Shown: piece by piece, positions 1-64,000 of the stretch | How positions within the stretch are numbered: the stretch's first letter is position 1 | How the letters are laid out: each line of letters begins with the position of its first letter | Assembly: GCA_013334765.1 (NCBI GenBank) | Contig: JAAXWW010000004.1 | Span: forward strand, 42,557 to 106,556 | DNA: 64,000 bases | From: Candidatus Moraniibacteriota bacterium | GTDB lineage: Bacteria; Patescibacteriota; Minisyncoccia; Moranbacterales; UBA2206 | Direction: 5' to 3' | Program-made: the position numbers and the translations under genes | The notes under the pieces: generated by a model | Seen by the model: only the letters and a program-made list of their open reading frames with translations | Database searches by the model: none | Told to the model about the DNA's origin: nothing

Positions 1-1
1 G

Positions 2-172
2 GAAGTCACTGACAAGGACGGGAACGTCATCCAGAAAGATGTTTTCAACAGCAGCTACGAATCGCCTTCCAAGTTCCCTCACCCGGCGCCGGATGGCGTC
101 CTCACCGAAAAACCGAAAGGCTGGTCGGATCGGGAATGGAAGAAATACAAAGCGGAGCACAACCTGCCATAA
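2..172 (+). CDS. 3' end of an unidentified protein-coding gene (partial; open frame runs to TAA at 170-172)
   Basis: Open frame ...EKPKGWSDREWKKYKAEHNLP* from the window edge; no recognisable family. Confidence 0.3.
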   Translation, partial: EVTDKDGNVIQKDVFNSSYESPSKFPHPAPDGVLTEKPKGWSDREWKKYKAEHNLP

Positions 173-239
173 GCAGCCTTGTTGACTCGCGGCCTTTTAT
201 TTGCTACGATATCAACGTTATTTTCAAAGCGGAAATCAA

Positions 240-256
240 GCGCCCATAGCTCAGTT
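240..256 (+). other. 17-nt exact duplicate of the tRNA-Lys 5' end (gcgcccatagctcagtt) with no downstream tRNA structure; truncated tRNA remnant
   Basis: Identical to positions 329-345 of the tRNA-Lys below; the following 70 nt do not fold as a tRNA. Confidence 0.5.
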
Positions 257-328
257 CCCACACAAGGTGGACAGGGTCCGAGCATACCTATATGCTATAG
301 GCAGGTTCCGTTCCAAATCCAATATTAT

Positions 329-401
329 GCGCCCATAGCTCAGTTGGTAGAGCAGTTGCCTCTTAAGCAAACGGTCCCAGGTTCGAGTCCCGGTGGGCGC
401 A
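329..401 (+). tRNA. tRNA-Lys (anticodon CTT)
   Basis: Cloverleaf with acceptor gcgccca/tgggcgc, anticodon loop cTCTTaa, T-loop GGTTCGAGTCC. Confidence 0.85.
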
Positions 402-479
402 CGGATATCACGAAACATGCAACCAGGAGCATGCCAGGATGACATGTTTCCAGTTGCGTGTTTTGATATACGGAGATAT

Positions 480-552
480 GCGCCGGTAGCTCAGTGGATA
501 GAGCAGTAGCCTTCTAAGCTATTGGTCGCAGGTTCGATTCCTGCCCGGCGCA
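480..552 (+). tRNA. tRNA-Arg (anticodon TCT)
   Basis: Acceptor gcgccgg/ccggcgc, anticodon loop cTTCTaa, T-arm gcagg-ttcgatt-cctgc. Confidence 0.85.
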
Positions 553-784
553 CAGACACAAGCCGGTTTTTTGCGCTGAAAATAAAGAAAATACGAGGAG
601 CAAATTCCTGATAAGGATAATCCTGTTTACGGCAGCAATATTGCTGTTCTTACTGAGGAGTCCTCTTTTTTAAACCCGGCACTAGCTCTTTCGAGCATGG
701 CGCCTTTCTTTTTACCCTGATCGGCCCGAGCCCTTGAACAATCTGAAAAACCGTGCTAACTTGATAAAGTGCATTTTTCAGCAT

Positions 785-858
785 GGCGAGTATCGTCTAT
801 CGGTAAGACATCGGTTTGTGGTACCGAGAAGCTGGGTTCAACTCCCAGTACTCGCCCC
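785..858 (+). tRNA. tRNA-His (anticodon GTG) with encoded G-1 and 3' CCA
   Basis: G-1 pairing with discriminator C; anticodon stem tcggt/accga with loop ttGTGgt; T-arm ctggg-ttcaact-cccag; ends ...tactcgc-c-CCA. Confidence 0.85.
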
Positions 859-892
859 AAGGATTGAAATCCTCGTTTTCGGACAAAGAGAA

Positions 893-927
893 AGGCCGTC
901 CCGCGGTTATGCGGTACGGCCTTTTTT
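893..927 (+). terminator. Rho-independent terminator after the tRNA cluster
   Basis: ggccgtcccgcgg-ttat-gcggtacggcc followed by TTTTTT. Confidence 0.6.
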
Positions 928-945
928 GACAGGAATAAAGGGAAG

Positions 946-1449
946 TTATTCCTTCTTGACGAGCGGAATCGCGATATCGTCGCCACAAGCGTCTTCAGGA
1001 CAGGCTCCGAAACCGATCCTGCCATCGCAGCGCACCAGAGCAACCATCCGCTCTACATATCCATCAGGAACAAAGAAGGAAGATGTCATGAGATATGTTC
1101 CAGGAAAAAGATACGCACCATGGGTCTCGTAATGCGCTATCTCTGCTATCACGAGTTCCACTGCACTTGGGATCCGATATCCCACAGCAAATAACCCGTT
1201 CAGAAATTCGTTAAACATCCCCATTCTGCGTCCTACGCATATGCGCGTCTTACGCATAAGAAAAGATACTGGTGATTCAATCATCTCACCCACAGACCAT
1301 GGACGATTCACCCACCAAGGAGCTACTCGGGAATCGAAAAACACCGCATTATCGTGCAGGTCGTAAATGGTTAGGCCAGTATCCAGCCCAAAAACTCGAA
1401 CAAGATGATGATCAGCGTCATAATCGGATATACCGATTACTGGAAACAT
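946..1449 (-). CDS. hypothetical protein, 167 aa, Cys cluster near the C-terminus
   Basis: Clean ORF with a strong SD (GGAGGAAGG) upstream of the ATG; no family recognised. Confidence 0.6.
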   Translation of the reverse strand: MFPVIGISDYDADHHLVRVFGLDTGLTIYDLHDNAVFFDSRVAPWWVNRPWSVGEMIESPVSFLMRKTRICVGRRMGMFNEFLNGLFAVGYRIPSAVELVIAEIAHYETHGAYLFPGTYLMTSSFFVPDGYVERMVALVRCDGRIGFGACPEDACGDDIAIPLVKKE

Positions 1450-1591
1450 ATCCTTCCTCCACTGCTATGATTTAGAGAACTATACGCTACAACTTAGCAT
1501 ATCCTTAATTTTTTTTCAATACCAAAAAAGACCCTTTTGGAGCCTTCTTCGGTGAATTTGTCACTATATCTTATTATTGATCGGCTTCTCC

Positions 1592-2056
1592 TTAATTCGA
1601 GCTATTATTCGCGTCTGCCGGCCTTATTTGGATGTTCTGAGCCGTCACGCTGCCGTCCTGGCTCTCTGACCCGGAAACCATCACCTGCTGCCCTGCTGCC
1701 AAATCTGAGGCTGTCCCCGGATCGGTCTTGCCGACCGAAGTCGAATCTGAGAAATATATAACCTTGGTGCTACCGTCTTGGAGCTTGATGGTGATGCTTT
1801 TGTCATCTTTGGAAAGTATTGATCCTCCCAGGAAGCCGCCTCCTTGGCGATTCCCGTTTCTCACGGCGCCTTGCGCCTGACCCTGCTGCTGAGCCTGCCC
1901 TTGACCGCCTCTAGCGCCTCCCTGAGCGAAATTGCCGCTTTTCATAAGCCCAGCTGCCGGAGATTTGCTTTTCTCATATCGCGTCCCTCCATAGAACATT
2001 CCTGCACCGACGACGATCACGATTATCGCCGATATGATGACTTGTTTGTTTTTCAT
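1592..2056 (-). CDS. membrane-anchored secreted small protein (N-terminal TM, Gly/Gln-rich linker, C-terminal beta-rich domain); paralog of 5335..5886
   Basis: N-terminal hydrophobic helix, low-complexity linker, and a C-terminal ~70-aa domain matching the pattern of the 5335..5886 product. Confidence 0.6.
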   Translation of the reverse strand: MKNKQVIISAIIVIVVGAGMFYGGTRYEKSKSPAAGLMKSGNFAQGGARGGQGQAQQQGQAQGAVRNGNRQGGGFLGGSILSKDDKSITIKLQDGSTKVIYFSDSTSVGKTDPGTASDLAAGQQVMVSGSESQDGSVTAQNIQIRPADANNSSN

Positions 2057-2113
2057 AGATTTATCTATTTAATTACTTGATTCACAATATTTTAATCATT
2101 ATCATTCCTTTTC

Positions 2114-2167
2114 TGTCATTCCCGCGCGACCGAAGGAAGTGCCCTTGTGGTAAAGGCGGGAATGACA
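2114..2167. repeat. Hairpin repeat tgtcattcccgc-(32 nt)-gcgggaatgaca; same family as the IR pair at 35305..35443
   Basis: 12-bp perfect stem sharing the GTCATTCCCGC / GCGGGAATGAC arms with the 35.3 kb copies. Confidence 0.6.
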
Positions 2168-2175
2168 ATCATTTT

Positions 2176-3390
2176 TTATTCGTAACGGAGCGCTTCAATC
2201 GGACTCAGATTGGCGGCGCGGCGCGCCGGATAGAACCCGAAGATGATTCCGACTCCGGCAGAGACTCCGAAGGCCAGAAGCACCGAAGAAAGCGAGACTT
2301 GGGCGGTCAGGCTTATCAGTTTGGAAATCACCAACGATGCCAGCCAACCCAGAATGATTCCGATTCCGCCACCGAGAAAAGTGAGGATGACCGCCTCAGT
2401 CAGGAACTGGAGGTTGATATATATTTTCCTGATGCCGACCGCTTTCCTAAGCCCGATTTCGCGCGTTCTTTCCGTCACCGTAGTGAGCATCATGTTCATA
2501 ATCCCGATTCCTCCGACCAGGAGAGAAATCCCGGCAATGGAAGACAGCAGCATCGTGAATGTTCCGGTAATGCTTGAGGCAGTCGCTATGATATCGTTCT
2601 GATTCATCAAGCTGAAATCAGCCTGTGTCGAATCAGATATTTTATGACGGCGCAGAAGCAGTTCCGTTATCTGACTCTGCACGGTTGTCATATATTGCTG
2701 ATCAGCTGCCGCTACGCTTATATTGTTGACATATGAATTTCCCGACAAATAATGCTGGGCAGTCAGAAGCGGGACATACACGATGTCGTCCTGATTGTTG
2801 AATCCGGATCCCCCTTTGGCAACCGTGACCCCGATGACTTTGAAATCTATGTTGTTTATGCGGATAGTCTGTCCGACTGGATCGGCATCCGTCCCGAACA
2901 GATCCTCACTGGTCGTCGGCCCGATGACCGCGACCTTGGCAGAACTTTTCAGCTGCGAATCGCCGAAGAACGATCCCGATCCGATAGCGACATTCCTAGC
3001 CGCCAGATAGTCGGCATTAGTTCCGATTATCTGGGTATTGGTGTTGTTTCCCTTGGCTGTCACCTGGTAGCGTTTCGAAACCGATGGAGCGACCGCGCTT
3101 ATATTGGCAATTTCGCTTTTGATAGCATCAGCATCATCAGTAGTCAGCGTTTCGGAGCTTCCTCCTCCCTGGCTTATGCCTCCCACTCGTTGGGAACCGG
3201 GAGAGATGATGATGAGGTTGGATCCGATCGATTCTATATTCTTGGCAATCGAATTCTGGGCGCCCTGCCCAACAGCAACGAGCGCTATGACTGAGGCAAT
3301 CCCGATCACGATTCCAAGAATGGTGAGTCCTGATCTCACTTTGTTGCCGGCCAAAGACCAGACGGTCTCTTTGAACAAATCTCCTATCAT
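2176..3390 (-). CDS. ABC transporter permease, MacB/FtsX family (MacB periplasmic core + FtsX TM domain)
   Basis: 404 aa; N-terminal TM, large periplasmic domain, C-terminal FtsX-like 3-TM bundle; directly downstream of the ABC ATPase. Confidence 0.85.
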   Translation of the reverse strand: MIGDLFKETVWSLAGNKVRSGLTILGIVIGIASVIALVAVGQGAQNSIAKNIESIGSNLIIISPGSQRVGGISQGGGSSETLTTDDADAIKSEIANISAVAPSVSKRYQVTAKGNNTNTQIIGTNADYLAARNVAIGSGSFFGDSQLKSSAKVAVIGPTTSEDLFGTDADPVGQTIRINNIDFKVIGVTVAKGGSGFNNQDDIVYVPLLTAQHYLSGNSYVNNISVAAADQQYMTTVQSQITELLLRRHKISDSTQADFSLMNQNDIIATASSITGTFTMLLSSIAGISLLVGGIGIMNMMLTTVTERTREIGLRKAVGIRKIYINLQFLTEAVILTFLGGGIGIILGWLASLVISKLISLTAQVSLSSVLLAFGVSAGVGIIFGFYPARRAANLSPIEALRYE

Positions 3391-3394
3391 AATT

Positions 3395-4093
3395 TTATAT
3401 CACATGATCATTAGGCTTGTTAGGAGCATCTCTCTCCACTAATCCATCCCTGATCTGGATTATCCGATTGGCGCAATCGGCAACATCCATCTCATGCGTA
3501 ATGAGGATTATGGTATGGCCCTTCCGATTGAGTTCACGGAAAGCATCCATGATTATCTTACTGGTCTTGGTGTCCAGGTTCCCGGTCGGCTCGTCAGCCA
3601 GAATTATGGACGGGTTATTGATGAGCGAACGGGCTATCGCCACGCGCTGCATCTGTCCGCCTGACAGCTGATTGGAAAGGTTCATGAACTTGCTTTCCTC
3701 CATGCCAGCATATCTCAAGCATTCCTTGGCTCTCTTGTTCCGCTCTTCCATAGTCATACCGGAATACAATAAAGGCAGCATGACATTCCGAAGAACCGTA
3801 GTCCTAGGCAGCAGGTTGAAAGCTTGGAAAACAAAGCCTATCTTGTTCCTTCGAAGATCGGATAATTCGTCGTCGTCCAGTTTGGAAACCTCATGCCCAT
3901 CCAGGAAATATTCCCCGCTAGTAGGATTATCAAGTGCGCCGAGTATATGCATGAGAGTCGATTTCCCGCTTCCGGATGGTCCGATAATGGAAACGAATTC
4001 CCCTTTATTGATCTTGAACGAAACGCCTTTCAGCGCGTCCGTTCTCACATCTCCGCTTATGTACGTCTTGATTAAGTTCCTGCATTCGATCAT
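3395..4093 (-). CDS. ABC transporter ATP-binding protein (MacB/LolD-like)
   Basis: Walker A GPSGSGKST, signature LSGGQMQR, Walker B ILADEPTGNLD. Confidence 0.9.
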   Translation of the reverse strand: MIECRNLIKTYISGDVRTDALKGVSFKINKGEFVSIIGPSGSGKSTLMHILGALDNPTSGEYFLDGHEVSKLDDDELSDLRRNKIGFVFQAFNLLPRTTVLRNVMLPLLYSGMTMEERNKRAKECLRYAGMEESKFMNLSNQLSGGQMQRVAIARSLINNPSIILADEPTGNLDTKTSKIIMDAFRELNRKGHTIILITHEMDVADCANRIIQIRDGLVERDAPNKPNDHVI

Positions 4094-4138
4094 GTTGTTT
4101 GAATTTGTGTAAATATAGCTTGAATCGTCTAAATACTA

Positions 4139-5335
4139 TTAATCCGGCCTTCCACCTCCCCCGCCGAGACCGGGAATATGCAAGCTGCTTTCACTGCTTT
4201 TCGTCGAAGCCGAACTCGAAGAGCCTGATACTGTCGTCGAGGTTCCGGATATGGTCTGCGTCACCACTTTGTCACCGGCGTTCAGCCCGCTTACGATTTC
4301 CGTATCGGTGTCATTCGAGATGCCGGTTTTGACTGAAGCTCTGCTCGGAACTGCTCCGCTGTTCAGGACTTCCACATAGCTGTTTCCGTTCTGAGTCTTT
4401 ATGGCACCGCTCGGAACCATGACAGCATCCTGCTTCACGTCGGTGATTATATTAGCCGAAACGCTCATCTGAGGCTTTATCCTGGAATCCAAATCGTCGA
4501 ATCCGATCGTCACGTTATATGTGACCACCCCGGAACTCAATGTTCCGAGAGAATCCATATTCTCCACTTTCCCGGTAGCAGTAAGCCCGTCGATCGCGCT
4601 GAAGGTCATGGTTACTTTCTGACCGATAGAGACATTGGAAATATCGACTTCATTGACAGCGACTTGAGCTTTCATGGTACCAAGATCCCCGATGATGATC
4701 GGGACAGATCTCGAGCTTCCCGAGGAAAGCTTGCTTAGGTCATCCCCGTTCTTGATATTGACTTCGTTGACGGTACCGTCGATCGGAGAAGTGACTCGCC
4801 TCTTGTTGGCGTCGAGCTGCTGGTTGGCAGCATCCGCTTTGGTTGCGGACAGGCTTTTCTCAGCGGAAACGACAGAGGCCTTGGCGGCATCCAGTTTCGA
4901 TTTGGCAGCATTCTTCTTGTCGAGCGCGACATTCTCATCTTTGATTGTGTCGTAGTCCAACTGCGCCTGCTTCAGCGAAGACTTGGCCGATTTCAGGGAA
5001 CTCTCAGATGAAGCTATTGATGATTGGGATTTTGCCACGCTCACTGAAAGATCATTATTATCTATAGTAAAGAGGAGCTGGCCTTTCTTGACTTGGTCTC
5101 CCACAACTACCGCCAGATTAGTAACGGTTCCTGTTATTGTCGGATCAACATTGGAACTTTGATCAACGATTATGTTCCCAGACCCGGCAATAGAGGCCGT
5201 TATGGTGCCTTTTCCCGCTATGGAAGTGACATACTGAGTCTGAGTCGTCTTGGAGTTGGCCTTGCTATACCAATAGTATCCTCCGCCGATGACCACGATG
5301 GCTGCGATGACAGCATATGCCTTTTTCATTTTCAT
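4139..5335 (-). CDS. HlyD/MacA-family periplasmic adaptor (membrane-fusion) protein
   Basis: N-terminal TM, long coiled-coil segment, beta-barrel/lipoyl-like regions typical of efflux adaptor subunits; operonic with the ABC ATPase and permease. Confidence 0.8.
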   Translation of the reverse strand: MKMKKAYAVIAAIVVIGGGYYWYSKANSKTTQTQYVTSIAGKGTITASIAGSGNIIVDQSSNVDPTITGTVTNLAVVVGDQVKKGQLLFTIDNNDLSVSVAKSQSSIASSESSLKSAKSSLKQAQLDYDTIKDENVALDKKNAAKSKLDAAKASVVSAEKSLSATKADAANQQLDANKRRVTSPIDGTVNEVNIKNGDDLSKLSSGSSRSVPIIIGDLGTMKAQVAVNEVDISNVSIGQKVTMTFSAIDGLTATGKVENMDSLGTLSSGVVTYNVTIGFDDLDSRIKPQMSVSANIITDVKQDAVMVPSGAIKTQNGNSYVEVLNSGAVPSRASVKTGISNDTDTEIVSGLNAGDKVVTQTISGTSTTVSGSSSSASTKSSESSLHIPGLGGGGGRPD

Positions 5336-5886
5336 TATTTTTGCTCGTTATTATCCGGATTATTATCTGAAATGCTGCTTGAGCTGTTAGCCGGGCTGCT
5401 GCCCCTGTCCTGATTGGCGTTCCTGCTGAAAACCCTGATGAGATCGGCATTCAGCACTCCGCTATCGTCCGGATTGCCGACCACTATGACGCGTTCGTCT
5501 TTTTTGAGATCCGCTATCTTCACATCATTGCGTCCGTCCTTGATCAGCGTCATGTCGGTTATGGCTACAGTATTCTCCTTGTTGTCTTTGTCCTTTATGA
5601 CTAAGCTAGTATCGGATATCGAGACAATGCTGCCGGATATCCCGTGAGCATTCCTCAAATCGCGGTTTTCCATCATGCCGCGAGGATCGCCCATCGGTCC
5701 TCCCGGTCCCATGCGCGGCCCGACGAAGTTCCTCTCATAGTTCTCCCCCCAACTATACGAGAAACGGGCTTTTTTGAACCCGACCAGCACGCCCGAAGCG
5801 AAGCTCACGAGCATGAGAATCAGCACGCCGACAACAGCCGCGGCTAATCTTATCTTCCTAGAAGTCATCATCTCTTTGGTTGTCAT
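5335..5886 (-). CDS. membrane-anchored small protein, paralog of 1592..2056; its stop overlaps the HlyD start (translational coupling)
   Basis: N-terminal TM, Gly/Pro-rich linker, C-terminal beta-rich domain (SIVSISDTSLVIKDKD...VKIADLKKDERVIVVG) matching the domain of 1592..2056. Confidence 0.6.
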   Translation of the reverse strand: MTTKEMMTSRKIRLAAAVVGVLILMLVSFASGVLVGFKKARFSYSWGENYERNFVGPRMGPGGPMGDPRGMMENRDLRNAHGISGSIVSISDTSLVIKDKDNKENTVAITDMTLIKDGRNDVKIADLKKDERVIVVGNPDDSGVLNADLIRVFSRNANQDRGSSPANSSSSISDNNPDNNEQK

Positions 5887-5901
5887 ATGATTTTATAATT
5901 A

Positions 5902-6357
5902 TTAGGCGTATTTGTAATATCCCCTTCTTTCTCCGGACTCCCCTTTCGATTTGAAATATGCGGACAATGAAACAAGCAGCGTGAACACCGGGATAGTCAG
6001 CAATACCGCATCGACGACTGGGAATGTTTCAGCTAGAGAAGCGATGAAATCGCCCAAGTGAGCCGATACGATACCGATATCGGAAAAAACGAGATTCAGG
6101 ATACTCCAGAAATCCGATTGAAGAAACGAGTTGCCCGAAGCATAGCCGGAAAAAACCATTGCAACCAAAGAAGCGAACAGTCCCGCGGCAGAAACAAAGA
6201 GCCTGCGCCTGGCAACGCGTATCCTTTCCTTTTCGATCCTGGAAAGGATCCTATCTTTTAGCGCTTCCCCCGGCTCATCAGAACCGAACCGTTCGAATAT
6301 CGTTTTCAGTTTCTTTTCCATATGCTTTATACGATTTTGGTTATAAAAAAGTTGCAT
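5902..6357 (-). CDS. putative anti-sigma factor (membrane protein downstream of the ECF sigma); start could instead be the ATG at 6321
   Basis: Position immediately downstream of and overlapping the ECF sigma gene; central TM segment; no enzyme motifs. Confidence 0.5.
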   Translation of the reverse strand: MQLFYNQNRIKHMEKKLKTIFERFGSDEPGEALKDRILSRIEKERIRVARRRLFVSAAGLFASLVAMVFSGYASGNSFLQSDFWSILNLVFSDIGIVSAHLGDFIASLAETFPVVDAVLLTIPVFTLLVSLSAYFKSKGESGERRGYYKYA

Positions 6358-6925
6358 CCAGATCAGAAATAGCCTTTTTAAGGGCTTCTACGGCTCTCCG
6401 ATGGCGGCTCTTGACCGTATTTTGCGATTCTCCCATTACCTCGGCTATTTCCGGGAAGGACATGTACTCCTTATATCTGAGATTCAAGACAACCTTGTAT
6501 TTCGGCGGAAGAGCTTCGATAGCCTTCTCCAGCTTTTGAGGCATATCTTCCTTCATGATTATTTCATCCGGCAATGGCTCGCCGCTTCCGACATTTTCCA
6601 GGAAATTATTCCCCTCATCATCCCTGAAAGCCGAGAAGGAAAGCTCTTTTTTCTTTTTCAGATAATCAAAAGCGGTGTTTTTCGCAATCGTGAATATCCA
6701 AGTCTTGAATGACCTGCTTGTGTCATATTTCCTGATGTTGCGCCAAGCTTTCAGGAAAGCCTCTTGGGTGATATCTTCAGCAGTGGGAGTTTCCGGAGTA
6801 ATCTTATAGACGAAATTGAAAACCGCCCTGAAATACCTTCCGACAATCAAATCGAAAGCCGCCTGGTCGCCTTCCAGGAAACTATCCACTAGTTCCTTGT
6901 CGCTCATTTCTTCCATTGAAATCAT
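6341..6925 (-). CDS. RNA polymerase sigma-70 factor, ECF subfamily
   Basis: Sigma-70 region 2 (FLKAWRNIRKYD...) and region 4 (EIAEVMGESQNTVKSRHRRAVEALK) signatures. Confidence 0.85.
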   Translation of the reverse strand: MISMEEMSDKELVDSFLEGDQAAFDLIVGRYFRAVFNFVYKITPETPTAEDITQEAFLKAWRNIRKYDTSRSFKTWIFTIAKNTAFDYLKKKKELSFSAFRDDEGNNFLENVGSGEPLPDEIIMKEDMPQKLEKAIEALPPKYKVVLNLRYKEYMSFPEIAEVMGESQNTVKSRHRRAVEALKKAISDLDATFL

Positions 6926-7006
6926 TTTTGGTTTAGTGTATACTTGCTGGAGTCAGGACAAGTGCCAGGAAAACAGCCTAACTACGCCTAAAATATCATC
7001 TTCATG

Positions 7007-7080
7007 CGCCCTTAGCTCAGCGGATTAGAGCATCACGCTTCGGACGTGAGGGTCGGGGGTTCGAGTCCCTCAGGGCGCAC
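7007..7080 (+). tRNA. tRNA-Arg (anticodon TCG)
   Basis: Acceptor gcgccct/agggcgc, anticodon stem tcacg/cgtga with loop ctTCGga, T-loop GGTTCGAGTCC. Confidence 0.85.
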
Positions 7081-7091
7081 ATCATTATAAT

Positions 7092-7130
7092 TCAAGCTTG
7101 CTTTTCGAACCAAGCAGGCTTTTTTGATAC
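7092..7130 (+). terminator. Rho-independent terminator after tRNA-Arg
   Basis: aagcttgctt-ttcgaacc-aagcaggctt followed by TTTTTT. Confidence 0.55.
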
Positions 7131-7137
7131 TCGCGCT

Positions 7138-7470
7138 TCATTTCTTCAGCCGGAAGATATCCTCTAGATCCGGCAAAGGGGAATCGTATTCTTTTTCCCT
7201 GTTTGCTTTTTCCTCAAGAACCCTGTCGAATTTTTTCTGATTGAAGGAAATGTCCTTGCTCTTCGAATTGGCATAGGAAGCCTTCCTTGCATCGCTCCAA
7301 TCGGGATCCTGCACATAAGAATGCCAGATGGAAAGGCATCCGAGAAAAAAAATAAAGAAAAGACCGAGAATCGCATAGCGCATATTCCCCCCTATGAACC
7401 CTGGAATTCCCTTGAAAAATTCCATCGCCTTGACTTTCCCTGTTTTCAATCTGAACATATTTTTGATCAT
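7138..7470 (-). CDS. hypothetical small membrane protein at the distal end of the pilus operon
   Basis: 110 aa, one TM segment (AILGLFFIFFLGCLSIW); operonic with the pilM/N/O-like genes. Confidence 0.45.
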   Translation of the reverse strand: MIKNMFRLKTGKVKAMEFFKGIPGFIGGNMRYAILGLFFIFFLGCLSIWHSYVQDPDWSDARKASYANSKSKDISFNQKKFDRVLEEKANREKEYDSPLPDLEDIFRLKK

Positions 7471-7485
7471 CTTATCGGATTTTCG

Positions 7486-8172
7486 CTATTGCAAATAGAC
7501 AACCGCCTTGAGCGTAGTAGTGAGCTTCTCGGAATCGTCTTTTTCCGAAGGCGAATCGCCAAGCTCATCATTCCGTCCCGAACTTATGAATATGCTTCCG
7601 TTCCCTTGATTGGAGCTTCCGGCCTGTCGCTGGTCCTTTCTCGAATCGATCGAAATGACATTAACATAATACCTATCATTCTCCAGCTTGTGGACGAAAT
7701 CAACCATGCTTTCGTAGCTGCCGCTAAGCATTATGTTCAGGGAAATGAATTTGGAGTGCGACAGGCTATCCTTGATCCCCTTCTCCGTTTGCTTGTCCTT
7801 CGAATTTGTTGTCGCCTTCTGGGTTGCCTTGTCTTTTTCCGGATCATCGACAGAAAGGGTGATCTCGTTCCCCGTGTCATCCGCTAGCGTCTCAAGGCTC
7901 TTGATGAAATCAATCTCCATCGATTCATCGATTATGGACGCCGTGGCATCGCTATTTTGGGCTATGTTCTTTGAAATTTCTTCCATCCGCGGAATATCGC
8001 CGATCTTTGATTTTCGCAATTGATCATCCAGAATACCCTCTTGGATGCTGTCAGCCGTGTCCGCTATCTTTCCCAGAAGCAGCTTGGCGGAAAAATAGCT
8101 CCCCGGAACAATCAGGGCTATATACGCTATTATGACAATCGCTAATTTATTTTTTATCCAAAATTCCTTCAT
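7486..8172 (-). CDS. PilO-like type IV pilus assembly protein (bitopic membrane protein)
   Basis: N-terminal TM followed by a coiled-coil/periplasmic domain; follows the PilN-like gene with a 26-nt overlap. Confidence 0.5.
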   Translation of the reverse strand: MKEFWIKNKLAIVIIAYIALIVPGSYFSAKLLLGKIADTADSIQEGILDDQLRKSKIGDIPRMEEISKNIAQNSDATASIIDESMEIDFIKSLETLADDTGNEITLSVDDPEKDKATQKATTNSKDKQTEKGIKDSLSHSKFISLNIMLSGSYESMVDFVHKLENDRYYVNVISIDSRKDQRQAGSSNQGNGSIFISSGRNDELGDSPSEKDDSEKLTTTLKAVVYLQ

Positions 8173-8722
8173 TCGATTTGAGGCAATCCTTATTTATATT
8201 CAGGTTTATTTCAAAATCTATATTGTCCCTGGAAACCAGGTCGGCAAGAGGAAGATCGACATTCGAAAAACAGCTGTCTGACACCAGAACATCCTTGAAC
8301 GCGACAAGGTCATCCCTGGTCGCGGCCTCTCCGGTCAGGATAATAGCATAATCCTTAGTGCTGATGCTTATGATATCGACTCCTTTCGGAACCATGCGGC
8401 TCATTTTGACGAACAGATTGGACCAATAAAGCTGGTCGGCAGCAACTGACAATGAATCGCTTATTTTGGAATTCACCTCCGAAAACTCGGACTCGTATTT
8501 TTCTATTACGGCATACTTGTCCTTATCGGAACCATTCGATTGGGATTCGTGAGCAGTTTCCGCATTCAGAGAAAGAACATAGTTTATGCCGAAAAGGAAA
8601 GCCATCGCCATAAGAACCGCCAAGAGAATGATTGCCTCCCAAAAAATAGCCGCCATAAAATGCCTCTGGCGAGAAATTTTTTCCTTCTTGTCTTGCGGAA
8701 GCAGATTAAGCTTTATTTCCAT
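8147..8722 (-). CDS. pilN: PilN-like type IV pilus assembly protein
   Basis: Short cytoplasmic N-terminus (binds PilM), single TM, periplasmic domain; immediately downstream of pilM. Confidence 0.6.
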   Translation of the reverse strand: MEIKLNLLPQDKKEKISRQRHFMAAIFWEAIILLAVLMAMAFLFGINYVLSLNAETAHESQSNGSDKDKYAVIEKYESEFSEVNSKISDSLSVAADQLYWSNLFVKMSRMVPKGVDIISISTKDYAIILTGEAATRDDLVAFKDVLVSDSCFSNVDLPLADLVSRDNIDFEINLNINKDCLKSNEGILDKK

Positions 8723-8724
8723 AA

Positions 8725-9789
8725 TTATTTTTGTCTCATGGCCAAACCTATGGCAGTTGAAAATTCAGAGGATTTTTCTTTGTTGATCACGGGAAGCGAA
8801 TGCCCGAAGTCGATATTCGTCCAGGGATCCCCCAAGACGACTTCGCGTCCCAATATTTTAGTCATATACGGGACAAGCCCCCGTAGATTGGATCCCCCGC
8901 CGGAAAGAATGACTTTTTTTATCTTGATATTGCTTTTGGTCATGCTGTGATAGAAATCCAACGTTTTTTCTATTTCCCCGGACAGGTTTTCCAGGTATGA
9001 TTCCAATGGCGGAAGAAGCGAACCGGCTTCGCCGGCATGCCCTATGCCTTTAGATATCTTCATTCTCTCTGCCTCGGCGTCATCCACTCCCATCGCCTTG
9101 GAAATGATATCCGTCATCCCTTCTGAAGAGAACGGGATGCTTGAAGTGAAATACGGTACATTGCCTTCGGTTATGATGAAACTGGTCCTCTTGGCTCCCA
9201 GATCCGCGATGAAATATATGTCTTCGTTTTTCGCGTCGCGTGGAATAAGGCTCCTTGCTGTCGCGACAGACTCGACCTCCAATCCAAAGACATTAAGTCC
9301 TGCCATCTCTAGAACCTCGACCGTGTCATCGACTGTTTCCTTGGCGACTGCAACGGTGAGGATATTCAGTTTCCCGTCTGATTCATCGATTATCTGCCAG
9401 TCATAATACACCTGATCAGCAGACAGGGGGATGCTTTCTTCGATTTCCCATTTTATCGCTTCGCTTATTTCGGAGTCGTCCATTTTCGGCATGGAGATCT
9501 TCCTGAGAAACACCTTCGATTCAGGCAAAGAACAGACGACGCCTTTGGCATGTATCCTTCTAGGCACCGCCTTCTTGATGGCAGCCTTGATGATCGAAGC
9601 CACCTTCTCCTTTTCGATTAAGGTGCCGTCGCTTATGTATCCCTCTGGAATAGCTGAGGAAACGAAGCCGCCCACGCAGTATTCCTCCCCCTTCTTGTCA
9701 AGATAAAAAGCCTTGAGCGAAATATCGCTCAGATCAAGTCCGAAAAATTTGTCCTGGAAACCTATGATTTCCTTGTTCAAGAAACTCAT
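8725..9789 (-). CDS. pilM: type IV pilus assembly protein PilM (actin-like ATPase fold)
   Basis: 354 aa, ASKHA/actin-like two-domain pattern (GLDLSDISLKAFYL..., ...ILSGGGSNLRGL), conserved position upstream of pilN. Confidence 0.8.
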   Translation of the reverse strand: MSFLNKEIIGFQDKFFGLDLSDISLKAFYLDKKGEEYCVGGFVSSAIPEGYISDGTLIEKEKVASIIKAAIKKAVPRRIHAKGVVCSLPESKVFLRKISMPKMDDSEISEAIKWEIEESIPLSADQVYYDWQIIDESDGKLNILTVAVAKETVDDTVEVLEMAGLNVFGLEVESVATARSLIPRDAKNEDIYFIADLGAKRTSFIITEGNVPYFTSSIPFSSEGMTDIISKAMGVDDAEAERMKISKGIGHAGEAGSLLPPLESYLENLSGEIEKTLDFYHSMTKSNIKIKKVILSGGGSNLRGLVPYMTKILGREVVLGDPWTNIDFGHSLPVINKEKSSEFSTAIGLAMRQK

Positions 9790-9826
9790 TCGCTGATTTT
9801 TGTATTTTTTTATTTTTACTTCTTTA

Positions 9827-11239
9827 TTATAGCTCTTCCCAGAGATCCATCAAATACTCGTTGCCAGTCGGGAAATACGGAGGAGGAGAATAAAGGAGGT
9901 TGTTGTCATAATGCAGGTTGCGGTTCGTGTATCCCCTTCCATCAGTATAAGCAAATCCGTATCTTTTGTTGCTGGCAATCGCTCCGAATACCGTAATCGT
10001 ATCCTTATGGTCGTCGCTACCGTAATCTTCCCTGCCCACCCTTCCGCTTTGCGCCAGAAGAGCAGCATCGATATGAAGATCAGTATCGCTGTTTTTTGCA
10101 ATCTCGATGTCCTTTTGCGAAACAACTCCTAAAACCGTGCTACCGTCATAGCTCCCATAGTTTATGTCATTGATAATATAGACATTGGCCTTGCTAGCGC
10201 TTCCGAGTCTTGCAGCGACAACACTGACCCTTTTGTCTCTGATATTTCCTTCCAGCCAGACATCCCCGTCAACAAAGATTATCCCATCATCGGGAATATC
10301 GAATGCTCTCCAGGAACCGACATATTCGCCTACGGAGGTGCCGCTGGAATTCTTCACGCTTATCTCGCTGAACGTTCCATTGGAATTGAGGATGATATAT
10401 TTTCCCCACGATTGGCCGTTCATATCGAAATAGCAAGCCGAAGCCGAGCATCCGTCCGTTCCGGCTTTCATTGCCTCTGTTTGCATGAGGCTCAAGTCGG
10501 CAGTCACGCCGGAGAAGTCCTTGTCCGGTATGGGATATGATTTCCCAGCCGAAAACACGTCGCTCCCCATATCGGTGTTGTATTCATTGCTCCAGCTCGT
10601 CCAAACACCCGGCCTTATCCCTTGCACATCAGGATCGCCGTCATAATAACTGGAAACAGCGCTATATACGGTATTGTGCGCCACGCCGTCGAAATGCACC
10701 CCGTTATTGGCAAATACCTTGCCGAAGACTTCGGTGCCGGATCCGAAACGGACGAAGTCATTGGAGAGCATTATATATTCGCTCCATGAAGGACGGCGAA
10801 GCCTTACCTGGATTATTTTTTTCGAATCAGGATACTTGTATGTCCACCCGGTCGATTTCACGATAACGATAGTCGATCCTTCTGCGGGCGGAGTGACTTC
10901 GATGCTGTATTTTCCTATGCCGGCCCCTGCCGGATCCCTGTATTCAGCCTCGTAGGCGCTGCCCACTCCGAAAGGATTCCCGCTTGTCCAGAATGTCTCT
11001 ATCTGCTGAGCGGTCTTGCCATTCGTCTGATGCGCCAAATACCAACGATAGAAACTGATTCCGGCCTCCGCAATCTGAAAGGATTCCTGTTTGGAGGAAT
11101 TATATGTCCCGTATCTTATCTGGGACACCACATATTCCATCATCGATACCAGGATGATGAGCGATATGCTCGTGATGATCAGCGCATAGACCAGCGCGTA
11201 TCCTTTTGTATCCTTTCTGATTTGGAGATTAGTATCCAT
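9827..11239 (-). CDS. PilX-like pilus-associated protein (PilX_N-type hydrophobic N-terminus + large globular domain)
   Basis: N-terminal hydrophobic helix followed by the ...QESFQIAEAGI motif characteristic of the PilX N-terminal domain; 470 aa. Confidence 0.55.
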   Translation of the reverse strand: MDTNLQIRKDTKGYALVYALIITSISLIILVSMMEYVVSQIRYGTYNSSKQESFQIAEAGISFYRWYLAHQTNGKTAQQIETFWTSGNPFGVGSAYEAEYRDPAGAGIGKYSIEVTPPAEGSTIVIVKSTGWTYKYPDSKKIIQVRLRRPSWSEYIMLSNDFVRFGSGTEVFGKVFANNGVHFDGVAHNTVYSAVSSYYDGDPDVQGIRPGVWTSWSNEYNTDMGSDVFSAGKSYPIPDKDFSGVTADLSLMQTEAMKAGTDGCSASACYFDMNGQSWGKYIILNSNGTFSEISVKNSSGTSVGEYVGSWRAFDIPDDGIIFVDGDVWLEGNIRDKRVSVVAARLGSASKANVYIINDINYGSYDGSTVLGVVSQKDIEIAKNSDTDLHIDAALLAQSGRVGREDYGSDDHKDTITVFGAIASNKRYGFAYTDGRGYTNRNLHYDNNLLYSPPPYFPTGNEYLMDLWEEL

Positions 11240-11873
11240 ATTCGTTTATGTTCCTGAGTTCCGCGAAGGACTCGATATTTATGTTGTCAGGCGCGCGATT
11301 AGGATTGATGTTCGCATAGAGATGGACTTGGATAAGCCGCACATCCTCGACATTCACCGGAGCTGCAAGAGGATTATGAGCCGTATCGCCGGGATATTGG
11401 CTGTTGTAATAATGGAATACCGGTTCGCTTTGGGTGTTTACGATATAGCTTGCGATAGTCCTCACAACCTGATCACCATTGGGATAACTCGCTGGAGTGC
11501 CGCTCGGCTTGGTACTCCCTTCTTTGAGCTGATTGTCTTCATAGAAATAGTGGACCCGTTCCGTTATGTTGTCATCATCGATATCCGAATAGAAAACCAG
11601 ATCGAAATCGCCTCCTGATTTTATGGGGTAGCTGCCATCATCGCTCTGCCTGGCTTTTCTTATCTCCCCGACGATCTCATCAGTGGCCCTGGAAACAAGG
11701 CGCGCCGTCTCCCCTTCTTCAATGACGAAATGATTGGTTTCCCATACGTTATAGAAAAGATATGAAAACCCAGCCATCCCCATACTGAAAATAGCAATCG
11801 CAACCATCACTTCGACAAGCGTGAATCCGGACCTGCCGGATCCTTCTGCAATTTTGTTTTTCTTGAAATTCAT
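11229..11873 (-). CDS. prepilin-type N-terminal cleavage/methylation domain protein (minor pilin/pseudopilin)
   Basis: Class III signal: ...GRSGFTLVEVMVAIAIFSMG (G|FTLVE motif). Confidence 0.75.
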   Translation of the reverse strand: MNFKKNKIAEGSGRSGFTLVEVMVAIAIFSMGMAGFSYLFYNVWETNHFVIEEGETARLVSRATDEIVGEIRKARQSDDGSYPIKSGGDFDLVFYSDIDDDNITERVHYFYEDNQLKEGSTKPSGTPASYPNGDQVVRTIASYIVNTQSEPVFHYYNSQYPGDTAHNPLAAPVNVEDVRLIQVHLYANINPNRAPDNINIESFAELRNINEYGY

Positions 11874-11878
11874 AATAA

Positions 11879-13252
11879 TCAGCTTCCTTCAGAAAGATTT
11901 ATTGCCTTTGTCGCTAATCCGCTGCTTATAGATACTGTCTGAGCGTTATCGCTTTTAAAACCAGATGCCAAGACATTGATACTATATGTTCCTGCCGCAA
12001 GCGCTGGCATAGCTGTCGGGAAATATGCCTGACCATATCCATCCGTGTTCACTGTCGCGTCATATCCGGAAGAATTATATAGCCTAACAACCGCATTCGT
12101 TATCGGACTCGAGTCTTTCTTGTTCCTGATCGTAACAATCGCCGACGCTACGCTTTTGTCGGCCAGCACGACATTTTCTTCGAAACTTTCCCCTGGAACG
12201 GCGCTGAACGCGCTTTTGTCCGGTGTTATGCCAGAATCGATCCTTATCAGCGCATAATTGGAATTTTTAATGACTAGGAAATACGACCCGTAGCTCATGT
12301 CATCAAAACTCTTCTCCCCCGAAGAATCTCCCGCCAGATTCGTCCCATTATATACATACACCGGTTCTCCGCTGGAGTGGATGTTGCCCAGAATCCGCCC
12401 GCCTTTCATATCAAAAGAGATATTCGGAATCATGACGCCGAAAGGATCCCTGAATCGCAATTTGAAAGACACCAGCTTGTCAGTAACGATCGCTTTCATG
12501 TTGACAGTGTTTTTGACTACCGAGGCATGAACATCCACCGGATCATATGGGGTCTGATTATATGGAGGCATAGTGGTTGCCAATAAATACCCATCCTTTG
12601 AAACTTCGATGACATATCTCCGGATCCCGGCCGGAGCAGCCGGAAGCATTATATTTCCAGTGTCATCCGTAAGGGCGGTTATGTCTATTCCGGAAAATGT
12701 GTTCTTTATATGCACTTTGGCTTGAGGGATTCCAATGCCTTTAGAATTGAGGATATTTATGGAAAGGACGCCGCCGCCAGCGCTGGTTTCAATTCCCTTG
12801 GGCGGGAAGGTGGAAACAAGAGAAACCGATTTAGGGCTATCGATATCATCCTCCCAGGCCGCTTTTATCCTGACGCGCTTGTAGTCACTCGGAATGATGT
12901 CTTTCGGGCTTCCCCCGGCAGTGCTGTCGAACGGATCATCGACATATTGGACGAACGTGAAGATATAATATGTGCGGGAATTTTTGGTAATGACTTCCTT
13001 CTCAAGCAGGTTTCCGGATGGGATTCCGGTAGTCGTTCCGATATCGTCATAATCGAGATTCCTGGCTATCTCCATTTTTTCATTCGCAATCGCAGCCGCG
13101 CCCAGCTTGTTTTTGGCTTCGGATATATATCTTATCCCGGCTGAAATAACCGAATAAAAAGATAGCGTGATGATGGAAAAAATGAATACCAGCACCATCG
13201 CCTCGATAAGCGACACTCCGCTCGTATGTTTTTTTATTGCTGTTTTCGACAC
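11879..13252 (-). CDS. pseudopilin fused to carboxypeptidase-regulatory-like (CarbopepD_reg / Ig-like) domains
   Basis: N-terminal GVSLIEAMVLVFIFSI prepilin-like motif; downstream repeats resembling CarbopepD_reg folds (TDDTGNIMLP..., GTYSINVLASGFK). Confidence 0.65.
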   Translation of the reverse strand: MSKTAIKKHTSGVSLIEAMVLVFIFSIITLSFYSVISAGIRYISEAKNKLGAAAIANEKMEIARNLDYDDIGTTTGIPSGNLLEKEVITKNSRTYYIFTFVQYVDDPFDSTAGGSPKDIIPSDYKRVRIKAAWEDDIDSPKSVSLVSTFPPKGIETSAGGGVLSINILNSKGIGIPQAKVHIKNTFSGIDITALTDDTGNIMLPAAPAGIRRYVIEVSKDGYLLATTMPPYNQTPYDPVDVHASVVKNTVNMKAIVTDKLVSFKLRFRDPFGVMIPNISFDMKGGRILGNIHSSGEPVYVYNGTNLAGDSSGEKSFDDMSYGSYFLVIKNSNYALIRIDSGITPDKSAFSAVPGESFEENVVLADKSVASAIVTIRNKKDSSPITNAVVRLYNSSGYDATVNTDGYGQAYFPTAMPALAAGTYSINVLASGFKSDNAQTVSISSGLATKAINLSEGS

Positions 13253-13257
13253 AAGTT

Positions 13258-14478
13258 TCAGTTAACGTTCTGCATCATGCCATAAATCGGCTGAAGCATC
13301 GACACGGCGAAAAATCCGACGCCGCCTCCAATCATTATCATGAGGACCGGCTCGATAATCGATGACATATTCTTTGATATCTGATCGACTTCGTCCTCGT
13401 AGAACTCGGCGAGCTTGAGAAGGACTACCTCCGTTTTTCCAGTCTCCTCGCCTACCGAGACCATCTGCGAAACCAGAAGAGGGAAAGCCAGCGTATTCTT
13501 CTTGATCACGACGCTCAGATTGACTCCTTTCTGGATCTCTTCCAGGCCCTCATTCATGGCACCTTTGTAATAATAATTCGTGAAGGTGTTGGCGAGGATG
13601 CGGAGCGATTCGGTAACCGGAACGCCGCTTCTTATGAGCGAGCTATAGATGCGCCCGAAACGGGCACAATTGACCTTGATAACGATGTTGCTGATGACCG
13701 GGATGTGCATTATGGTGAAAGCGAGCACCTTCTTCCCTGTCTCGGTCTTGAGAAAGATCTTAAGGAAAAAACCTGCTATGATAACAGCTATGGCTACTGG
13801 GATAGCATGAGCCCTCAGCATATCGCTAAGCGCCATCACGAATTTGGTCGAGGCAGGCAGCTCCACGTTCATATCCTTGAAAACCCCCAGTATCTTAGGA
13901 AGGATGAAAGTTAGCATGATGATAGCGATGCCTATCATGGCAACCAGGATGACTGCCGGATAAGTAAGCGCTCCCTTCACCTTGCTAGTGAGGCTGTGTT
14001 CCTTTTCGATCTGGATAGTCAGGATCTTCATGATTTCCTCCAGGCTTCCGCTGACTTCGCCGACTCGGATCATATTGACGAACATCTCGTCAAAAACTGC
14101 CGGATATTTGGCCAGGCCGTCGGCGAAAGTCATACCCGACTGGATGTCGGCGAATATGCTCTCCAGAATAGCCTTGAATCTTTTGTTCCTGGTCTGTTCT
14201 GAAATATTCTTCACTGCTCTTGATATCGGAAGGCCTGAAGATATCATGACGCTCATATTCTGAGTGAACATCAGCTTGTCTTTGAGGGATATGCCGAAAA
14301 AACGATCGAATATCTTTATATCCGCCGAACTTTTTTCTTCTCCTTTGACTTCCTTGAAAGAAGTCAGGATGAACCCGTCCGATCTGAGCTGCGCGGCCAG
14401 ATCGCGCTCATTCTTCACTTCTGCCTCACCACCCTTGGTTTCACCGGAATAGCTTTTCGCCGTATAGATTGCTTTCAT
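13258..14478 (-). CDS. pilC: type IV pilus / T2SS platform protein PilC (GspF family)
   Basis: 406 aa, two GspF repeats, 3 TM; canonical position next to pilB. Confidence 0.85.
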   Translation of the reverse strand: MKAIYTAKSYSGETKGGEAEVKNERDLAAQLRSDGFILTSFKEVKGEEKSSADIKIFDRFFGISLKDKLMFTQNMSVMISSGLPISRAVKNISEQTRNKRFKAILESIFADIQSGMTFADGLAKYPAVFDEMFVNMIRVGEVSGSLEEIMKILTIQIEKEHSLTSKVKGALTYPAVILVAMIGIAIIMLTFILPKILGVFKDMNVELPASTKFVMALSDMLRAHAIPVAIAVIIAGFFLKIFLKTETGKKVLAFTIMHIPVISNIVIKVNCARFGRIYSSLIRSGVPVTESLRILANTFTNYYYKGAMNEGLEEIQKGVNLSVVIKKNTLAFPLLVSQMVSVGEETGKTEVVLLKLAEFYEDEVDQISKNMSSIIEPVLMIMIGGGVGFFAVSMLQPIYGMMQNVN

Positions 14479-14546
14479 GTTTTATTTATGATTTACGGAA
14501 CACGACACCACCTGGCATATGCTGATGCATAGGCCGTGCTGTTTTA

Positions 14547-16295
14547 TTATTCTTTCGTCACTCTCAGTATTTCCTCTATCGTAGTCATCCCCTGCACCGC
14601 CTTAGCGAATCCGTCTTCGATCATAGTGAGCATCCCTTTCTTGCGCGCTTCCCCTTCAAGTGTTTCCGCGTCCGTTTTCTGGGAAATGAGTTTCCGGATA
14701 TCGTCATCTATTTCCAAGACCTCGAAAATCCCCGCCCGGCCGTGATAGCCGCCGCTGCACTGTTCGCAGCCTTTAGGCTTGTATAGCTTCAGATCAGACC
14801 AGGTGTCTTTGGCTTTTATCATGCCCTTAAGATCTTCGACTTCTCTCAGCCTTTTCAAGATATCATCCATGTCATAGCTTTCCCTGAGGGCGTCCAGCTC
14901 TTTCTTGCTGAGCTTGTATTCCTGGCGGCAATCCGGACATACTTTCCTGACCAGACGCTGAGCGATGATGACATTCACTGTTGAAGCGACCAGAAACGGC
15001 TCAGCCCCCATGTCCAGAAGCCTCGGAAGCGTCCCTGCCGCGCTGTTGGTATGCAGGGTCGAAAGCACCAGATGCCCTGTCATGGCAGCATGGATAGCCA
15101 TTTCCATCGTTTCATTGTCGCGGATCTCGCCGACCATTATGATGTCCGGGTCCTGACGCAGAAGCGACCGCAACCCGGCCGCGAAAGTAAGGCCGACTTT
15201 TGGATAAACTTGAGTCTGGTTGACGCGATGCATCCTGTATTCGACCGGGTCTTCAACGGTGCTGATATTGACATCGGGAGTATTCAGTATGTCCATGACC
15301 GTATAGAGCGTGGTGGTCTTTCCGCTTCCGGTCGGACCAGTCACCAGGATCATGCCGTTCGGTTTCTTTATTTCGCGATGAATCGCCTCAAGGGCATGTC
15401 CGCGAAGGCCCATCCCTTCAAGCGTGAGTCCTTTGGAAGATTCATCCAGAAGCCTCATGACTATCTTTTCCCCGTCGAAAATCGGCAATATGCTGACACG
15501 GAAAGAGATATTCAGCCCGTCTTTCTCTATTTTGAATCTTCCATCCTGCGGAACCCGATGCTCATCCAGCTTGAGATTCGAAAGAACCTTGATACGCGCG
15601 ATGATCCCTTCCTTGACCTGCCTAGGCAGGACCATGGCCTCATGCAGGATCCCGTCGATCCGATAGCGGACACGGACTTCTTTCTCGTCCGGCTCGATAT
15701 GGATGTCGGACGCGCTTTGCAGGATGGCATGCTTGATGAGGGTGTCGACAATGCGTATGATAGGAAGGCCTTGCGCCACTTTTTCCAGATCCTCATCTTC
15801 CGCTTCCTCGGTCTTTACCTCCTCCGAATTCTTGTCTATGATGTCGCCGAATTCCGCCTTCAGGCTTTTGCCGTATTGCTTAAGAACCGCTTCGATGCTT
15901 TCTTCGGAAGTTATGCAGGTCGTGATTTTCAACCCCGTTTTCTTGCGGATGAAATCGACAGTCTGGATATCTTCCGGGTTCATCATCGCCAGCTTCAATT
16001 CCCTATCTTTTTTTTCGAAAGAGACTATCTTGTATTTCCTGGCGATCGGCTCCGGGACTATCTGCAATATTTCAGGAGAGATTATCTCTTTCTGAAGGTT
16101 GACAAAAGGAATGCCGAGGATGTACGCGTAGAGCTTCCTCAGCTTCATCTCGTCGATCATTTTCTTATCGAGCAGGACGTCCCCCAGCGGCTTCTTGCTG
16201 AGCTCGGCCTCATTCATAGCCGACTCAAGGGATTTCGGATCTATCATCCCGGCATCCTTGATGAAATCATTCAATTGCTGATTGCTGATTCTCAT
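14547..16295 (-). CDS. pilB: type IV pilus assembly ATPase PilB (GspE family) with N-terminal T2SSE_N domain
   Basis: Walker A GPTGSGKTTTLY, Asp/His boxes, C-terminal tetracysteine (CPDC...CEQC). Confidence 0.9.
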   Translation of the reverse strand: MRISNQQLNDFIKDAGMIDPKSLESAMNEAELSKKPLGDVLLDKKMIDEMKLRKLYAYILGIPFVNLQKEIISPEILQIVPEPIARKYKIVSFEKKDRELKLAMMNPEDIQTVDFIRKKTGLKITTCITSEESIEAVLKQYGKSLKAEFGDIIDKNSEEVKTEEAEDEDLEKVAQGLPIIRIVDTLIKHAILQSASDIHIEPDEKEVRVRYRIDGILHEAMVLPRQVKEGIIARIKVLSNLKLDEHRVPQDGRFKIEKDGLNISFRVSILPIFDGEKIVMRLLDESSKGLTLEGMGLRGHALEAIHREIKKPNGMILVTGPTGSGKTTTLYTVMDILNTPDVNISTVEDPVEYRMHRVNQTQVYPKVGLTFAAGLRSLLRQDPDIIMVGEIRDNETMEMAIHAAMTGHLVLSTLHTNSAAGTLPRLLDMGAEPFLVASTVNVIIAQRLVRKVCPDCRQEYKLSKKELDALRESYDMDDILKRLREVEDLKGMIKAKDTWSDLKLYKPKGCEQCSGGYHGRAGIFEVLEIDDDIRKLISQKTDAETLEGEARKKGMLTMIEDGFAKAVQGMTTIEEILRVTKE

Positions 16296-16303
16296 AATAT
16301 GGG

Positions 16304-16669
16304 CTATTTGAGCGTTTCTTTTATCTTATTCGCTATATCCTCCATTTTGTAGTCCGACTTTACCAGATAAGTGGTTGCTCCCTTATCGAAAGCTTTCTGG
16401 ATGTCTTCCGGGCTCTCGAGATTGGTCAGCAGTATTATCGGGATGTTCTTGGTTTCAGGGTCCTTTTTCAGCTCATCCAAAACTTCATATCCGTCTTTCT
16501 TGGGAAGCACTATGTCAAGAAGGATCAGTGATGGCTTTTCTTTCTTAGCTATCCGTGTCCCTTCTTCCCCGTCGAAAGCACTGACGATCCTGTATCCTTC
16601 TTCTTTCAAAAATTCTCCCAACGATTGATTGAGAGCGGTTTCATCCTCTATGATGAGTATTTTTTGCAT
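16304..16669 (-). CDS. stand-alone response regulator receiver (CheY-like) protein
   Basis: 121 aa, REC domain (ILIIEDE...LLDIVLPKKDGYEVL...K). Confidence 0.85.
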   Translation of the reverse strand: MQKILIIEDETALNQSLGEFLKEEGYRIVSAFDGEEGTRIAKKEKPSLILLDIVLPKKDGYEVLDELKKDPETKNIPIILLTNLESPEDIQKAFDKGATTYLVKSDYKMEDIANKIKETLK

Positions 16670-16699
16670 AAGCTTTGGATTAATTCTTATGATGAAAAA

Positions 16700-17644
16700 T
16701 TATTCATGCCTTGCCGCGGGAAGGGAAAAAGAAAAAATCGTCCCTAATCCTTCGACTGAATCAAACTCTATATTCCCTCCGAGCTGTTCAATAACGTTTT
16801 TGGCGATATACAGACCAAGCCCGGTCCCTTCGGTCTGATATTTGACTATGTTATCGGAACGGAAAAATTTCTCGAAGATCCTCTTCTGCTGCTCCTTCGG
16901 GATTCCGACGCCGTTATCCTTGACGCTGAAAACGACCGACCCGTCTTTTTGCGAAACCTTCACCTCTATCTTCCCTTCATTGATCGTATATTTGGAAGCG
17001 TTCCCAAGAAGATTCTCAATAACCATCCTGATTTTTTCCGGATCTCCCAGCACCTTGGCAGATTTCCTGCTGGAGGAGAAAGCCAGTCCTATTCCCTTAG
17101 CTTTCAATATGGGAGCGAGGCTTTTGACCGCCTCTTCGGAAATGCGTCCGATATCGACCGAGACATGCCTCAGGATCAGCCTGTCCTGATCGATCCTAGC
17201 CACATCCAGAAGGTCGTTGACCAGCCTTGCCATCTTGCGGCTTTGTTCGGCAATGTTCTCGATATTGCTTATCTGCTTCTCAGTCAGGCCCTTCTTCATT
17301 TTAGTGAGCAGAAGCTCAGTCTCCCATCGGATGGCTGACAGCGGGGTGCGCAGCTGATGCGAAGCGACTGAAACGAATTCGCTCTTGGCTTTATTGAGAT
17401 TGGTTACCTGTTCCACTATCCCGACAATCACGTTGCCGATGATCAGGATAGTGATCGCAACCGCGGATTCCGCGATAACCAGCAGCTGAGGATCGTCATA
17501 GTTTTTGGACATATAATATGTCCCAGTCATGGCGATAGCAGCGACGACTCCCATCATGATGAAAAGGAATCCGGGAGTCTGCCAGACTTTTATTCCTAAA
17601 TCGCTCGCCTGCTTTTTCAGATTGAGATCGTTTATGAACTTCAT
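16700..17644 (-). CDS. sensor histidine kinase (2 TM + HisKA + HATPase_c); start set at MKF to avoid running into groEL
   Basis: H-box SHQLRTPLSAI, N/G1/F/G2 boxes (GNASKYT, DNGVGIP, GTGLGLYIAKN). Confidence 0.8.
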   Translation of the reverse strand: MKFINDLNLKKQASDLGIKVWQTPGFLFIMMGVVAAIAMTGTYYMSKNYDDPQLLVIAESAVAITILIIGNVIVGIVEQVTNLNKAKSEFVSVASHQLRTPLSAIRWETELLLTKMKKGLTEKQISNIENIAEQSRKMARLVNDLLDVARIDQDRLILRHVSVDIGRISEEAVKSLAPILKAKGIGLAFSSSRKSAKVLGDPEKIRMVIENLLGNASKYTINEGKIEVKVSQKDGSVVFSVKDNGVGIPKEQQKRIFEKFFRSDNIVKYQTEGTGLGLYIAKNVIEQLGGNIEFDSVEGLGTIFSFSLPAARHE

Positions 17645-17710
17645 TTTGTTTGTTTTAATTATAGCACTGACATGGAATAAAGATAAGGCTCCAAAACCGT
17701 CCGCGAAGCG

Positions 17711-17743
17711 CAACAAAAAAATCCCGAAGCTGATTCGGGATTT
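17711..17743 (-). terminator. Rho-independent terminator downstream of groEL
   Basis: Minus strand: aatcccgaa-tcagc-ttcgggatt followed by TTTTTTTGTTG. Confidence 0.6.
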
Positions 17744-17760
17744 TTCAATAAAATCATGCC

Positions 17761-19431
17761 CTACATCATGCTGCCCATTCCTCCTGGCATTCCTGGCATG
17801 CTGTTGCCGCAAGAGCAATCTTCTTTCGGCTTATCGGAAACAGCGGCTTGCGTAGTCAGGAATATGGATGCCACTGAAACAGCATTAAGAAGAGCTGTCC
17901 GGGTGACCTTCACTGGATCGATTATGCCTGATTTAAGCATATCCTCCACATATTCCCCTTTGCCGGCGTCAAAGCCGTAGTTGGCTCCTTTTCCCTTGAT
18001 GACTTCATGGACCACCACTCCTGGATCCTTCTGGCCTCCATTGGCAACGATCTGTTTGATCGGCTCGGAGATCGCGCTAAGCAGCATCTTGTATCCGGCA
18101 GCGTATTCCAGATCACGTCCCGCTATTTTCCCTTTTCCATTCTCTATTCTGGACATGAGCGAATGAGAGGCTTTGAGAAGCGCCACTCCTCCGCCGGAAA
18201 CGATCCCTTCCTCGTATGCCGCGCGCGTCGCGGCCAAAGCGTCCTCCATCTTGTGCTTGACATAGGTGAGCTCCGTTTCCGTTGCCGCTCCGACTTTGAT
18301 GACAGCCACCCCGCCGGAAATCTTCGCCAGCCTTTTCTGCAGCTTTTCCTTGTCCCACTTGCTGTCGCTTGCCGCTATTTCAGCCTTGATGCCTGAAATC
18401 CTCGCGTCAATCTCTTTTTTCTTTCCTTTTCCATCCACGATCGTAGTCTTGTCCTTGGTGGAAATGACTTTGGCAGCCGAACCGAACATGTTCATTTCAG
18501 CGCTGTCGAATTTCATGCCTCTTTCTTCGGAAATCACTTTGCCTCCGACAACCGCGGCGATATCCTCAAGCATGGCTTTCTTGTTGTCCCCGAACTCAGG
18601 AGCCTTCACCGCGAGGATGTTGAGCGTTCCGCGCAGCTTGTTGACAACCAATGTCGTCAAGGCATCGCCGTCCACGTCTTCTGCAATGATGACGATATCC
18701 TTCTTGCCAGTTGCCGTGATCTTTTCAAGCGCGGGCAAGAGTTCCTGGATCGAGGAAATCTTCTTGTCGGTGATGATGATATGCGGATCCTTCAGTTCGG
18801 CCTTCAGCGATTCGCTGCTGGTTATCATGTAAGGAGAAATATATCCCTTGTCGAAACTCATCCCTTCGACGACTTCTTTTTCCAATCCGAATGTCTGGGA
18901 TTCCTCGACAGTGATCACTCCGTCCTTGCCCACTTCTGAAATCACTTCCGCGATCATCTTCCCCATCTCCTCGCTTTCAGCGGAAATGGCAGCCACCTGG
19001 GCGATCTCTTCTTTGGAGGAAATATTCTTCGAATTCTTTTTGAGTTCCGCGATGACATCGGCAGAAGCGTCTTCGATCCCATGGCGGATGCTGATCGGAT
19101 TCATCCCGGTCGCCACCAGTTTCGATCCCTCGTGCACGATCGCTTGCGCCAGGACCGTCGCGGTAGTCGTTCCGTCTCCAGCCGCATCATTGGTCTTGTT
19201 GGCGACTTCCTTGATGAGGTCCACTCCGATGTTCTCGAACTTGTCTTCCAGCTCGATTTCCTTGGCAATGGAAACCCCGTCATTCGTTATGACCGGCGAA
19301 CCGAATCCCTTGTCCAGGATCACGTTCCTGCCCCGCGGTCCGATCGTCACCTTGACAGCGTCGGCCACCTTGTCGATTCCGGCCTTTATCTTTCCCCTCG
19401 CCTCTTCGTCGAATTTGATGATCTTGCTCAT
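17761..19431 (-). CDS. groL: chaperonin GroEL (60 kDa)
   Basis: Canonical N-terminus ([10 protein letters not shown]...GPRGRNV) and GGM-type C-terminal tail ([10 protein letters not shown]). Confidence 0.95.
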
Positions 19432-19511
19432 ATTTTTTTTGATTAGGCTTATTATTTAGCAGTCTGCACTGTAGAGTGCCAGCTATATTCCATTCTATCC
19501 GATATCAGGCT

Positions 19512-20444
19512 CTAGTCAAGCAGCTTGCCTATCCTATCCTTGAAAATCTCGAATATCCTCGGCCCCTGCGGATGCGGCAGGAAAATCAAAGCCTTGCTGT
19601 CCGCCACTGTCATGCCGCCTTCCTGATGGGTGCGCGGATCATTCTCGATCCGCCTTTTCTGCCAATCGCCAAGCTTCTCCTCAATGGTTCCGGCAGAGAG
19701 AATCTTCTCTCCGATCTTTCTAGGGAAAGAGCTCAGCCATGAATCGTCGATTATCTTGAGGTTCGCGATCCCGGAAGGCTGATAATTGCAATGATAGTCC
19801 CTTATCCATGAATTGTCCTTCCTGAACCTGTCGTATTCCTCTTGCCCGAACATCGGCAGCATGAAGGAATATTCAGAAGAGGAAAACAGGTCTTTCAGCA
19901 TGATTTCGCGCGATCCGGTCGTTATGAAATGATTGAGGCAGATGCGGTCTTTTATCTTGTTCCCGTAGCGCCTTTTCCCGATAAGATGGACCAGTCCAGT
20001 CACCAAAAGGCGCCCCGTGAATATCTTCCCTTCCTCGATGACTATCAGAAGATCGAGATCGCTTTTCCTTTTGGCGTTCTTCATCGCCACTCTGCCAGTC
20101 ACAGCCACCATCCTCACGAACGGCACGAAACGCAGAGCGTTGGTGACTCTTCTGATTATCATGAACTTTTCCTCCGAAATCTTGTTGCGTTTTATTCGCT
20201 CATCAGCCAATTCATTTCTTCCTTTCAAGAAATAGAAGCCATGATACTGCCCGATATATTTTTTCAAATCACTCCCCTCAAGTTCTTTCACTACATCTGA
20301 TAACCTGATCTCGCCGCCATTCGCATCGACGCTACTGTTCCGCGTCAAAAGATATTTCCAAATCTCAAAAGAAGTCATCGGATAGCTGAGGACATCGTAA
20401 TAGGCAACGGTTTCAAGGATGGATTTCGACAGGTTCTGCAGCAT
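19512..20444 (-). CDS. Pol-beta-superfamily nucleotidyltransferase-like protein of unknown function
   Basis: G-x11-DLD motif (VTGRVAMKNAKRKSDLDLLIV) resembling minimal NTase / AbiEii-DUF1814-type cores; no partner gene adjacent. Confidence 0.5.
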   Translation of the reverse strand: MLQNLSKSILETVAYYDVLSYPMTSFEIWKYLLTRNSSVDANGGEIRLSDVVKELEGSDLKKYIGQYHGFYFLKGRNELADERIKRNKISEEKFMIIRRVTNALRFVPFVRMVAVTGRVAMKNAKRKSDLDLLIVIEEGKIFTGRLLVTGLVHLIGKRRYGNKIKDRICLNHFITTGSREIMLKDLFSSSEYSFMLPMFGQEEYDRFRKDNSWIRDYHCNYQPSGIANLKIIDDSWLSSFPRKIGEKILSAGTIEEKLGDWQKRRIENDPRTHQEGGMTVADSKALIFLPHPQGPRIFEIFKDRIGKLLD

Positions 20445-20500
20445 ACGTTATATTGAGCCGGATTTCATTTTATATTCGATGCGTAAGTCTCACAAAATAC

Positions 20501-23329
20501 CTAGAGATATTTCCCTGTCACGCTCCTTTTGCAGCTCTTGAGCCCTTTGGGCGTTCCTGCATAGACAAGTTCGCCGCCTTTTTCTCCTCCCTCGGGACCC
20601 AGATCGATCACCCAATCGGAGTTCTTGACCACGTCCAGGTTGTGTTCGACAACCAGAACCGTATTCCCTTTATCGACAAGCGCGTCCAGGACCAGAAGCA
20701 ACTTCTTCACGTCTTCGAAATGCAGCCCGATTGTCGGCTCGTCAAGGACATACAGCGTCTTTCCGGTTGAACGGCGCGCCAGCTCGGTCGCCAACTTGAT
20801 CCTCTGCGCTTCCCCGCCGCTCATATCAGTCGCGCTCTGGCCGAGCTTAAGATAGCCCAATCCAACCGATTCCAATGTTTCCAATTTCTCAGCAATGAGT
20901 TTCGAATTCTTGAAAAAAGAATGCGCATAAGAAACGCTCATGTCGAGAACATCGGCTATGTTGACTCCGCGATATTCTATTTCCAAAGTCTTCTGGTTGT
21001 ATCTCGATCCTCCGCAGCTCTCGCATTTGACATACATATCCGGCAAGAGATGCATCTCTATCTTCCTGTTTCCGTCGCCCTGGCAATTCTCGCACCGACC
21101 GCCTTTCATGTTGAAACTGAAACGGCTGGCATCATAGCCGCGCCTCTTCGCTTCCTCCATCTCTGAAAAAAGCTCGCGTATGAGGGAGAACACTCCCGTA
21201 TAGGTCGCTGCGTTCGATCTGGGCGTGCGTCCGATCGGAGACTGATTGATGCTTATCACTTTATCGATATTCGAAAGCCCCGTTATTTTCTTGTGACGCC
21301 CAGGATTATCTTTGGAACCGAAGAAATGCTTGGACAAAGCCTTGGAAAGAATATCCCTTACCAGAGTCGATTTTCCGGAACCGGAAACACCAGTCACCGA
21401 AATGAATTTACCAAGCGGAATCTCTACATCGATATTTTTGAGATTATGCTCGCTAGCAGAATGAATCTTGATGGATTTACCATTCCCCTTCCGGCATTTC
21501 GTCTTTTCCGAGACTTTCAATTTCCCGCTCAGATATTTTCCCGTAAGAGTTTTGGCTTTGATCATTTTGGCATAATCTCCCTCGAAAATAACCTCACCGC
21601 CTTCTTCTCCAGCGCCAGGCCCCATGTCAATGACCCAATCGGCACGCCTTATGATCTCCTCATCATGTTCGACCACGATCAAAGAATTTCCTGCTGCGCG
21701 CAATTTTTCCATCGTGTCGATCAGTTTTTCCGTATCGCGATTGTGCAACCCCATCGACGGTTCATCAAGGACATACGTAATTCCGGAAAGCTCCGACCCT
21801 ATCTGGGTTGCCAGACGGATCCTTTGCCCCTCTCCTCCGGAAATCGAATCCGCTGAACGGGAAAGCGACAGATAATCAAGCCCGACGTTTTTGAGCGCCA
21901 TGGCTTTAAGTCTCATTTCTTTCACGAGCGGAAGTACCATCTCTTTTTTCATTTTGCTCCAAGCCGCATTTTCCGCCTCCGTCAAAAACTCCAGGAAACC
22001 TGAAATCGGGAGACTGACAACCTCGTCGATTGATTTTCCTAAAACCAAAACGGAAAGAAATTCGTTTCGAAGCCGTTGGCCTTTGCAGATCGGGCACGGC
22101 TTCTCGATTATGTATTTTTCGATATCGCTTCTTGAATGATTGCCATTGGCATCTTCGTATCTTTTTTTCATTATCGGAATCACGCCGTCAAATGGGATAT
22201 CCGGATCATTCGATCCATAGAGAACAGCGTTCAGATTTTCACGGCTGATTTTATTGACGGGAGTGCCCAGCGAAAATCCGCATTTCTCCCCCAAAGTTCT
22301 CAGAATATTCCCCCCATTCCCGAGCATCGAAAACTTCCCTCCGGACTTGTTCCAGGAAAGGATAGCCCCTTCCGAAAGTGAAAGGTTCTTGTTCGGAATG
22401 ATGAGATCCTCGTCGATTTCCCTGATGACTCCGAGTCCGGAACAATGAGGACAAGCTCCTTCGTGATTATTGAAAGAGAAATGCCGCGGAGAGATTTCCG
22501 GAAGTTTGAAATCGCATTTCGAGCAGATAAAATCACGGTTATACTGTTTCCCCGCCTCTCCGCTTTTAGCCACCATCATCGTTCCTTTCCCGAGTTTGAA
22601 AGCAGTTTCGACCGAATCCAATATCCGCTCCTTATCCGGATTCTTTTCGTTGTGGATTATCCTGTCCACCACAATTTCCACCACATCAAGCGCATCCAAT
22701 TCTTCTTCATTACCCTGATATGCTTCATCGAAAGTCATTATCTTCCCTCCGATCCTGAGCCTCGCGTATCCAAGCTGAGAAACGCTTCTCAAAATCTCTC
22801 TCGCATTTTTTCCTTTCTCGCGAATGATAGCGATGATAACTAGCTGGGTCTTGTCAGGGAAAAAGAAAATCTCTTCCAAAACTTCCCGATTGGAAATCTT
22901 CTTCATGGGAATCTTGCAATTCGGACAGTGCGGCGTTCCGATCTTAGCGAACATGACACGGAGATAATCGTATATTTCCGTAAGAGTTCCGACAGTCGAA
23001 CGAGGCGAACGGCTCAAGCTTTTCTGATCGATGGAAATAGTCGGCGTCAGATTCTCGATCTTGTCCACATCCGGTTTCGATCCAGAATCCAAAAACTGCC
23101 GAGCATAGCTCGACATACCTTCAAGATATCTCCTATTGCCCTCCGCATAAATGGCATCGAAAGCGAGCGATGACTTCCCCGATCCGGAAAGCCCAGTGAT
23201 AACCACCATCTTGTCGCGCGGAATCTCGACGTTCACATTCTTGAGATTATTCACCCGCGCGCCCCTGACTATTATCTTATCCCTTTTCGTCTCGTTCTTC
23301 ATCTTCCCCCTGGTTTGATTCTGCGCCAT
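20501..23329 (-). CDS. uvrA: excinuclease ABC subunit A (UvrA), copy 1; start trimmed to [20 protein letters not shown]
   Basis: Two ABC ATPase modules with Walker [10 protein letters not shown] / GVSGSGKST, signatures LSGGEGQR / LSGGEAQR, zinc-finger Cys motifs. Confidence 0.9.
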
Positions 23330-23495
23330 TTTGGTAAGTGAGTTTAAAAAGCGAAAAACACGTTTACAGGTAGAAATTCTACAGCAGTTTTTGGGAAATG
23401 TCAAAGGTTCGCATGACATAATGAGAAATTGTAAAATGCAACAGAAAGCAAAGAAACATAAATATGCAATAAATACCTATGATTGAAAAGCTTGC

Positions 23496-23626
23496 CGTCC
23501 GAGAAGTTATTTTCAGAATCATTGACTGAGCTCTACACAAAAACCACTTGCTATAAAAAACCGACAAGCAAAACTTACACCCGCAAAAGTCGCAATAATG
23601 ATTCTGAAAATAACTTCTCGGACGGT
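23496..23626. repeat. 131-bp inverted-repeat element: 29-bp perfect terminal IRs flanking the conserved core (ATTGACTGAG ... AACTTACAC-N9-TCGCAATAA)
   Basis: IR ccgtccgagaagttattttcagaatcatt / aatgattctgaaaataacttctcggacgg; core shared with the 39278 and 42483 elements. Confidence 0.7.
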
Positions 23627-23646
23627 AGCAAACGCGCTCCGGTTTA

Positions 23647-24885
23647 TTATTCCAAAATCGCCCGACTCCGCAGTTTCCTATGATAAGTGATTGCGAAACG
23701 ATGCGCTTCATCGCGCATCTGTTCGATTATGTTTTCTGGAACCTCTGGCACATTACCGAAAGGATAAAGATCCAGCTTCTTCCTGGTCGGTCCTTTGGCA
23801 ACCGCCAAGAGAGGAATATCCGAACGAAGCGAACGCAAAACTCTCCTCGCCATATTAAGATGCCCCCTTCCGCCATCAAGAACAATGAGACTCGGCCGCT
23901 GCCAGCTGTTTTTCAGCCTCCTTCTCAAAACTTCTTCCATCGCCGCAACATCATTTATTCCCTCTATGCTCTTTATCCTGAACTTCCTATATTCATTCTT
24001 GTTCGGTTCCAGCATCCCTTTCGAATTGTCGAAAACCACCATCGAACCAACCATGTGGCTGCCGGAAATATTGGAGATATCATAGGCTTCGATCCGCATC
24101 GGTTCCGGTGACTCAGAATGAGAAGCCTCTTCATCTGCCTTCGATATCATCGCGATATCCCGAATATGCTTCAAGGCGAAAATCTTATTGCGAGCACCTG
24201 CCGCACATTCGAAATCCTCAGTCTTGGAACATTCCTCCATATCTTTCTGAAGCTCGCGGATGAGGCTCGATTTCTTTCCGCGGAGTATCATCTCGATCCC
24301 TCGGATATTCTTGAGGTAGTCGCGCCGGGATATCGCCCCGTCATACGGACCAGGGCAAAGCCCGATCTGATAATCCAGACATCCTTTCTCGCTATGTTCG
24401 GAACGGGAATGATACGGGAATATTTTGCGAAGGATCTTGAGAGCGGTGTCGATCTGGCGACGCGAAGTATACGGTCCGTATATTTTGGAATAGTTTTTCT
24501 TCGCTTCACTATCGCTCCCTAAATCCGTTTTTCTCATCACCAAGAATTTCGGAAATTCCTCCTTTGTCACAACAACATATACGAAGGACTTATCATCCTT
24601 CCCCATAGCGTTATACTTCGGTTGAAGATCCTTGATCAGTCCCTGCTCCAAAATATACGCCTCCAGGACCGTATCGGTTTTCCTGATTTCCAAGTCCGAT
24701 ACCTCATCGATAAAAAGTTCGATCATCCTGGCATAACCAGCTTTGCTTTGGAAATAGGAAGACACCCGGTCTTTGAGCGATGTCGCTTTCCCGACATACA
24801 AAACCTCACTGGCGTCATTTTTGAAAATATACACACCAGGAGAAGATGGAAGGGATCTTAATTTTCGTTCTAGTTTTGTTGACAT
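23647..24885 (-). CDS. uvrC: excinuclease ABC subunit C (UvrC), short form lacking the C-terminal (HhH)2 domain; start at MSTKLERK
   Basis: GIY-YIG N-terminus (GVYIFKNDASEVLYVGKATSLKDR), UvrBC-interaction region, RNase H-like endonuclease domain (RIEAYDISN, DGGRGH, RDEAHRFA) ending ~10 aa after HRFA. Confidence 0.8.
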   Translation of the reverse strand: MSTKLERKLRSLPSSPGVYIFKNDASEVLYVGKATSLKDRVSSYFQSKAGYARMIELFIDEVSDLEIRKTDTVLEAYILEQGLIKDLQPKYNAMGKDDKSFVYVVVTKEEFPKFLVMRKTDLGSDSEAKKNYSKIYGPYTSRRQIDTALKILRKIFPYHSRSEHSEKGCLDYQIGLCPGPYDGAISRRDYLKNIRGIEMILRGKKSSLIRELQKDMEECSKTEDFECAAGARNKIFALKHIRDIAMISKADEEASHSESPEPMRIEAYDISNISGSHMVGSMVVFDNSKGMLEPNKNEYRKFRIKSIEGINDVAAMEEVLRRRLKNSWQRPSLIVLDGGRGHLNMARRVLRSLRSDIPLLAVAKGPTRKKLDLYPFGNVPEVPENIIEQMRDEAHRFAITYHRKLRSRAILE

Positions 24886-24953
24886 TTTTATGAATATAGA
24901 GTAATCTATTGGGAAACAATAGCTCATTAACAACTTAACATATAGGTAGGATC

Positions 24954-25205
24954 ATGCCACAGCCAGATGCTTTGATTATTTTCGGAGCCACTATTTCATT
25001 CCAAGGAAAATTGGCTCCTCCGGTTGCTACAAATAGGTGCGTAACAAGACCCGTGCACATAGCCCTCCAAAAAGGCAGAGATGGAACAGTTATTGTTCCC
25101 AGATTGAACAGGAGCATGTTGCCTGAAGAACTGAAAAAGATGCTGAGCATACCTGGATCAGTATTGAAGTTCTCTAAAATACAGATTATTACCAATTGCA
25201 ATTAA
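24954..25205 (+). CDS. hypothetical small protein (83 aa), weak support
   Basis: ORF in the divergent intergenic region; weak SD (AGGTAGGA). Confidence 0.25.
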   Translation: MPQPDALIIFGATISFQGKLAPPVATNRCVTRPVHIALQKGRDGTVIVPRLNRSMLPEELKKMLSIPGSVLKFSKIQIITNCN

Positions 25206-25225
25206 CCTTAGACAGGGAGGAATAA

Positions 25226-25447
25226 ATGAAAGCTGAGTTAGTGGTAGGTGATCACGTGACCTGGGATGAAGAAGCAATCGCGGGAAACCGCGGCATGCAG
25301 CAGTGCTGCAAAGAAATATCTGGCCCATTTACTATCCATTCTGTAACATCCAGACCGAGACTGAATGACATTGTTTTCATAAAAACATCGGATGGGAGCA
25401 TTGTCGATCGACCGTTTGATGCAAGCCTGCTCAAATTGGCCGTATAG
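25226..25447 (+). CDS. hypothetical small protein (73 aa)
   Basis: Strong SD GGGAGG 6 nt upstream; followed by a clean intrinsic terminator. Confidence 0.5.
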   Translation: MKAELVVGDHVTWDEEAIAGNRGMQQCCKEISGPFTIHSVTSRPRLNDIVFIKTSDGSIVDRPFDASLLKLAV

Positions 25448-25467
25448 AATCCACTGCTTAGGCCCCC

Positions 25468-25505
25468 GGCGGGAGGCGCATAACTGCACCTCCCGCCTTT
25501 TTTTA
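25468..25505 (+). terminator. Rho-independent terminator
   Basis: ggcgggagg-cgcataactgca-cctcccgcc followed by TTTTTTT. Confidence 0.7.
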
Positions 25506-25529
25506 TTTCAAAAAAACATTTTCTAAAAA

Positions 25530-28478
25530 TCATTTCTTTTTCAAAACATCCCTCAAATACTTCGCCGTCTCGCTCACTTCATGATATTTCGCCACTTCTT
25601 CGGGCGTTCCGGAAACAACCACTTTCCCACCACCCTCTCCGCCTTCCGGACCGAGATCGATTATCCAATCGGCCGTCTTGATGACATCCAGGTTATGTTC
25701 GATGACCACCACTGAATTTCCGGCATCCACCAAACGGCTGAGCACATCCAGAAGCTTCTTAATATCTTCGAAATGAAGCCCGGTAGTCGGTTCGTCCAGG
25801 ATATACAACGTATCCCCGGTTCCCCGCCTGGCAAGCTCGGTCGCCAATTTGATCCTCTGCGCTTCCCCTCCGGAAACCGTAGTCGCGCTCTGTCCCAATT
25901 GGATATATCCCAGACCCACGTCTTCAAGCGTTTTCAATTTAGAATATATCTCTGGAAAGTTCTTGAAGAATTCAGCCGCATCCGTGACGGTCATATCCAA
26001 AACATCGGAAACATTCTTTTCCTTGTATTTCACCTGCAGCGTCTCGCTGTTATATCTTTTTCCATGGCATACGTCGCAAGGAAGATAGACGTCCGGCATG
26101 AACTGCATTTCTATCTTATTGAATCCTTCCCCTTGGCAGTTATCGCATCTTCCGCCTTTCACATTGAAAGAGAATCTTCCCGGACCGTACCCTTTGGCTT
26201 TGGCATCGCGCGTCGCGGCGAAAAGCTCGCGGATCGGAGTGAACACTCCCGTATAGGTCGCAGGATTGGATCTCGGCGTTCTCCCGATGGGAGACTGATC
26301 GATCATGATCACTTTGTCTATATTCTCCACTCCGACGATTTCCTTGTGTTTCCCGGGCTTGTCCAGGCTCCTCATTATTTTCGAAGACAATCCTTTATAG
26401 AGAACGTCTTCCACTAACGTAGACTTCCCAGAACCCGATACCCCGGTCACGCAGGTAAAGACCTTGAGCGGAAATTCCACAGTGATGCTTTTGAGATTGT
26501 TCTCGGTAGCCTGCCTGACTATGACGGATTTCTTGTTCTTCATGGCGCGCCTGAAAGACGGGACGGATATTTCCAGATCGCCTCGAAGATATTTGGCGGT
26601 AAGCGATTTTCCTGATCTGATCACTTCTTGAGGCGTGCCGTGGGCCACGATCTCCCCTCCATGCTTGCCGGCACCCGGCCCGAAATCGACCAGATAATCC
26701 GCCGCTCGCATAGTCTCCTCGTCATGTTCCACCACGATCAAAGTGTTTCCGATATCGCGAAGGGAAAGAAGCGTGGAAAGCAATTTGGTATTATCGCGGG
26801 GATGGAGCCCGATCGACGGCTCGTCCAGGATATACAGAACGCCTGTAAGCTGCGAACCGATCTGAGACGCCAGGCGGATCCTCTGCGCTTCCCCGCCCGC
26901 CAATGTGGCGGCGCTGCGATGAAGCGTCAGATAGCCCAGTCCCACGTTTTCCAAAAATCCAAGCCTGTTCCAGATTTCTTTCAATATCCTTCCGGCAATC
27001 ATTTTCTCCCTATCCGAAAGGGAAAGCTCGCAGAAAAACGCCAGCGATTCCTTTATGCTTGTCTTTGAAACATCATAAATATTCCTATCCCTGAGGGTGA
27101 CCAATAGCGTCTCCTTCTTATATCTGGCTCCATGACAGGTCGAACAAGGATTCTGCGACATGTATTTCTCGATGTCAGTCCTCACGGCATCGGAATCCGT
27201 TTTCAGATACCTGTCCTGAAGATAGCCGACCACTCCCCGCCAATGCATGTTATATTTCCAGCTCGATCCGGTTTTCGATCGGAGCGTCACCGGAATATCG
27301 TCGGCCTCCTCTTCCGGAATCATATCGGTCGCGTCCGGCGAACCGAACATGAGCGTGTTGAAATCATCGTCGGACAGATCGCGAAGACGGATATTATCCC
27401 TTATGTGATAGTGATTGGTGACCGCTCGAAGGACCGTTCCCTGCCAATTGTTCTTCTTATAGCTCCACGGCATCAAACCGCCCTCGGCAATAGTCTTGTT
27501 CTTGTCCGGCGCCACCAGATCAGGATCGATTTCCTTTTTGAGTCCCAATCCTTCGCAATCAGGACAAGCCCCATACGGGCTGTTGAAAGAGAAAAGCCTC
27601 GGTTCCAATTCGGGGAATTCTATCTCATGCACCGGACAGGAAAAATTCTGATTGAAAATCATTTCCGCATCTGGATTCTCATCGCCCGCTTCAGTTTTTT
27701 TCGGTTTCGATTTCTTGCTATCGGATTTGATCTTGACTATCCCATGGGAAAGATTGAGCGCTTTTTCCACGTCCTCGAATATCCTGGCGATGTTCCCATC
27801 GCTCACTTCGACATCGTCGATAACGATGTCCACATCGTGCTTCTTATATCTCGCCAGCTTCACCTTCTCGCCCATCTTCGCGCTGAGCTCGTATCGCTTG
27901 CCATTGACATACGCATAGGAAAAACCGCGCTTATGCATATCCTCAAGAAGAGTCGAATATTCCCCCTTGCGGCCGCGGACCACCGGAGACAGGATCTCTA
28001 TCTTCGGACATTCAGCGCTCTTTATGGCAGCCTTCCCTCCTTTGAGGCATGCTTCAAGAATCCTATCCACGATCTCATCGACTGACAGTTTCACTATTTC
28101 GCGCCCGCATATCGGACAGTGCGCCACTCCGATCTTGGCATAAAGAAGACGCAGATAGTCATGGATTTCCGTTACCGTCCCGACAGTTGATCGAGGATTC
28201 CTCGAAGCCGATTTCTGATCGATGGAAATAGCCGGCGACAGTCCCTCGATAAGGTCCACGTCCGGTTTCTCCATCTTTCCCAAAAACTGCCGCGCATAAC
28301 TGGAAAGGCTTTCCAGATAGCGCCGTTGCCCTTCAGCGAATATGGTATCGAAAGCCAAAGTCGACTTCCCTGATCCGGAGAGGCCTGTGAAGATTATGAA
28401 TTTATTGCGAGGAAGATCGAGATCGATATTCTTGAGATTATGTTCCCTCGCCCCTCTTATGATTATTTTATCCTGCAT
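25530..28478 (-). CDS. uvrA: excinuclease ABC subunit A (UvrA), copy 2 (full length, 982 aa)
   Basis: MQDKIIIRGAREHNLKNI N-terminus; both ABC modules and signature motifs present; ~50% identical to copy 1 by eye. Confidence 0.9.
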   Translation of the reverse strand: MQDKIIIRGAREHNLKNIDLDLPRNKFIIFTGLSGSGKSTLAFDTIFAEGQRRYLESLSSYARQFLGKMEKPDVDLIEGLSPAISIDQKSASRNPRSTVGTVTEIHDYLRLLYAKIGVAHCPICGREIVKLSVDEIVDRILEACLKGGKAAIKSAECPKIEILSPVVRGRKGEYSTLLEDMHKRGFSYAYVNGKRYELSAKMGEKVKLARYKKHDVDIVIDDVEVSDGNIARIFEDVEKALNLSHGIVKIKSDSKKSKPKKTEAGDENPDAEMIFNQNFSCPVHEIEFPELEPRLFSFNSPYGACPDCEGLGLKKEIDPDLVAPDKNKTIAEGGLMPWSYKKNNWQGTVLRAVTNHYHIRDNIRLRDLSDDDFNTLMFGSPDATDMIPEEEADDIPVTLRSKTGSSWKYNMHWRGVVGYLQDRYLKTDSDAVRTDIEKYMSQNPCSTCHGARYKKETLLVTLRDRNIYDVSKTSIKESLAFFCELSLSDREKMIAGRILKEIWNRLGFLENVGLGYLTLHRSAATLAGGEAQRIRLASQIGSQLTGVLYILDEPSIGLHPRDNTKLLSTLLSLRDIGNTLIVVEHDEETMRAADYLVDFGPGAGKHGGEIVAHGTPQEVIRSGKSLTAKYLRGDLEISVPSFRRAMKNKKSVIVRQATENNLKSITVEFPLKVFTCVTGVSGSGKSTLVEDVLYKGLSSKIMRSLDKPGKHKEIVGVENIDKVIMIDQSPIGRTPRSNPATYTGVFTPIRELFAATRDAKAKGYGPGRFSFNVKGGRCDNCQGEGFNKIEMQFMPDVYLPCDVCHGKRYNSETLQVKYKEKNVSDVLDMTVTDAAEFFKNFPEIYSKLKTLEDVGLGYIQLGQSATTVSGGEAQRIKLATELARRGTGDTLYILDEPTTGLHFEDIKKLLDVLSRLVDAGNSVVVIEHNLDVIKTADWIIDLGPEGGEGGGKVVVSGTPEEVAKYHEVSETAKYLRDVLKKK

Positions 28479-28598
28479 GTTTTGAAATTGTTTTTATGGT
28501 ATGACTTACCCAAATATCACTAAAAAGACCACTTCACAGTCTACTATGAAAGCAGGATTTTATCAATATGCCACAGTTATTTTTATATTTAAAAATGC

Positions 28599-28627
28599 TT
28601 GACAAATAATAATTTGCGAGCTATATT
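28599..28627 (+). promoter_or_regulatory. sigma70-type promoter firing toward (antisense to) the 3' end of the DUF3800-like gene
   Basis: TTGACA-17 nt-TATATT (28599-28604 / 28622-28627). Confidence 0.5.
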
Positions 28628-28633
28628 CATATC

Positions 28634-28678
28634 AGAAGAGGCTGGGGAGCGAGCGTGATGCCGCGAGCCAGTTTTTTT
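28634..28678 (+). ncRNA. putative ~45-nt small RNA ending in a U7 tract, convergent with the DUF3800-like gene 3' end
   Basis: Lies between the predicted TSS (~28634) and TTTTTTT at 28672-28678; hairpin is weak, so tentative. Confidence 0.25.
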
Positions 28679-28682
28679 GTTT

Positions 28683-29489
28683 TTAGGGTAAAATAAGAAA
28701 TGGCTTGACTTCCTCAAAGAATTTCATTTTGCTTTTCTTCGCATCCTTTGGTATTTTAAATAACTTTTTATTAATAAGTTTTAGCATTCTTTCCTCGTAA
28801 TCTCCCGATTCGAATTTCTTCTTTCTTTTTTGAAAATATTTACATTTTGCAATATAAGCAAAAAGATCGGCAATCTGTTCTTCTATGTCGTGATTGTTTT
28901 TGGTAACGAATGATATGGCCGTTAACACTTCTTTGACTTTCTCATGGCTAACATTTATTTCTGGAATACCGCCCGACAAATAATAACTAAGGGCCTTATG
29001 GAAATAGAAATCCTTTTCTCCAGTAGCTGATTCGACGATTATCTTTCCCTTGGAGTCATTTGTCAAAAGAACAAGAAGAAAGTTCCTTATTAGCCATCTG
29101 CATGTTTCGTTGTATATTTTGACATCATTCCATGCCTTCTTTTTTGCTATATTCTTATCGACAACAACAAAAAACAATTTGAATTTTGAACATAGAAGAA
29201 ATTTTTCCAAATCATCTAAAAATTCTCCGCGTATTTTTTTATCTTTCAATAAGCTGAAATCATTTTCTCTCCTCCATATCTCTCTCGAATGAAAAACCAC
29301 GTCGGTTCTTCCCCAATATTTGAATTTTATCTGATCTGACCAGGTTTTTATCTTGCTCCTTTCGCTATCATCGACTGAACACCCAGAGAGAATATATAAC
29401 TCGGAATCAAGATGCTTCGGGCTGGCAGTTCCCAGTTCATCGATAAATAATTTGTATGATTTTTGTTCTTTTTCTTCCATATATTTCAC
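28683..29489 (-). CDS. DUF3800-like protein (268 aa), AT-rich, second gene of the lexA operon
   Basis: N-terminal YKLFIDELGT (DESG-like) motif and C-terminal EEQIADLFAYI motif as in DUF3800; ~30% GC versus ~46% for the flanks; 3-nt gap after lexA. Confidence 0.6.
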   Translation of the reverse strand: MKYMEEKEQKSYKLFIDELGTASPKHLDSELYILSGCSVDDSERSKIKTWSDQIKFKYWGRTDVVFHSREIWRRENDFSLLKDKKIRGEFLDDLEKFLLCSKFKLFFVVVDKNIAKKKAWNDVKIYNETCRWLIRNFLLVLLTNDSKGKIIVESATGEKDFYFHKALSYYLSGGIPEINVSHEKVKEVLTAISFVTKNNHDIEEQIADLFAYIAKCKYFQKRKKKFESGDYEERMLKLINKKLFKIPKDAKKSKMKFFEEVKPFLILP

Positions 29490-29492
29490 TTC

Positions 29493-30161
29493 CTATAAGC
29501 TCACGTACGCAACGGGCAGCACTTTCTTGAACACTCCGGCAATCAGGATCGAATCGGACTGGTGGATGAAGATCGGCTGATGGAAAGAGTTGGTCGATTT
29601 CGGAAACAGCCCGATGATATCGTCGCTCACCTTCTTGAATCTTTTTATGGTCGCCATGCCGTTTATGACAGCGACCACGATCTTGCCTTCCAACCCGTTC
29701 AGGGAATCATAGCTGTATTTTTCAAAGATGACATAGTCTCCGTCGCGGATCCCTTCCTTGTCCATCGAATCGCCGAGCGCCTTCACTGCAAAAAGGTTGG
29801 CGCTTTCCTCGCCGCGGAAGAGGGCTTTTGAAATCTGAAGGAAACCGTCCACATTGTCCTGAGCATACGCCAACGCCTCTCCGCAAGAAGCCAACCCATA
29901 GACCGGCAAAGAGAAGATATTCTTGAGATCGGCATAGTTCTCGTTTTCCACCGGATATATCTTGCGATCCGAATCGCGCCTGATAAGTTCTTTCTTTTCC
30001 AGCGATTCGATGACCTGCACGATCGATTTCAAACTTTCGTTCGCTCCGATGGAAGCGAGATACTTATGCAGCTTATAGCTGGTCGGGTTTTCCTTTTTCT
30101 GATCGATGAATTCCCGTATCGATTCCAGCATGTTGTTCTGCTTGGCAGTCAGCTTTTGCAT
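29493..30161 (-). CDS. lexA: LexA repressor (wHTH + S24 peptidase)
   Basis: N-terminal LexA DNA-binding domain; S24 motifs ALGDSMDKEGI (Ser nucleophile) and TIKRF (Lys general base). Confidence 0.85.
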   Translation of the reverse strand: MQKLTAKQNNMLESIREFIDQKKENPTSYKLHKYLASIGANESLKSIVQVIESLEKKELIRRDSDRKIYPVENENYADLKNIFSLPVYGLASCGEALAYAQDNVDGFLQISKALFRGEESANLFAVKALGDSMDKEGIRDGDYVIFEKYSYDSLNGLEGKIVVAVINGMATIKRFKKVSDDIIGLFPKSTNSFHQPIFIHQSDSILIAGVFKKVLPVAYVSL

Positions 30162-30183
30162 AGTTTTGTTTTTTTATTGCTTA

Positions 30184-30220
30184 TGATGATATATTATCAC
30201 TTTATCATTATCACTGTCAA
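30184..30220 (-). promoter_or_regulatory. lexA promoter (TTGACA-16-GATAAT) with candidate operator: near-palindrome TGATAATATATCATCA overlapping the -10 and direct repeats GTGATAAT x2
   Basis: Minus strand: TTGACAgtgataatgataaagtGATAATatatcatca...ATG. Confidence 0.4.
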
Positions 30221-30233
30221 ATGTTCTCCGGCT

Positions 30234-39277: not shown

Positions 39278-39418
39278 GCGGAACGATAGCATGAGCCTTT
39301 TGAAATTATTGACTGAGCGGTTTATAGAAATCTGTTTATTTTACGGTTCAGCCACAAGAAAACTTACACTCATGCATGTCGCAATAAGAATTTCAAAAGG
39401 CTCATGCTATCGTTCCGC
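39278..39418. repeat. 141-bp inverted-repeat element (30-bp perfect IRs) with conserved core ATTGACTGAG ... AACTTACAC-N9-TCGCAATAAG
   Basis: IR gcggaacgatagcatgagccttttgaaatt / its reverse complement at 39389-39418. Confidence 0.7.
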
Positions 39419-39525
39419 CATCGCTTTACTGCGGATATAAAGAGTAGTAATATATAGTAAAGCTCTCTTCTTCCCATATTCACCGCCATAAAGCATTCCT
39501 TTTTAAAATCCACTAAAAAAACAAT

Positions 39526-40548
39526 ATGAAAAAAACGAAGGAACTGGACAGGGGAAACCTGCGCCAAGTCATTCTTGATTCTCCCAAGCAGATCAAGACC
39601 GGACTGGAACTGGCAAAAGACATAGTAGTCAAAGGCAATTTCAAATCCGTAGAAGTTTCCGGAATGGGCGGCTCATCGCTTCCAGCAAACGTGCTTAGGA
39701 TATACCTCAACTCGATATACATGAAGAATCCGAAGAAGAACAAGAGCTTCGGAATCTATCAGAACCGCTTCTATTCCCTGCCGCATGAAGCATATGACGA
39801 ATGCTTGAATTTCTTCGCTTCCTATTCCGGAAACACCGAAGAGACGCTTTCATCATTTCGAGAAGGGCTGAAGCACAAGCTTCCTGCCGTCGGTTTCGCC
39901 GCCGGAGGAAAGCTGGCCGAGGCCTGCAAGAAAAACAAGATTCCTTGCGCCATGCTGCCGGACGGAATCCAGCCGAGATACGCGACCGGCTATTTCTTCT
40001 CCGCGATGGTCGGGGTCCTCATAAACGCCGGCATGATCGAGGATGTCTCAGAAGAGCTTCTGAAAATGAGCAAGAAATTGGAAAAGAGCGTTGTCGCTCT
40101 TGAAAAGGAAGGGCGCGCGATCGCCAAGAAGCTGAAAGGCAAGACTCCCGTCATATATTCATCCGCCAAATTCAAATCATTGGCGATGATCTGGAAGATA
40201 AAAATAAACGAGAATGCCAAAACCCCCGCTTTCTATAATTTCTTTCCCGAACTAAATCACAACGAAATGGTCGGTTTCACCAATCCGCAAGGCAAGTTCC
40301 ATGTCATAACCCTGATGGATAAGAAAGACCACCCACAGAACATCAAGCGGATGGAAATCACCGGGAAGCTCCTCAAGAAAAAAGGAATCGGGAACACCCT
40401 CATCGAAATGCCCGATGACAACATATTCAACACCATCTTCTCAACGCTGATTCTCGGCGATTGGGTATCATACTATCTCGCCTTGGAATACGGACAGGAC
40501 CCGACTCCGGTCGTCATGGTGGAAGAACTCAAGAAAATGCTGGCGTAG
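39526..40548 (+). CDS. bifunctional phosphoglucose/phosphomannose isomerase (SIS-domain, archaeal-type PGI/PMI)
   Basis: 340 aa, SIS motifs (VSGMGGSS ... SYSGNTEE). Confidence 0.75.
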   Translation: MKKTKELDRGNLRQVILDSPKQIKTGLELAKDIVVKGNFKSVEVSGMGGSSLPANVLRIYLNSIYMKNPKKNKSFGIYQNRFYSLPHEAYDECLNFFASYSGNTEETLSSFREGLKHKLPAVGFAAGGKLAEACKKNKIPCAMLPDGIQPRYATGYFFSAMVGVLINAGMIEDVSEELLKMSKKLEKSVVALEKEGRAIAKKLKGKTPVIYSSAKFKSLAMIWKIKINENAKTPAFYNFFPELNHNEMVGFTNPQGKFHVITLMDKKDHPQNIKRMEITGKLLKKKGIGNTLIEMPDDNIFNTIFSTLILGDWVSYYLALEYGQDPTPVVMVEELKKMLA

Positions 40549-40623
40549 CCACACGAAAAAGAAACCAATAACTTCTATAAAAATCATTAAACTTGTTGCT
40601 TTTTAAAAAGCAACCGAAAAATT

Positions 40624-42420
40624 ATGTTCGATAAACAAACGAACCCAACCGGCACGGGGATGCCGGAGCCTTCACGTCCAGTGAAGACCGAAATCCCCAA
40701 AATACAAATGCGATCAGGCAGAAGCATCGCGCAGACTCCTCACGGATATGCAAAAAACAACCTGCGCATAATCCCGCTCGGAGGACTCGAAGAAATCGGC
40801 CGCAACATGACCGTTTTCGAGTTCGGTTCTGATATCATCATCGTCGACATGGGACTTCAATTCCCCGACGAAGACATGCCTGGAATCGATTATCTCATTC
40901 CTGACATAAGCTATCTGAAAGGCAAGGAAAGGAACATCCGCGGAGTGCTCATCACTCACGGTCACTACGACCATATCGGCGCCATTCCGCATCTCATGGA
41001 AGCCTTGGGAAATCCTCCGATATACATGACGGAACTCACCCGAGGCATCGTCATGAAGCGCCAGGAAGACTACAAGGACAAGGCGCCTCTCAATATCCAC
41101 ACTGTCAGGAAAATAGATCGGCTGAAGCTCGGCGCGTTCAACATCGAATTCTTCCATGTGAACCACACTATTCCTGACGCGGTAGGACTTGCCATAACGA
41201 CTCCGGTCGGAACGATCATCCACACGGGAGATTTCAAATTCGACCATTCCCCCATTTCGGACGCTCCAGCCGATATCGCCAAGATCGCAAGGCTCGGAAG
41301 CGAGAACGTCCTGGCTCTCATGTCGGATTCGACCGATTCGAGGACTCCGGGATATTCCCTGTCCGAATCCAGGATCGCGAAAACCTTGGATGAGATTTTC
41401 GAACAGACCCAAGGACGGCTCATCATCGCCACCTTCTCCGCCCTCATCAGCCGTATCCAGTCGGTCATCGCGGCGGCTGAAAGGCATGGACGCAAAGTGG
41501 CCGTCGACGGATATTCCATGCGGACCAACGTCGAGATCGCCAAGAACCTCGGCTATCTTAAAACCAAGAAAGGAACCCTCATTCCGATCAACAAAGTCAA
41601 TGAATACCCGGATGGTAAAGTCGCTATCATCTGCACCGGAGCGCAAGGCGAATCGAACGCCGTGCTCATGCGCATCGTGAACGGCGAGCACCGTTTCGTG
41701 AAAGTCCACAAGGATGACACCTTCGTCCTCTCGTCCTCGGTCATCCCAGGAAACGAAAGGACAGTGCAGGCTATCATGGACACGATCTATCGGAAAGACG
41801 CCAAAGTCATCAACTACAAGATGATGGACGTCCATGCCGGAGGCCATGCCAGGCAGGAAGACCTCAAGATGATGATCAACCTCGTTCGCCCGAAATATCT
41901 CATTCCGATCCATGGAAACTATTTCATGTTGAAGCTCCACGGCGAATTGGGAGTTTCTGTCGGATTGGATCCGAAAAACATCCTCATTGGAGAGAACGGG
42001 AAAGTGATCGAATTCGATTATCGCCAGAACGGCAAAGTCACCAGCGAAAAAGTTCCGACCAGCCAAGTGATGGTGGACGGGCTCGGTGTCGGAGACATCG
42101 GACAAGTGGTTCTCCGCGATCGCCAGCTTCTGGCTAAAGACGGAATGTTCGTCATCACGACTATCGTCGACGGAAAGACCAACAAGATCATCGGCAAGCC
42201 GCAGATCACTTCAAGAGGATTCATCTTCGTCAAAGAGAACTTCGATTTGGTGAATGCCACCAAGAAGAAGGTCGAGGAAATCATCGCCCAGAAAACCACT
42301 CCGGGAGAAGCAGCCAACTGGGATTATGTGAAGAACAACATCCGCGAAGCCATCGGCTCGTTCCTCTATGCTAAAACCGAAAGGCGCCCGATGATCCTTC
42401 CTGTGATTATCGAAGTCTAG
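40624..42420 (+). CDS. rnj: ribonuclease J (metallo-beta-lactamase + beta-CASP); ~45-aa N-terminal extension, start uncertain
   Basis: HGHYDHIGAIP (HxHxDH), beta-CASP motifs; RIIPLGGLEEIGRNM. Confidence 0.85.
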   Translation: MFDKQTNPTGTGMPEPSRPVKTEIPKIQMRSGRSIAQTPHGYAKNNLRIIPLGGLEEIGRNMTVFEFGSDIIIVDMGLQFPDEDMPGIDYLIPDISYLKGKERNIRGVLITHGHYDHIGAIPHLMEALGNPPIYMTELTRGIVMKRQEDYKDKAPLNIHTVRKIDRLKLGAFNIEFFHVNHTIPDAVGLAITTPVGTIIHTGDFKFDHSPISDAPADIAKIARLGSENVLALMSDSTDSRTPGYSLSESRIAKTLDEIFEQTQGRLIIATFSALISRIQSVIAAAERHGRKVAVDGYSMRTNVEIAKNLGYLKTKKGTLIPINKVNEYPDGKVAIICTGAQGESNAVLMRIVNGEHRFVKVHKDDTFVLSSSVIPGNERTVQAIMDTIYRKDAKVINYKMMDVHAGGHARQEDLKMMINLVRPKYLIPIHGNYFMLKLHGELGVSVGLDPKNILIGENGKVIEFDYRQNGKVTSEKVPTSQVMVDGLGVGDIGQVVLRDRQLLAKDGMFVITTIVDGKTNKIIGKPQITSRGFIFVKENFDLVNATKKKVEEIIAQKTTPGEAANWDYVKNNIREAIGSFLYAKTERRPMILPVIIEV

Positions 42421-42442
42421 TTGCTATCATTGATATATCAGC

Positions 42443-42468
42443 AAAAAAACCGCGCAAGCGGTTTTTTA
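42443..42468 (+). terminator. Rho-independent terminator after rnj
   Basis: aaccgc-gcaa-gcggtt followed by TTTTTT. Confidence 0.6.
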
Positions 42469-42482
42469 ATTTTATCGAACTG

Positions 42483-42623
42483 CAGAAGGCTGAGATATCT
42501 GTTTTTGAAATTCTTATTGCGACATGCATGGGTGTAAGTTTTTCTTGCAGCTAAATTACACGAAGAGAGATTCCTGTAAAGCACTCAGTCAATAATTTCA
42601 AAAACAGATATCCCAGCCTTCTG
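42483..42623. repeat. 141-bp inverted-repeat element, same family as 39278..39418 and 23496..23626 but in inverted orientation
   Basis: 30-bp IRs (1 mismatch); core ttcttattgcgacatgcatgggtgtaagtt matches the other copies. Confidence 0.7.
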
Positions 42624-42694
42624 CCTCAAGCCAAAAATTGCCTAAAAACGGCTTTCGGGATAGAATGAAAATACTTTAAAGCTAGAAAAATACC

Positions 42695-43801
42695 ATGAAA
42701 AAACGCATATTCTCAGGCATCCAGCCGTCAGGAAACCTCCATATCGGAAACTATCTCGGAGCCATCAAGAACTGGGTCGCCCTTCAAGACGAATACGATT
42801 CCATTTTCTGCGTGGTCGACATGCACGCCATCACCGTCCCGCAAGACCCGGAACAGCTAAGACAAAAAACGATCGAGATCGCCAAAATATATCTGGCCTC
42901 CGGAATTGACCCGAAGAAGTGTTCGATTTTCATCCAATCACAGATTAGCGAACATGCGGAACTGATGTGGATTTTAAATACAATCTCCAGGATGTCTGAT
43001 TTATTCAGAATGACCCAATTCAAGGATAAGTCAGGAGTAAAAACAGATTTAGAAACTATTGAGAACGTGCTATCTATAAGCGCTGCCTCCAATGAAAAGC
43101 AATATATAGGAACCAATAATGAAAATAAGGTTTCTGTGGATGCATACGTCAGAAACTATATTGATAAAATAAATAAGGTAGAAGTTGGACTCTTCAGTTA
43201 CCCTGTCCTCATGGCTGCCGACATAATTTTATATGGAACAGAAATAGTCCCTGTCGGCGAAGACCAGAAACAGCACGTCGAGCTGGCGCGCGATTTGGCC
43301 AAGCGATTCAATCACCGCTTCGGAGACACGTTCATCATTCCGAAATCCCACATCAAAGAAGAAGGCATGCGCATCATGGGACTCGATACTCCGGAAAAGA
43401 AGATGTCCAAATCCGCTCCGTCTGAATATAACCGCATCGACCTTCTGGATGATCCCGAAATGGCCAAGAAGAAAATCATGAAAGCCGTCACCGACAGCGG
43501 ATCTGAAATCATATATACGGACGAAAAACCAGCCATCAAGAATCTGATCGATATATATTCAGCACTTGGAAATATTTCTTCGAAAGAGATTGAGACTAAG
43601 TACAAAGGCAAAGGCTACGGCGATTTCAAAAAGGACCTCGCAGGAGTCGTTGCCGCATTCCTCACTGATTTCCAAAAGAAATACAACGCTATTTCCGATG
43701 ATGAAGTCCTCGCCATCCTCCACGAAGGAGCCGAAAAAGTCAGGCCGATTGCCAAGAAGAAGCTGGATGAAGTGAAGGGAAAAGTGGGGTTCATAATATA
43801 A
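42695..43801 (+). CDS. trpS: tryptophan--tRNA ligase, carrying a ~47-aa AT-rich insertion (nt ~43043-43184)
   Basis: HIGN and KMSKS motifs; RMTQFKD ... GLFSYPVLMAADI separated by an unusually long AT-rich segment. Confidence 0.85.
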   Translation: MKKRIFSGIQPSGNLHIGNYLGAIKNWVALQDEYDSIFCVVDMHAITVPQDPEQLRQKTIEIAKIYLASGIDPKKCSIFIQSQISEHAELMWILNTISRMSDLFRMTQFKDKSGVKTDLETIENVLSISAASNEKQYIGTNNENKVSVDAYVRNYIDKINKVEVGLFSYPVLMAADIILYGTEIVPVGEDQKQHVELARDLAKRFNHRFGDTFIIPKSHIKEEGMRIMGLDTPEKKMSKSAPSEYNRIDLLDDPEMAKKKIMKAVTDSGSEIIYTDEKPAIKNLIDIYSALGNISSKEIETKYKGKGYGDFKKDLAGVVAAFLTDFQKKYNAISDDEVLAILHEGAEKVRPIAKKKLDEVKGKVGFII

Positions 43802-43825
43802 GCAATCCGTATTTGATCATAAAAA

Positions 43826-43848
43826 AACACCGTAAAGCGGTGTTTTTT
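43826..43848 (+). terminator. Rho-independent terminator after trpS
   Basis: aacaccg-taaag-cggtgtt followed by TTTT. Confidence 0.6.
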
Positions 43849-43860
43849 AAATATGTTAGA

Positions 43861-44016
43861 GCAGCATCGCGTGTTTTTGCGCCATTGAACGAAAGCTGCA
43901 AATTACTGAAGTGAGATGATAAAAAACACAGATTGTGAAACAATCGTTTGTTTTTTGAATCGAACGTAAGATAATTTGCCTTGAGTGAAATAATGCGCAA
44001 AAACACGCGATGCTGC
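43861..44016. repeat. 156-bp element flanked by 22-bp perfect inverted repeats (gcagcatcgcgtgtttttgcgc)
   Basis: IR-L 43861-43882, IR-R 43995-44016; internal small palindrome gattgtgaaacaatc. Confidence 0.6.
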
Positions 44017-44036
44017 GAAATGAAAATGAGCAGAAA

Positions 44037-45374
44037 TTATCCCCTGATCACCCCCAGTACTTCGTCCCGCTTCTCTTCCATCATCTCTTTCGTATTCGCT
44101 TCCAGATTGAGACGCAGTTTTGGTTCGGTGTTCGAGGCTCTCACGTTGAACCACCATTCCGGAAAATCGATGCGAATCCCGTCACGCTCGTCCAGCTTTC
44201 CGTCTTTATATATTTCCTTGAGCTTCGCCATGACAGCATCCTTGTCAGCCACATCGGAATTGATTTCGCCGCTATGGAAATATCTTTTGAGTTCTGCAGT
44301 GAGTTCCGACATCTTCTTTCCCGTCTCGTTCATGAGATTGAGGAGCATCATCGCAGCCAGCGTCGCCATCTCGGCTTTCGAGTTCTCTTCGAAGAAATAG
44401 TGTCCTGAAAGTTCTCCAGCAAAAACCGCTCCGACTTCCCTCATCTGCTTTTTGATGAGCGAATGGCCGACCCGCGACCTTTCAACTGACCCGCCCGCTT
44501 CTTCAATCACTTCTTTGACTGCATTCGATGACCTGAGATCCATCAGGATTTTCCCGCCCGGATATTTCTTAAGCACTTCTTTGGCCAGCAGCGCGATCAT
44601 GAAATCCATCGGGACGATATCGCCCTTCTCATCCACGAATCCCACCCTGTCGGCATCGCCGTCATATGCGATTCCGAGATCGGCGCCGTTCGCGATCACT
44701 TCGGCCTGAAGAGCTCCGAGCGTTTCGGTCTTCAATGGATTGGCTTCATGATTGGGGAAGTTCCCGTCGAGCTCATCGAAAAGGCTGACTGCCTCAATAT
44801 CATTTTGAAATCTCGAATAGACATCCTTGTCCGCAATCCCCATTCCATTGGCGAAATCGATGACTATTTTCTTCTTGCTGACTCCCGGCTTGAAAAATCC
44901 GGCGACATAGTCGACATAGTCTTCCTTGAGCGTTTCGTTCTCCTCGACTTCTCCTCTCCTCACCGCTTCCGGAAATCCTCCCGCGACTGCCATATCCCTG
45001 ATCTCTTCCATACCGTTCCCCTCTCCGATCGGAACCGCGCCCTTCAAGCAGAACTTCATCCCGTTATACTCCGCCGGATTATGGCTGGCCGTCACCATGA
45101 CCGCCGCATCGACATCCAGGTTCCAGGAAGCGAAATATACCATCGGGGTCGACACAATCCCAATATCGACTACATCGGCGCCCTGTTCGGTAATGCCGCT
45201 AAGAAGCGCGTTTTTGAGGCTTGGCGACGATTCCCGCATATCCATGCCGACTGCCACCTTTTTGGCTCCCGTATGGGCCACCAAAGCCCGCCCGATTGCA
45301 TATGCCCCATCTTCATTCAGTTCCGCCGGATATAGTCCCCGGATATCATAGGCCTTGAAAATCCCTTTTTCCAT
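44037..45374 (-). CDS. phosphomannomutase/phosphoglucomutase; start set at MEKGIFKAYDIRG (the ORF-track start is an upstream TTG)
   Basis: Active-site loop TASHNP, metal-binding DGDADR, sugar-binding GELSGH; extended -10 TGgTATAAT promoter at ~45403-45411. Confidence 0.85.
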   Translation of the reverse strand: MEKGIFKAYDIRGLYPAELNEDGAYAIGRALVAHTGAKKVAVGMDMRESSPSLKNALLSGITEQGADVVDIGIVSTPMVYFASWNLDVDAAVMVTASHNPAEYNGMKFCLKGAVPIGEGNGMEEIRDMAVAGGFPEAVRRGEVEENETLKEDYVDYVAGFFKPGVSKKKIVIDFANGMGIADKDVYSRFQNDIEAVSLFDELDGNFPNHEANPLKTETLGALQAEVIANGADLGIAYDGDADRVGFVDEKGDIVPMDFMIALLAKEVLKKYPGGKILMDLRSSNAVKEVIEEAGGSVERSRVGHSLIKKQMREVGAVFAGELSGHYFFEENSKAEMATLAAMMLLNLMNETGKKMSELTAELKRYFHSGEINSDVADKDAVMAKLKEIYKDGKLDERDGIRIDFPEWWFNVRASNTEPKLRLNLEANTKEMMEEKRDEVLGVIRG

Positions 45375-45421
45375 ATTTTTTTCGTTAAGTCTTTTATATC
45401 CCAATTATACCACGCGGAAAA

Positions 45422-45455
45422 TAAAAAAACCGCCGACCCTGGTTAGGATCGGCGG
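45422..45455 (-). terminator. Rho-independent terminator just upstream of the pgm promoter
   Basis: Minus strand: ccgccgatcc-taaccagg-gtcggcgg followed by TTTTTTTAT. Confidence 0.55.
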
Positions 45456-45563
45456 CTAATGCCTGCGGGGGAAATAATTCCTAATAGCTTCCTGCCTCGC
45501 TTCAAGTCAGCCTAATGCACTATTCGCATGAATGATCGCAATATGAAGCAGTATTTACCAGGG

Positions 45564-45881
45564 TTATTTTATAAGCCTCAGATGGCCCCATTTTTTATCC
45601 ATGGCGGGGACTTCCGTATTATCCCCCAGTTTTAAGACGGTGCTTTCGCCATGTTCATCTGTCAGCACTAATCTTCCTCCCTTTCTTTCCGTTCTATCTA
45701 ATATTAGTCCAAGCCTGATAAAGGTCCGCAAAAGGGCAACAACTTCAACACCTCTCCTGACTGAAATCTTCTCCAGCTCAGCCAATAATATAGGTGGGAT
45801 AGTCATAAAGCATCCAGTTACGAACGATTTGGCTAGTACATTATTCAAAAAACTTATGCACTTGCGCAACACGCTTATCAT
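45564..45881 (-). CDS. hypothetical small protein with a ribbon-helix-helix-like segment (TIPPILLAELEKISVRRGVEVVALLRTF)
   Basis: 105-aa ORF inside the ~580-bp segment bounded by the two diverged copies of the pgm 5' region. Confidence 0.4.
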   Translation of the reverse strand: MISVLRKCISFLNNVLAKSFVTGCFMTIPPILLAELEKISVRRGVEVVALLRTFIRLGLILDRTERKGGRLVLTDEHGESTVLKLGDNTEVPAMDKKWGHLRLIK

Positions 45882-45997
45882 GGCAGTCCTCCATTTTATC
45901 GTATTCCGATGTCAAATAACATTCCGTTTATAATACACGACCAGGAAAAATTGGCAATATCCCGTTATAAGCACTCGAGTAGATTAGCAAACTTGAT

Positions 45998-46100
45998 TCA
46001 GTTCCGCCTAGTATAGCCACCGGATGTCATAAGCTTTGAAAATACCTTTTTCGTATGTTTTTCGTTAAGTATTTTATGTTCCCGTTATGCCATGACGAGG
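45998..46100 (-). pseudogene. decayed duplicate (~80% identity) of the pgm promoter and first ~20 codons
   Basis: Aligns with 45320-45420 on the same strand; the copy carries ATG->ACG and an in-frame TAG. Confidence 0.6.
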
Positions 46101-46176
46101 ATTATTTTTCATTGACAATCAGCCGAATAGCCGTCAGAATATCCTTACGCTTTAAGAAATCAACTACCATATCATT

Positions 46177-47241
46177 ATGTCCCTGAAAATCGGCATCGTC
46201 GGGCTTCCGAACGTCGGGAAATCGACTCTTTTCAAAGCCCTCACCAGATCCCAAGTCGACATCAACAACTATCCCTTCTGCACGATCGAGCCTAATGTCG
46301 GGATCGTCAAAGTGCCGGATGTTAGGTTGGAAAAGCTGGCCGTCGCATCGGCTTCCAAAAAAATCGTTCCGGCCGTGGTCGAATTCGTCGACATCGCCGG
46401 ACTCGTGGAAGGAGCATCCAAAGGAGAAGGCCTGGGAAACAAATTCCTGGCCAACATCCGGGAAGTGGATGCTATCTTGGAAGTGGTGCGCGTCTTCGAC
46501 AATTCCCAAATCATCCATGTCATGAGCAAGATAGATCCGGAACACGACATGGAAATAATCAACACCGAGCTTATCTTGGCGGATTTGGAAACGGTCAACA
46601 AAGTGGAAATAAGGATCGACAAGGAAGTGCGCGGAAGAAAGAAAGATGCGGAAGAGAAATTGAAAATAGTCCGGGAAATAAAGAAGATGCTTGAAGATGG
46701 AGACCTTGCCAACAAATTCCTGACGAGCAATCCGAAAGAAGCATGGAGCGAGGCTACAAAGGAAATCATCCAGGAGCTTTCCCTTCTGACCATCAAGCCG
46801 TTCCTCTATGCGTTCAATGTCGCCGATCCGGAGCAGGAGCTTGCTGAAAATCTGGAAAAACTGAACCACGTGAAACTGGACATAAAAATCGAAGAAGAGC
46901 TTTCGGAAATGTCTCCTGAAGAAGCTCTCGAATTCGGACTGAAATCCAATATCGACTCGCTCACTATAAAAGCCTATGAGATCCTGGGACTGATCACTTT
47001 CCTGACAACCGGACCGGATGAAAGCCGCGCCTGGACTATAAAGAGGGGTTCCACCGCGCCGCAGGCCGGAGCCGCCATCCACGGCGACTTCGAAGAGAAA
47101 TTCATCCGGGCGGAAGTCGTCAATTGGGAAGAGCTGCTTGCCGCCGGATCCTGGTCAAAAGCCAGGGATATCGGAAAGCTCCGGCTGGAAGGAAAAGAAT
47201 ACATAGTCAAAGACGGCGACGTCATCGAGTTCAAGATATAA
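46177..47241 (+). CDS. ychF: redox-regulated ATPase YchF (Obg-family GTPase with TGS domain)
   Basis: G1 GLPNVGKST, G3 DIAGL, NxxD; C-terminal TGS. Confidence 0.9.
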   Translation: MSLKIGIVGLPNVGKSTLFKALTRSQVDINNYPFCTIEPNVGIVKVPDVRLEKLAVASASKKIVPAVVEFVDIAGLVEGASKGEGLGNKFLANIREVDAILEVVRVFDNSQIIHVMSKIDPEHDMEIINTELILADLETVNKVEIRIDKEVRGRKKDAEEKLKIVREIKKMLEDGDLANKFLTSNPKEAWSEATKEIIQELSLLTIKPFLYAFNVADPEQELAENLEKLNHVKLDIKIEEELSEMSPEEALEFGLKSNIDSLTIKAYEILGLITFLTTGPDESRAWTIKRGSTAPQAGAAIHGDFEEKFIRAEVVNWEELLAAGSWSKARDIGKLRLEGKEYIVKDGDVIEFKI

Positions 47242-47261
47242 ATAATCACCCATAACGATCT

Positions 47262-48056
47262 ATGACGATTTTTCAAGCAATCATCCTGGGCATCGTCCAG
47301 GGCCTTGGGGAATTCCTCCCCATCTCATCCTCAGCTCATCTGATCATCGTCCCCTGGATGTTCGGTTTCCCCGATCCAGGATTGGCTTTCGATGTCGCTC
47401 TCCACGCTGGAACGCTTATCGCAGTGATTATTTTTTTCGCTAAAGATTGGATAAGCATAATAGCCTCAGCTTTCGGAATGAAAGTCTCACAAGGAACAGC
47501 CTACTCGAAAAACATCTTATGGCTCCTTGTCGCAGCCACGATTCCTGGAGCTATTTTCGGAGCGCTCCTTGAAAGCAAAGCGGAAACCGTTTTCAGAAGC
47601 CCGCTCCTGATTGCTGCGACTCTCGCCATAATGGGATCGATATTGTATGCCCTTGATATCAAAGGAGGAAAACACAAGGCAATCAAAGAAGCATCGCTAA
47701 AAGATGCTCTTCTTATAGGTCTAGCGCAAGCATTCGCTATCATACCAGGGGTTTCAAGATCAGGATCGACCATAAGCGCGGGACTCGCTCTCGGATTCGA
47801 TCGGAAAAGCGCCGCGAGGTTTTCTTTCCTGCTTTCCGCCCCGATAATCTTCGGAGCAACGATATTGAAAGCCAAATATTTCTTCTCTCCGGAATTCGGA
47901 TCCATTGAGGTGGCCGGCATCATCGCCGCTGCCATAAGCGGGTTCATCGCCATTTCATGGCTCTTGAAATTCCTTGAAAAAGCCAGCTACAAAGCCTTCT
48001 TCTGGTATCGTTTGGCTTTAGCCGCAGCCATTGTCATCGTATTTTTCCTGAAATAG
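47262..48056 (+). CDS. uppP: undecaprenyl-diphosphate phosphatase (UppP/BacA)
   Basis: 264 aa, 8 TM, GxxQGLGEFLPISSSAH and PGVSRSG motifs. Confidence 0.9.
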   Translation: MTIFQAIILGIVQGLGEFLPISSSAHLIIVPWMFGFPDPGLAFDVALHAGTLIAVIIFFAKDWISIIASAFGMKVSQGTAYSKNILWLLVAATIPGAIFGALLESKAETVFRSPLLIAATLAIMGSILYALDIKGGKHKAIKEASLKDALLIGLAQAFAIIPGVSRSGSTISAGLALGFDRKSAARFSFLLSAPIIFGATILKAKYFFSPEFGSIEVAGIIAAAISGFIAISWLLKFLEKASYKAFFWYRLALAAAIVIVFFLK

Positions 48057-48287
48057 ACTGTTGCTGATAAAAATTTCCGTAGCCGCCAATCCCTTGACTT
48101 ATCCCGTATTTTCCGCTAGAATGACAACAATTCAATAGAAAGTCCCTGTTCTTCCCGCCTTTTCCTTGGAAAAGGATAGGAAGAAATAACCATCAAGCTG
48201 GACTTTCTTTGATGGTTTTATTTATTTTATTTTTATTTTATTTCCCCAAGCGTATAATCAAGTTAATCAATATAATCCAAAAACACT

Positions 48288-48791
48288 ATGAGATACGAAC
48301 TGCTGTTCCTAGTTGGAACATCCAAAGAGACCGAGCTGGAGAAAATCAAGAAGGACGTCTATGAGATCATCGAATCCAACGGCGGAGCCTTTGAAGAAAA
48401 AGAGGTCATCGAAAAAAGGAAGCTGGCCTATGAAGTCAGCCATGAGACTCATGGAAGCTATGTCGCCAGAAGATTCAATCTCGATGAATCCGACAAGATG
48501 AGCGACATCAACACCAAGCTGAACCTGTATACCGGGGTGCTGCGCTTCATGATAAGCAAGGCTTCAGAACTGCCTGAGCTCAAAACCAAGGAAGAAAGAA
48601 TGGGAATAGCCAAGGAAGCGGAAGAGAAGGAAGCCGCATCAATGGCAAGGGAACAAAAAGAAGAAGCTGAGAAAAAAGAAGCCAGCGAAAAGAAAGAGGA
48701 AGTCCAAGAAATCAAGAAGGAGAAGAAAAAGAAAACAGTAGCCGAACAGGAAGATATCGACAAGAAGATCGAGGAAATCCTCAACATCTAG
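48288..48791 (+). CDS. rpsF: 30S ribosomal protein S6 with a long Lys/Glu-rich C-terminal tail
   Basis: MRYELLFLV...KRKLAYEV core; first gene of rpsF-ssb-rpsR. Confidence 0.8.
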   Translation: MRYELLFLVGTSKETELEKIKKDVYEIIESNGGAFEEKEVIEKRKLAYEVSHETHGSYVARRFNLDESDKMSDINTKLNLYTGVLRFMISKASELPELKTKEERMGIAKEAEEKEAASMAREQKEEAEKKEASEKKEEVQEIKKEKKKKTVAEQEDIDKKIEEILNI

Positions 48792-48874
48792 ACCGACCAA
48801 CCACAAAAAAACTAATAACTAAAATCATCGCGTTGCCGAAAAAATCCGGCGGCATGAAGATTTGAAAAATTATT

Positions 48875-49351
48875 ATGAACATAAACAAAGTCGTTCTAGT
48901 CGGCAGATTGACAAGAGACCCGGAAGTGAGAACCACCCCTTCAGGAAAGACCGTCGCTACGGTCTCGCTCGCAACCTCTTTCACATGGAAAGACGCGACC
49001 GGACAAAAGCAGGAAAAAACCGAATTCCACAACATAGTCATTTGGGGCAAGCTCGGTGAAATAGCCGGACAATACCTCATCAAGGGGCAGGAAGCATATT
49101 TCGAAGGAAGGCTTCAGACAAGGAAATATACCGGGAAAGACGGGATCGAAAGAAGGACGACTGAAATCGTCGCCGAAAACATGCAGCTCGGATCTAAACC
49201 GCAGGGAGCACCAAGAACCCCTAATTCCAGCTACCAAGCCCCTGCTCCATCAGCAGCTCCTGCGCAGCAGAAAGAAGCCCCGATGGAAGAAATCCCGACC
49301 ATCAATCTCGATGACGAGGAAGAAGTGAGAATCGAAGACGTGCCTTTTTAA
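48875..49351 (+). CDS. ssb: single-stranded DNA-binding protein
   Basis: OB-fold N-terminus (MNINKVVLVGRLTRDPEVR), acidic C-terminal tip ending DVPF. Confidence 0.9.
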   Translation: MNINKVVLVGRLTRDPEVRTTPSGKTVATVSLATSFTWKDATGQKQEKTEFHNIVIWGKLGEIAGQYLIKGQEAYFEGRLQTRKYTGKDGIERRTTEIVAENMQLGSKPQGAPRTPNSSYQAPAPSAAPAQQKEAPMEEIPTINLDDEEEVRIEDVPF

Positions 49352-49397
49352 GCAAGTCTATTCTACACTTTCAGTTCCATACTATCGAATATCACGG

Positions 49398-49478
49398 CGT
49401 TTCCTTGCGAACATATTGTTTTTGCGGCTTCCGTGCGAAGCGAAAGGCAAGCAAAAATGATATGTTCGCAAGGAAACG
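49398..49478. repeat. 81-bp hairpin element (28-bp IR arms, conserved loop GGCTTCCGTG..GCGAAGCGAAAGGCAAG) inserted between ssb and rpsR
   Basis: Arms cgtttccttgcgaacatattgtttttgc / gcaaaaatgatatgttcgcaaggaaacg; paralog at 50361..50447. Confidence 0.65.
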
Positions 49479-49517
49479 ACCCCGTATTACTTAATAAGCA
49501 GTAACCTAAGCAAACCC

Positions 49518-49760
49518 ATGGCAAATTACAACAACCAAGACAGGAACAGCCAGCAAGAAAAGAAAGTCTGTCACTTCTGTCAGAACAGGATCGACAAGAT
49601 CGATTTCAAAGACGTATACCTTCTCCGCCGTTTCATGAATTCCCAAGGAAAAATATACAGCCCGAAAAGACACGGAACCTGCACCCGGCACCAAAGGATC
49701 CTCGCTAACGCGATCAAGAAAGCCAGGACCATGGCGCTCGTACCGTTCGTCGTGAAATAA
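49518..49760 (+). CDS. rpsR: 30S ribosomal protein S18
   Basis: Conserved S18 core (VCHFCQNRIDKIDFKDVYLLRRFMNSQGKIYSPKRHGTCTRHQR). Confidence 0.9.
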   Translation: MANYNNQDRNSQQEKKVCHFCQNRIDKIDFKDVYLLRRFMNSQGKIYSPKRHGTCTRHQRILANAIKKARTMALVPFVVK

Positions 49761-49778
49761 ACAGTAACCGAAAAGAAA

Positions 49779-50336
49779 ATGATAGGAATATCAGAAATAA
49801 AATCAGGAAAAACCATAATCCTGAATGGCGTTCCGTTCGCCGTCCTCTATCACGAACATTCGAAAACCGGACGCGCCGGATCAGTGCTCAGAACGAGGCT
49901 CAAGAACCTTGCCACCGGAGCCGTCCTCGAAAAGACATTCCAAGGCGCCGAACAAGTCGACGAGACCGAAATCAAGAAATCGAAAGCCCAATTCACCTAC
50001 AAAGAAGGCAACGACTACAATTTCATGGACACCGAGTCGTATGAACAGTTCTCGCTTTCAAAAGAAGTGCTCGGGGAAAACGTCGACTATCTGATCGAAG
50101 GCGCCGAAGTGCTGTTCCTCTATTTCAACGACAACCCCATAAACATTGAGCTTCCGGTCAAAATGACTTTCCGTGTCACAGACGCTCCGCCGGGAATCAA
50201 GGGCAACACCGTTTCAACCGGAGGAAAGCTCGTCACCATCGAGACCGGAAAGAAAATCGCTACTCCCCTTTTCGTAGAAGCCGGAGACAGCATAATCGTC
50301 AACACCGAAAAAGGAGAATACGTGAGCCGGGCATAA
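49779..50336 (+). CDS. efp: elongation factor P
   Basis: 185 aa, three OB/KOW-like domains; conserved loop ...HSKTGRAGS... (modified Lys/Arg position). Confidence 0.9.
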   Translation: MIGISEIKSGKTIILNGVPFAVLYHEHSKTGRAGSVLRTRLKNLATGAVLEKTFQGAEQVDETEIKKSKAQFTYKEGNDYNFMDTESYEQFSLSKEVLGENVDYLIEGAEVLFLYFNDNPINIELPVKMTFRVTDAPPGIKGNTVSTGGKLVTIETGKKIATPLFVEAGDSIIVNTEKGEYVSRA

Positions 50337-50360
50337 TAGACACGAAGATCGACACATCAA

Positions 50361-50447
50361 GTTTTCTCTCAAGCATAATCATTTTGCGGCTTCCGTGTGA
50401 GCGAAGCGAACGAAAGGCAAGTAAAATGATTATGCTTGAGAGAAAAC
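50361..50447. repeat. 87-bp hairpin element, paralog of 49398..49478, between efp and smpB
   Basis: Outer arm sequences differ but still pair (compensatory changes); inner arm + loop conserved (ATTTTGCGGCTTCCGTGTGAGCGAAGCGAACGAAAGGCAAGTAAAATGA). Confidence 0.65.
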
Positions 50448-50494
50448 TGGTCAAATAGAACCGCCCCGCTCCCTGTTTCTTTATTTTCCAATTT

Positions 50495-50941
50495 ATGAGT
50501 GTCCTAGCAATCAACAAACGAGCCGGTTTCGATTACTTCATTACCGACAAATATGAGGCCGGTTTGGTTTTGACAGGACAAGAGGTGAAATCAGTCAAAC
50601 TTGGGCATTTGAGCCTCAAGGAAAGTTTCGTCACCGTGAAAGGCAACGAGCTGTTCCTCACCAATACCCACATCTCGCCCTATAAGCATGCCGGGAACCT
50701 TCTAGGGTATAACCCGACGCGCCCCAGGAAGCTCCTAGTCAAAAAGTCCGAAATCCGCCATCTGACAGGGAAAATAAAGGAAAAAGGCTTGACATTAGTG
50801 CCGATTCGAGTATATACTAAAGGGCGACTAGTGAAATTGGAATTCGGAATAGGAAAAGGGAAGAAACAGTTCGATAAGCGCGAAGATACGGCAAAAAAAG
50901 AGGCCCGGAGAAGCATGGAAAGAGCGCTCAAGAACAGCTAG
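50495..50941 (+). CDS. smpB: SsrA-binding protein SmpB
   Basis: 148 aa, SmpB fold motifs (NKRAGFDYFI..., ...GKGKKQFDKRE). Confidence 0.9.
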   Translation: MSVLAINKRAGFDYFITDKYEAGLVLTGQEVKSVKLGHLSLKESFVTVKGNELFLTNTHISPYKHAGNLLGYNPTRPRKLLVKKSEIRHLTGKIKEKGLTLVPIRVYTKGRLVKLEFGIGKGKKQFDKREDTAKKEARRSMERALKNS

Positions 50942-50954
50942 CCACACCCAAATC

Positions 50955-51345
50955 GGGGATGTTTGGCTTCGACAGATTGTACGTTTAAAATATGCAAGCC
51001 GAAGTCGATGGGTCTTCGCAAAAAACCATCAAACGTCATAAGTGCAAACTTATACACAAAAGCAAGAACTGCAATGGCGCAAGCCTTTTCAGCCAACTTC
51101 GCTACCGCTTTAGCCTAACAAGGCTTTAGCCATCGAACTTCCGATTCCTGATAGGAAGACCTCGGTGCCAAATATCAGGATGGTCGTCCTTGTCCTCTTC
51201 TTGCAAGTTCGATAAGAAAAGATGAAGATAGAACGGGGTTATTTTTCCTGCTTCCTACCCCCGCTCGAAAAAAATAAGCAGGATACGCTTGTAGATTATT
51301 TTGAATGAACAGTTATGGACGCGAGTTCAATTCTCGCCATCTCCA
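50955..51345 (+). ncRNA. ssrA: tmRNA (SsrA); tRNA-like domain at both ends, tag reading frame ending ...ANFATALA-TAA at 51118; CCA not encoded
   Basis: 5' GGGGATG pairs with 3' CATCTCC-A; T-arm GGACGCGAGTTCAATTCTCGCC; Ala-rich tag frame with ALA* terminus; adjacent to smpB. Confidence 0.8.
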
Positions 51346-51347
51346 CA

Positions 51348-51929
51348 ATAATAATATTTAAGGACAAACCTATCAGAAGGACATTCCACCGGCGCCCTGT
51401 TCAGAAAAAGGAGCCCGAACACAAAATAAACGAACGCATCCGGGCTTTGGAAGTTCGGCTCATCGGCGAAAACGGCGAGCAGTTCGGAGTGATACCGACC
51501 CAGGAAGCATTGGCAATGGCTCAAGAGCAATCCCTTGACCTGGTCGAGGTATCGCCGAAATCAGTTCCGCCCGTATGCCGCATCATGGATTATGGCAAAT
51601 TCCAATACCAGCAATCCAAACAGGAAAAGATCCATAAGGTCAAACAGAAGAAATCGGAAATAAAAGGAATCCGCATAGGAGCCAGGACCGACGAGCATGA
51701 CCTCAATTTCAAAAAGGATCAGGCTGAAAAATTCCTGACCAAAGGAAACAAAGTGAAGGTTGAAATAATCCTGCGCGGACGGGAGAAAGCCTATCAGGAT
51801 CTCGCCAGGCAGAACCTCCATAATTTCATCAAGAACATAACCGCCCCCTACAAGATAGAACAGGAGATCAAAAGATTCCCGGGCGGATTCAATGTCATAA
51901 TAACCCCTGAAATAATTGCTAAGCAATAA
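51348..51929 (+). CDS. infC: translation initiation factor IF-3; non-ATG start (in-frame ATA codons at 51348/51351/51354), exact start uncertain
   Basis: INERIRALEVRLIGENGEQ N-domain and C-domain conserved; infC-rpmI-rplT order; the ATG of the ORF track lies inside the tmRNA 3' end. Confidence 0.75.
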   Translation: MIIFKDKPIRRTFHRRPVQKKEPEHKINERIRALEVRLIGENGEQFGVIPTQEALAMAQEQSLDLVEVSPKSVPPVCRIMDYGKFQYQQSKQEKIHKVKQKKSEIKGIRIGARTDEHDLNFKKDQAEKFLTKGNKVKVEIILRGREKAYQDLARQNLHNFIKNITAPYKIEQEIKRFPGGFNVIITPEIIAKQ

Positions 51930-51932
51930 AAT

Positions 51933-52133
51933 ATGCCAAAATTAAAAACTTTCAAAGCATTGGTGAAAAAAGTGAAGGTTTCCGGAAAAAAGAAAGTCAC
52001 CAAGCGCGCAACCGGACAGAATCACTACAATTCCAAAGACACCGGAGAACAAGGACGCAAAAAGAAAAAAGACCAGAGGCTTTTCAAGGCTGACGAAAAG
52101 AACGTATTGAAAGCCATCCCCTACGCCTACTAA
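51933..52133 (+). CDS. rpmI: 50S ribosomal protein L35
   Basis: MPKLKT..., 66 aa, basic. Confidence 0.85.
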   Translation: MPKLKTFKALVKKVKVSGKKKVTKRATGQNHYNSKDTGEQGRKKKKDQRLFKADEKNVLKAIPYAY

Positions 52134-52191
52134 ATCAATAATTCAGAGCAAACATGTTACGTGTTCCATGTGCCATGTTCCATGAAATATC

Positions 52192-52536
52192 ATGACAAGA
52201 GTAAAACGCGGAGTATCCGCATCGAAAAGAAGGAAGAATCTTCTTGAGGACGCGAAAGGATACCGCTGGAAAAGGAAATCCCATTTCCGCTCCGCCAAGC
52301 AAGCCGTCCTGAAAGCCGGAGCCTACGCTCTTCGCGACAGGAGAACCAAGAAGAGGACTATGAGAAGGCTATGGATAACGCGCCTCAACATCGCCCTCCG
52401 AGAGCTTGGCACCAAATACAGCGCCTTCATCAAGTCGCTCGCTGACAAGAAAATAGAAGTCGACAGGAAAGTGCTTTCCGAAATGGCTGTTGAAAATCCG
52501 AACATCTTCAAGAAGTTCGTCGAAGAAGTCAAATAG
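52192..52536 (+). CDS. rplT: 50S ribosomal protein L20
   Basis: MTRVKRGV...RRK; canonical L20. Confidence 0.9.
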   Translation: MTRVKRGVSASKRRKNLLEDAKGYRWKRKSHFRSAKQAVLKAGAYALRDRRTKKRTMRRLWITRLNIALRELGTKYSAFIKSLADKKIEVDRKVLSEMAVENPNIFKKFVEEVK

Positions 52537-52544
52537 ACCGATAT

Positions 52545-52580
52545 AAAAAATCCTCTGCCTAGGCAGAGGATTTTTTTATT
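52545..52580. terminator. Bidirectional rho-independent terminator (palindromic stem, A-tract / T-tract on either side)
   Basis: aaaaaatcctctgcc-tagg-cagaggattttttt. Confidence 0.7.
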
Positions 52581-52773
52581 TCTTCTTCAATATCACTTCC
52601 TTGATGAGCCTTTGCAAAGCATAGAAAGGCAGCCACATCCAGAGCGTCTTCGCTACCCAGTCGTCCCAGAACTTGTTCTGATTGGTCGACAGGTAATAAT
52701 AGGCAAGATAGATGACGAAAACGAAAAGGGCGATCGGTACCAATATGAGAGCATAGTAATCGACAATGTTCAT
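52576..52773 (-). CDS. hypothetical small membrane protein (65 aa, 2 TM)
   Basis: Hydrophobic ORF ending at the bidirectional terminator; stop overlaps the next gene's start region. Confidence 0.4.
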   Translation of the reverse strand: MNIVDYYALILVPIALFVFVIYLAYYYLSTNQNKFWDDWVAKTLWMWLPFYALQRLIKEVILKKK

Positions 52774-53486
52774 CTTGTTTTTTTCTTATTTATTAAATCG
52801 GGGTTCATTTCATAAATAACATCCTTCTTCTCGACCACGATATTCCAGTTGTTCTTCTCCGCAATCATTCGCAGGTTGGTGTTCGGATTGAAAGCTACCG
52901 GATTATCGACAAGCTCCAGGAATTTCACATCCGATTCGGTGTCCCCCATCCCGAAAGAACCAACAAGTGAAATGTCGTTCTCCGCCACGAACTGTTTGAC
53001 GACCGCTCCCTTGTCCTTGGTCGGCTCGAAAATAGTCCTCCCTGTATATATCTTATGCTTGTCTATCTCATAGACGCTTCCGAAATAAGCATCGAACGAG
53101 AACAGCTTGGCATATTCTTTCACTATTTCGATAGGAGATCCGGATATGGCAAGCATGATATGGTCATCCCTGAATTTTTCGATTATATCCTTGGCGAAAA
53201 TATATGTCCTTTTGGCATTGAAGACAGCCACTTGGCGCGAAGCCTTGATGATCTCTTCCTGATTGTGCCCTTTGATATTCTTCTCATAGAGCGCTACCAG
53301 CTTATCCCTGTATGCTTCATATGTGCCTTCATTGTCCAGCCAGCTGCCGTAAAGGGCAACCAGCTCGTCGCGGACCGATTTATCGAAAATCTTCATCCAG
53401 ACCAGCTCGTTCAAAAGCTCGAAAGCGAGGTTCTTCCGGAAAATGGTTCCATCTATATCGAATATGGCGAGTTTCTTTTTTTGCAT
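52770..53486 (-). CDS. HAD-superfamily hydrolase (subfamily IB-like); start at MQKKKLAIFDIDGT
   Basis: Motif I DIDGT, motif II/III consistent with the HAD fold; the upstream TTG at 53519 is less likely. Confidence 0.75.
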   Translation of the reverse strand: MQKKKLAIFDIDGTIFRKNLAFELLNELVWMKIFDKSVRDELVALYGSWLDNEGTYEAYRDKLVALYEKNIKGHNQEEIIKASRQVAVFNAKRTYIFAKDIIEKFRDDHIMLAISGSPIEIVKEYAKLFSFDAYFGSVYEIDKHKIYTGRTIFEPTKDKGAVVKQFVAENDISLVGSFGMGDTESDVKFLELVDNPVAFNPNTNLRMIAEKNNWNIVVEKKDVIYEMNPDLINKKKTR

Positions 53487-53494
53487 AACAATAT

Positions 53495-54163
53495 TCAGAA
53501 TCTTATGTATTCGTTCCAACGTTCATACAGTTCTTTGGTAGTCAGAAGATCCCTCACGCAATACCGCGCGATATCGAGATATTTTCCTGAGCGATACATT
53601 TCCCCGACCATCGATCCGTCCACGCCTTCCTCTTTGGAACTCTTGATCCCGAAAGATTTAGCATAGAAGTCCAGGCTGAACCTTCTGGTCGCTCCATAGA
53701 AAGTCAGCTGATCAAGCAAATCGCAGTGCTCGCGCGCGTCATAGCGGTATCCCATAAGGTTCTTCGCGGGACTGACCTTGTGGACAGCGCTTCTCATGAT
53801 GAGGAATGGGGCATCGAATCCCCTGCCGTTGAAAGTCACCAACTGGCTATAATTCTTCACCTTGTCCCAGAATTTTTCCAATATCTCCTTTTCCGTCCCG
53901 GATTCATACAATATGCCATCCTCTTCGAAAGACTCCGGAGCATTGCCTCCGTTTTGGAAAAGAGAAGTACCTTTCATCGTGTCAGGATTGAGCATCCCGA
54001 TGGTGACGATTTCTCCAGTAAGCGGAAAAAGAGCCAACTTGCTCTTGATGTCCTCGCGCTCATCATCCGATCCGGCATATTTCAAGAGATATTCCTGGCT
54101 TTTCTCATCGAACGATTCGAAGTCGAATCCGGATGTTTCTATGTCGACGATTATTTTTGACAT
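53495..54163 (-). CDS. RNase H-like 3'-5' exonuclease (PolB-exonuclease-like family)
   Basis: Exo I motif IIVDIETSGFD, Exo III-like YCVRDLLTTKELY. Confidence 0.65.
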   Translation of the reverse strand: MSKIIVDIETSGFDFESFDEKSQEYLLKYAGSDDEREDIKSKLALFPLTGEIVTIGMLNPDTMKGTSLFQNGGNAPESFEEDGILYESGTEKEILEKFWDKVKNYSQLVTFNGRGFDAPFLIMRSAVHKVSPAKNLMGYRYDAREHCDLLDQLTFYGATRRFSLDFYAKSFGIKSSKEEGVDGSMVGEMYRSGKYLDIARYCVRDLLTTKELYERWNEYIRF

Positions 54164-54176
54164 TGTAATTTCATCA

Positions 54177-54635
54177 TTACGCTTTATATTTTTTCTTTCC
54201 GGAGTCCCTTATAATCATCTGACGCTTCTCAATCTCCGCAACTCTTCTTTCCAGCATATCCAGCCGATCCGAATCAGCCTTGCTTCTCAGTTCCGAACGC
54301 ATATCCTTTATTTCCGATTTTATTTCCATGATCTCGTCTTCGATATTGGAAAAATGCTCAAAGACCAGCTTGAAATTGTTGCGGGTTTCTTTTTCAAAGC
54401 TGTCAAACCTGCTTCTTAACCCTCCGACTTCCATTTTCAAGCCATCAACATCAACTCTTAATCTGCAAACTTCATCACTGAGATTATCGATAGACCTCGC
54501 TAAAACAGAATGCCCTTCCGCCACTGCCTTTATGTCTCCTCGCATATCTTCCAAAAGCACCATCATCCTGTCCTCTTTGGATTTTTTCGGAGATTTCTTA
54601 TTTAGGGATATTTTCTTTTTTGGCTGTATTTTCAT
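54177..54635 (-). CDS. hypothetical coiled-coil protein
   Basis: 152 aa, Lys-rich N-terminus and heptad-like repeats. Confidence 0.45.
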   Translation of the reverse strand: MKIQPKKKISLNKKSPKKSKEDRMMVLLEDMRGDIKAVAEGHSVLARSIDNLSDEVCRLRVDVDGLKMEVGGLRSRFDSFEKETRNNFKLVFEHFSNIEDEIMEIKSEIKDMRSELRSKADSDRLDMLERRVAEIEKRQMIIRDSGKKKYKA

Positions 54636-54708
54636 AAGATTATGAGATATTCACGAAATATATGCGCTTCCTACATCCTAACACAAAATATTTCCCAAGA
54701 AAAATAAG

Positions 54709-55872
54709 CTAATACACGATAACTTTGGTTCCGATATCCGCCCAATCGAAGACTTGCTTGGCTGGACCCACCCCGAGACGGATGCACCCGTGGGATACCG
54801 GGATCCCCAAATGCGCCGCGCCTTCCTTGTATCCGTTGGGCCACTCGGGAAGCTCATGGATCCCGACTGCGCCGCTCGCAGTTATCGCCATCCAGTTGGG
54901 CATATACAGGCCGTATTCCCTCGAATAGGCCCGCGGAGCCTTGTTATATACCTGATGCTCGCCCTTAGGGGTCTCCATGCCTCTTTTGCCTGAGGAGATC
55001 ATGAACGCATCCAGAAGCTTGCCGTCCTCGAAAATGGTCATTATCTGCTCGGAAAGATTCACGTCTATATATCTCCCTTGACTTATCTTAGGCTTGGTGA
55101 AGCGCCTGGCCTGTCCGAGACGGAGCGTGAAATCCTTTTCCCAAGCGACAGGAGCGGCCGGCAGAGTATCGAAATAGCCGGTATATATCTGTCGGTAATT
55201 CTCGTCTCCTGACGATTCCGGCTTTATGCTGATCTTGAGTTCATAATGGGTCCCGTCCAAGACGCTGCCCTTCGGAAGAAGCCGGAACTGGGTTTTGGTC
55301 GCGTTATTTTCATAGGCCAGCTCGCTTTCGGGAGAAAGATCGAATTTGACGAAGAATCCCTTGGTTGACTTGTCAAAATCAACCGTTATCGGCTCCTCCG
55401 TATCTATTATGACATCCTTGGAGCTGTTAGCCGGAACAAGCTTGACTATTCTCGGATATCCTTGGGTCTTGAAAGAAATCTTTTGGCTGGCGAAATTAGT
55501 GAGCATCGTAGTCTTCCCTGCCGGCAGCATGATCATGTATTCGCTTTCCGGCTTCCAGAATCCGATCGGGGTGATGACGATGTTCCGATTGGATTTGTCG
55601 AAACTGACATTGGCTTTCTCATTCGGGAATATTTTCACGTCTTTCAGGTATTCCTTGCCCATGACCGGAACGGAAAAATTGACAGTCACCGCGTCCTTGA
55701 GACCGACATCGCCGCTTTTTCCGATAGACACCTTTTCGCCGTATTCGCTCAGATAGAAATGGGCGCCATAGACAGCGCTGCCCGCGAAAAAAGCAACCAG
55801 CCCCAAAACGAAAACCATCTTGCGGCACAGTTCCAACATGTCTGCACTATTATGCGTCTTTGATCTTTTCAT
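54709..55872 (-). CDS. L,D-transpeptidase family protein (YkuD domain)
   Basis: Catalytic SHGCIRL motif near the C-terminus; N-terminal TM. Confidence 0.8.
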   Translation of the reverse strand: MKRSKTHNSADMLELCRKMVFVLGLVAFFAGSAVYGAHFYLSEYGEKVSIGKSGDVGLKDAVTVNFSVPVMGKEYLKDVKIFPNEKANVSFDKSNRNIVITPIGFWKPESEYMIMLPAGKTTMLTNFASQKISFKTQGYPRIVKLVPANSSKDVIIDTEEPITVDFDKSTKGFFVKFDLSPESELAYENNATKTQFRLLPKGSVLDGTHYELKISIKPESSGDENYRQIYTGYFDTLPAAPVAWEKDFTLRLGQARRFTKPKISQGRYIDVNLSEQIMTIFEDGKLLDAFMISSGKRGMETPKGEHQVYNKAPRAYSREYGLYMPNWMAITASGAVGIHELPEWPNGYKEGAAHLGIPVSHGCIRLGVGPAKQVFDWADIGTKVIVY

Positions 55873-55874
55873 AG

Positions 55875-56891
55875 CTATTCATGCATAGCGAATATTTTTT
55901 GGGCTGTGTCCCACATCCGCGCGTCGCCTTGCTTGTCTTTCAGCCAATACCACCATTCCACGCCCCAGAGATATATTTCCGGAAATCCGACCTCCTTGGC
56001 ATATTCGACATTCTTCTCAAGCTGGCCGGGGTTCATCGATTTGAACTGCTCCGACAACGGAGCGTTGGTCGTATAGCCTTTTATCCATGGCTCGGCCTGA
56101 AGCTCTACAATGATGGCGTTCTTCTGCCTAGTCAGGATCCTTGATAGCCAATATTTGGCAATGAAGAAACGGGGTCCGATCGGATAGGTATAGTAGCCGA
56201 ACTTCTCGCTATAGATATTCCGATACATGGTGGTTCCGAAAATGTCAGCCCGTTTGGCAGCATTGACCCACAAGCTCAGCTCTCCCGAATCGGTCACGAT
56301 TATCTTCCTTGTCGGATCGGTTGCGCGCGCGACGGCGATTTCCCTATCCAGAAGGTTGGCGTCCGGCGCCGGGCAGACACCGAAATTCAGGAACGGCTCG
56401 TTCTCGATCTGCCAATATCTGATTTCCGGATCATCCTTATATCTCTCGATTGTTTTCTGGATGAAAACCAGAAGCTCCGATTTCCTTTTCTCATCGTCAT
56501 CTTTGAGATATCCCGGTATGAAGCACTCCGGCCAACGAGGAACCTTCTGCCCTATTGCCAGAATGACTTCGGCTCCGTGTTCCCTGGCATCCTGAAGCTG
56601 CCAATCCAGATCGGAATAATCGAATTTGCCAAGCTCAGGTTCCACTGAATCCCAATAGGCCGGAATCCTGATTTTCTTGATATTGAGATCTGTGAGGGCC
56701 GCATCCAGAACGGCTTTCGGATCAAGCCCTATTTCCCTGGAATACCTGACTGAAAAAGTGACTCCCAGTTTGGCATCGTCGTTCTTTTTCGTGACAGGAA
56801 TGTTGAAATATATCAGGACAACTGTTGCCAAAGCGAAAACGACCAGCAGCGTTTTTCCAAGAAACTTGAGGATTTTTTTGAAAATGATCAT
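55875..56891 (-). CDS. glycoside hydrolase, clan GH-A TIM-barrel (GH5/GH113-like)
   Basis: QIENEP catalytic-acid motif; N-terminal TM anchor. Confidence 0.6.
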   Translation of the reverse strand: MIIFKKILKFLGKTLLVVFALATVVLIYFNIPVTKKNDDAKLGVTFSVRYSREIGLDPKAVLDAALTDLNIKKIRIPAYWDSVEPELGKFDYSDLDWQLQDAREHGAEVILAIGQKVPRWPECFIPGYLKDDDEKRKSELLVFIQKTIERYKDDPEIRYWQIENEPFLNFGVCPAPDANLLDREIAVARATDPTRKIIVTDSGELSLWVNAAKRADIFGTTMYRNIYSEKFGYYTYPIGPRFFIAKYWLSRILTRQKNAIIVELQAEPWIKGYTTNAPLSEQFKSMNPGQLEKNVEYAKEVGFPEIYLWGVEWWYWLKDKQGDARMWDTAQKIFAMHE

Positions 56892-56895
56892 TTGC

Positions 56896-57825
56896 CTATA
56901 TGTGTTTTTTCACGGATACCAAGACGACTCCGAGCGTGATGAGGATAATGGCAGCGAACTTCTGAAAGATGACCCGCCTATCGCCTTTCTCCCGGAAAGT
57001 CTTCGGAAACCATCTGGCGAGGATTATGCCCATAATGAAAATGAACGAGTATTGCAACGCGACCAAGGCATTGACCAGCGTCACGCTCCCGAGCGATATG
57101 GCATAGTTGAGAAGGATCGAACCGATGCCGCCGAGCGCTTTATTGGAAACGAAAAGCGAGCTGGCGCTGTAGTGCTCTTTTTGCGGCGATCTGAAGTGCA
57201 TGAGCGATTTCAGGATAGGCTTCCTCCATTCTCCGAAAAGCAGCAAGCTGCATGCCCCCAGGAAAAGCCCCAAGCGCGTCCAGATGAATATGTTTATGAA
57301 CCTGTCATGCTGATAGAAACCCTTGAAGGAAGTGTAGGCGATGGCTAGAAGCACTCCTGCCAAAATCGATTTGCCGAATCCGTGGAAAAACATCTTCTCT
57401 TTCTTGTCGAACATATTGATGGAAATGAAAAGGCTGCCGATCACCAAAAGGACCACCCCGATGATATGCTCCGGATCGAGACGCTCTTTCAGGAACAAGG
57501 ATGAGATGAAATATGTCGCGATAGTCGTGAAAGCTCCCGACACCGGAGCCACTTGGCTGGCTTCGCTTTTGTCGAACGCAAAAAAGAGGGCCAATATCCC
57601 ATAGAGGAACACCATCCCAGAAAGAACGCTCACGATTATCTTCGGCATCTCTACGAAATGGAACCCGAACGGGAACAGCAGGAAGGCGAAAGTGCTCAGC
57701 ATTCCGGAATAGAAAGCATAGACCGCCGGGTGCGATACGCGCTTGGAGGTGATAAGGAATTTATCCAGAACCATTTCAAGCGCCACCAGGAAATATGCCG
57801 ATATTGTGATTGCTAGCCAGGCCAT
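56896..57825 (-). CDS. EamA/DMT-family transporter (10 TM)
   Basis: Two EamA-like 5-TM repeats. Confidence 0.7.
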   Translation of the reverse strand: MAWLAITISAYFLVALEMVLDKFLITSKRVSHPAVYAFYSGMLSTFAFLLFPFGFHFVEMPKIIVSVLSGMVFLYGILALFFAFDKSEASQVAPVSGAFTTIATYFISSLFLKERLDPEHIIGVVLLVIGSLFISINMFDKKEKMFFHGFGKSILAGVLLAIAYTSFKGFYQHDRFINIFIWTRLGLFLGACSLLLFGEWRKPILKSLMHFRSPQKEHYSASSLFVSNKALGGIGSILLNYAISLGSVTLVNALVALQYSFIFIMGIILARWFPKTFREKGDRRVIFQKFAAIILITLGVVLVSVKKHI

Positions 57826-57899
57826 AACGAGTGATGTTTCTAAGCCGATAATATATCCATTCTACACCAAAAACAACGAAAAGTCCTGGGGGAGGATGA

Positions 57900-64000: not shown

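Follow-up and report, generated by a model that had tools for sequence, protein, structure and literature searches.

Dispersed hairpin elements with a conserved loop-proximal block and free outer arms in a Patescibacteria genome

The BIME/RIP elements of enterobacteria consist of inverted REP units that flank a conserved linker bound by IHF. REPINs, REP doublets that RAYT transposases mobilize, are long hairpins of two inverted arms with co-evolving pairing that are dispersed in intergenic DNA; their arms are conserved and family-specific, a RAYT gene is present in the genome and the spacer is less constrained. The attC sites are imperfect palindromes of 57-141 bp with free stem sequence, only one strand's hairpin is active, and the enzyme reads the fold together with a few unpaired bases. 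In chloroplast non-coding DNA there are small, hairpin-associated inversions, in which the loop flips between close relatives and the stem is kept. MITEs, which include the Correia elements of Neisseria, ERIC and QMITE2 of Coxiella, are small, non-coding, intergenic and AT-rich, with inverted repeats of ~25-30 bp (PMC10969869). Transcribed MITEs form stable stem-loops, and Correia hairpins are cut by RNase III; they differ in presence or absence between relatives and often lie in 3' UTRs (PMC10969869). Their terminal repeats, which stay the same from copy to copy, correspond to an IS, and fresh insertions carry direct target duplications (PMC10969869).

Here we describe a family of hairpin elements, Family 1, found in a 64,000-nt stretch of DNA (the window), in whose positions the Family 1 coordinates are given. 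The organism is a Candidatus Moranbacteria MAG: the TrpS protein encoded there is 100% identical to one of such a MAG, and all its close homologues come from Moranbacteria or Patescibacteria. The CPR/Patescibacteria have tiny, streamlined, uncultivated genomes, and to our knowledge almost nothing is known about their non-coding DNA. We favor, with evenly balanced confidence, the hypothesis that Family 1 is a palindromic DNA repeat akin to BIME/RIP, ERIC or MITE elements, restricted to one clade and equipped with a conserved module that a protein would recognize.

Anatomy and pairing of the Family 1 elements

Family 1 elements are non-coding and ~135 bp long (range ~131-143 bp). The four window copies (Table 1) have stems of 29-34 bp, each of different sequence, around a loop of about 61-75 nt that in every copy contains CTTACAC-N9-TCGCAATA. 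The initial annotation had listed three complete copies and a core-only remnant at 36697-36722. The three copies stand, with the coordinates and gene placements given for them (uvrC-like/uvrA, PGI/PMI and RNase J/trpS), and the remnant is in fact a fourth full copy, 36618-36750. The terminal inverted repeats had been said always to pair perfectly, which is true of the arms that pair at 29/29 and 30/30 positions and slightly overstated for the 34-nt arms with one mismatch and those with 27/30.

Table 1. Family 1 copies in the window and the parts of the copy at 39278-39418
Feature	Position	Strand	Remarks
Family 1 copy, subfamily 1a (flagged copy)	39278-39418	+	arms 30/30 complementary; covariance model 122 bits
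Family 1 copy, subfamily 1a	23495-23625	+	arms 29/29 complementary; covariance model 136 bits
Family 1 copy, subfamily 1b	36618-36750	+	30-nt arms, 27/30 Watson-Crick; covariance model 126 bits
Family 1 copy, subfamily 1a	42482-42624	core on -	34-nt arms, one mismatch; covariance model 138 bits
5' arm GCGGAACGATAGCATGAGCCTTTTGAAATT	39278-39307	+	outer ~20 nt copy-specific
5' loop motif ATTGACTGAG (subfamily 1a)	39308-39317	+	
3' block AAAACTTACAC-N9-TCGCAATAAG	39359-39388	+	adjoins 3' arm
3' arm	39389-39418	+	perfect complement of 39278-39307

In the copy at 39278-39418, an interior of 81 nt begins with ATTGACTGAG and ends with AAAACTTACAC-TCATGCATG-TCGCAATAAG, and the inner segment CTTTTGAAATT of the 5' arm is common to subfamily 1a; subfamily 1b has CTCATG in place of the 5' loop motif. 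The 3' block is the most conserved part of the family. Its 25 nt, AACTTACAC-N9-TCGCAATA, are asymmetric and abut the 3' arm, and the N9 spacing is constant in all nine copies known. The conserved module of Family 1 consists of a 9-16-bp inner inverted repeat, the 5' loop motif and the 25-nt block. The inner 9-16 bp of the arms are common within subfamilies, and the outer 15-20 bp are different in every copy, a stem extension that is free in sequence and stays complementary on both sides. The sequences TTTTGAAATT / AATTTCAAAA, which had been placed at the ends of two copies, do occur in two copies, where they form the inner, loop-proximal arm ends.

All three arm mismatches in the copy at 36618-36750 are G.U on the + strand, and an RNA fold of that strand therefore pairs 30/30 positions (-52 kcal/mol), as against an interrupted fold on the - strand (-45 kcal/mol). 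The single arm mismatch of 42482-42624 is likewise G.U on the core-sense strand. Counting independent stem mismatches on the core-sense strand, we find six G.U, one C.A and one G.A, and one of the G.U cases is an A-U/G.U polymorphism between two samples of the sister lineage B described below. This bias (6/7 transition mismatches; one-sided p ~0.06) is suggestive of a single folding strand, and RNA would fit equally.

The stem covariation signature proposed in the initial annotation is real and highly significant. Across seven copies, 96.1% of helix 1 cells are paired and 25 of 30 pairs show changes on both sides, a level that 0 of 500 shuffles reached; slid registers are paired at only 31-45%. 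RNAalifold on the four window copies finds 23 of 37 pairs changed on both sides and a main helix without broken pairs. Folding z-scores of the window copies on the core-sense strand range from -8.4 to -11.8. The covariation among the seven copies is confined to the closing helix, and RNAalifold predicts no pairs in the loops of eight copies. The window has four matches to CTTACAC-N9-TCGCAATA against 0.08 expected, with none of 100 shuffles giving four or more. An unfiltered covariance model built from the four copies recovers only these four in the window (122-138 bits), and the next matches, at 34 bits or less, are other long hairpins. An independent Logan assembly of the same sample has identical sequence for three Family 1 copies, which rules out an assembly artefact there. 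Given these shuffle controls, the identical independent assembly and the orthologous copies in other samples, we regard chance similarity or assembly artefact as negligible explanations of the family.

Distribution and locus comparisons among sister lineages

Sister lineages were recovered by way of homologues of the flanking proteins. Lineage A is the window organism (sample SRR11449211; loci L001, L096, L104 and L105), lineage B comes from JGI 3300027796 (L092 and L098) and lineage C from SRR34018711 (L097 and L099). Amino-acid identities among the three are 93/87/86% for PGI and 84-86% for NuoF, and 77% for TrpS between A and B, the only pair comparable for that protein. The TrpS proteins of A (42695-43801) and B (L098 5354-6511) have near-identical ends and a wholly divergent middle of ~60 residues, in which they differ in length by 17 residues, in contrast to the 93% identity of PGI.

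The motif recurs on another contig of genome A and in the two sister lineages, and the Logan contigs for genome A added ~24 kb of new sequence with one decayed copy. Among the sequences searched, Family 1 copies are confined to A, B and C, and a mismatch-tolerant scan for the block in 203 kb of clade sequence matched only at the nine known copies. In GTDB (185,579 species genomes) the 17-base core gave 13 matches, all single and ascribed to chance, several of them clearly within genes, for example rplB, and none with flanking inverted repeats. The same core gave 48 chance matches in IMG/VR, none of which passed the covariance model, and 28 matches in JGI metagenomes, of which two are real and represent one locus in two samples. 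BLAST searches of phage and plasmid collections returned no Family 1 match. No Rfam family matched the elements at gathering thresholds, and permissive E-values brought up only generic hairpin or miRNA-precursor models, far below threshold. Family 1 is absent from relatives D (PGI 77%) and E (PGI 75%), which have the same SBP-PGI-rnj-trpS gene order (SBP, oligopeptide-binding protein), and from the L015 (trpS 80%) and L017 (trpS 73%) lineages, each compared at the rnj-trpS end only. A distant relative (PGI 75%) encodes an RVT_1 reverse transcriptase (L101 10727-12073) a few kb from the syntenic block, and L101 has no Family 1 element near that gene.

The intergenic region between nuoF and hydA holds the element in all three lineages. 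In B and C it is a full subfamily-1b copy, antisense to the operon, that reaches from 20 nt past the nuoF stop to 30 nt short of the next start codon. The element is also there in A, where its arms are no longer complementary. Between lineages, identity is 37-68% in the flanks, 73-79% in the loop centre and 88-96% in the 3' block (25/26 for A versus B), and the arms are 90-97% identical between B and C and 69-76% between A and either of them. Because the block exceeds the flanks in identity, we conclude that the element, and above all its 25-nt block, is under purifying selection in place. In A the block persists without a paired stem. The arms of B and C have changed less than the loop, a pattern that suggests selection for pairing and not neutral templated correction.

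The other two loci vary in occupancy or orientation. Between the SBP and PGI genes the element is present in A only; B and C have a 134-145-nt spacer there, followed by the same PGI promoter (TTTACT-17-TAATAT). The more distant relatives D and E are empty, and Family 1 thus shows presence/absence differences of the kind known for MITEs. Insertion into a pre-existing palindrome was considered and rejected, as the empty SBP-PGI site of B and C contains none. Between rnj and trpS, both A and B carry a subfamily-1a copy that lies between a conserved rnj terminator and the trpS promoter, with the core on opposite strands: covariance scores are 138 bits on the - strand and 47 on the + strand in the window, and 98 bits on the + strand and 44 on the - strand in B (L098). 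The flanking terminator and promoter are mostly conserved, and the whole alignment is 81% identical. With one copy reversed, identity is 32/33 in the inner arms plus junction, 23/28 in the 3' block, 27/47 in the loop centre and 13/36 in the outer arms. These outer arms, random-like yet paired, fit either independent insertion or replacement at a favored site or templated correction. The copy in B has a degenerate block (CTTGCAC, GCCGCGATAA) and 34-bp arms that are 97% complementary, with the sole mismatch at the loop junction. Since A retains a block without a stem at nuoF-hydA and B a stem with a decaying block at rnj-trpS, the upkeep of stem and block is uncoupled. The rnj-trpS site is empty in the L015 relative (80% identity). 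The look for empty sites in relatives thus found them at SBP-PGI in B and C and at rnj-trpS in L015; such absent copies could also be deletions. In the L017 lineage (TrpS 73%), the same spacer holds an unrelated hairpin with 30-nt arms that are 80% complementary (9794-9908), and the rnj-trpS spacer looks like a site favored by hairpins from more than one family.

Long hairpin elements of several families occur in the window at about one per 8 kb. In addition to Family 1 there are four further long hairpins in the window, and these other families of the same build also vary between A and B. The hairpin at 43861-44016 (ortholog L098 6575-6729) has 22-bp perfect arms and a 112-nt loop and lies between the convergent trpS and phosphomannomutase genes; between A and B its loop is ~96% identical, and four stem transitions are all compensated. 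It has no Rfam match and resembles a gene for a conserved non-coding RNA, or else a further hairpin element with a function. A second family is represented at 49398-49478 and 50360-50448, in the ssb/rpsR and efp/smpB spacers and in the same direction as the genes, by 26-28-bp arms that differ and a common loop GCGGCTTCCGTG...GAAAGGCAAG, in detail GCGGCTTCCGTG(..)GAAGCGAA(..)AAGGCAAG; the two stem mismatches of 49398-49478 are both G.U on the + strand. The hairpin at 35304-35444 has 28-bp perfect arms (TGTCATTCCCGCGAAGGCGGGAATCCAG), each self-palindromic, and an 85-nt loop. In lineage B, the PGI-rnj spacer contains an extra ~150-nt inverted-repeat element (L098, about 3080-3200; arms TGTCATCTCGAGCG / CGCTCGGGATGACA) that is absent in A, and these two elements may form a third mobile hairpin family. 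Logan contig L001 ends at 35417, in the right arm of 35304-35444, and at 50407, inside the loop of 50360-50448; the breaks may come from the way the assembler treats inverted repeats, or from a population in which both loop orientations occur. Elsewhere in genome A (L096), a small PD-(D/E)XK gene (PF13366; 14987-15373) lies between two NiFe-hydrogenase subunit genes, and an AT-rich imperfect palindrome with 48-nt arms (16654-16765) follows the hydrogenase large-subunit gene.

Gene context and candidate functions

Neighbors of Family 1 in the window are uvrA, a uvrC-like gene, manC, the SBP gene, a bifunctional PGI/PMI gene, rnj (RNase J) and trpS. The copy at 39278-39418 lies between the SBP gene (stop 39242) and the PGI/PMI gene (start 39526) and runs in the direction of both. 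That at 23495-23625 begins 22 nt past the uvrC-like stop codon, upstream of the uvrA promoter, and is antisense to both genes. The copy at 36618-36750 occupies the divergent spacer between manC and a holin-like/secG/SBP operon and has the direction of that downstream operon, and the copy at 42482-42624 has the rnj terminator (42444-42467) on one side and the trpS promoter (42638-42666) on the other. This last copy and the nuoF-hydA copies are antisense to their neighbor genes. Orientation relative to genes is accordingly mixed, with two copies along the adjacent or downstream gene, three antisense and one site flipped, and the elements occupy the gaps from a stop codon or terminator to the next promoter. 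The initial annotation suggested that the elements could modulate such neighbors; uvrA, pgi and trpS are each served by a sigma-70-like promoter that lies close by but outside the element.

The window contains a DNA-repair gene cluster (20501-34784) with two UvrA paralogues (20501-23419 and 25530-28478), a uvrC-like ORF that is only 428 aa long and has two short, unassigned ORFs behind it (24935-25533), genes for a DUF3800 protein (28683-29489) and a LexA-like S24 peptidase (29493-30161), and UvrB (32790-34784). The longest uvrA ORF (20501-23419) probably extends ~45 codons too far upstream: its match to the UvrA profile sets in only at residue 45-48, and the 5' extension contains, at 23376-23404 on the - strand, a near-consensus promoter, TTGACA-17-TAGAAT (11/12). 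A LexA/SOS box, an idea suggested by the uvr neighbors, was rejected because the block lacks palindromic symmetry and the majority of copies do not lie near repair genes.

The copies share no transcription signals. We found no sequence conservation outside the arms among the copies compared, and a scan revealed no promoter- or terminator-like site inside the elements. The test for intrinsic terminators found the rnj terminator beside the element and none within, with no T run after the arms. The loops contain -35-like hexamers (TTGACT, TTGCGA) without a -10 at 16-18 nt, and the middle of the loop repeatedly shows an A/T-rich hexamer that resembles a -10 and has no -35 to go with it; a loop promoter was rejected as unsupported. 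A small peptide was likewise rejected, since on direct reading the frames differ between copies. A promoter-like site, TTCGCA-18-TAAAAT, does lie 58 nt upstream of the copy at 23495, on the sense strand.

These observations bear on the possibility, which we consider doubtful but appreciable, that Family 1 is a hairpin RNA family of small RNAs or cis-acting mRNA elements. Its ~30-bp helix would then be an RNase III processing or stability stem, and the single-stranded block AACUUACAC-N9-UCGCAAUA would function as a protein-binding or base-pairing site. The very strong helix covariation with tolerated G.U, the folding z-scores of -8 to -12, the six G.U against one C.A on the core-sense strand, including the within-species A-U/G.U polymorphism, and the upstream promoter-like site all agree with such a role, as do the conservation of the whole nuoF-hydA element above its flanks, the 90-97% identity of its arms between B and C and a neighboring hairpin (43861-44016) that behaves like a conserved RNA gene. 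However, neither within the element nor around it is a promoter or terminator conserved, the orientation is antisense to both neighbors at three of five loci, and nuoF-hydA has no room for a promoter. One site is inverted between A and B yet maintained, and the 3' block is kept in either transcription orientation and without the stem. Furthermore, RNAalifold finds no loop pairs, Rfam offers no relative beyond sub-threshold generic miRNA-precursor-like matches, and the G.U bias reaches only p ~0.06. The missing loop structure, Rfam relative and common signals, together with an orientation that is independent of neighbor genes, weaken the initial suggestion of a structured RNA closed by a long helix, which gains something from mismatches that are mostly G.U; because of this wobble bias and the strong helix constraint, an RNA role retains a sizeable minority of the probability. 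A hammerhead-like core (CUGANGA) was rejected, since it does not fit and is missing from subfamily 1b.

The block is conserved in either orientation and without the stem, the loop is unstructured and transcription signals are missing; together, these findings suggest that the module is read as DNA or as a folded single strand that arises independently of the neighbor genes, and they argue against a cis-acting mRNA element. One form of DNA-level function, which we think unlikely, is a domesticated host site, with the block as an operator or architectural-protein site in a cruciform-prone palindrome that serves nucleoid organization or insulation, like the IHF-binding RIP/BIME. Conservation of the block in place in three lineages regardless of orientation and stem, its constant N9 spacing in nine copies and the terminator-to-promoter placement would suit such a site. 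Less compatible with it are the variation among copies in how far from the nearest promoter, and on which side of it, the block lies, the non-palindromic sequence of the block, the lack of a known candidate binding protein and the absence of the family from slightly more distant relatives with the same gene order. This possibility overlaps with the palindromic-repeat hypothesis and differs from it only in the beneficiary.

The opposite core orientations of A and B at rnj-trpS, with identical inner repeats, and the conservation of inner arms within subfamilies could also be accommodated by an inverton, an on/off switch in which the 61-75-bp loop enclosed by the inverted repeats is turned around by a site-specific recombinase. 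We consider this very unlikely. The loops are without a promoter, the neighbor genes have conserved promoters of their own outside the element, and no recombinase is encoded in the window. A segment of 61-75 bp is also very short for recombinase synapsis. Additionally, the Logan assembly is continuous through three Family 1 copies and broken at two other hairpins, and that continuity argues against mixed orientations in this sample.

Of the two initial proposals, that of a Correia/MITE-like mobile repeat with a conserved interior is the better fit, and it holds up in part. Consistent with it are the conserved interior, the presence/absence differences, the inverted orthologous copy, the terminator-promoter site and the restriction to one small clade; the elements are not canonical, however, in that their termini vary, target-site duplications are missing, a cognate transposase did not turn up in the sequence examined and divergence is deep. 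The search for target-site duplications came out negative, with no direct repeat at the borders of any copy read. Such duplications fade with age (PMC10969869), and their absence is thus weak evidence against a MITE. Among the 67 window ORFs, NCBIfam and Pfam searches identified no transposase, integrase, HUH enzyme, recombinase or reverse transcriptase, and the called genes of L096 and L105 include no transposase or related IS; the mobility-gene search covered ~88 kb of the roughly 1-Mb genome A. The Family 1 copies found are deeply diverged, with no near-identical pair among them, and within the same 88 kb no outer arm has a second copy within five mismatches. Two origins for the arms were tried and rejected: three 20-nt outer arms have no exact IMG/VR match that would point to a spacer-like source, and no convincing similarity to orthologous flanks indicates copying from flanking DNA. 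TIGR arrays were set aside as tandem, unlike the dispersed single elements of Family 1.

Measured against known classes, Family 1 lacks at least one defining feature of each of MITEs, REPINs, attC sites, Rfam families, intrinsic terminators and structured RNAs. The conserved terminal repeats of MITEs are missing, the outer 15-20 bp being different in all copies; the conserved arms of REP/REPIN are missing too, and the genome A sequence searched encodes no Y1 transposase. The R''/R' core sites of attC (RYYYAAC ... GTTRRRY) are absent, the borders instead reading GCGGAACG...CGTTCCGC, CCGTCCG...CGGACGG and the like, and the neighbors of the elements are housekeeping genes, not cassettes. Of the features of a generic structured RNA, covarying pairs within the loop and common promoter or terminator signals are lacking.

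The dispersed copies, the narrow clade, the presence/absence differences, the flip and the coexistence of similar families place Family 1 among the bacterial palindromic repeats, and its departure from the rules of MITEs and REPs lies in its free termini and fixed interior. We give roughly even weight to the conclusion that Family 1 is of the same general kind as BIME/RIP, ERIC, REPIN and MITE and acts at the DNA level. Several findings count against a DNA repeat, namely the lack of target-site duplications, of a mobility gene in 67 ORFs and of near-identical copies, the variable termini, atypical for a MITE or REP, the purifying selection on the block in place, which is unexpected for purely selfish DNA, and the G.U-favoring mismatches on the core-sense strand (6/7 transition mismatches).

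As a palindromic DNA repeat, Family 1 could work as follows, with the function and partner of the block being what we infer. The 25-nt block would be the recognition site of a trans-acting DNA-binding protein, either a mobilizing or recombining enzyme that reads the folded single strand, in the manner known for attC and for the ends of IS200/IS605, or a host factor comparable to IHF on RIP elements. Pairing of the stem would be preserved by the need for an active hairpin or cruciform, and/or through arm-to-arm templated correction (quasipalindrome template switching), and loop inversion would result from recombination between the arms. A read-through transcript would contain a ~30-bp duplex and would be expected to be cut by RNase III; this cut would be a side effect that could insulate neighbor genes.

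A further reading of Family 1 and of the other hairpin families in these genomes, which we judge improbable, is that of a structure-specified element in which a protein reads the loop-proximal module on one folded strand of DNA or RNA and acts ~30 bp away. Such an element could be mobile DNA of a new, hairpin-borne kind in CPR bacteria, or else an RNA resembling a pre-miRNA, with a variable duplex that is processed to small RNAs. This reading deserves mention because the outer arms are near-random (13/36) at an apparently orthologous site and the G.U mismatches are strand-biased; action at a fixed distance would leave the outer stem free to renew.

Relation to known palindromic repeats

Family 1 inverts the usual rule for bacterial repeats in that its interior is conserved and its ends are free. 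In a CPR genome, it provides a 25-nt block on which purifying selection has acted in place in three species. Should proteins bind this block, it would mark a new, clade-specific DNA- or RNA-binding activity, and if the elements are mobile, they would exemplify mobilization that is structure-read, not sequence-read, outside integrons. Such hairpins also interrupt assemblies, and the annotation of CPR MAGs can confuse them with RNA genes or terminators.

MITEs resemble Family 1 in size, intergenic site, inverted repeats and presence/absence differences; in Family 1, however, the termini vary, conservation is higher in the interior than at the ends and the copies are of old age. REPINs share with it the long hairpin of two inverted arms, the co-evolving pairing and the dispersal in intergenic DNA, whereas the arms of Family 1 vary, its spacer holds the conserved motif and no RAYT occurs in the sequence searched. 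The inversions of chloroplast DNA are paralleled by the flip at rnj-trpS between A and B, but they are single-locus structures, and Family 1 is dispersed and carries a conserved motif.

The nearest analogies appear to be RIP/BIME, with a protein site between the arms, and attC, with a fold and unpaired bases that are read. Strand-biased wobble, conserved unpaired bases and independence of transcription recall attC; in Family 1 the conserved bases adjoin the loop, not the stem base, and no integrase is found nearby. BIME/RIP (RIB) elements are likewise intergenic, ~100-150 bp long and non-coding, with inverted arms around a conserved asymmetric motif, and they too occur in both orientations between transcription units. 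Family 1 is from another phylum, has no sequence similarity to them and has a partner protein that is only putative, and whereas the arms of a BIME, the REP units, are conserved, those of Family 1 are free in their outer part and common only in the inner 9-16 bp.

Follow-up and report, generated by a model that had tools for sequence, protein, structure and literature searches.

In a Candidatus Moranbacteria lineage, the divergent genes ychF and pgm are separated by an interval in which a stretch of ~578 nt lies between two copies, now diverged, of the promoter and 5′ end of pgm. A close relative has an empty site at this place, and alignment to it indicates that the stretch was inserted. The copy adjoining the gene (copy A) keeps pgm expressed. 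The distant copy (copy B) is the promoter and 5′ end that pgm originally had, severed from the gene and then decayed at the rate of intergenic DNA. The locus is a real, fairly ordinary gene-gain scar, at a site that varies between close strains. The explanation that we favor, with a little more confidence than an even chance, is that a single-gene cassette was acquired horizontally and captured by homology-dependent recombination in a slot that receives genes recurrently. All coordinates refer to the window, the whole 64-kb stretch of DNA that was analyzed, and are collected in Table 1.

Table 1. Features of the pgm-ychF locus in window coordinates
Feature	Position	Strand	Basis or remark
pgm (phosphoglucomutase/phosphomannomutase), 445 aa, intact	44037..45374	-	four PGM_PMM Pfam domains
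Copy A: pgm extended -10, 5′ UTR, ATG, codons 1-21	45311..45414	-	working copy
Extended -10 of copy A, TGGTATAAT	45412-45404	-	
Unique inserted DNA, ~578 nt	45415..45991	.	absent from empty-site relative L089
Predicted intrinsic terminator, 13-bp stem then T-run	45428..45457	-	-23.3 kcal/mol, z -4.07
ORF105, 105 aa, divergent member of ~70-aa RHH-like family	45564..45881	-	ORF list, family alignment
Shine-Dalgarno GGAGG	45888..45892	-	read off sequence, 6 nt before ATG at 45881
Promoter-like TTGCCA-16-TATTAT	45930..45957	-	10/12 matches, consensus match only
Copy B: displaced ancestral pgm promoter and 5′ end, decayed	45992..46094	-	alignments with copy A and L089
Ancestral ychF-proximal intergenic DNA and ychF promoter	46095..46176	+	aligns to L089
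ychF promoter: TTGACA, 17-nt spacer, CAGAAT	46112-46117, 46135-46140	+	
ychF, GTPase/ATPase, 354 aa, divergent from pgm	46177..47241	+	YchF-GTPase_C, MMR_HSR1

The repeat copies and the empty site

The genes around the insert are in a conserved setting. Divergent ychF-pgm synteny is common to many Moranbacteria, and the flanking genes trpS, pgm, ychF, uppP, and rpsF are colinear over about 8 kb with L089, the close relative mentioned above (Pgm 91% identical). The pgm product contains all four PGM_PMM Pfam domains (E values from 3e-36 to 3e-12), is identical to one NCBI Moranbacteria protein, and shares 91% identity with P0041 and P0042. The same ychF promoter-like site is conserved in two other related loci, L090 and L091.

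Copies A and B form a direct repeat with 81 to 82% identity over 102 to 103 nt at an offset of 680 to 681 nt, and the duplicated stretch (~103 bp) runs from the extended -10 (-42) to codon 21 (+62) of pgm. Such a diverged duplication had been proposed in the initial annotation of this DNA, and proper alignment upholds it with slightly refined coordinates. The similarity is far above chance, as a blastn search of copy A against the entire window returned copy B (102 nt, 81.4% identity, one gap, E = 1.8e-22), versus an E value of 0.02 for the second-best match. A repeat search recovered the pair in two parts, 84% identical over 61 nt and 75% identical over 59 nt, whose registers differ by 1 nt, and in the MAFFT alignment the similarity stops sharply at either end. 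The longest blocks identical in both copies are 13 nt (GGCGGAACTGAAT and ACTTAACGAAAAA), which at 18% divergence are uninformative on a crossover core. No recognizable junction microhomology was seen in the sequence at the insert borders, and the repeat search found no inverted repeats pairing the insert ends.

Copy B is dead. The pgm ATG of copy A (45374-45372) corresponds to ACG in copy B (46054-46052), and codon 16 in the pgm register is TAG (46010-46008), in agreement with the lost start and in-frame stop described initially. Two further lesions were found, a 1-nt deletion in codon 2 and a degraded promoter, in which TGGTATAAT of copy A has become TGGCATAAC (-10 box CATAAC).

A search for the empty site among the pgm upstream regions of relatives identified it in L089, where ychF and pgm are separated by 123 nt. 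Subtracting 681 nt from the 802-nt spacing in the window leaves 121 nt, which compares with these 123 nt. Positions 2809-2910 of L089 align twice to the window, while window positions 45413-45991 are unmatched in L089, and copy B together with 46095-46176 is colinear with the entire 123-nt L089 intergenic region. More distant relatives have a ychF-pgm spacing of 127 to 226 nt. The duplication is not a general feature of the relatives, given the empty site of L089 and about 30 related loci with no pgm 5′ repeat at the ychF-pgm site. Copy A is 87% identical to L089, in line with the rest of pgm (84 to 88%), and copy B is 80% identical, near the value of the neighboring intergenic DNA (80 to 83%). 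Across the 103 alignment columns, 12 changes plus the indel are specific to copy B, 5 to copy A, and 7 to L089.

Two further patterns were considered as clues to the source of copy A and rejected. Six of the nine substitutions in codons 3-20 are at third positions, and this synonymous excess could be taken as the sign of a foreign copy A; it is not diagnostic, since the same pattern is expected when a duplication arises in situ and one of its copies is under constraint. The seven differences from L089 that copies A and B share could mark them as sister copies, and here the outgroups L091 and L092 polarize the sites ambiguously. The three taxa amount to a star tree, and therefore a copy A from a donor strain and one from the same chromosome are indistinguishable.

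The cassette and its single gene

The insert reads as a complete expression cassette, with a promoter-like site, a GGAGG motif, a 105-aa open reading frame (ORF105), and a terminator. The promoter-like site lies inside the insert, 49 nt 5′ of the ORF105 ATG, and 107 nt separate the ORF105 stop from the predicted terminator. This terminator, which had been described as abutting the pgm promoter, is indeed separated by 15 nt from the pgm extended -10 downstream of it. The cassette contains neither a second ORF nor a toxin partner gene. The GC content of the insert is 0.38 to 0.46, versus about 0.50 in native genes. No further copy was found in the window or in 80 related loci by exact-match and word-based searches, which could miss diverged copies. 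At the transition from terminator to -10, the window and L091 resemble each other (GGCGG, T-run, ATT, ~8 nt, TG.TATAAT), which we attribute to generic terminator similarity and not to homology.

The ORF105 frame has the best codon log-likelihood of the six frames, yet it scores well below native genes, and both its GC3 (0.43 versus 0.61 in native genes) and its codon-usage score are low, which marks the cargo as foreign. NCBI annotates an 80-aa version with a start at 45806 (HGB08_03415). No close ORF105 homolog was found among 5.8 billion and 1.8 billion proteins, and ORF105 alone matched neither a ribbon-helix-helix (RHH) profile nor an NCBIfam model. The family to which it aligns is sparse and unnamed, with members of ~70 aa and weak but consistent profile matches to RHH proteins of the Arc/CopG type. 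The family profile searched against PDB retrieved Arc (E = 0.014), VapB26 (E = 0.024), CopG-family proteins, and EndoAI (range, 0.014 to 0.8). The PHROG Arc-like repressor family is matched by 9 of 36 family members, PHROG CopG-like repressors are matched as well, and Pfam RHH_1 and RHH_5 each weakly match two of five members (about 6e-4); all RHH matches of the family fall below curated thresholds. The RHH-like core that had been read from the ORF105 sequence is apparent at the family level, from these weak matches to Arc, VapB26, and CopG proteins, and not for ORF105 alone, which matches nothing.

An AF2 monomer model built with the family alignment (pLDDT 64.5) predicts helices at residues 30-43 and 47-66 (pLDDT 78-85), preceded by an extended segment and followed by a hairpin at 70-83. 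The model from the ORF105 single sequence was poor (pLDDT 45), and a Foldseek search with the alignment-based model found nothing significant in PDB. Relative to its family, ORF105 has N- and C-terminal extensions and has changed at five of the eight near-invariant positions. The conserved polar and basic residues of the putative DNA-reading N-terminal strand are missing from ORF105 in the family alignment, with G-C-F-M-T in place of the family K-R-Y-N-L. Some family members are found in phage-like early regions that also encode D5 primase, RusA, and Dam methylase. ORF105 most likely encodes, or once encoded, a small DNA-binding regulator of the RHH type that descends from a phage or mobile element. 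The suggestion of an antitoxin-like gene found no support, as the cassette includes no partner toxin gene and PADLOC returned no match for the family.

Downstream partners of some family members are proteins of 87 to 100 aa with hydrophobic C-termini; they match no Pfam family, and the window has no equivalent of them. One sequence, P0007, joins a ribosomal protein S3 KH domain to an RHH core and was considered as a second case of 5′-end insertion; it is probably a chimera because its contig is 648 nt long, the composition changes abruptly, and there is no repeat.

Origin of the insertion

Other single-gene cargos occupy the same ychF-pgm slot in close relatives. In L090 and L093 the insert measures ~865 nt and holds a gene of 256 aa; in L091 the cargo is a gene of 154 aa that has a terminator of its own. 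These inserts stop directly upstream of the pgm extended -10 (TGGTATAAT in L090 and L093; TGATATAAT in L091), and none of the three loci has a target duplication. The empty allele L089 and the filled allele L093 come from the same metagenome sample. L089 and L090 are 98.8% identical from -10 to +375 and 79% identical on the ychF side of the slot, and ychF and pgm show discordant similarity relationships among three lineages. Sliding identity between the window pgm and L089 or L090 revealed no clear donor tract beside copy A. By these observations the site is a recurrent gene-gain slot, at which recombination tracts among related strains end. From the ychF -35 to the pgm extended -10, no more than ~20 nt are dispensable.

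In the explanation that we favor, a foreign cassette would have been gained horizontally between ychF and pgm in this lineage, and the capture event would have copied ~103 bp of the target, from -42 to +62 of pgm. The duplication suggests homology-dependent recombination and not an integrase, with two conceivable routes. A small circular DNA with the cassette and a -42 to +62 segment may have integrated through a Campbell-type single crossover. Alternatively, a linear donor from a related strain (cassette, promoter, and pgm) may have been taken in by homology-facilitated illegitimate recombination (HFIR), with the anchor in pgm and an illegitimate join at recipient position +62. Experimentally, single crossover of circular DNA produces duplications of 109 to 950 bp that flank the insert (PMC3240628), and an HFIR displacement model that leaves orphaned gene stubs has been proposed (PMC5361080). 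Neither a donor arrangement (the cassette beside pgm without copy B) nor a circular form was found in the collections searched. Counting against a homology-dependent route, the topology is identical to that of integrase-mediated integration with an element-borne replacement gene end, as in e14 with icd/icdC. A formerly identical core also could have eroded at ~18% divergence; the longest shared blocks are 13 nt. The missing close relative of ORF105 and the missing junction microhomology count against it as well.

One alternative is that an integrase-type integrative element or prophage inserted at the promoter and 5′ end of pgm, with an attP that carried the replacement copy, and later lost its interior in a deletion that spared one RHH regulator gene and both att repeats. 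We consider this a tentative reading and rather unlikely. Such a remnant would presumably be called a CIME-like element in the terminology used for Streptococcus thermophilus. It accounts for direct repeats that flank foreign DNA, for a functional gene end that adjoins the insert, for the unoccupied site in L089, and for a cargo family found in phage-like early regions with matches to PHROG Arc-like and CopG-like repressors. There is also a precedent in e14, which duplicates the end of its target gene icd: the functional copy lies next to the insert, and the copy of the host, now displaced, is the pseudogene icdC (PMC13626634). The initial annotation had seen in this locus the pattern of an integrative element. 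That view stands as far as the insertion relative to an empty site and the topology, which is that of icd/icdC, although nothing points specifically to an element of the integrase type.

The insert holds ORF105 only, with no tyrosine or serine recombinase gene within or beside it, and the flanks, syntenic housekeeping genes colinear with L089, contain no other element gene. The absence of a recombinase does not by itself dispose of the CIME-like subtype, because such a remnant lacks one by definition. The integrase and matching attachment sequence that were looked for did not turn up either. At this site, about 30 related loci show neither an integrase-bearing or larger element nor repeats, and the viral contigs scanned include none with the pgm 5′ pattern, in searches that could miss diverged copies. 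No perfectly identical core is evident, the other cargos sit in the same slot without repeats, and the 578 nt that are left form a tidy, complete expression cassette, so that the model requires integration and then a very precise internal deletion. A Campbell single crossover or HFIR explains the same anatomy with fewer assumptions and is the favored reading.

An in-situ error of replication or repair, with no homologous donor, is distinctly improbable. In this scenario, MMBIR-like template switching, or a break at pgm +62 that took up a foreign fragment, would have been followed by synthesis resumed at -42. Template switching is expected to leave an insertion between two copies of the target interval, and copy B is contiguous with the native flank. 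However, no junction microhomology is visible, homologous recombination tracts of related strains end at the slot, and the start of the duplication coincides with the extended -10, the functional limit of the promoter. This coincidence is more easily explained if copy A arrived attached to the cassette or if selection trimmed it.

Less probable still is that the 103-bp repeats are functional att sites of a miniature, non-autonomous CIME-like element. Its integrase would be encoded elsewhere, would act in trans or in cis, and would target the pgm promoter and 5′ end, ORF105 would be an RHH regulator or directionality factor, and the slot cargos would be alternative passengers. Chance similarity, or mis-assembly of two strain variants in a contig that does come from a metagenome-assembled genome, at a locus where strain mixtures exist, is very hard to credit given the E value of the repeat and flanks colinear on both sides with an independent contig from another study: copies diverged by 18% would not confuse an assembler, and the ACG, frameshift, stop, and degraded -10 show that copy B is not an allele of the working gene.

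Significance and relation to known systems

To our knowledge, documentation of gene gain is poor for bacteria of the Candidate Phyla Radiation (CPR), whose genomes are small and streamlined. The ychF-pgm locus offers a clean natural case, in which the empty site, alternative cargos, and a fossilized target duplication are all present. It suggests that homologous recombination between co-existing strains, and not dedicated mobile-element machinery, can seat single accessory genes between essential genes and leave these unsilenced. The analysis also brings to notice a small unnamed family of Arc/CopG-like proteins of ~70 aa. Current concepts are unchanged, and the locus is a well-resolved example of a type of event already known.

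ORF105 resembles RHH regulators (Arc, CopG, MetJ, VapB, and MazE-type antitoxins) in the profile matches of its family and in the predicted helix-helix core. It differs from them in that the family adds a C-terminal beta-hairpin and that ORF105 has neither the conserved K-R nor a toxin partner. The insert is unlike an insertion sequence or MITE, as it has no terminal inverted repeats and no transposase, and the duplication is 103 bp rather than short.

Integration hotspots (genomic islets) lie between conserved core genes and are exchanged by homologous recombination in the flanks. The slot is similar in being empty or filled with different accessory genes and in the mosaic identity of its flanks. 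Its scale is very small in comparison, as the two divergent promoters leave a spacer of ~20 nt that receives single genes, and among the slot alleles only that of the window has a target duplication. The resemblance to e14 and phage 21 at icd lies in a functional copy beside the insert and a displaced copy that has decayed at the far end. However, e14 is about 15 kb long, encodes an integrase, targets a 3′ end, and excises on SOS induction, whereas here a 5′ end with its promoter is duplicated around a 578-nt insert with one small gene and no recombinase.

In the products of Campbell-type integration and HFIR, as at this locus, foreign DNA lies between direct duplications of a homologous chromosomal segment that measure ~100 bp or more, one of the copies runs on into the recipient flank, and no element-encoded recombinase is required. 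Those processes are known from natural transformation and conjugation, whereas here an uncultured CPR bacterium provides the single natural product from which the event is deduced, and the two copies have since diverged by 18%.

The pgm-ychF locus and its repeated gene start

The window is part of a metagenome-assembled genome of Candidatus Moranbacteria (Candidate Phyla Radiation), and its Pgm protein has an identical Moranbacteria entry at NCBI. The genes pgm and ychF are divergent and spaced 802 nt apart. Inside this space, the working 5' end of pgm (copy A) is repeated as a decayed sequence on the ychF side (copy B), which confirms the diverged duplication of the pgm promoter and 5' end described in the initial annotation, with coordinates moved by a few bases. 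In a blastn search of the whole window with copy A, the two copies align over 102 nt with a single gap at 81.4% identity (E=1.8e-22; second-best match, E=0.02). The repeat breaks into two blocks, 84% identical over 61 nt and 75% identical over 59 nt, offset by one base in register, and the similarity breaks off sharply at either end in the MAFFT alignment. Copy B has TGGCATAAC as its -10 box and, as was also noted before, ACG in place of the ATG and a stop; read in the pgm register, it lacks 1 nt in codon 2 and has TAG at codon 16.

The ~578 nt between the copies form a complete minus-strand expression cassette, with ORF105, a 105-aa open reading frame, as its gene. Its terminator, a 13-bp stem followed by a T-run, stops 15 nt short of the pgm extended -10 box, in agreement with the earlier claim that the insert carries its own terminator adjoining the pgm promoter. 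An 80-aa version of ORF105 is NCBI protein HGB08_03415, on a 118.5-kb contig. By codon-usage log-likelihood, with the housekeeping genes of the window as training set, the ORF105 frame ranked top of the six. However, its score per codon was -0.003 versus 0.16-0.57 for housekeeping genes and its GC3 was 0.43 versus 0.61, both indications of coding DNA that is foreign or was acquired recently. No second copy of the insert was found in the window or among 80 related loci.

Features of the window
Feature	Position	Strand	Remarks
pgm	45374-44037	minus	all four PGM/PMM domains
ychF	from 46177	plus	
Copy A	45311-45414	minus	extended -10, short leader, ATG, 21 codons of pgm
Copy B	45992-46094		inside ychF-pgm space
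pgm extended -10 box, TGGTATAAT	45412-45404	minus	within copy A
pgm ATG	45374-45372	minus	within copy A
Promoter-like site, TTGCCA-16-TATTAT	45957-45930	minus	sequence match
Shine-Dalgarno-like GGAGG	45892-45888	minus	6 nt ahead of ATG at 45881; read from sequence
ORF105 (105 codons)	45881-45564	minus	
Terminator	45457-45428	minus	-23.3 kcal/mol, z -4.1
tmRNA gene	50955-51348	plus	150 bits
tRNA genes	329-401, 480-552, 786-856, 7006-7079		

Other repeats occur in the window. An element of ~80-90 nt is present at 49399-49477 and 50361-50447 (plus strand), bracketing a 185-aa ORF (49779-50336). Each copy forms a nearly perfect hairpin of ~28 bp (-52 kcal/mol, z -8.6, and -49 kcal/mol, z -9.1, respectively). 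The stem sequences differ yet remain fully paired, and the apical part, GCGGCTTCCGTG.GA...CGAAAGGCAAG, is conserved; the element has no Rfam match at gathering thresholds. A 50-nt direct repeat with 90% identity, ending GGAG...ATG (62033-62082 and 62673-62722, plus), looks like a common hairpin-containing leader with Shine-Dalgarno sequence and start codon before two tandem ORFs. Two paralogous ~975-aa genes (20501-23419 and 25530-28478, minus), ~5.1 kb apart, have in common DNA blocks 64-84% identical that make up repeat families D1-D8 and D11.

Empty and filled alleles between ychF and pgm

Divergent ychF-pgm synteny is common in species-representative Moranbacteria genomes, with intergenic regions of 127-226 nt in the nearer relatives (L002, L005, L008, L009, L013, and L026), and the pgm 5'-end repeat was found in none of the loci with a longer spacer among these genomes. 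The closest relatives of the locus were obtained by protein search. The initial annotation had proposed looking for an empty site in relatives, and one was found in L089 (Pgm 91% identical), in which ychF and pgm are only 123 nt apart; subtracting the 681-nt repeat period from the 802 nt of the window leaves 121 nt. Blastn between the window and L089 gave two HSPs that overlap on L089 2809-2910, so that these 102 nt match the window twice, once as copy B with the ychF-ward sequence and once as copy A with all of pgm, while window positions 45413-45991 have no match. In a multiple alignment, copy B plus 46095-46176 is colinear with the whole L089 intergenic region, so that copy B is the original pgm promoter and 5' end, which has stayed where it was. 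Between copy B and the body of pgm lie the insert and copy A. The earlier idea that an insertion regenerated the gene start holds up, with the empty site aligning to both copies.

Comparison of copy A, copy B, and L089 over 103 aligned columns found 12 sites and one indel specific to copy B, 5 sites specific to copy A, 7 at which L089 differs from both copies, and 1 at which all three differ. Copy B is 80% identical to L089 (adjoining intergenic DNA, 80-83%) and copy A 87% (remaining pgm, 84-88%). This fits a non-recent event, since which copy A has been constrained and copy B has drifted at the noncoding rate. Three taxa yield only a star tree, on which an origin of copy A from the own chromosome and one from a related donor are not distinguishable. 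A third-position excess in the coding part was considered as a pointer to a foreign copy A and rejected, as it is expected under both histories. Provided that insert and duplication are of equal age, ORF105 is still open despite ~13% neutral change and ~1 indel per 100 nt, from which we infer some selection to maintain it.

Other cargos occupy the same slot. The ychF promoter (TTGACA-17-CAGAAT) is kept in the window, L090, and L091, and in L089 the ychF -35 and the pgm extended -10 lie only ~20 nt apart. L090 (Pgm 91% identical) and L093 carry a ~865-nt insert, 99.9% identical between them across that region, with a 256-aa gene in opposite orientation that has no Pfam match. Its pgm-side end lies directly upstream of TGGTATAAT, and no duplication was found at this insert. 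The filled L093 and the empty L089 come from the same sample, so that a presence/absence polymorphism exists within a single community. A third cargo in L091 (Pgm 82% identical), a 154-aa gene, has its own Shine-Dalgarno sequence and a terminator abutting the -10, and L092 (Pgm 85% identical) has a hairpin just upstream of the -10, where the contig stops. The empty allele L089 (2809-3225) and the filled allele L090 (2400-2816) are 98.8% identical from the pgm -10 to +375, versus 79% on the ychF side of the slot, ~80% in ychF, and 79-96% in the rest of pgm. Together with discordant similarity relationships of ychF and pgm across the three lineages, this indicates a recent homologous exchange tract ending at the insertion slot. 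The common insert boundary is most simply explained by selection, in that only the spacer between the two promoters would tolerate insertions. Recombination halting at non-homologous inserts would reinforce it, and a site-specific enzyme would be unnecessary.

Between pgm and trpS lies a second variable slot, with a 121-aa gene lacking a Pfam match in L089 (4295-4660) versus only 235 nt in the window (43802-44036). A distant Moranbacteria clade (L019, L022, L024, and L025; Pgm 58-61% identical) has a conserved 84-85-aa gene between ychF and pgm, which we take by eye to be YbaB/EbfC-like; L025 has an additional 219-aa ORF there, and L007 a 185-aa ORF, by eye presumably 3-methyladenine DNA glycosylase-like.

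The ORF105 protein family

ORF105 alone had no significant family match and no close homolog among 5.8 billion clusters. An exhaustive HMMER search gave four weak homologs, and a profile search extended these to a clear family of 37 proteins, mostly ~70 aa, with the consensus KRYNLVLPEELYAEVEKVA..RHTTVVEILRKFIKLGLL....E.P.A.LLIREG..ER.I.LL. Against PDB, the family profile matched weakly and nearly always ribbon-helix-helix (RHH) proteins: Arc (0.014), VapB26 (0.024), an Arc-family protein, HP0222, AvtR, EndoAI, a CopG-family protein, and CdbA. Non-RHH matches include the top-ranked of all, a DARPin (E=0.0019) with no stretch passing alone. The PHROG "Arc-like repressor" family was matched by 9 of 36 members, a few members match Pfam RHH_1 or RHH_5 weakly, and one carries the NCBI name CopG family. 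An alignment-based AF2 model has helices at 30-43 and 47-66 (pLDDT ~80), then a beta-hairpin; Foldseek with the monomer model was uninformative. The cargo is a divergent member of an unnamed, putatively Arc/CopG-like small-protein family; the proposed RHH-like core finds support in the family profile and none in ORF105 by itself. ORF105 is an outlier, 22-35% identical to other members, with extensions of 25 aa (N-terminal) and 20 aa (C-terminal). Of 8 near-invariant positions it departs from the family at 5, among them the K-R of the putative DNA-reading strand, and it may be in decay or moving toward another function. The suggested antitoxin role is unsupported because no toxin partner is present.

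Two family members are found alongside D5-type primase, RusA, and Dam methylase in phage-like early regions, and one occurs in a small-gene operon beside a two-component system. PADLOC gave no matches for the family. In L085 (5001-5519) and L086 (1845-2406), ~40 nt downstream of the RHH-like member comes a protein of 87-100 aa whose C-terminal segment is hydrophobic and which has no Pfam match, and the pair may be an uncharacterised two-gene module; the L085 pair adjoins a type III CRISPR-Cas locus. A 155-aa ORF in L081 (1-648) joins the family core to the KH_2 domain from ribosomal protein S3. This contig is 648 nt long with an abrupt shift in base composition at ~nt 318; an assembly chimera is the probable explanation of the fusion, although true insertion into the 5' end of rpsC is conceivable.

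Origin of the arrangement

The locus is built up of a native flank, then the displaced old gene end, the insert, the functional gene end, and the gene itself, a topology that either integrase-mediated integration or homologous recombination would yield. We lean toward the homology-driven route. It could have taken the form of a single crossover of a circle bearing a chromosomal segment, which would leave a duplication around the insert, as in experiments that produced 109-950-bp duplications (PMC3240628), or of homology-facilitated illegitimate recombination, which has been proposed to leave orphaned gene pieces (PMC5361080). This preference rests on one small gene being all that is present of any element, flanks colinear with the empty allele, no larger element or pgm 5' repeat at this site among related loci, no viral contig matching the pgm 5' pattern, and the single-gene cargos and recombination tracts ending at the same junction in neighboring strains.

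The same observations leave the attribution to an integrase-type element, made in the initial annotation, unsupported. A secondary possibility, about half as probable as recombination through homology, is that the locus is what a deletion left of an integrative element with a replacement gene end in its attP. e14 with icd/icdC gives the same topology by integrase-mediated integration of an attP-borne gene end (PMC13626634). An in-situ template-switch event is a minor and rather improbable alternative, and an artefact is very improbable. Under the favored homology-driven route, the locus would be a known kind of event in well-documented form, a gene gained by recombination, with duplication of the target, in a flexible intergenic slot.

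Follow-up and report, generated by a model that had tools for sequence, protein, structure and literature searches.

What are two near-perfect hairpins doing in the spacers of a cluster of essential housekeeping genes? Patescibacteria (CPR) have genomes of about 1 Mb that are thought to be poor in repetitive or mobile DNA. The window analysed here is the whole 64-kb stretch of DNA from a MAG of Candidatus Moranbacteria (Patescibacteria/CPR), and it carries one such hairpin between ssb and rpsR and another between efp and smpB. The reading favoured in this work, held with a probability of roughly 0.5, is that both belong to a new REPIN/ERIC-like, non-autonomous palindromic family of Moranbacteria, about 80-90 nt long, which is copied whole and is used as a folded single strand by way of its tip. 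The genes of the cluster and the parts of the two hairpins are listed below in the order in which they lie; bit scores and E-values are those of the covariance model R1.

48288..48791, + strand: rpsF, first gene of the cluster
48875..49351, + strand: ssb (PF00436), with its stop codon 46 nt upstream of copy 1
49398..49478, + strand: first hairpin element (copy 1), 81 nt long, between ssb and rpsR (84.4 bits, E 7.6e-16)
49398..49425, + strand: 5' arm of copy 1, 28 nt, pairing with 49451-49478
49426..49450, + strand: apical domain of copy 1, short form, with P2 GCU/GGC, internal loop UCCG/AAA, a 3-bp P3 and a GAA triloop
49451..49478, + strand: 3' arm of copy 1, 28 nt
49518..49760, + strand: rpsR (S18; PF01084), starting 39 nt downstream of copy 1
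49779..50336, + strand: efp, with its stop codon 23 nt upstream of copy 2
50360..50448, + strand: second hairpin element (copy 2), 89 nt long, between efp and smpB (105.7 bits, E 1.9e-20)
50360..50387, + strand: 5' arm of copy 2, 28 nt
50388..50420, + strand: apical domain of copy 2, long form, with P2 GCU/GGC, internal loop UCCG/AAA, a P3 of U.G, G-C, U-A, tandem G.A/A.G, G-C and C-G, and a GAA triloop
50421..50448, + strand: 3' arm of copy 2, 28 nt
50495..50941, + strand: smpB, starting 46 nt downstream of copy 2 (PF01668 was found in the smpB orthologs of loci L136 and L137)
50955..51348, + strand: tmRNA, last of the cluster, 3' of smpB

The spacers that hold the two hairpins measure 166 nt (ssb|rpsR) and 158 nt (efp|smpB). 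A preliminary description of this DNA had reported hairpins at these two sites with a conserved loop in common, and both are present as claimed. Copy 2 had been given as 50361-50447; its place was right, and its limits are one base wider on each side (50360-50448). Each stem has 28 pairs, of which 26 are Watson-Crick and two are G.U (a tandem U.G/G.U) in copy 1, while copy 2 has 27 Watson-Crick pairs and a closing G.U. The RNA folding z-scores are -9.55 for copy 1 and -9.56 for copy 2, with no equally stable sequence among 200 shuffles, and the corresponding DNA folding z-scores are -8.5 and -8.1. The outer arms, described earlier as different yet complementary, are indeed so, and all of their differences are compensated on the opposite arm; they are not unrelated, being about 63% identical when compared in register. 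What the two copies have in common is the tip and the inner stem. The shared inner sequence that had been proposed does exist, although its formula implied a length difference of 6 nt at the tip and the indel is in fact 8 nt, copy 1 being the shorter of the two at the tip (GTGCGAAGCGAAAGG vs GTGTGAGCGAAGCGAACGAAAGG). The missing 8 nt are the tandem-G.A extension of the tip helix, and the triloop is retained. The tip deletion of copy 1 is a change in helix length that preserves the fold.

Does the element occur elsewhere? More copies, which the preliminary description had proposed to look for in the genome and its relatives, are present in other Moranbacteria sequences, so that its refuting outcome of no other copy anywhere did not arise. 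A scan of genome contigs with a bare 16-mer returned at least 119 loci, all of them chance matches except L097, a true copy between mraZ and rsmH in a Moraniibacteriota MAG. An anchored pattern scan of metagenome contigs found nine real copies and three chance matches in coding DNA. The covariance model R1, which was built from 11 copies, was then applied to longer sequences. It detected no copy in the 64-kb window beyond the two known; a weak match at 61965-62032 proved to be an unrelated hairpin and was rejected. In the close relative L133/L134 it found two copies orthologous to copies 1 and 2, and in the 20.6-kb locus L154 (around L124) two more, one of them decayed, for a total of three copies there. 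Besides the window pair, 14 copies are known in other Moranbacteria sequences, including two orthologous, one truncated and one decayed. The decayed copy (L154c, positions 14063-14158 of L154) scores 46 bits under R1, and the mismatches in the L134 copy likewise represent decay. Several metagenome contigs end within a copy; palindromes break short-read assemblies.

All copies are intergenic and lie among unrelated housekeeping genes. Apart from the two window sites, they occupy the spacers mraZ|rsmH, parB|parA, grpE|dnaK, atpE|atpF and xseA|xseB, and they are also found beside gyrB, beside alaS and in divergent promoter regions. The earlier suggestion that the element targets operons for ribosomal proteins and translation factors does not survive this range of contexts. 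With respect to the flanking genes, six copies are sense (both window copies are sense), six are antisense and two are ambiguous. Neighbouring copies cluster in the same orientation, with two within 1 kb in the window and three within 4.3 kb in L154. The density of copies varies from two per 64-kb window and three per 20.6 kb (L154) to zero in the 83 kb of sequence from relatives at 81-87% identity, where no copy was found. The copy number appears low: contigs adding up to about 580 kb carry at least five copies with exact anchors. Two copies with arms similar to those of the window, L128 and L129, were considered as orthologs of the window copies; they sit in grpE|dnaK and atpE|atpF and are paralogous. 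A scan of viral contigs and a phage BLAST gave no match, and the element is not phage-borne. No earlier work on hairpins in Moranbacteria was found in the literature, and the family is one of previously undescribed small palindromic repeats.

The identical fold is found in all copies, with a stem of 24-31 pairs. The base of the stem is weakly conserved (GTTTYC...GRAAAC). The middle of the stem is hypervariable, differing in every copy and being fully compensated, and the inner stem (ATATTGTTTTTTT-GC) is conserved and rich in A and T. The apical domain is asymmetric and highly conserved. It opens with a 1x2 internal loop, which is followed by a 3-bp helix (GCU/GGC) with an invariant U.G and by the internal loop UCCG/AAA. 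The tip helix (U.G, G-C, U-A, tandem G.A/A.G, G-C, C-G) is closed by a GNA triloop. U.G is invariant at two apical positions, and G.U is recurrent in the stem. A K-turn or box C/D-like motif was considered for this tip and rejected because no 3-nt bulge adjoins the tandem G.A pairs. For the element, an SRP-like RNA was rejected too, and a small ORF was rejected as well, as the short ATG-started frames of the 3' arm are not conserved across copies.

How strongly is the pairing itself supported? In an alignment of 16 copies, which was fitted to the model, 95.4% of cells pair, compared with 43-50% in controls whose 3' partner was slid by 1-3 columns. Double changes occur at 22 of the 35 pairs in this alignment, and the covariation score is 0.49 vs 0.07-0.10 in the slid controls. 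An independent analysis with MAFFT and RNAalifold gave the same structure, with compensation at 20 of 35 pairs. Covariation extends to the apical helices, where 12 copies have G-C at pair 42/56, two have A-U and two G.U, and pair 46/52 is G-C in seven and A-U in six. Mean pairwise identity is 0.53 in the outer arms and 0.90 in the inner part, the latter value being inflated because the scans demanded exact anchors. The arms of non-orthologous copies reach identities of 0.72-0.80, which indicates that whole hairpins were duplicated and not the core alone. The two strands are not equivalent. Among non-Watson-Crick positions of the stem, the + strand shows 16 G.T/T.G vs four A.C/C.A, and three of these four lie in one decaying copy. 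Folding energies also favour the + strand over its complement. They do so in 14 of 15 copies when RNA parameters are used, with a mean difference of -5.4 kcal/mol, and in 12 of 15 with DNA parameters, the mean then being -1.9 kcal/mol. Together, the G.T excess and the stability advantage of the + strand suggest that the relevant form is one particular single strand, RNA or DNA.

Were the hairpins inserted, or were they lost from relatives? Synteny around the insertion sites is conserved in relatives. Both window copies are present in a relative whose EF-P is 94% identical. A 91% relative has an efp|smpB spacer of 39 nt without the element; in an 87% relative the ssb|rpsR and efp|smpB spacers are 29 nt and 26 nt, and in the 82% relative L144 the ssb|rpsR spacer is 34 nt. 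The same is seen at xseA|xseB, where L154 carries the element and the spacer of its relative L155 is 31 nt. Empty spacers of 26-39 nt at three sites, in relatives whose flanking proteins are 81-91% identical, identify the elements as insertions. The elements at ssb|rpsR and efp|smpB arrived after the split from the short-spacer relatives. The preliminary description had offered a small mobile repeat as one possibility, and this idea has gained ground from the further Moranbacteria copies, the empty orthologous sites, the decayed copies and the occurrence in both orientations. The occupied spacers exceed by 56-85 nt the length expected from the hairpin only, so that the boundaries of the insertions are not defined.

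The two window copies have fared differently since their arrival. Between the window and the 94% relative, 0.29 of 4-fold degenerate sites differ (45/153). Copy 1 differs from its ortholog at one of 81 bases (P about 2e-11 under neutrality), and the spacer flanking it is just 52-70% identical. This contrast with neutral divergence points to selection in place and not to a purely selfish, inactive insertion; judged from its sequence, copy 1 behaves like a functional element. Copy 2 and its L134 ortholog disagree at 16 of the aligned positions (about 18%). The changes in the arms and at one apical pair are compensated, a few mismatches are new, and copy 2 appears to behave as a structure-constrained but drifting element. 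No two non-orthologous copies are near-identical, and thus there is no sign of recent transposition.

How might such an element spread and act? The elements would be non-autonomous mobile DNA, the copied unit being the whole hairpin and the resulting family dispersed and insertion-polymorphic. Propagation, or recognition by a putative trans-acting protein, would require one strand folded as a hairpin. The apical domain would then be the recognition site, by the logic of REPINs and their RAYT, a tyrosine transposase of the Y1 HUH type. That a tip is conserved on a clearly covarying structure implies that some trans-acting factor is dedicated to the element. The window copies would be co-transcribed with the operon, and the mRNA would then contain a predicted hairpin of double-stranded RNA, 28 bp long, which may be a target of RNase III or may lend stability to a 3' end. 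A role as a processing element, one of the proposals of the preliminary description, for example as an RNase III substrate in the co-transcribed mRNA, is plausible under this model. Should the partner protein come to light, it would reveal either a new mechanism of mobilisation or a new module for processing mRNA in a phylum without cultivated members. With the covariance model R1, a genome-wide census of the family is straightforward.

The comparison with known palindromic repeats explains both parts of the label REPIN/ERIC-like. ERIC elements (also IRU) are 127-bp imperfect palindromes of enterobacteria that lie in transcribed intergenic spacers within operons, in either orientation and patchily at orthologous sites, and often their copies have diverged less than the spacer around them. 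No transposase and no target duplication are known for them. The Moranbacteria element shows the same location in operon spacers, mix of orientations, patchiness and conservation above the flank. ERIC is, however, conserved over its full length, whereas the stems described here are copy-specific and covarying; the sequences are unrelated and the host phyla differ. Small mobile elements of the MITE type, as derived from DDE transposons, end in conserved inverted repeats that correspond to those of a parent IS, and they are flanked by short target-site duplications, and the Correia hairpins (Neisseria MITEs) are RNase III substrates. Like the Correia, RUP, BOX and Nezha elements, the present hairpins are small, non-coding, intergenic, presumably co-transcribed, long and insertion-polymorphic, with presence/absence polymorphism at orthologous sites. 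Unlike MITEs, they have weakly conserved termini (outer arms 53% vs inner 90%) and no consistent duplication. The palindromic and double-hairpin repeats of organelles also comprise unrelated hairpin families in the short spacers of a compact genome, with nested insertions, but they differ in their organelle hosts, in their unrelated sequence and in that most are short, GC-rich hairpins lacking a tip of conserved structure.

REPINs are doublets of REP sequences that form hairpins. The resemblance to the REPIN-RAYT system lies in intergenic, non-coding hairpins of about 80-100 nt that are made of inverted halves, dispersed and sometimes clustered. Compensatory changes across the hairpin are frequent in REPINs (PMC3116915). 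The present family shares such changes and, by inference, the single-stranded hairpin as the relevant form, and its lack of a consistent target duplication would be in keeping with mobilisation by a RAYT/IS200-type enzyme. In REPINs, however, the REP ends, with their GTAG or CGTC tag, are conserved and the middle is variable; here the apical middle is the most conserved part and the mid-stem is variable. The GTAG/CGTC tag is absent from the copy ends (CGTTTCC, AGTTTTC, GCTTTCC, TTTATGC and similar), and the copies probably number tens per genome at most, compared with hundreds for REPINs. The family was therefore not filed as a REPIN or a MITE: it shows neither the tag nor the conserved termini nor the target duplications, and conservation runs the other way, high in the tip and low in the stem. 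Two other systems were considered and rejected. TIGR units, part of the TIGR-Tas systems found in CPR, form tandem arrays by a tas (Nop-domain) gene and contain two non-covarying 9-nt spacers, and their stem-loop variants have variable palindromic stems (PMC12045711). The alternation of conserved and variable segments, and the occurrence in Patescibacteria, are common to both; the hairpins described here are solitary among housekeeping genes and their variable segments are mutually complementary. An integron attC site was the other candidate, and the ends of the element (GTTTYC...GRAAAC) have the opposite arrangement, with core housekeeping genes as neighbours. Sites of the attC type begin with RYYYAAC, finish with GTTRRRY and lie between gene cassettes near an integrase.

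Hairpin palindromes can pass mistakenly for regulatory RNAs, and the main rival to the mobile palindrome takes the element for a genuine one. It proposes a host-selected structured RNA that is transcribed and whose apical domain binds a host protein or whose stem is an RNase III site; the element would uncouple or stabilise the mRNAs of neighbouring genes, and would have spread by duplication and now be kept by host selection. We regard this as unlikely but as a serious contender. The preservation of 80 of the 81 bases of copy 1 between diverged flanks, against 29% neutral divergence, is what it would predict, and the strong covariation that includes the apical helices, the invariant U.G at two apical positions, the recurrent stem G.U and a + strand advantage that is larger under RNA than under DNA parameters (-5.4 vs -1.9 kcal/mol) all agree with it. 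Both window copies are moreover sense to a cluster with a single terminator call (52545-52576). Yet half of the 12 assignable copies are antisense, so that their conserved strand would not be in the mRNA, and the same essential operons of close relatives work with spacers of 26-39 nt. Copy 2 and L154c are decaying. Hexamers resembling a -10 site lie 5-8 nt upstream of some copies, which would favour transcription of the element, but they are no commoner than in a mirrored control and there is none at copy 2; a promoter of the element's own was rejected for this reason. A search of Rfam 15 gave no match at the gathering threshold, and a permissive E-value returned only generic miRNA-precursor hairpins (20-36 bits vs thresholds of 50-99). 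A less probable proposal, which we would call doubtful, is that a conserved tip on a paired, sequence-free stem marks an undescribed CPR system, either a single-stranded mover or a domesticated RNA module that segments operons. The mover would come with an enzyme that reads the tip, and the RNA module would bind a protein and segment operon transcripts. Were such a system real, the near-perfect conservation of copy 1 would mean that it has acquired a function in the rpsF-ssb-rpsR operon.

Could the element act as double-stranded DNA or as a terminator instead? A site of the former kind would have an asymmetric core that binds a nucleoid, partition or replication protein, and its arms would be kept perfect by template switching during replication (quasipalindrome correction) and not by selection. 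An orientation independent of transcription and stems that are perfect despite 47% arm divergence between copies would suit this proposal, and the locus-specific pairing that continues past the homologous stem (ACGG/CCGT in the window, ATACTGA/TCAGTAT in L133) would fit outward growth of a palindrome. Template switching cannot, however, maintain non-palindromic apical helices, in which two pairs nevertheless change from G-C to A-U, and copy 1 has no compensated change where about eight would be expected under neutral conversion. The bias of G.T over A.C and the folding advantage of one strand in 14 of 15 copies are also left unexplained, and a double-stranded site appears improbable. The preliminary description had further proposed an attenuator; an attenuator or intrinsic terminator would control read-through from ssb to rpsR and from efp to smpB. 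A very stable hairpin between co-oriented genes invites this explanation, but the terminator scan calls neither window hairpin and its only call in the gene cluster of the window, at 52545-52576, has the A-run/GC-stem/T-run form of genuine terminators. The window stems are followed by ACCCCGTA and GGTCAAAT, and on neither strand is there a T-run (U-tract) after the stem; the T-run precedes the tip and an A-run comes after it. As half of the copies are antisense to their neighbours, the same element running against the genes of other operons and occurring in divergent promoter regions, and as the same operons of relatives lack it, an intrinsic terminator is very hard to maintain.

For the mobile palindrome, the insertion sites and their surroundings offer few clues to the mobilising machinery. 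A comparison of flanks found no consistent target-site duplication and no target motif. Only L128 has a direct repeat of 7 nt (ACTCAAT) immediately flanking the hairpin, and the other flanks have matches of 4-9 nt at inconsistent distances in AT-rich sequence; the candidate duplications ACTCAAT in L128, AATTTCTTTT in L129 and TCTC(T)AA in L097 were judged not generalisable. No transposase was seen among the annotated genes examined around the copies (64 kb and short loci), and neither a mobilising enzyme nor a parent IS was identified in the window and the loci examined. A link between orientation and replication was also considered. In a first analysis, the GC skew in element orientation was negative at every locus of at least 2 kb. 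The idea was rejected on the placement of the + strand, which coincides with the C-rich strand in the window and at L128 and with the G-rich one at the three copies of L154.

The hairpin family is not alone in its habitat. Several palindromic families have colonised the spacers of Moranbacteria, and these long-hairpin families are found even within essential operons. At least three other kinds of long hairpin lie between housekeeping genes of the window. The inverted Family-1 copies at 39.3 and 42.5 kb were considered as the ends of a composite transposon, an idea rejected because pgi and RNase J are the genes between them. In other Moranbacteria, unrelated long hairpins occupy the very spacers that hold the present element or lie next to it. 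The rpsR|efp spacer of L136 is 233 nt long and folds at -107 kcal/mol, and L141 and L149 carry large unrelated hairpins in ssb|rpsR and rpsR|efp, one of them with a nested hairpin.

The spacer between efp and smpB is a recurrent site of insertion. In the 82% relative (L141 3656-4995 and L142), this interval has gained three genes, among them an AbiEii-like/DUF6922 pair. A small Zn-ribbon ORF has been gained in the same interval of L149, a locus from a relative. The corresponding operon spacers in relatives are also occupied by unrelated giant hairpins, folding down to -111 kcal/mol:

L136 273-505, giant hairpin
L141 2431-2623 and 2867-3000, giant hairpins
L149 9313-9555, 9799-10000 and 10927-11188, giant hairpins

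A CCTCTCCCTTAGGGAGAGG-type hairpin family is common to L141 and L149, and between ssb and rpsR in L149 an additional GC-rich hairpin is nested within the CCTCTCCCTTAGGGAGAGG-type element. Copies of the Family 2 hairpin itself were found at the boundaries of several short-read contigs, which start or stop within the copy:

L001/L152, 3' end
L133, 3' end
L135, 3' end
L135, 5' end
L121, 5' end

The de Bruijn assemblies of these organisms appear to be broken by the palindromes.

Family 1 is the second hairpin family of the window (131-143 nt):

23495-23625, copy between uvrA and uvrC
39278-39418, copy between an oppA-like gene and pgi
42482-42624, copy in reverse orientation, between the RNase J and tRNA-synthetase genes

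Its architecture is the same as that of Family 2. The outer arms are complementary and different in each copy, the inner arm is conserved (TTTTGAAATT), and so is a centre of ~75 nt. A composite transposon formed by the inverted Family 1 pair was considered and rejected, because the genes enclosed are pgi and RNase J. Besides the Family 1 copies, the window also carries three more long hairpins:

35304-35444, 141-nt hairpin with perfect 28-nt arms (TGTCATTCCCGCGAAGGCGGGAATCCAG)
2114-2167, 54-nt hairpin sharing the arm start TGTCATTCCCGC with the 141-nt hairpin
43861-44016, 156-nt hairpin, flanked by genes for a class I tRNA synthetase and a phosphoglucomutase-family protein

Transcription and inferred replication run head-on through the rpsF-to-rplT cluster (about 48.3-52.5 kb). 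GC skew is negative over all of the window (1-64000) whichever strand the genes are on, at -0.116 for minus-strand genes and -0.034 for plus-strand genes. This marks the plus strand as the C-rich (lagging) one, which gives the cluster its head-on orientation. Gene strand switches in the window lie near 36.8 kb and 52.6 kb.

The window has other features:

62033-62082 and 62673-62722, repeated 50-nt leader (90% identity)
50789-50818, sigma-70-like promoter sequence (TTGACA-18-TATACT, 11/12), the best such match in its region
20501-23419 (972 aa) and 25530-28478 (982 aa), large paralogous ORFs

The leader (CCGCAT.CTCCCG.GCGAATCGGGAGACGAAAGAAGGAGAA) stands directly upstream of each of two consecutive ORFs and contains a small hairpin and a Shine-Dalgarno sequence of a strength missing from most genes of the window. 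The promoter match falls inside smpB, in its 3' part, and precedes the tmRNA gene by ~140 nt. The paralogous ORFs share many direct-repeat blocks (64-85% identical), with internal duplication; they look like putative UvrA-like ABC ATPase paralogues and adjoin uvrC and uvrB.
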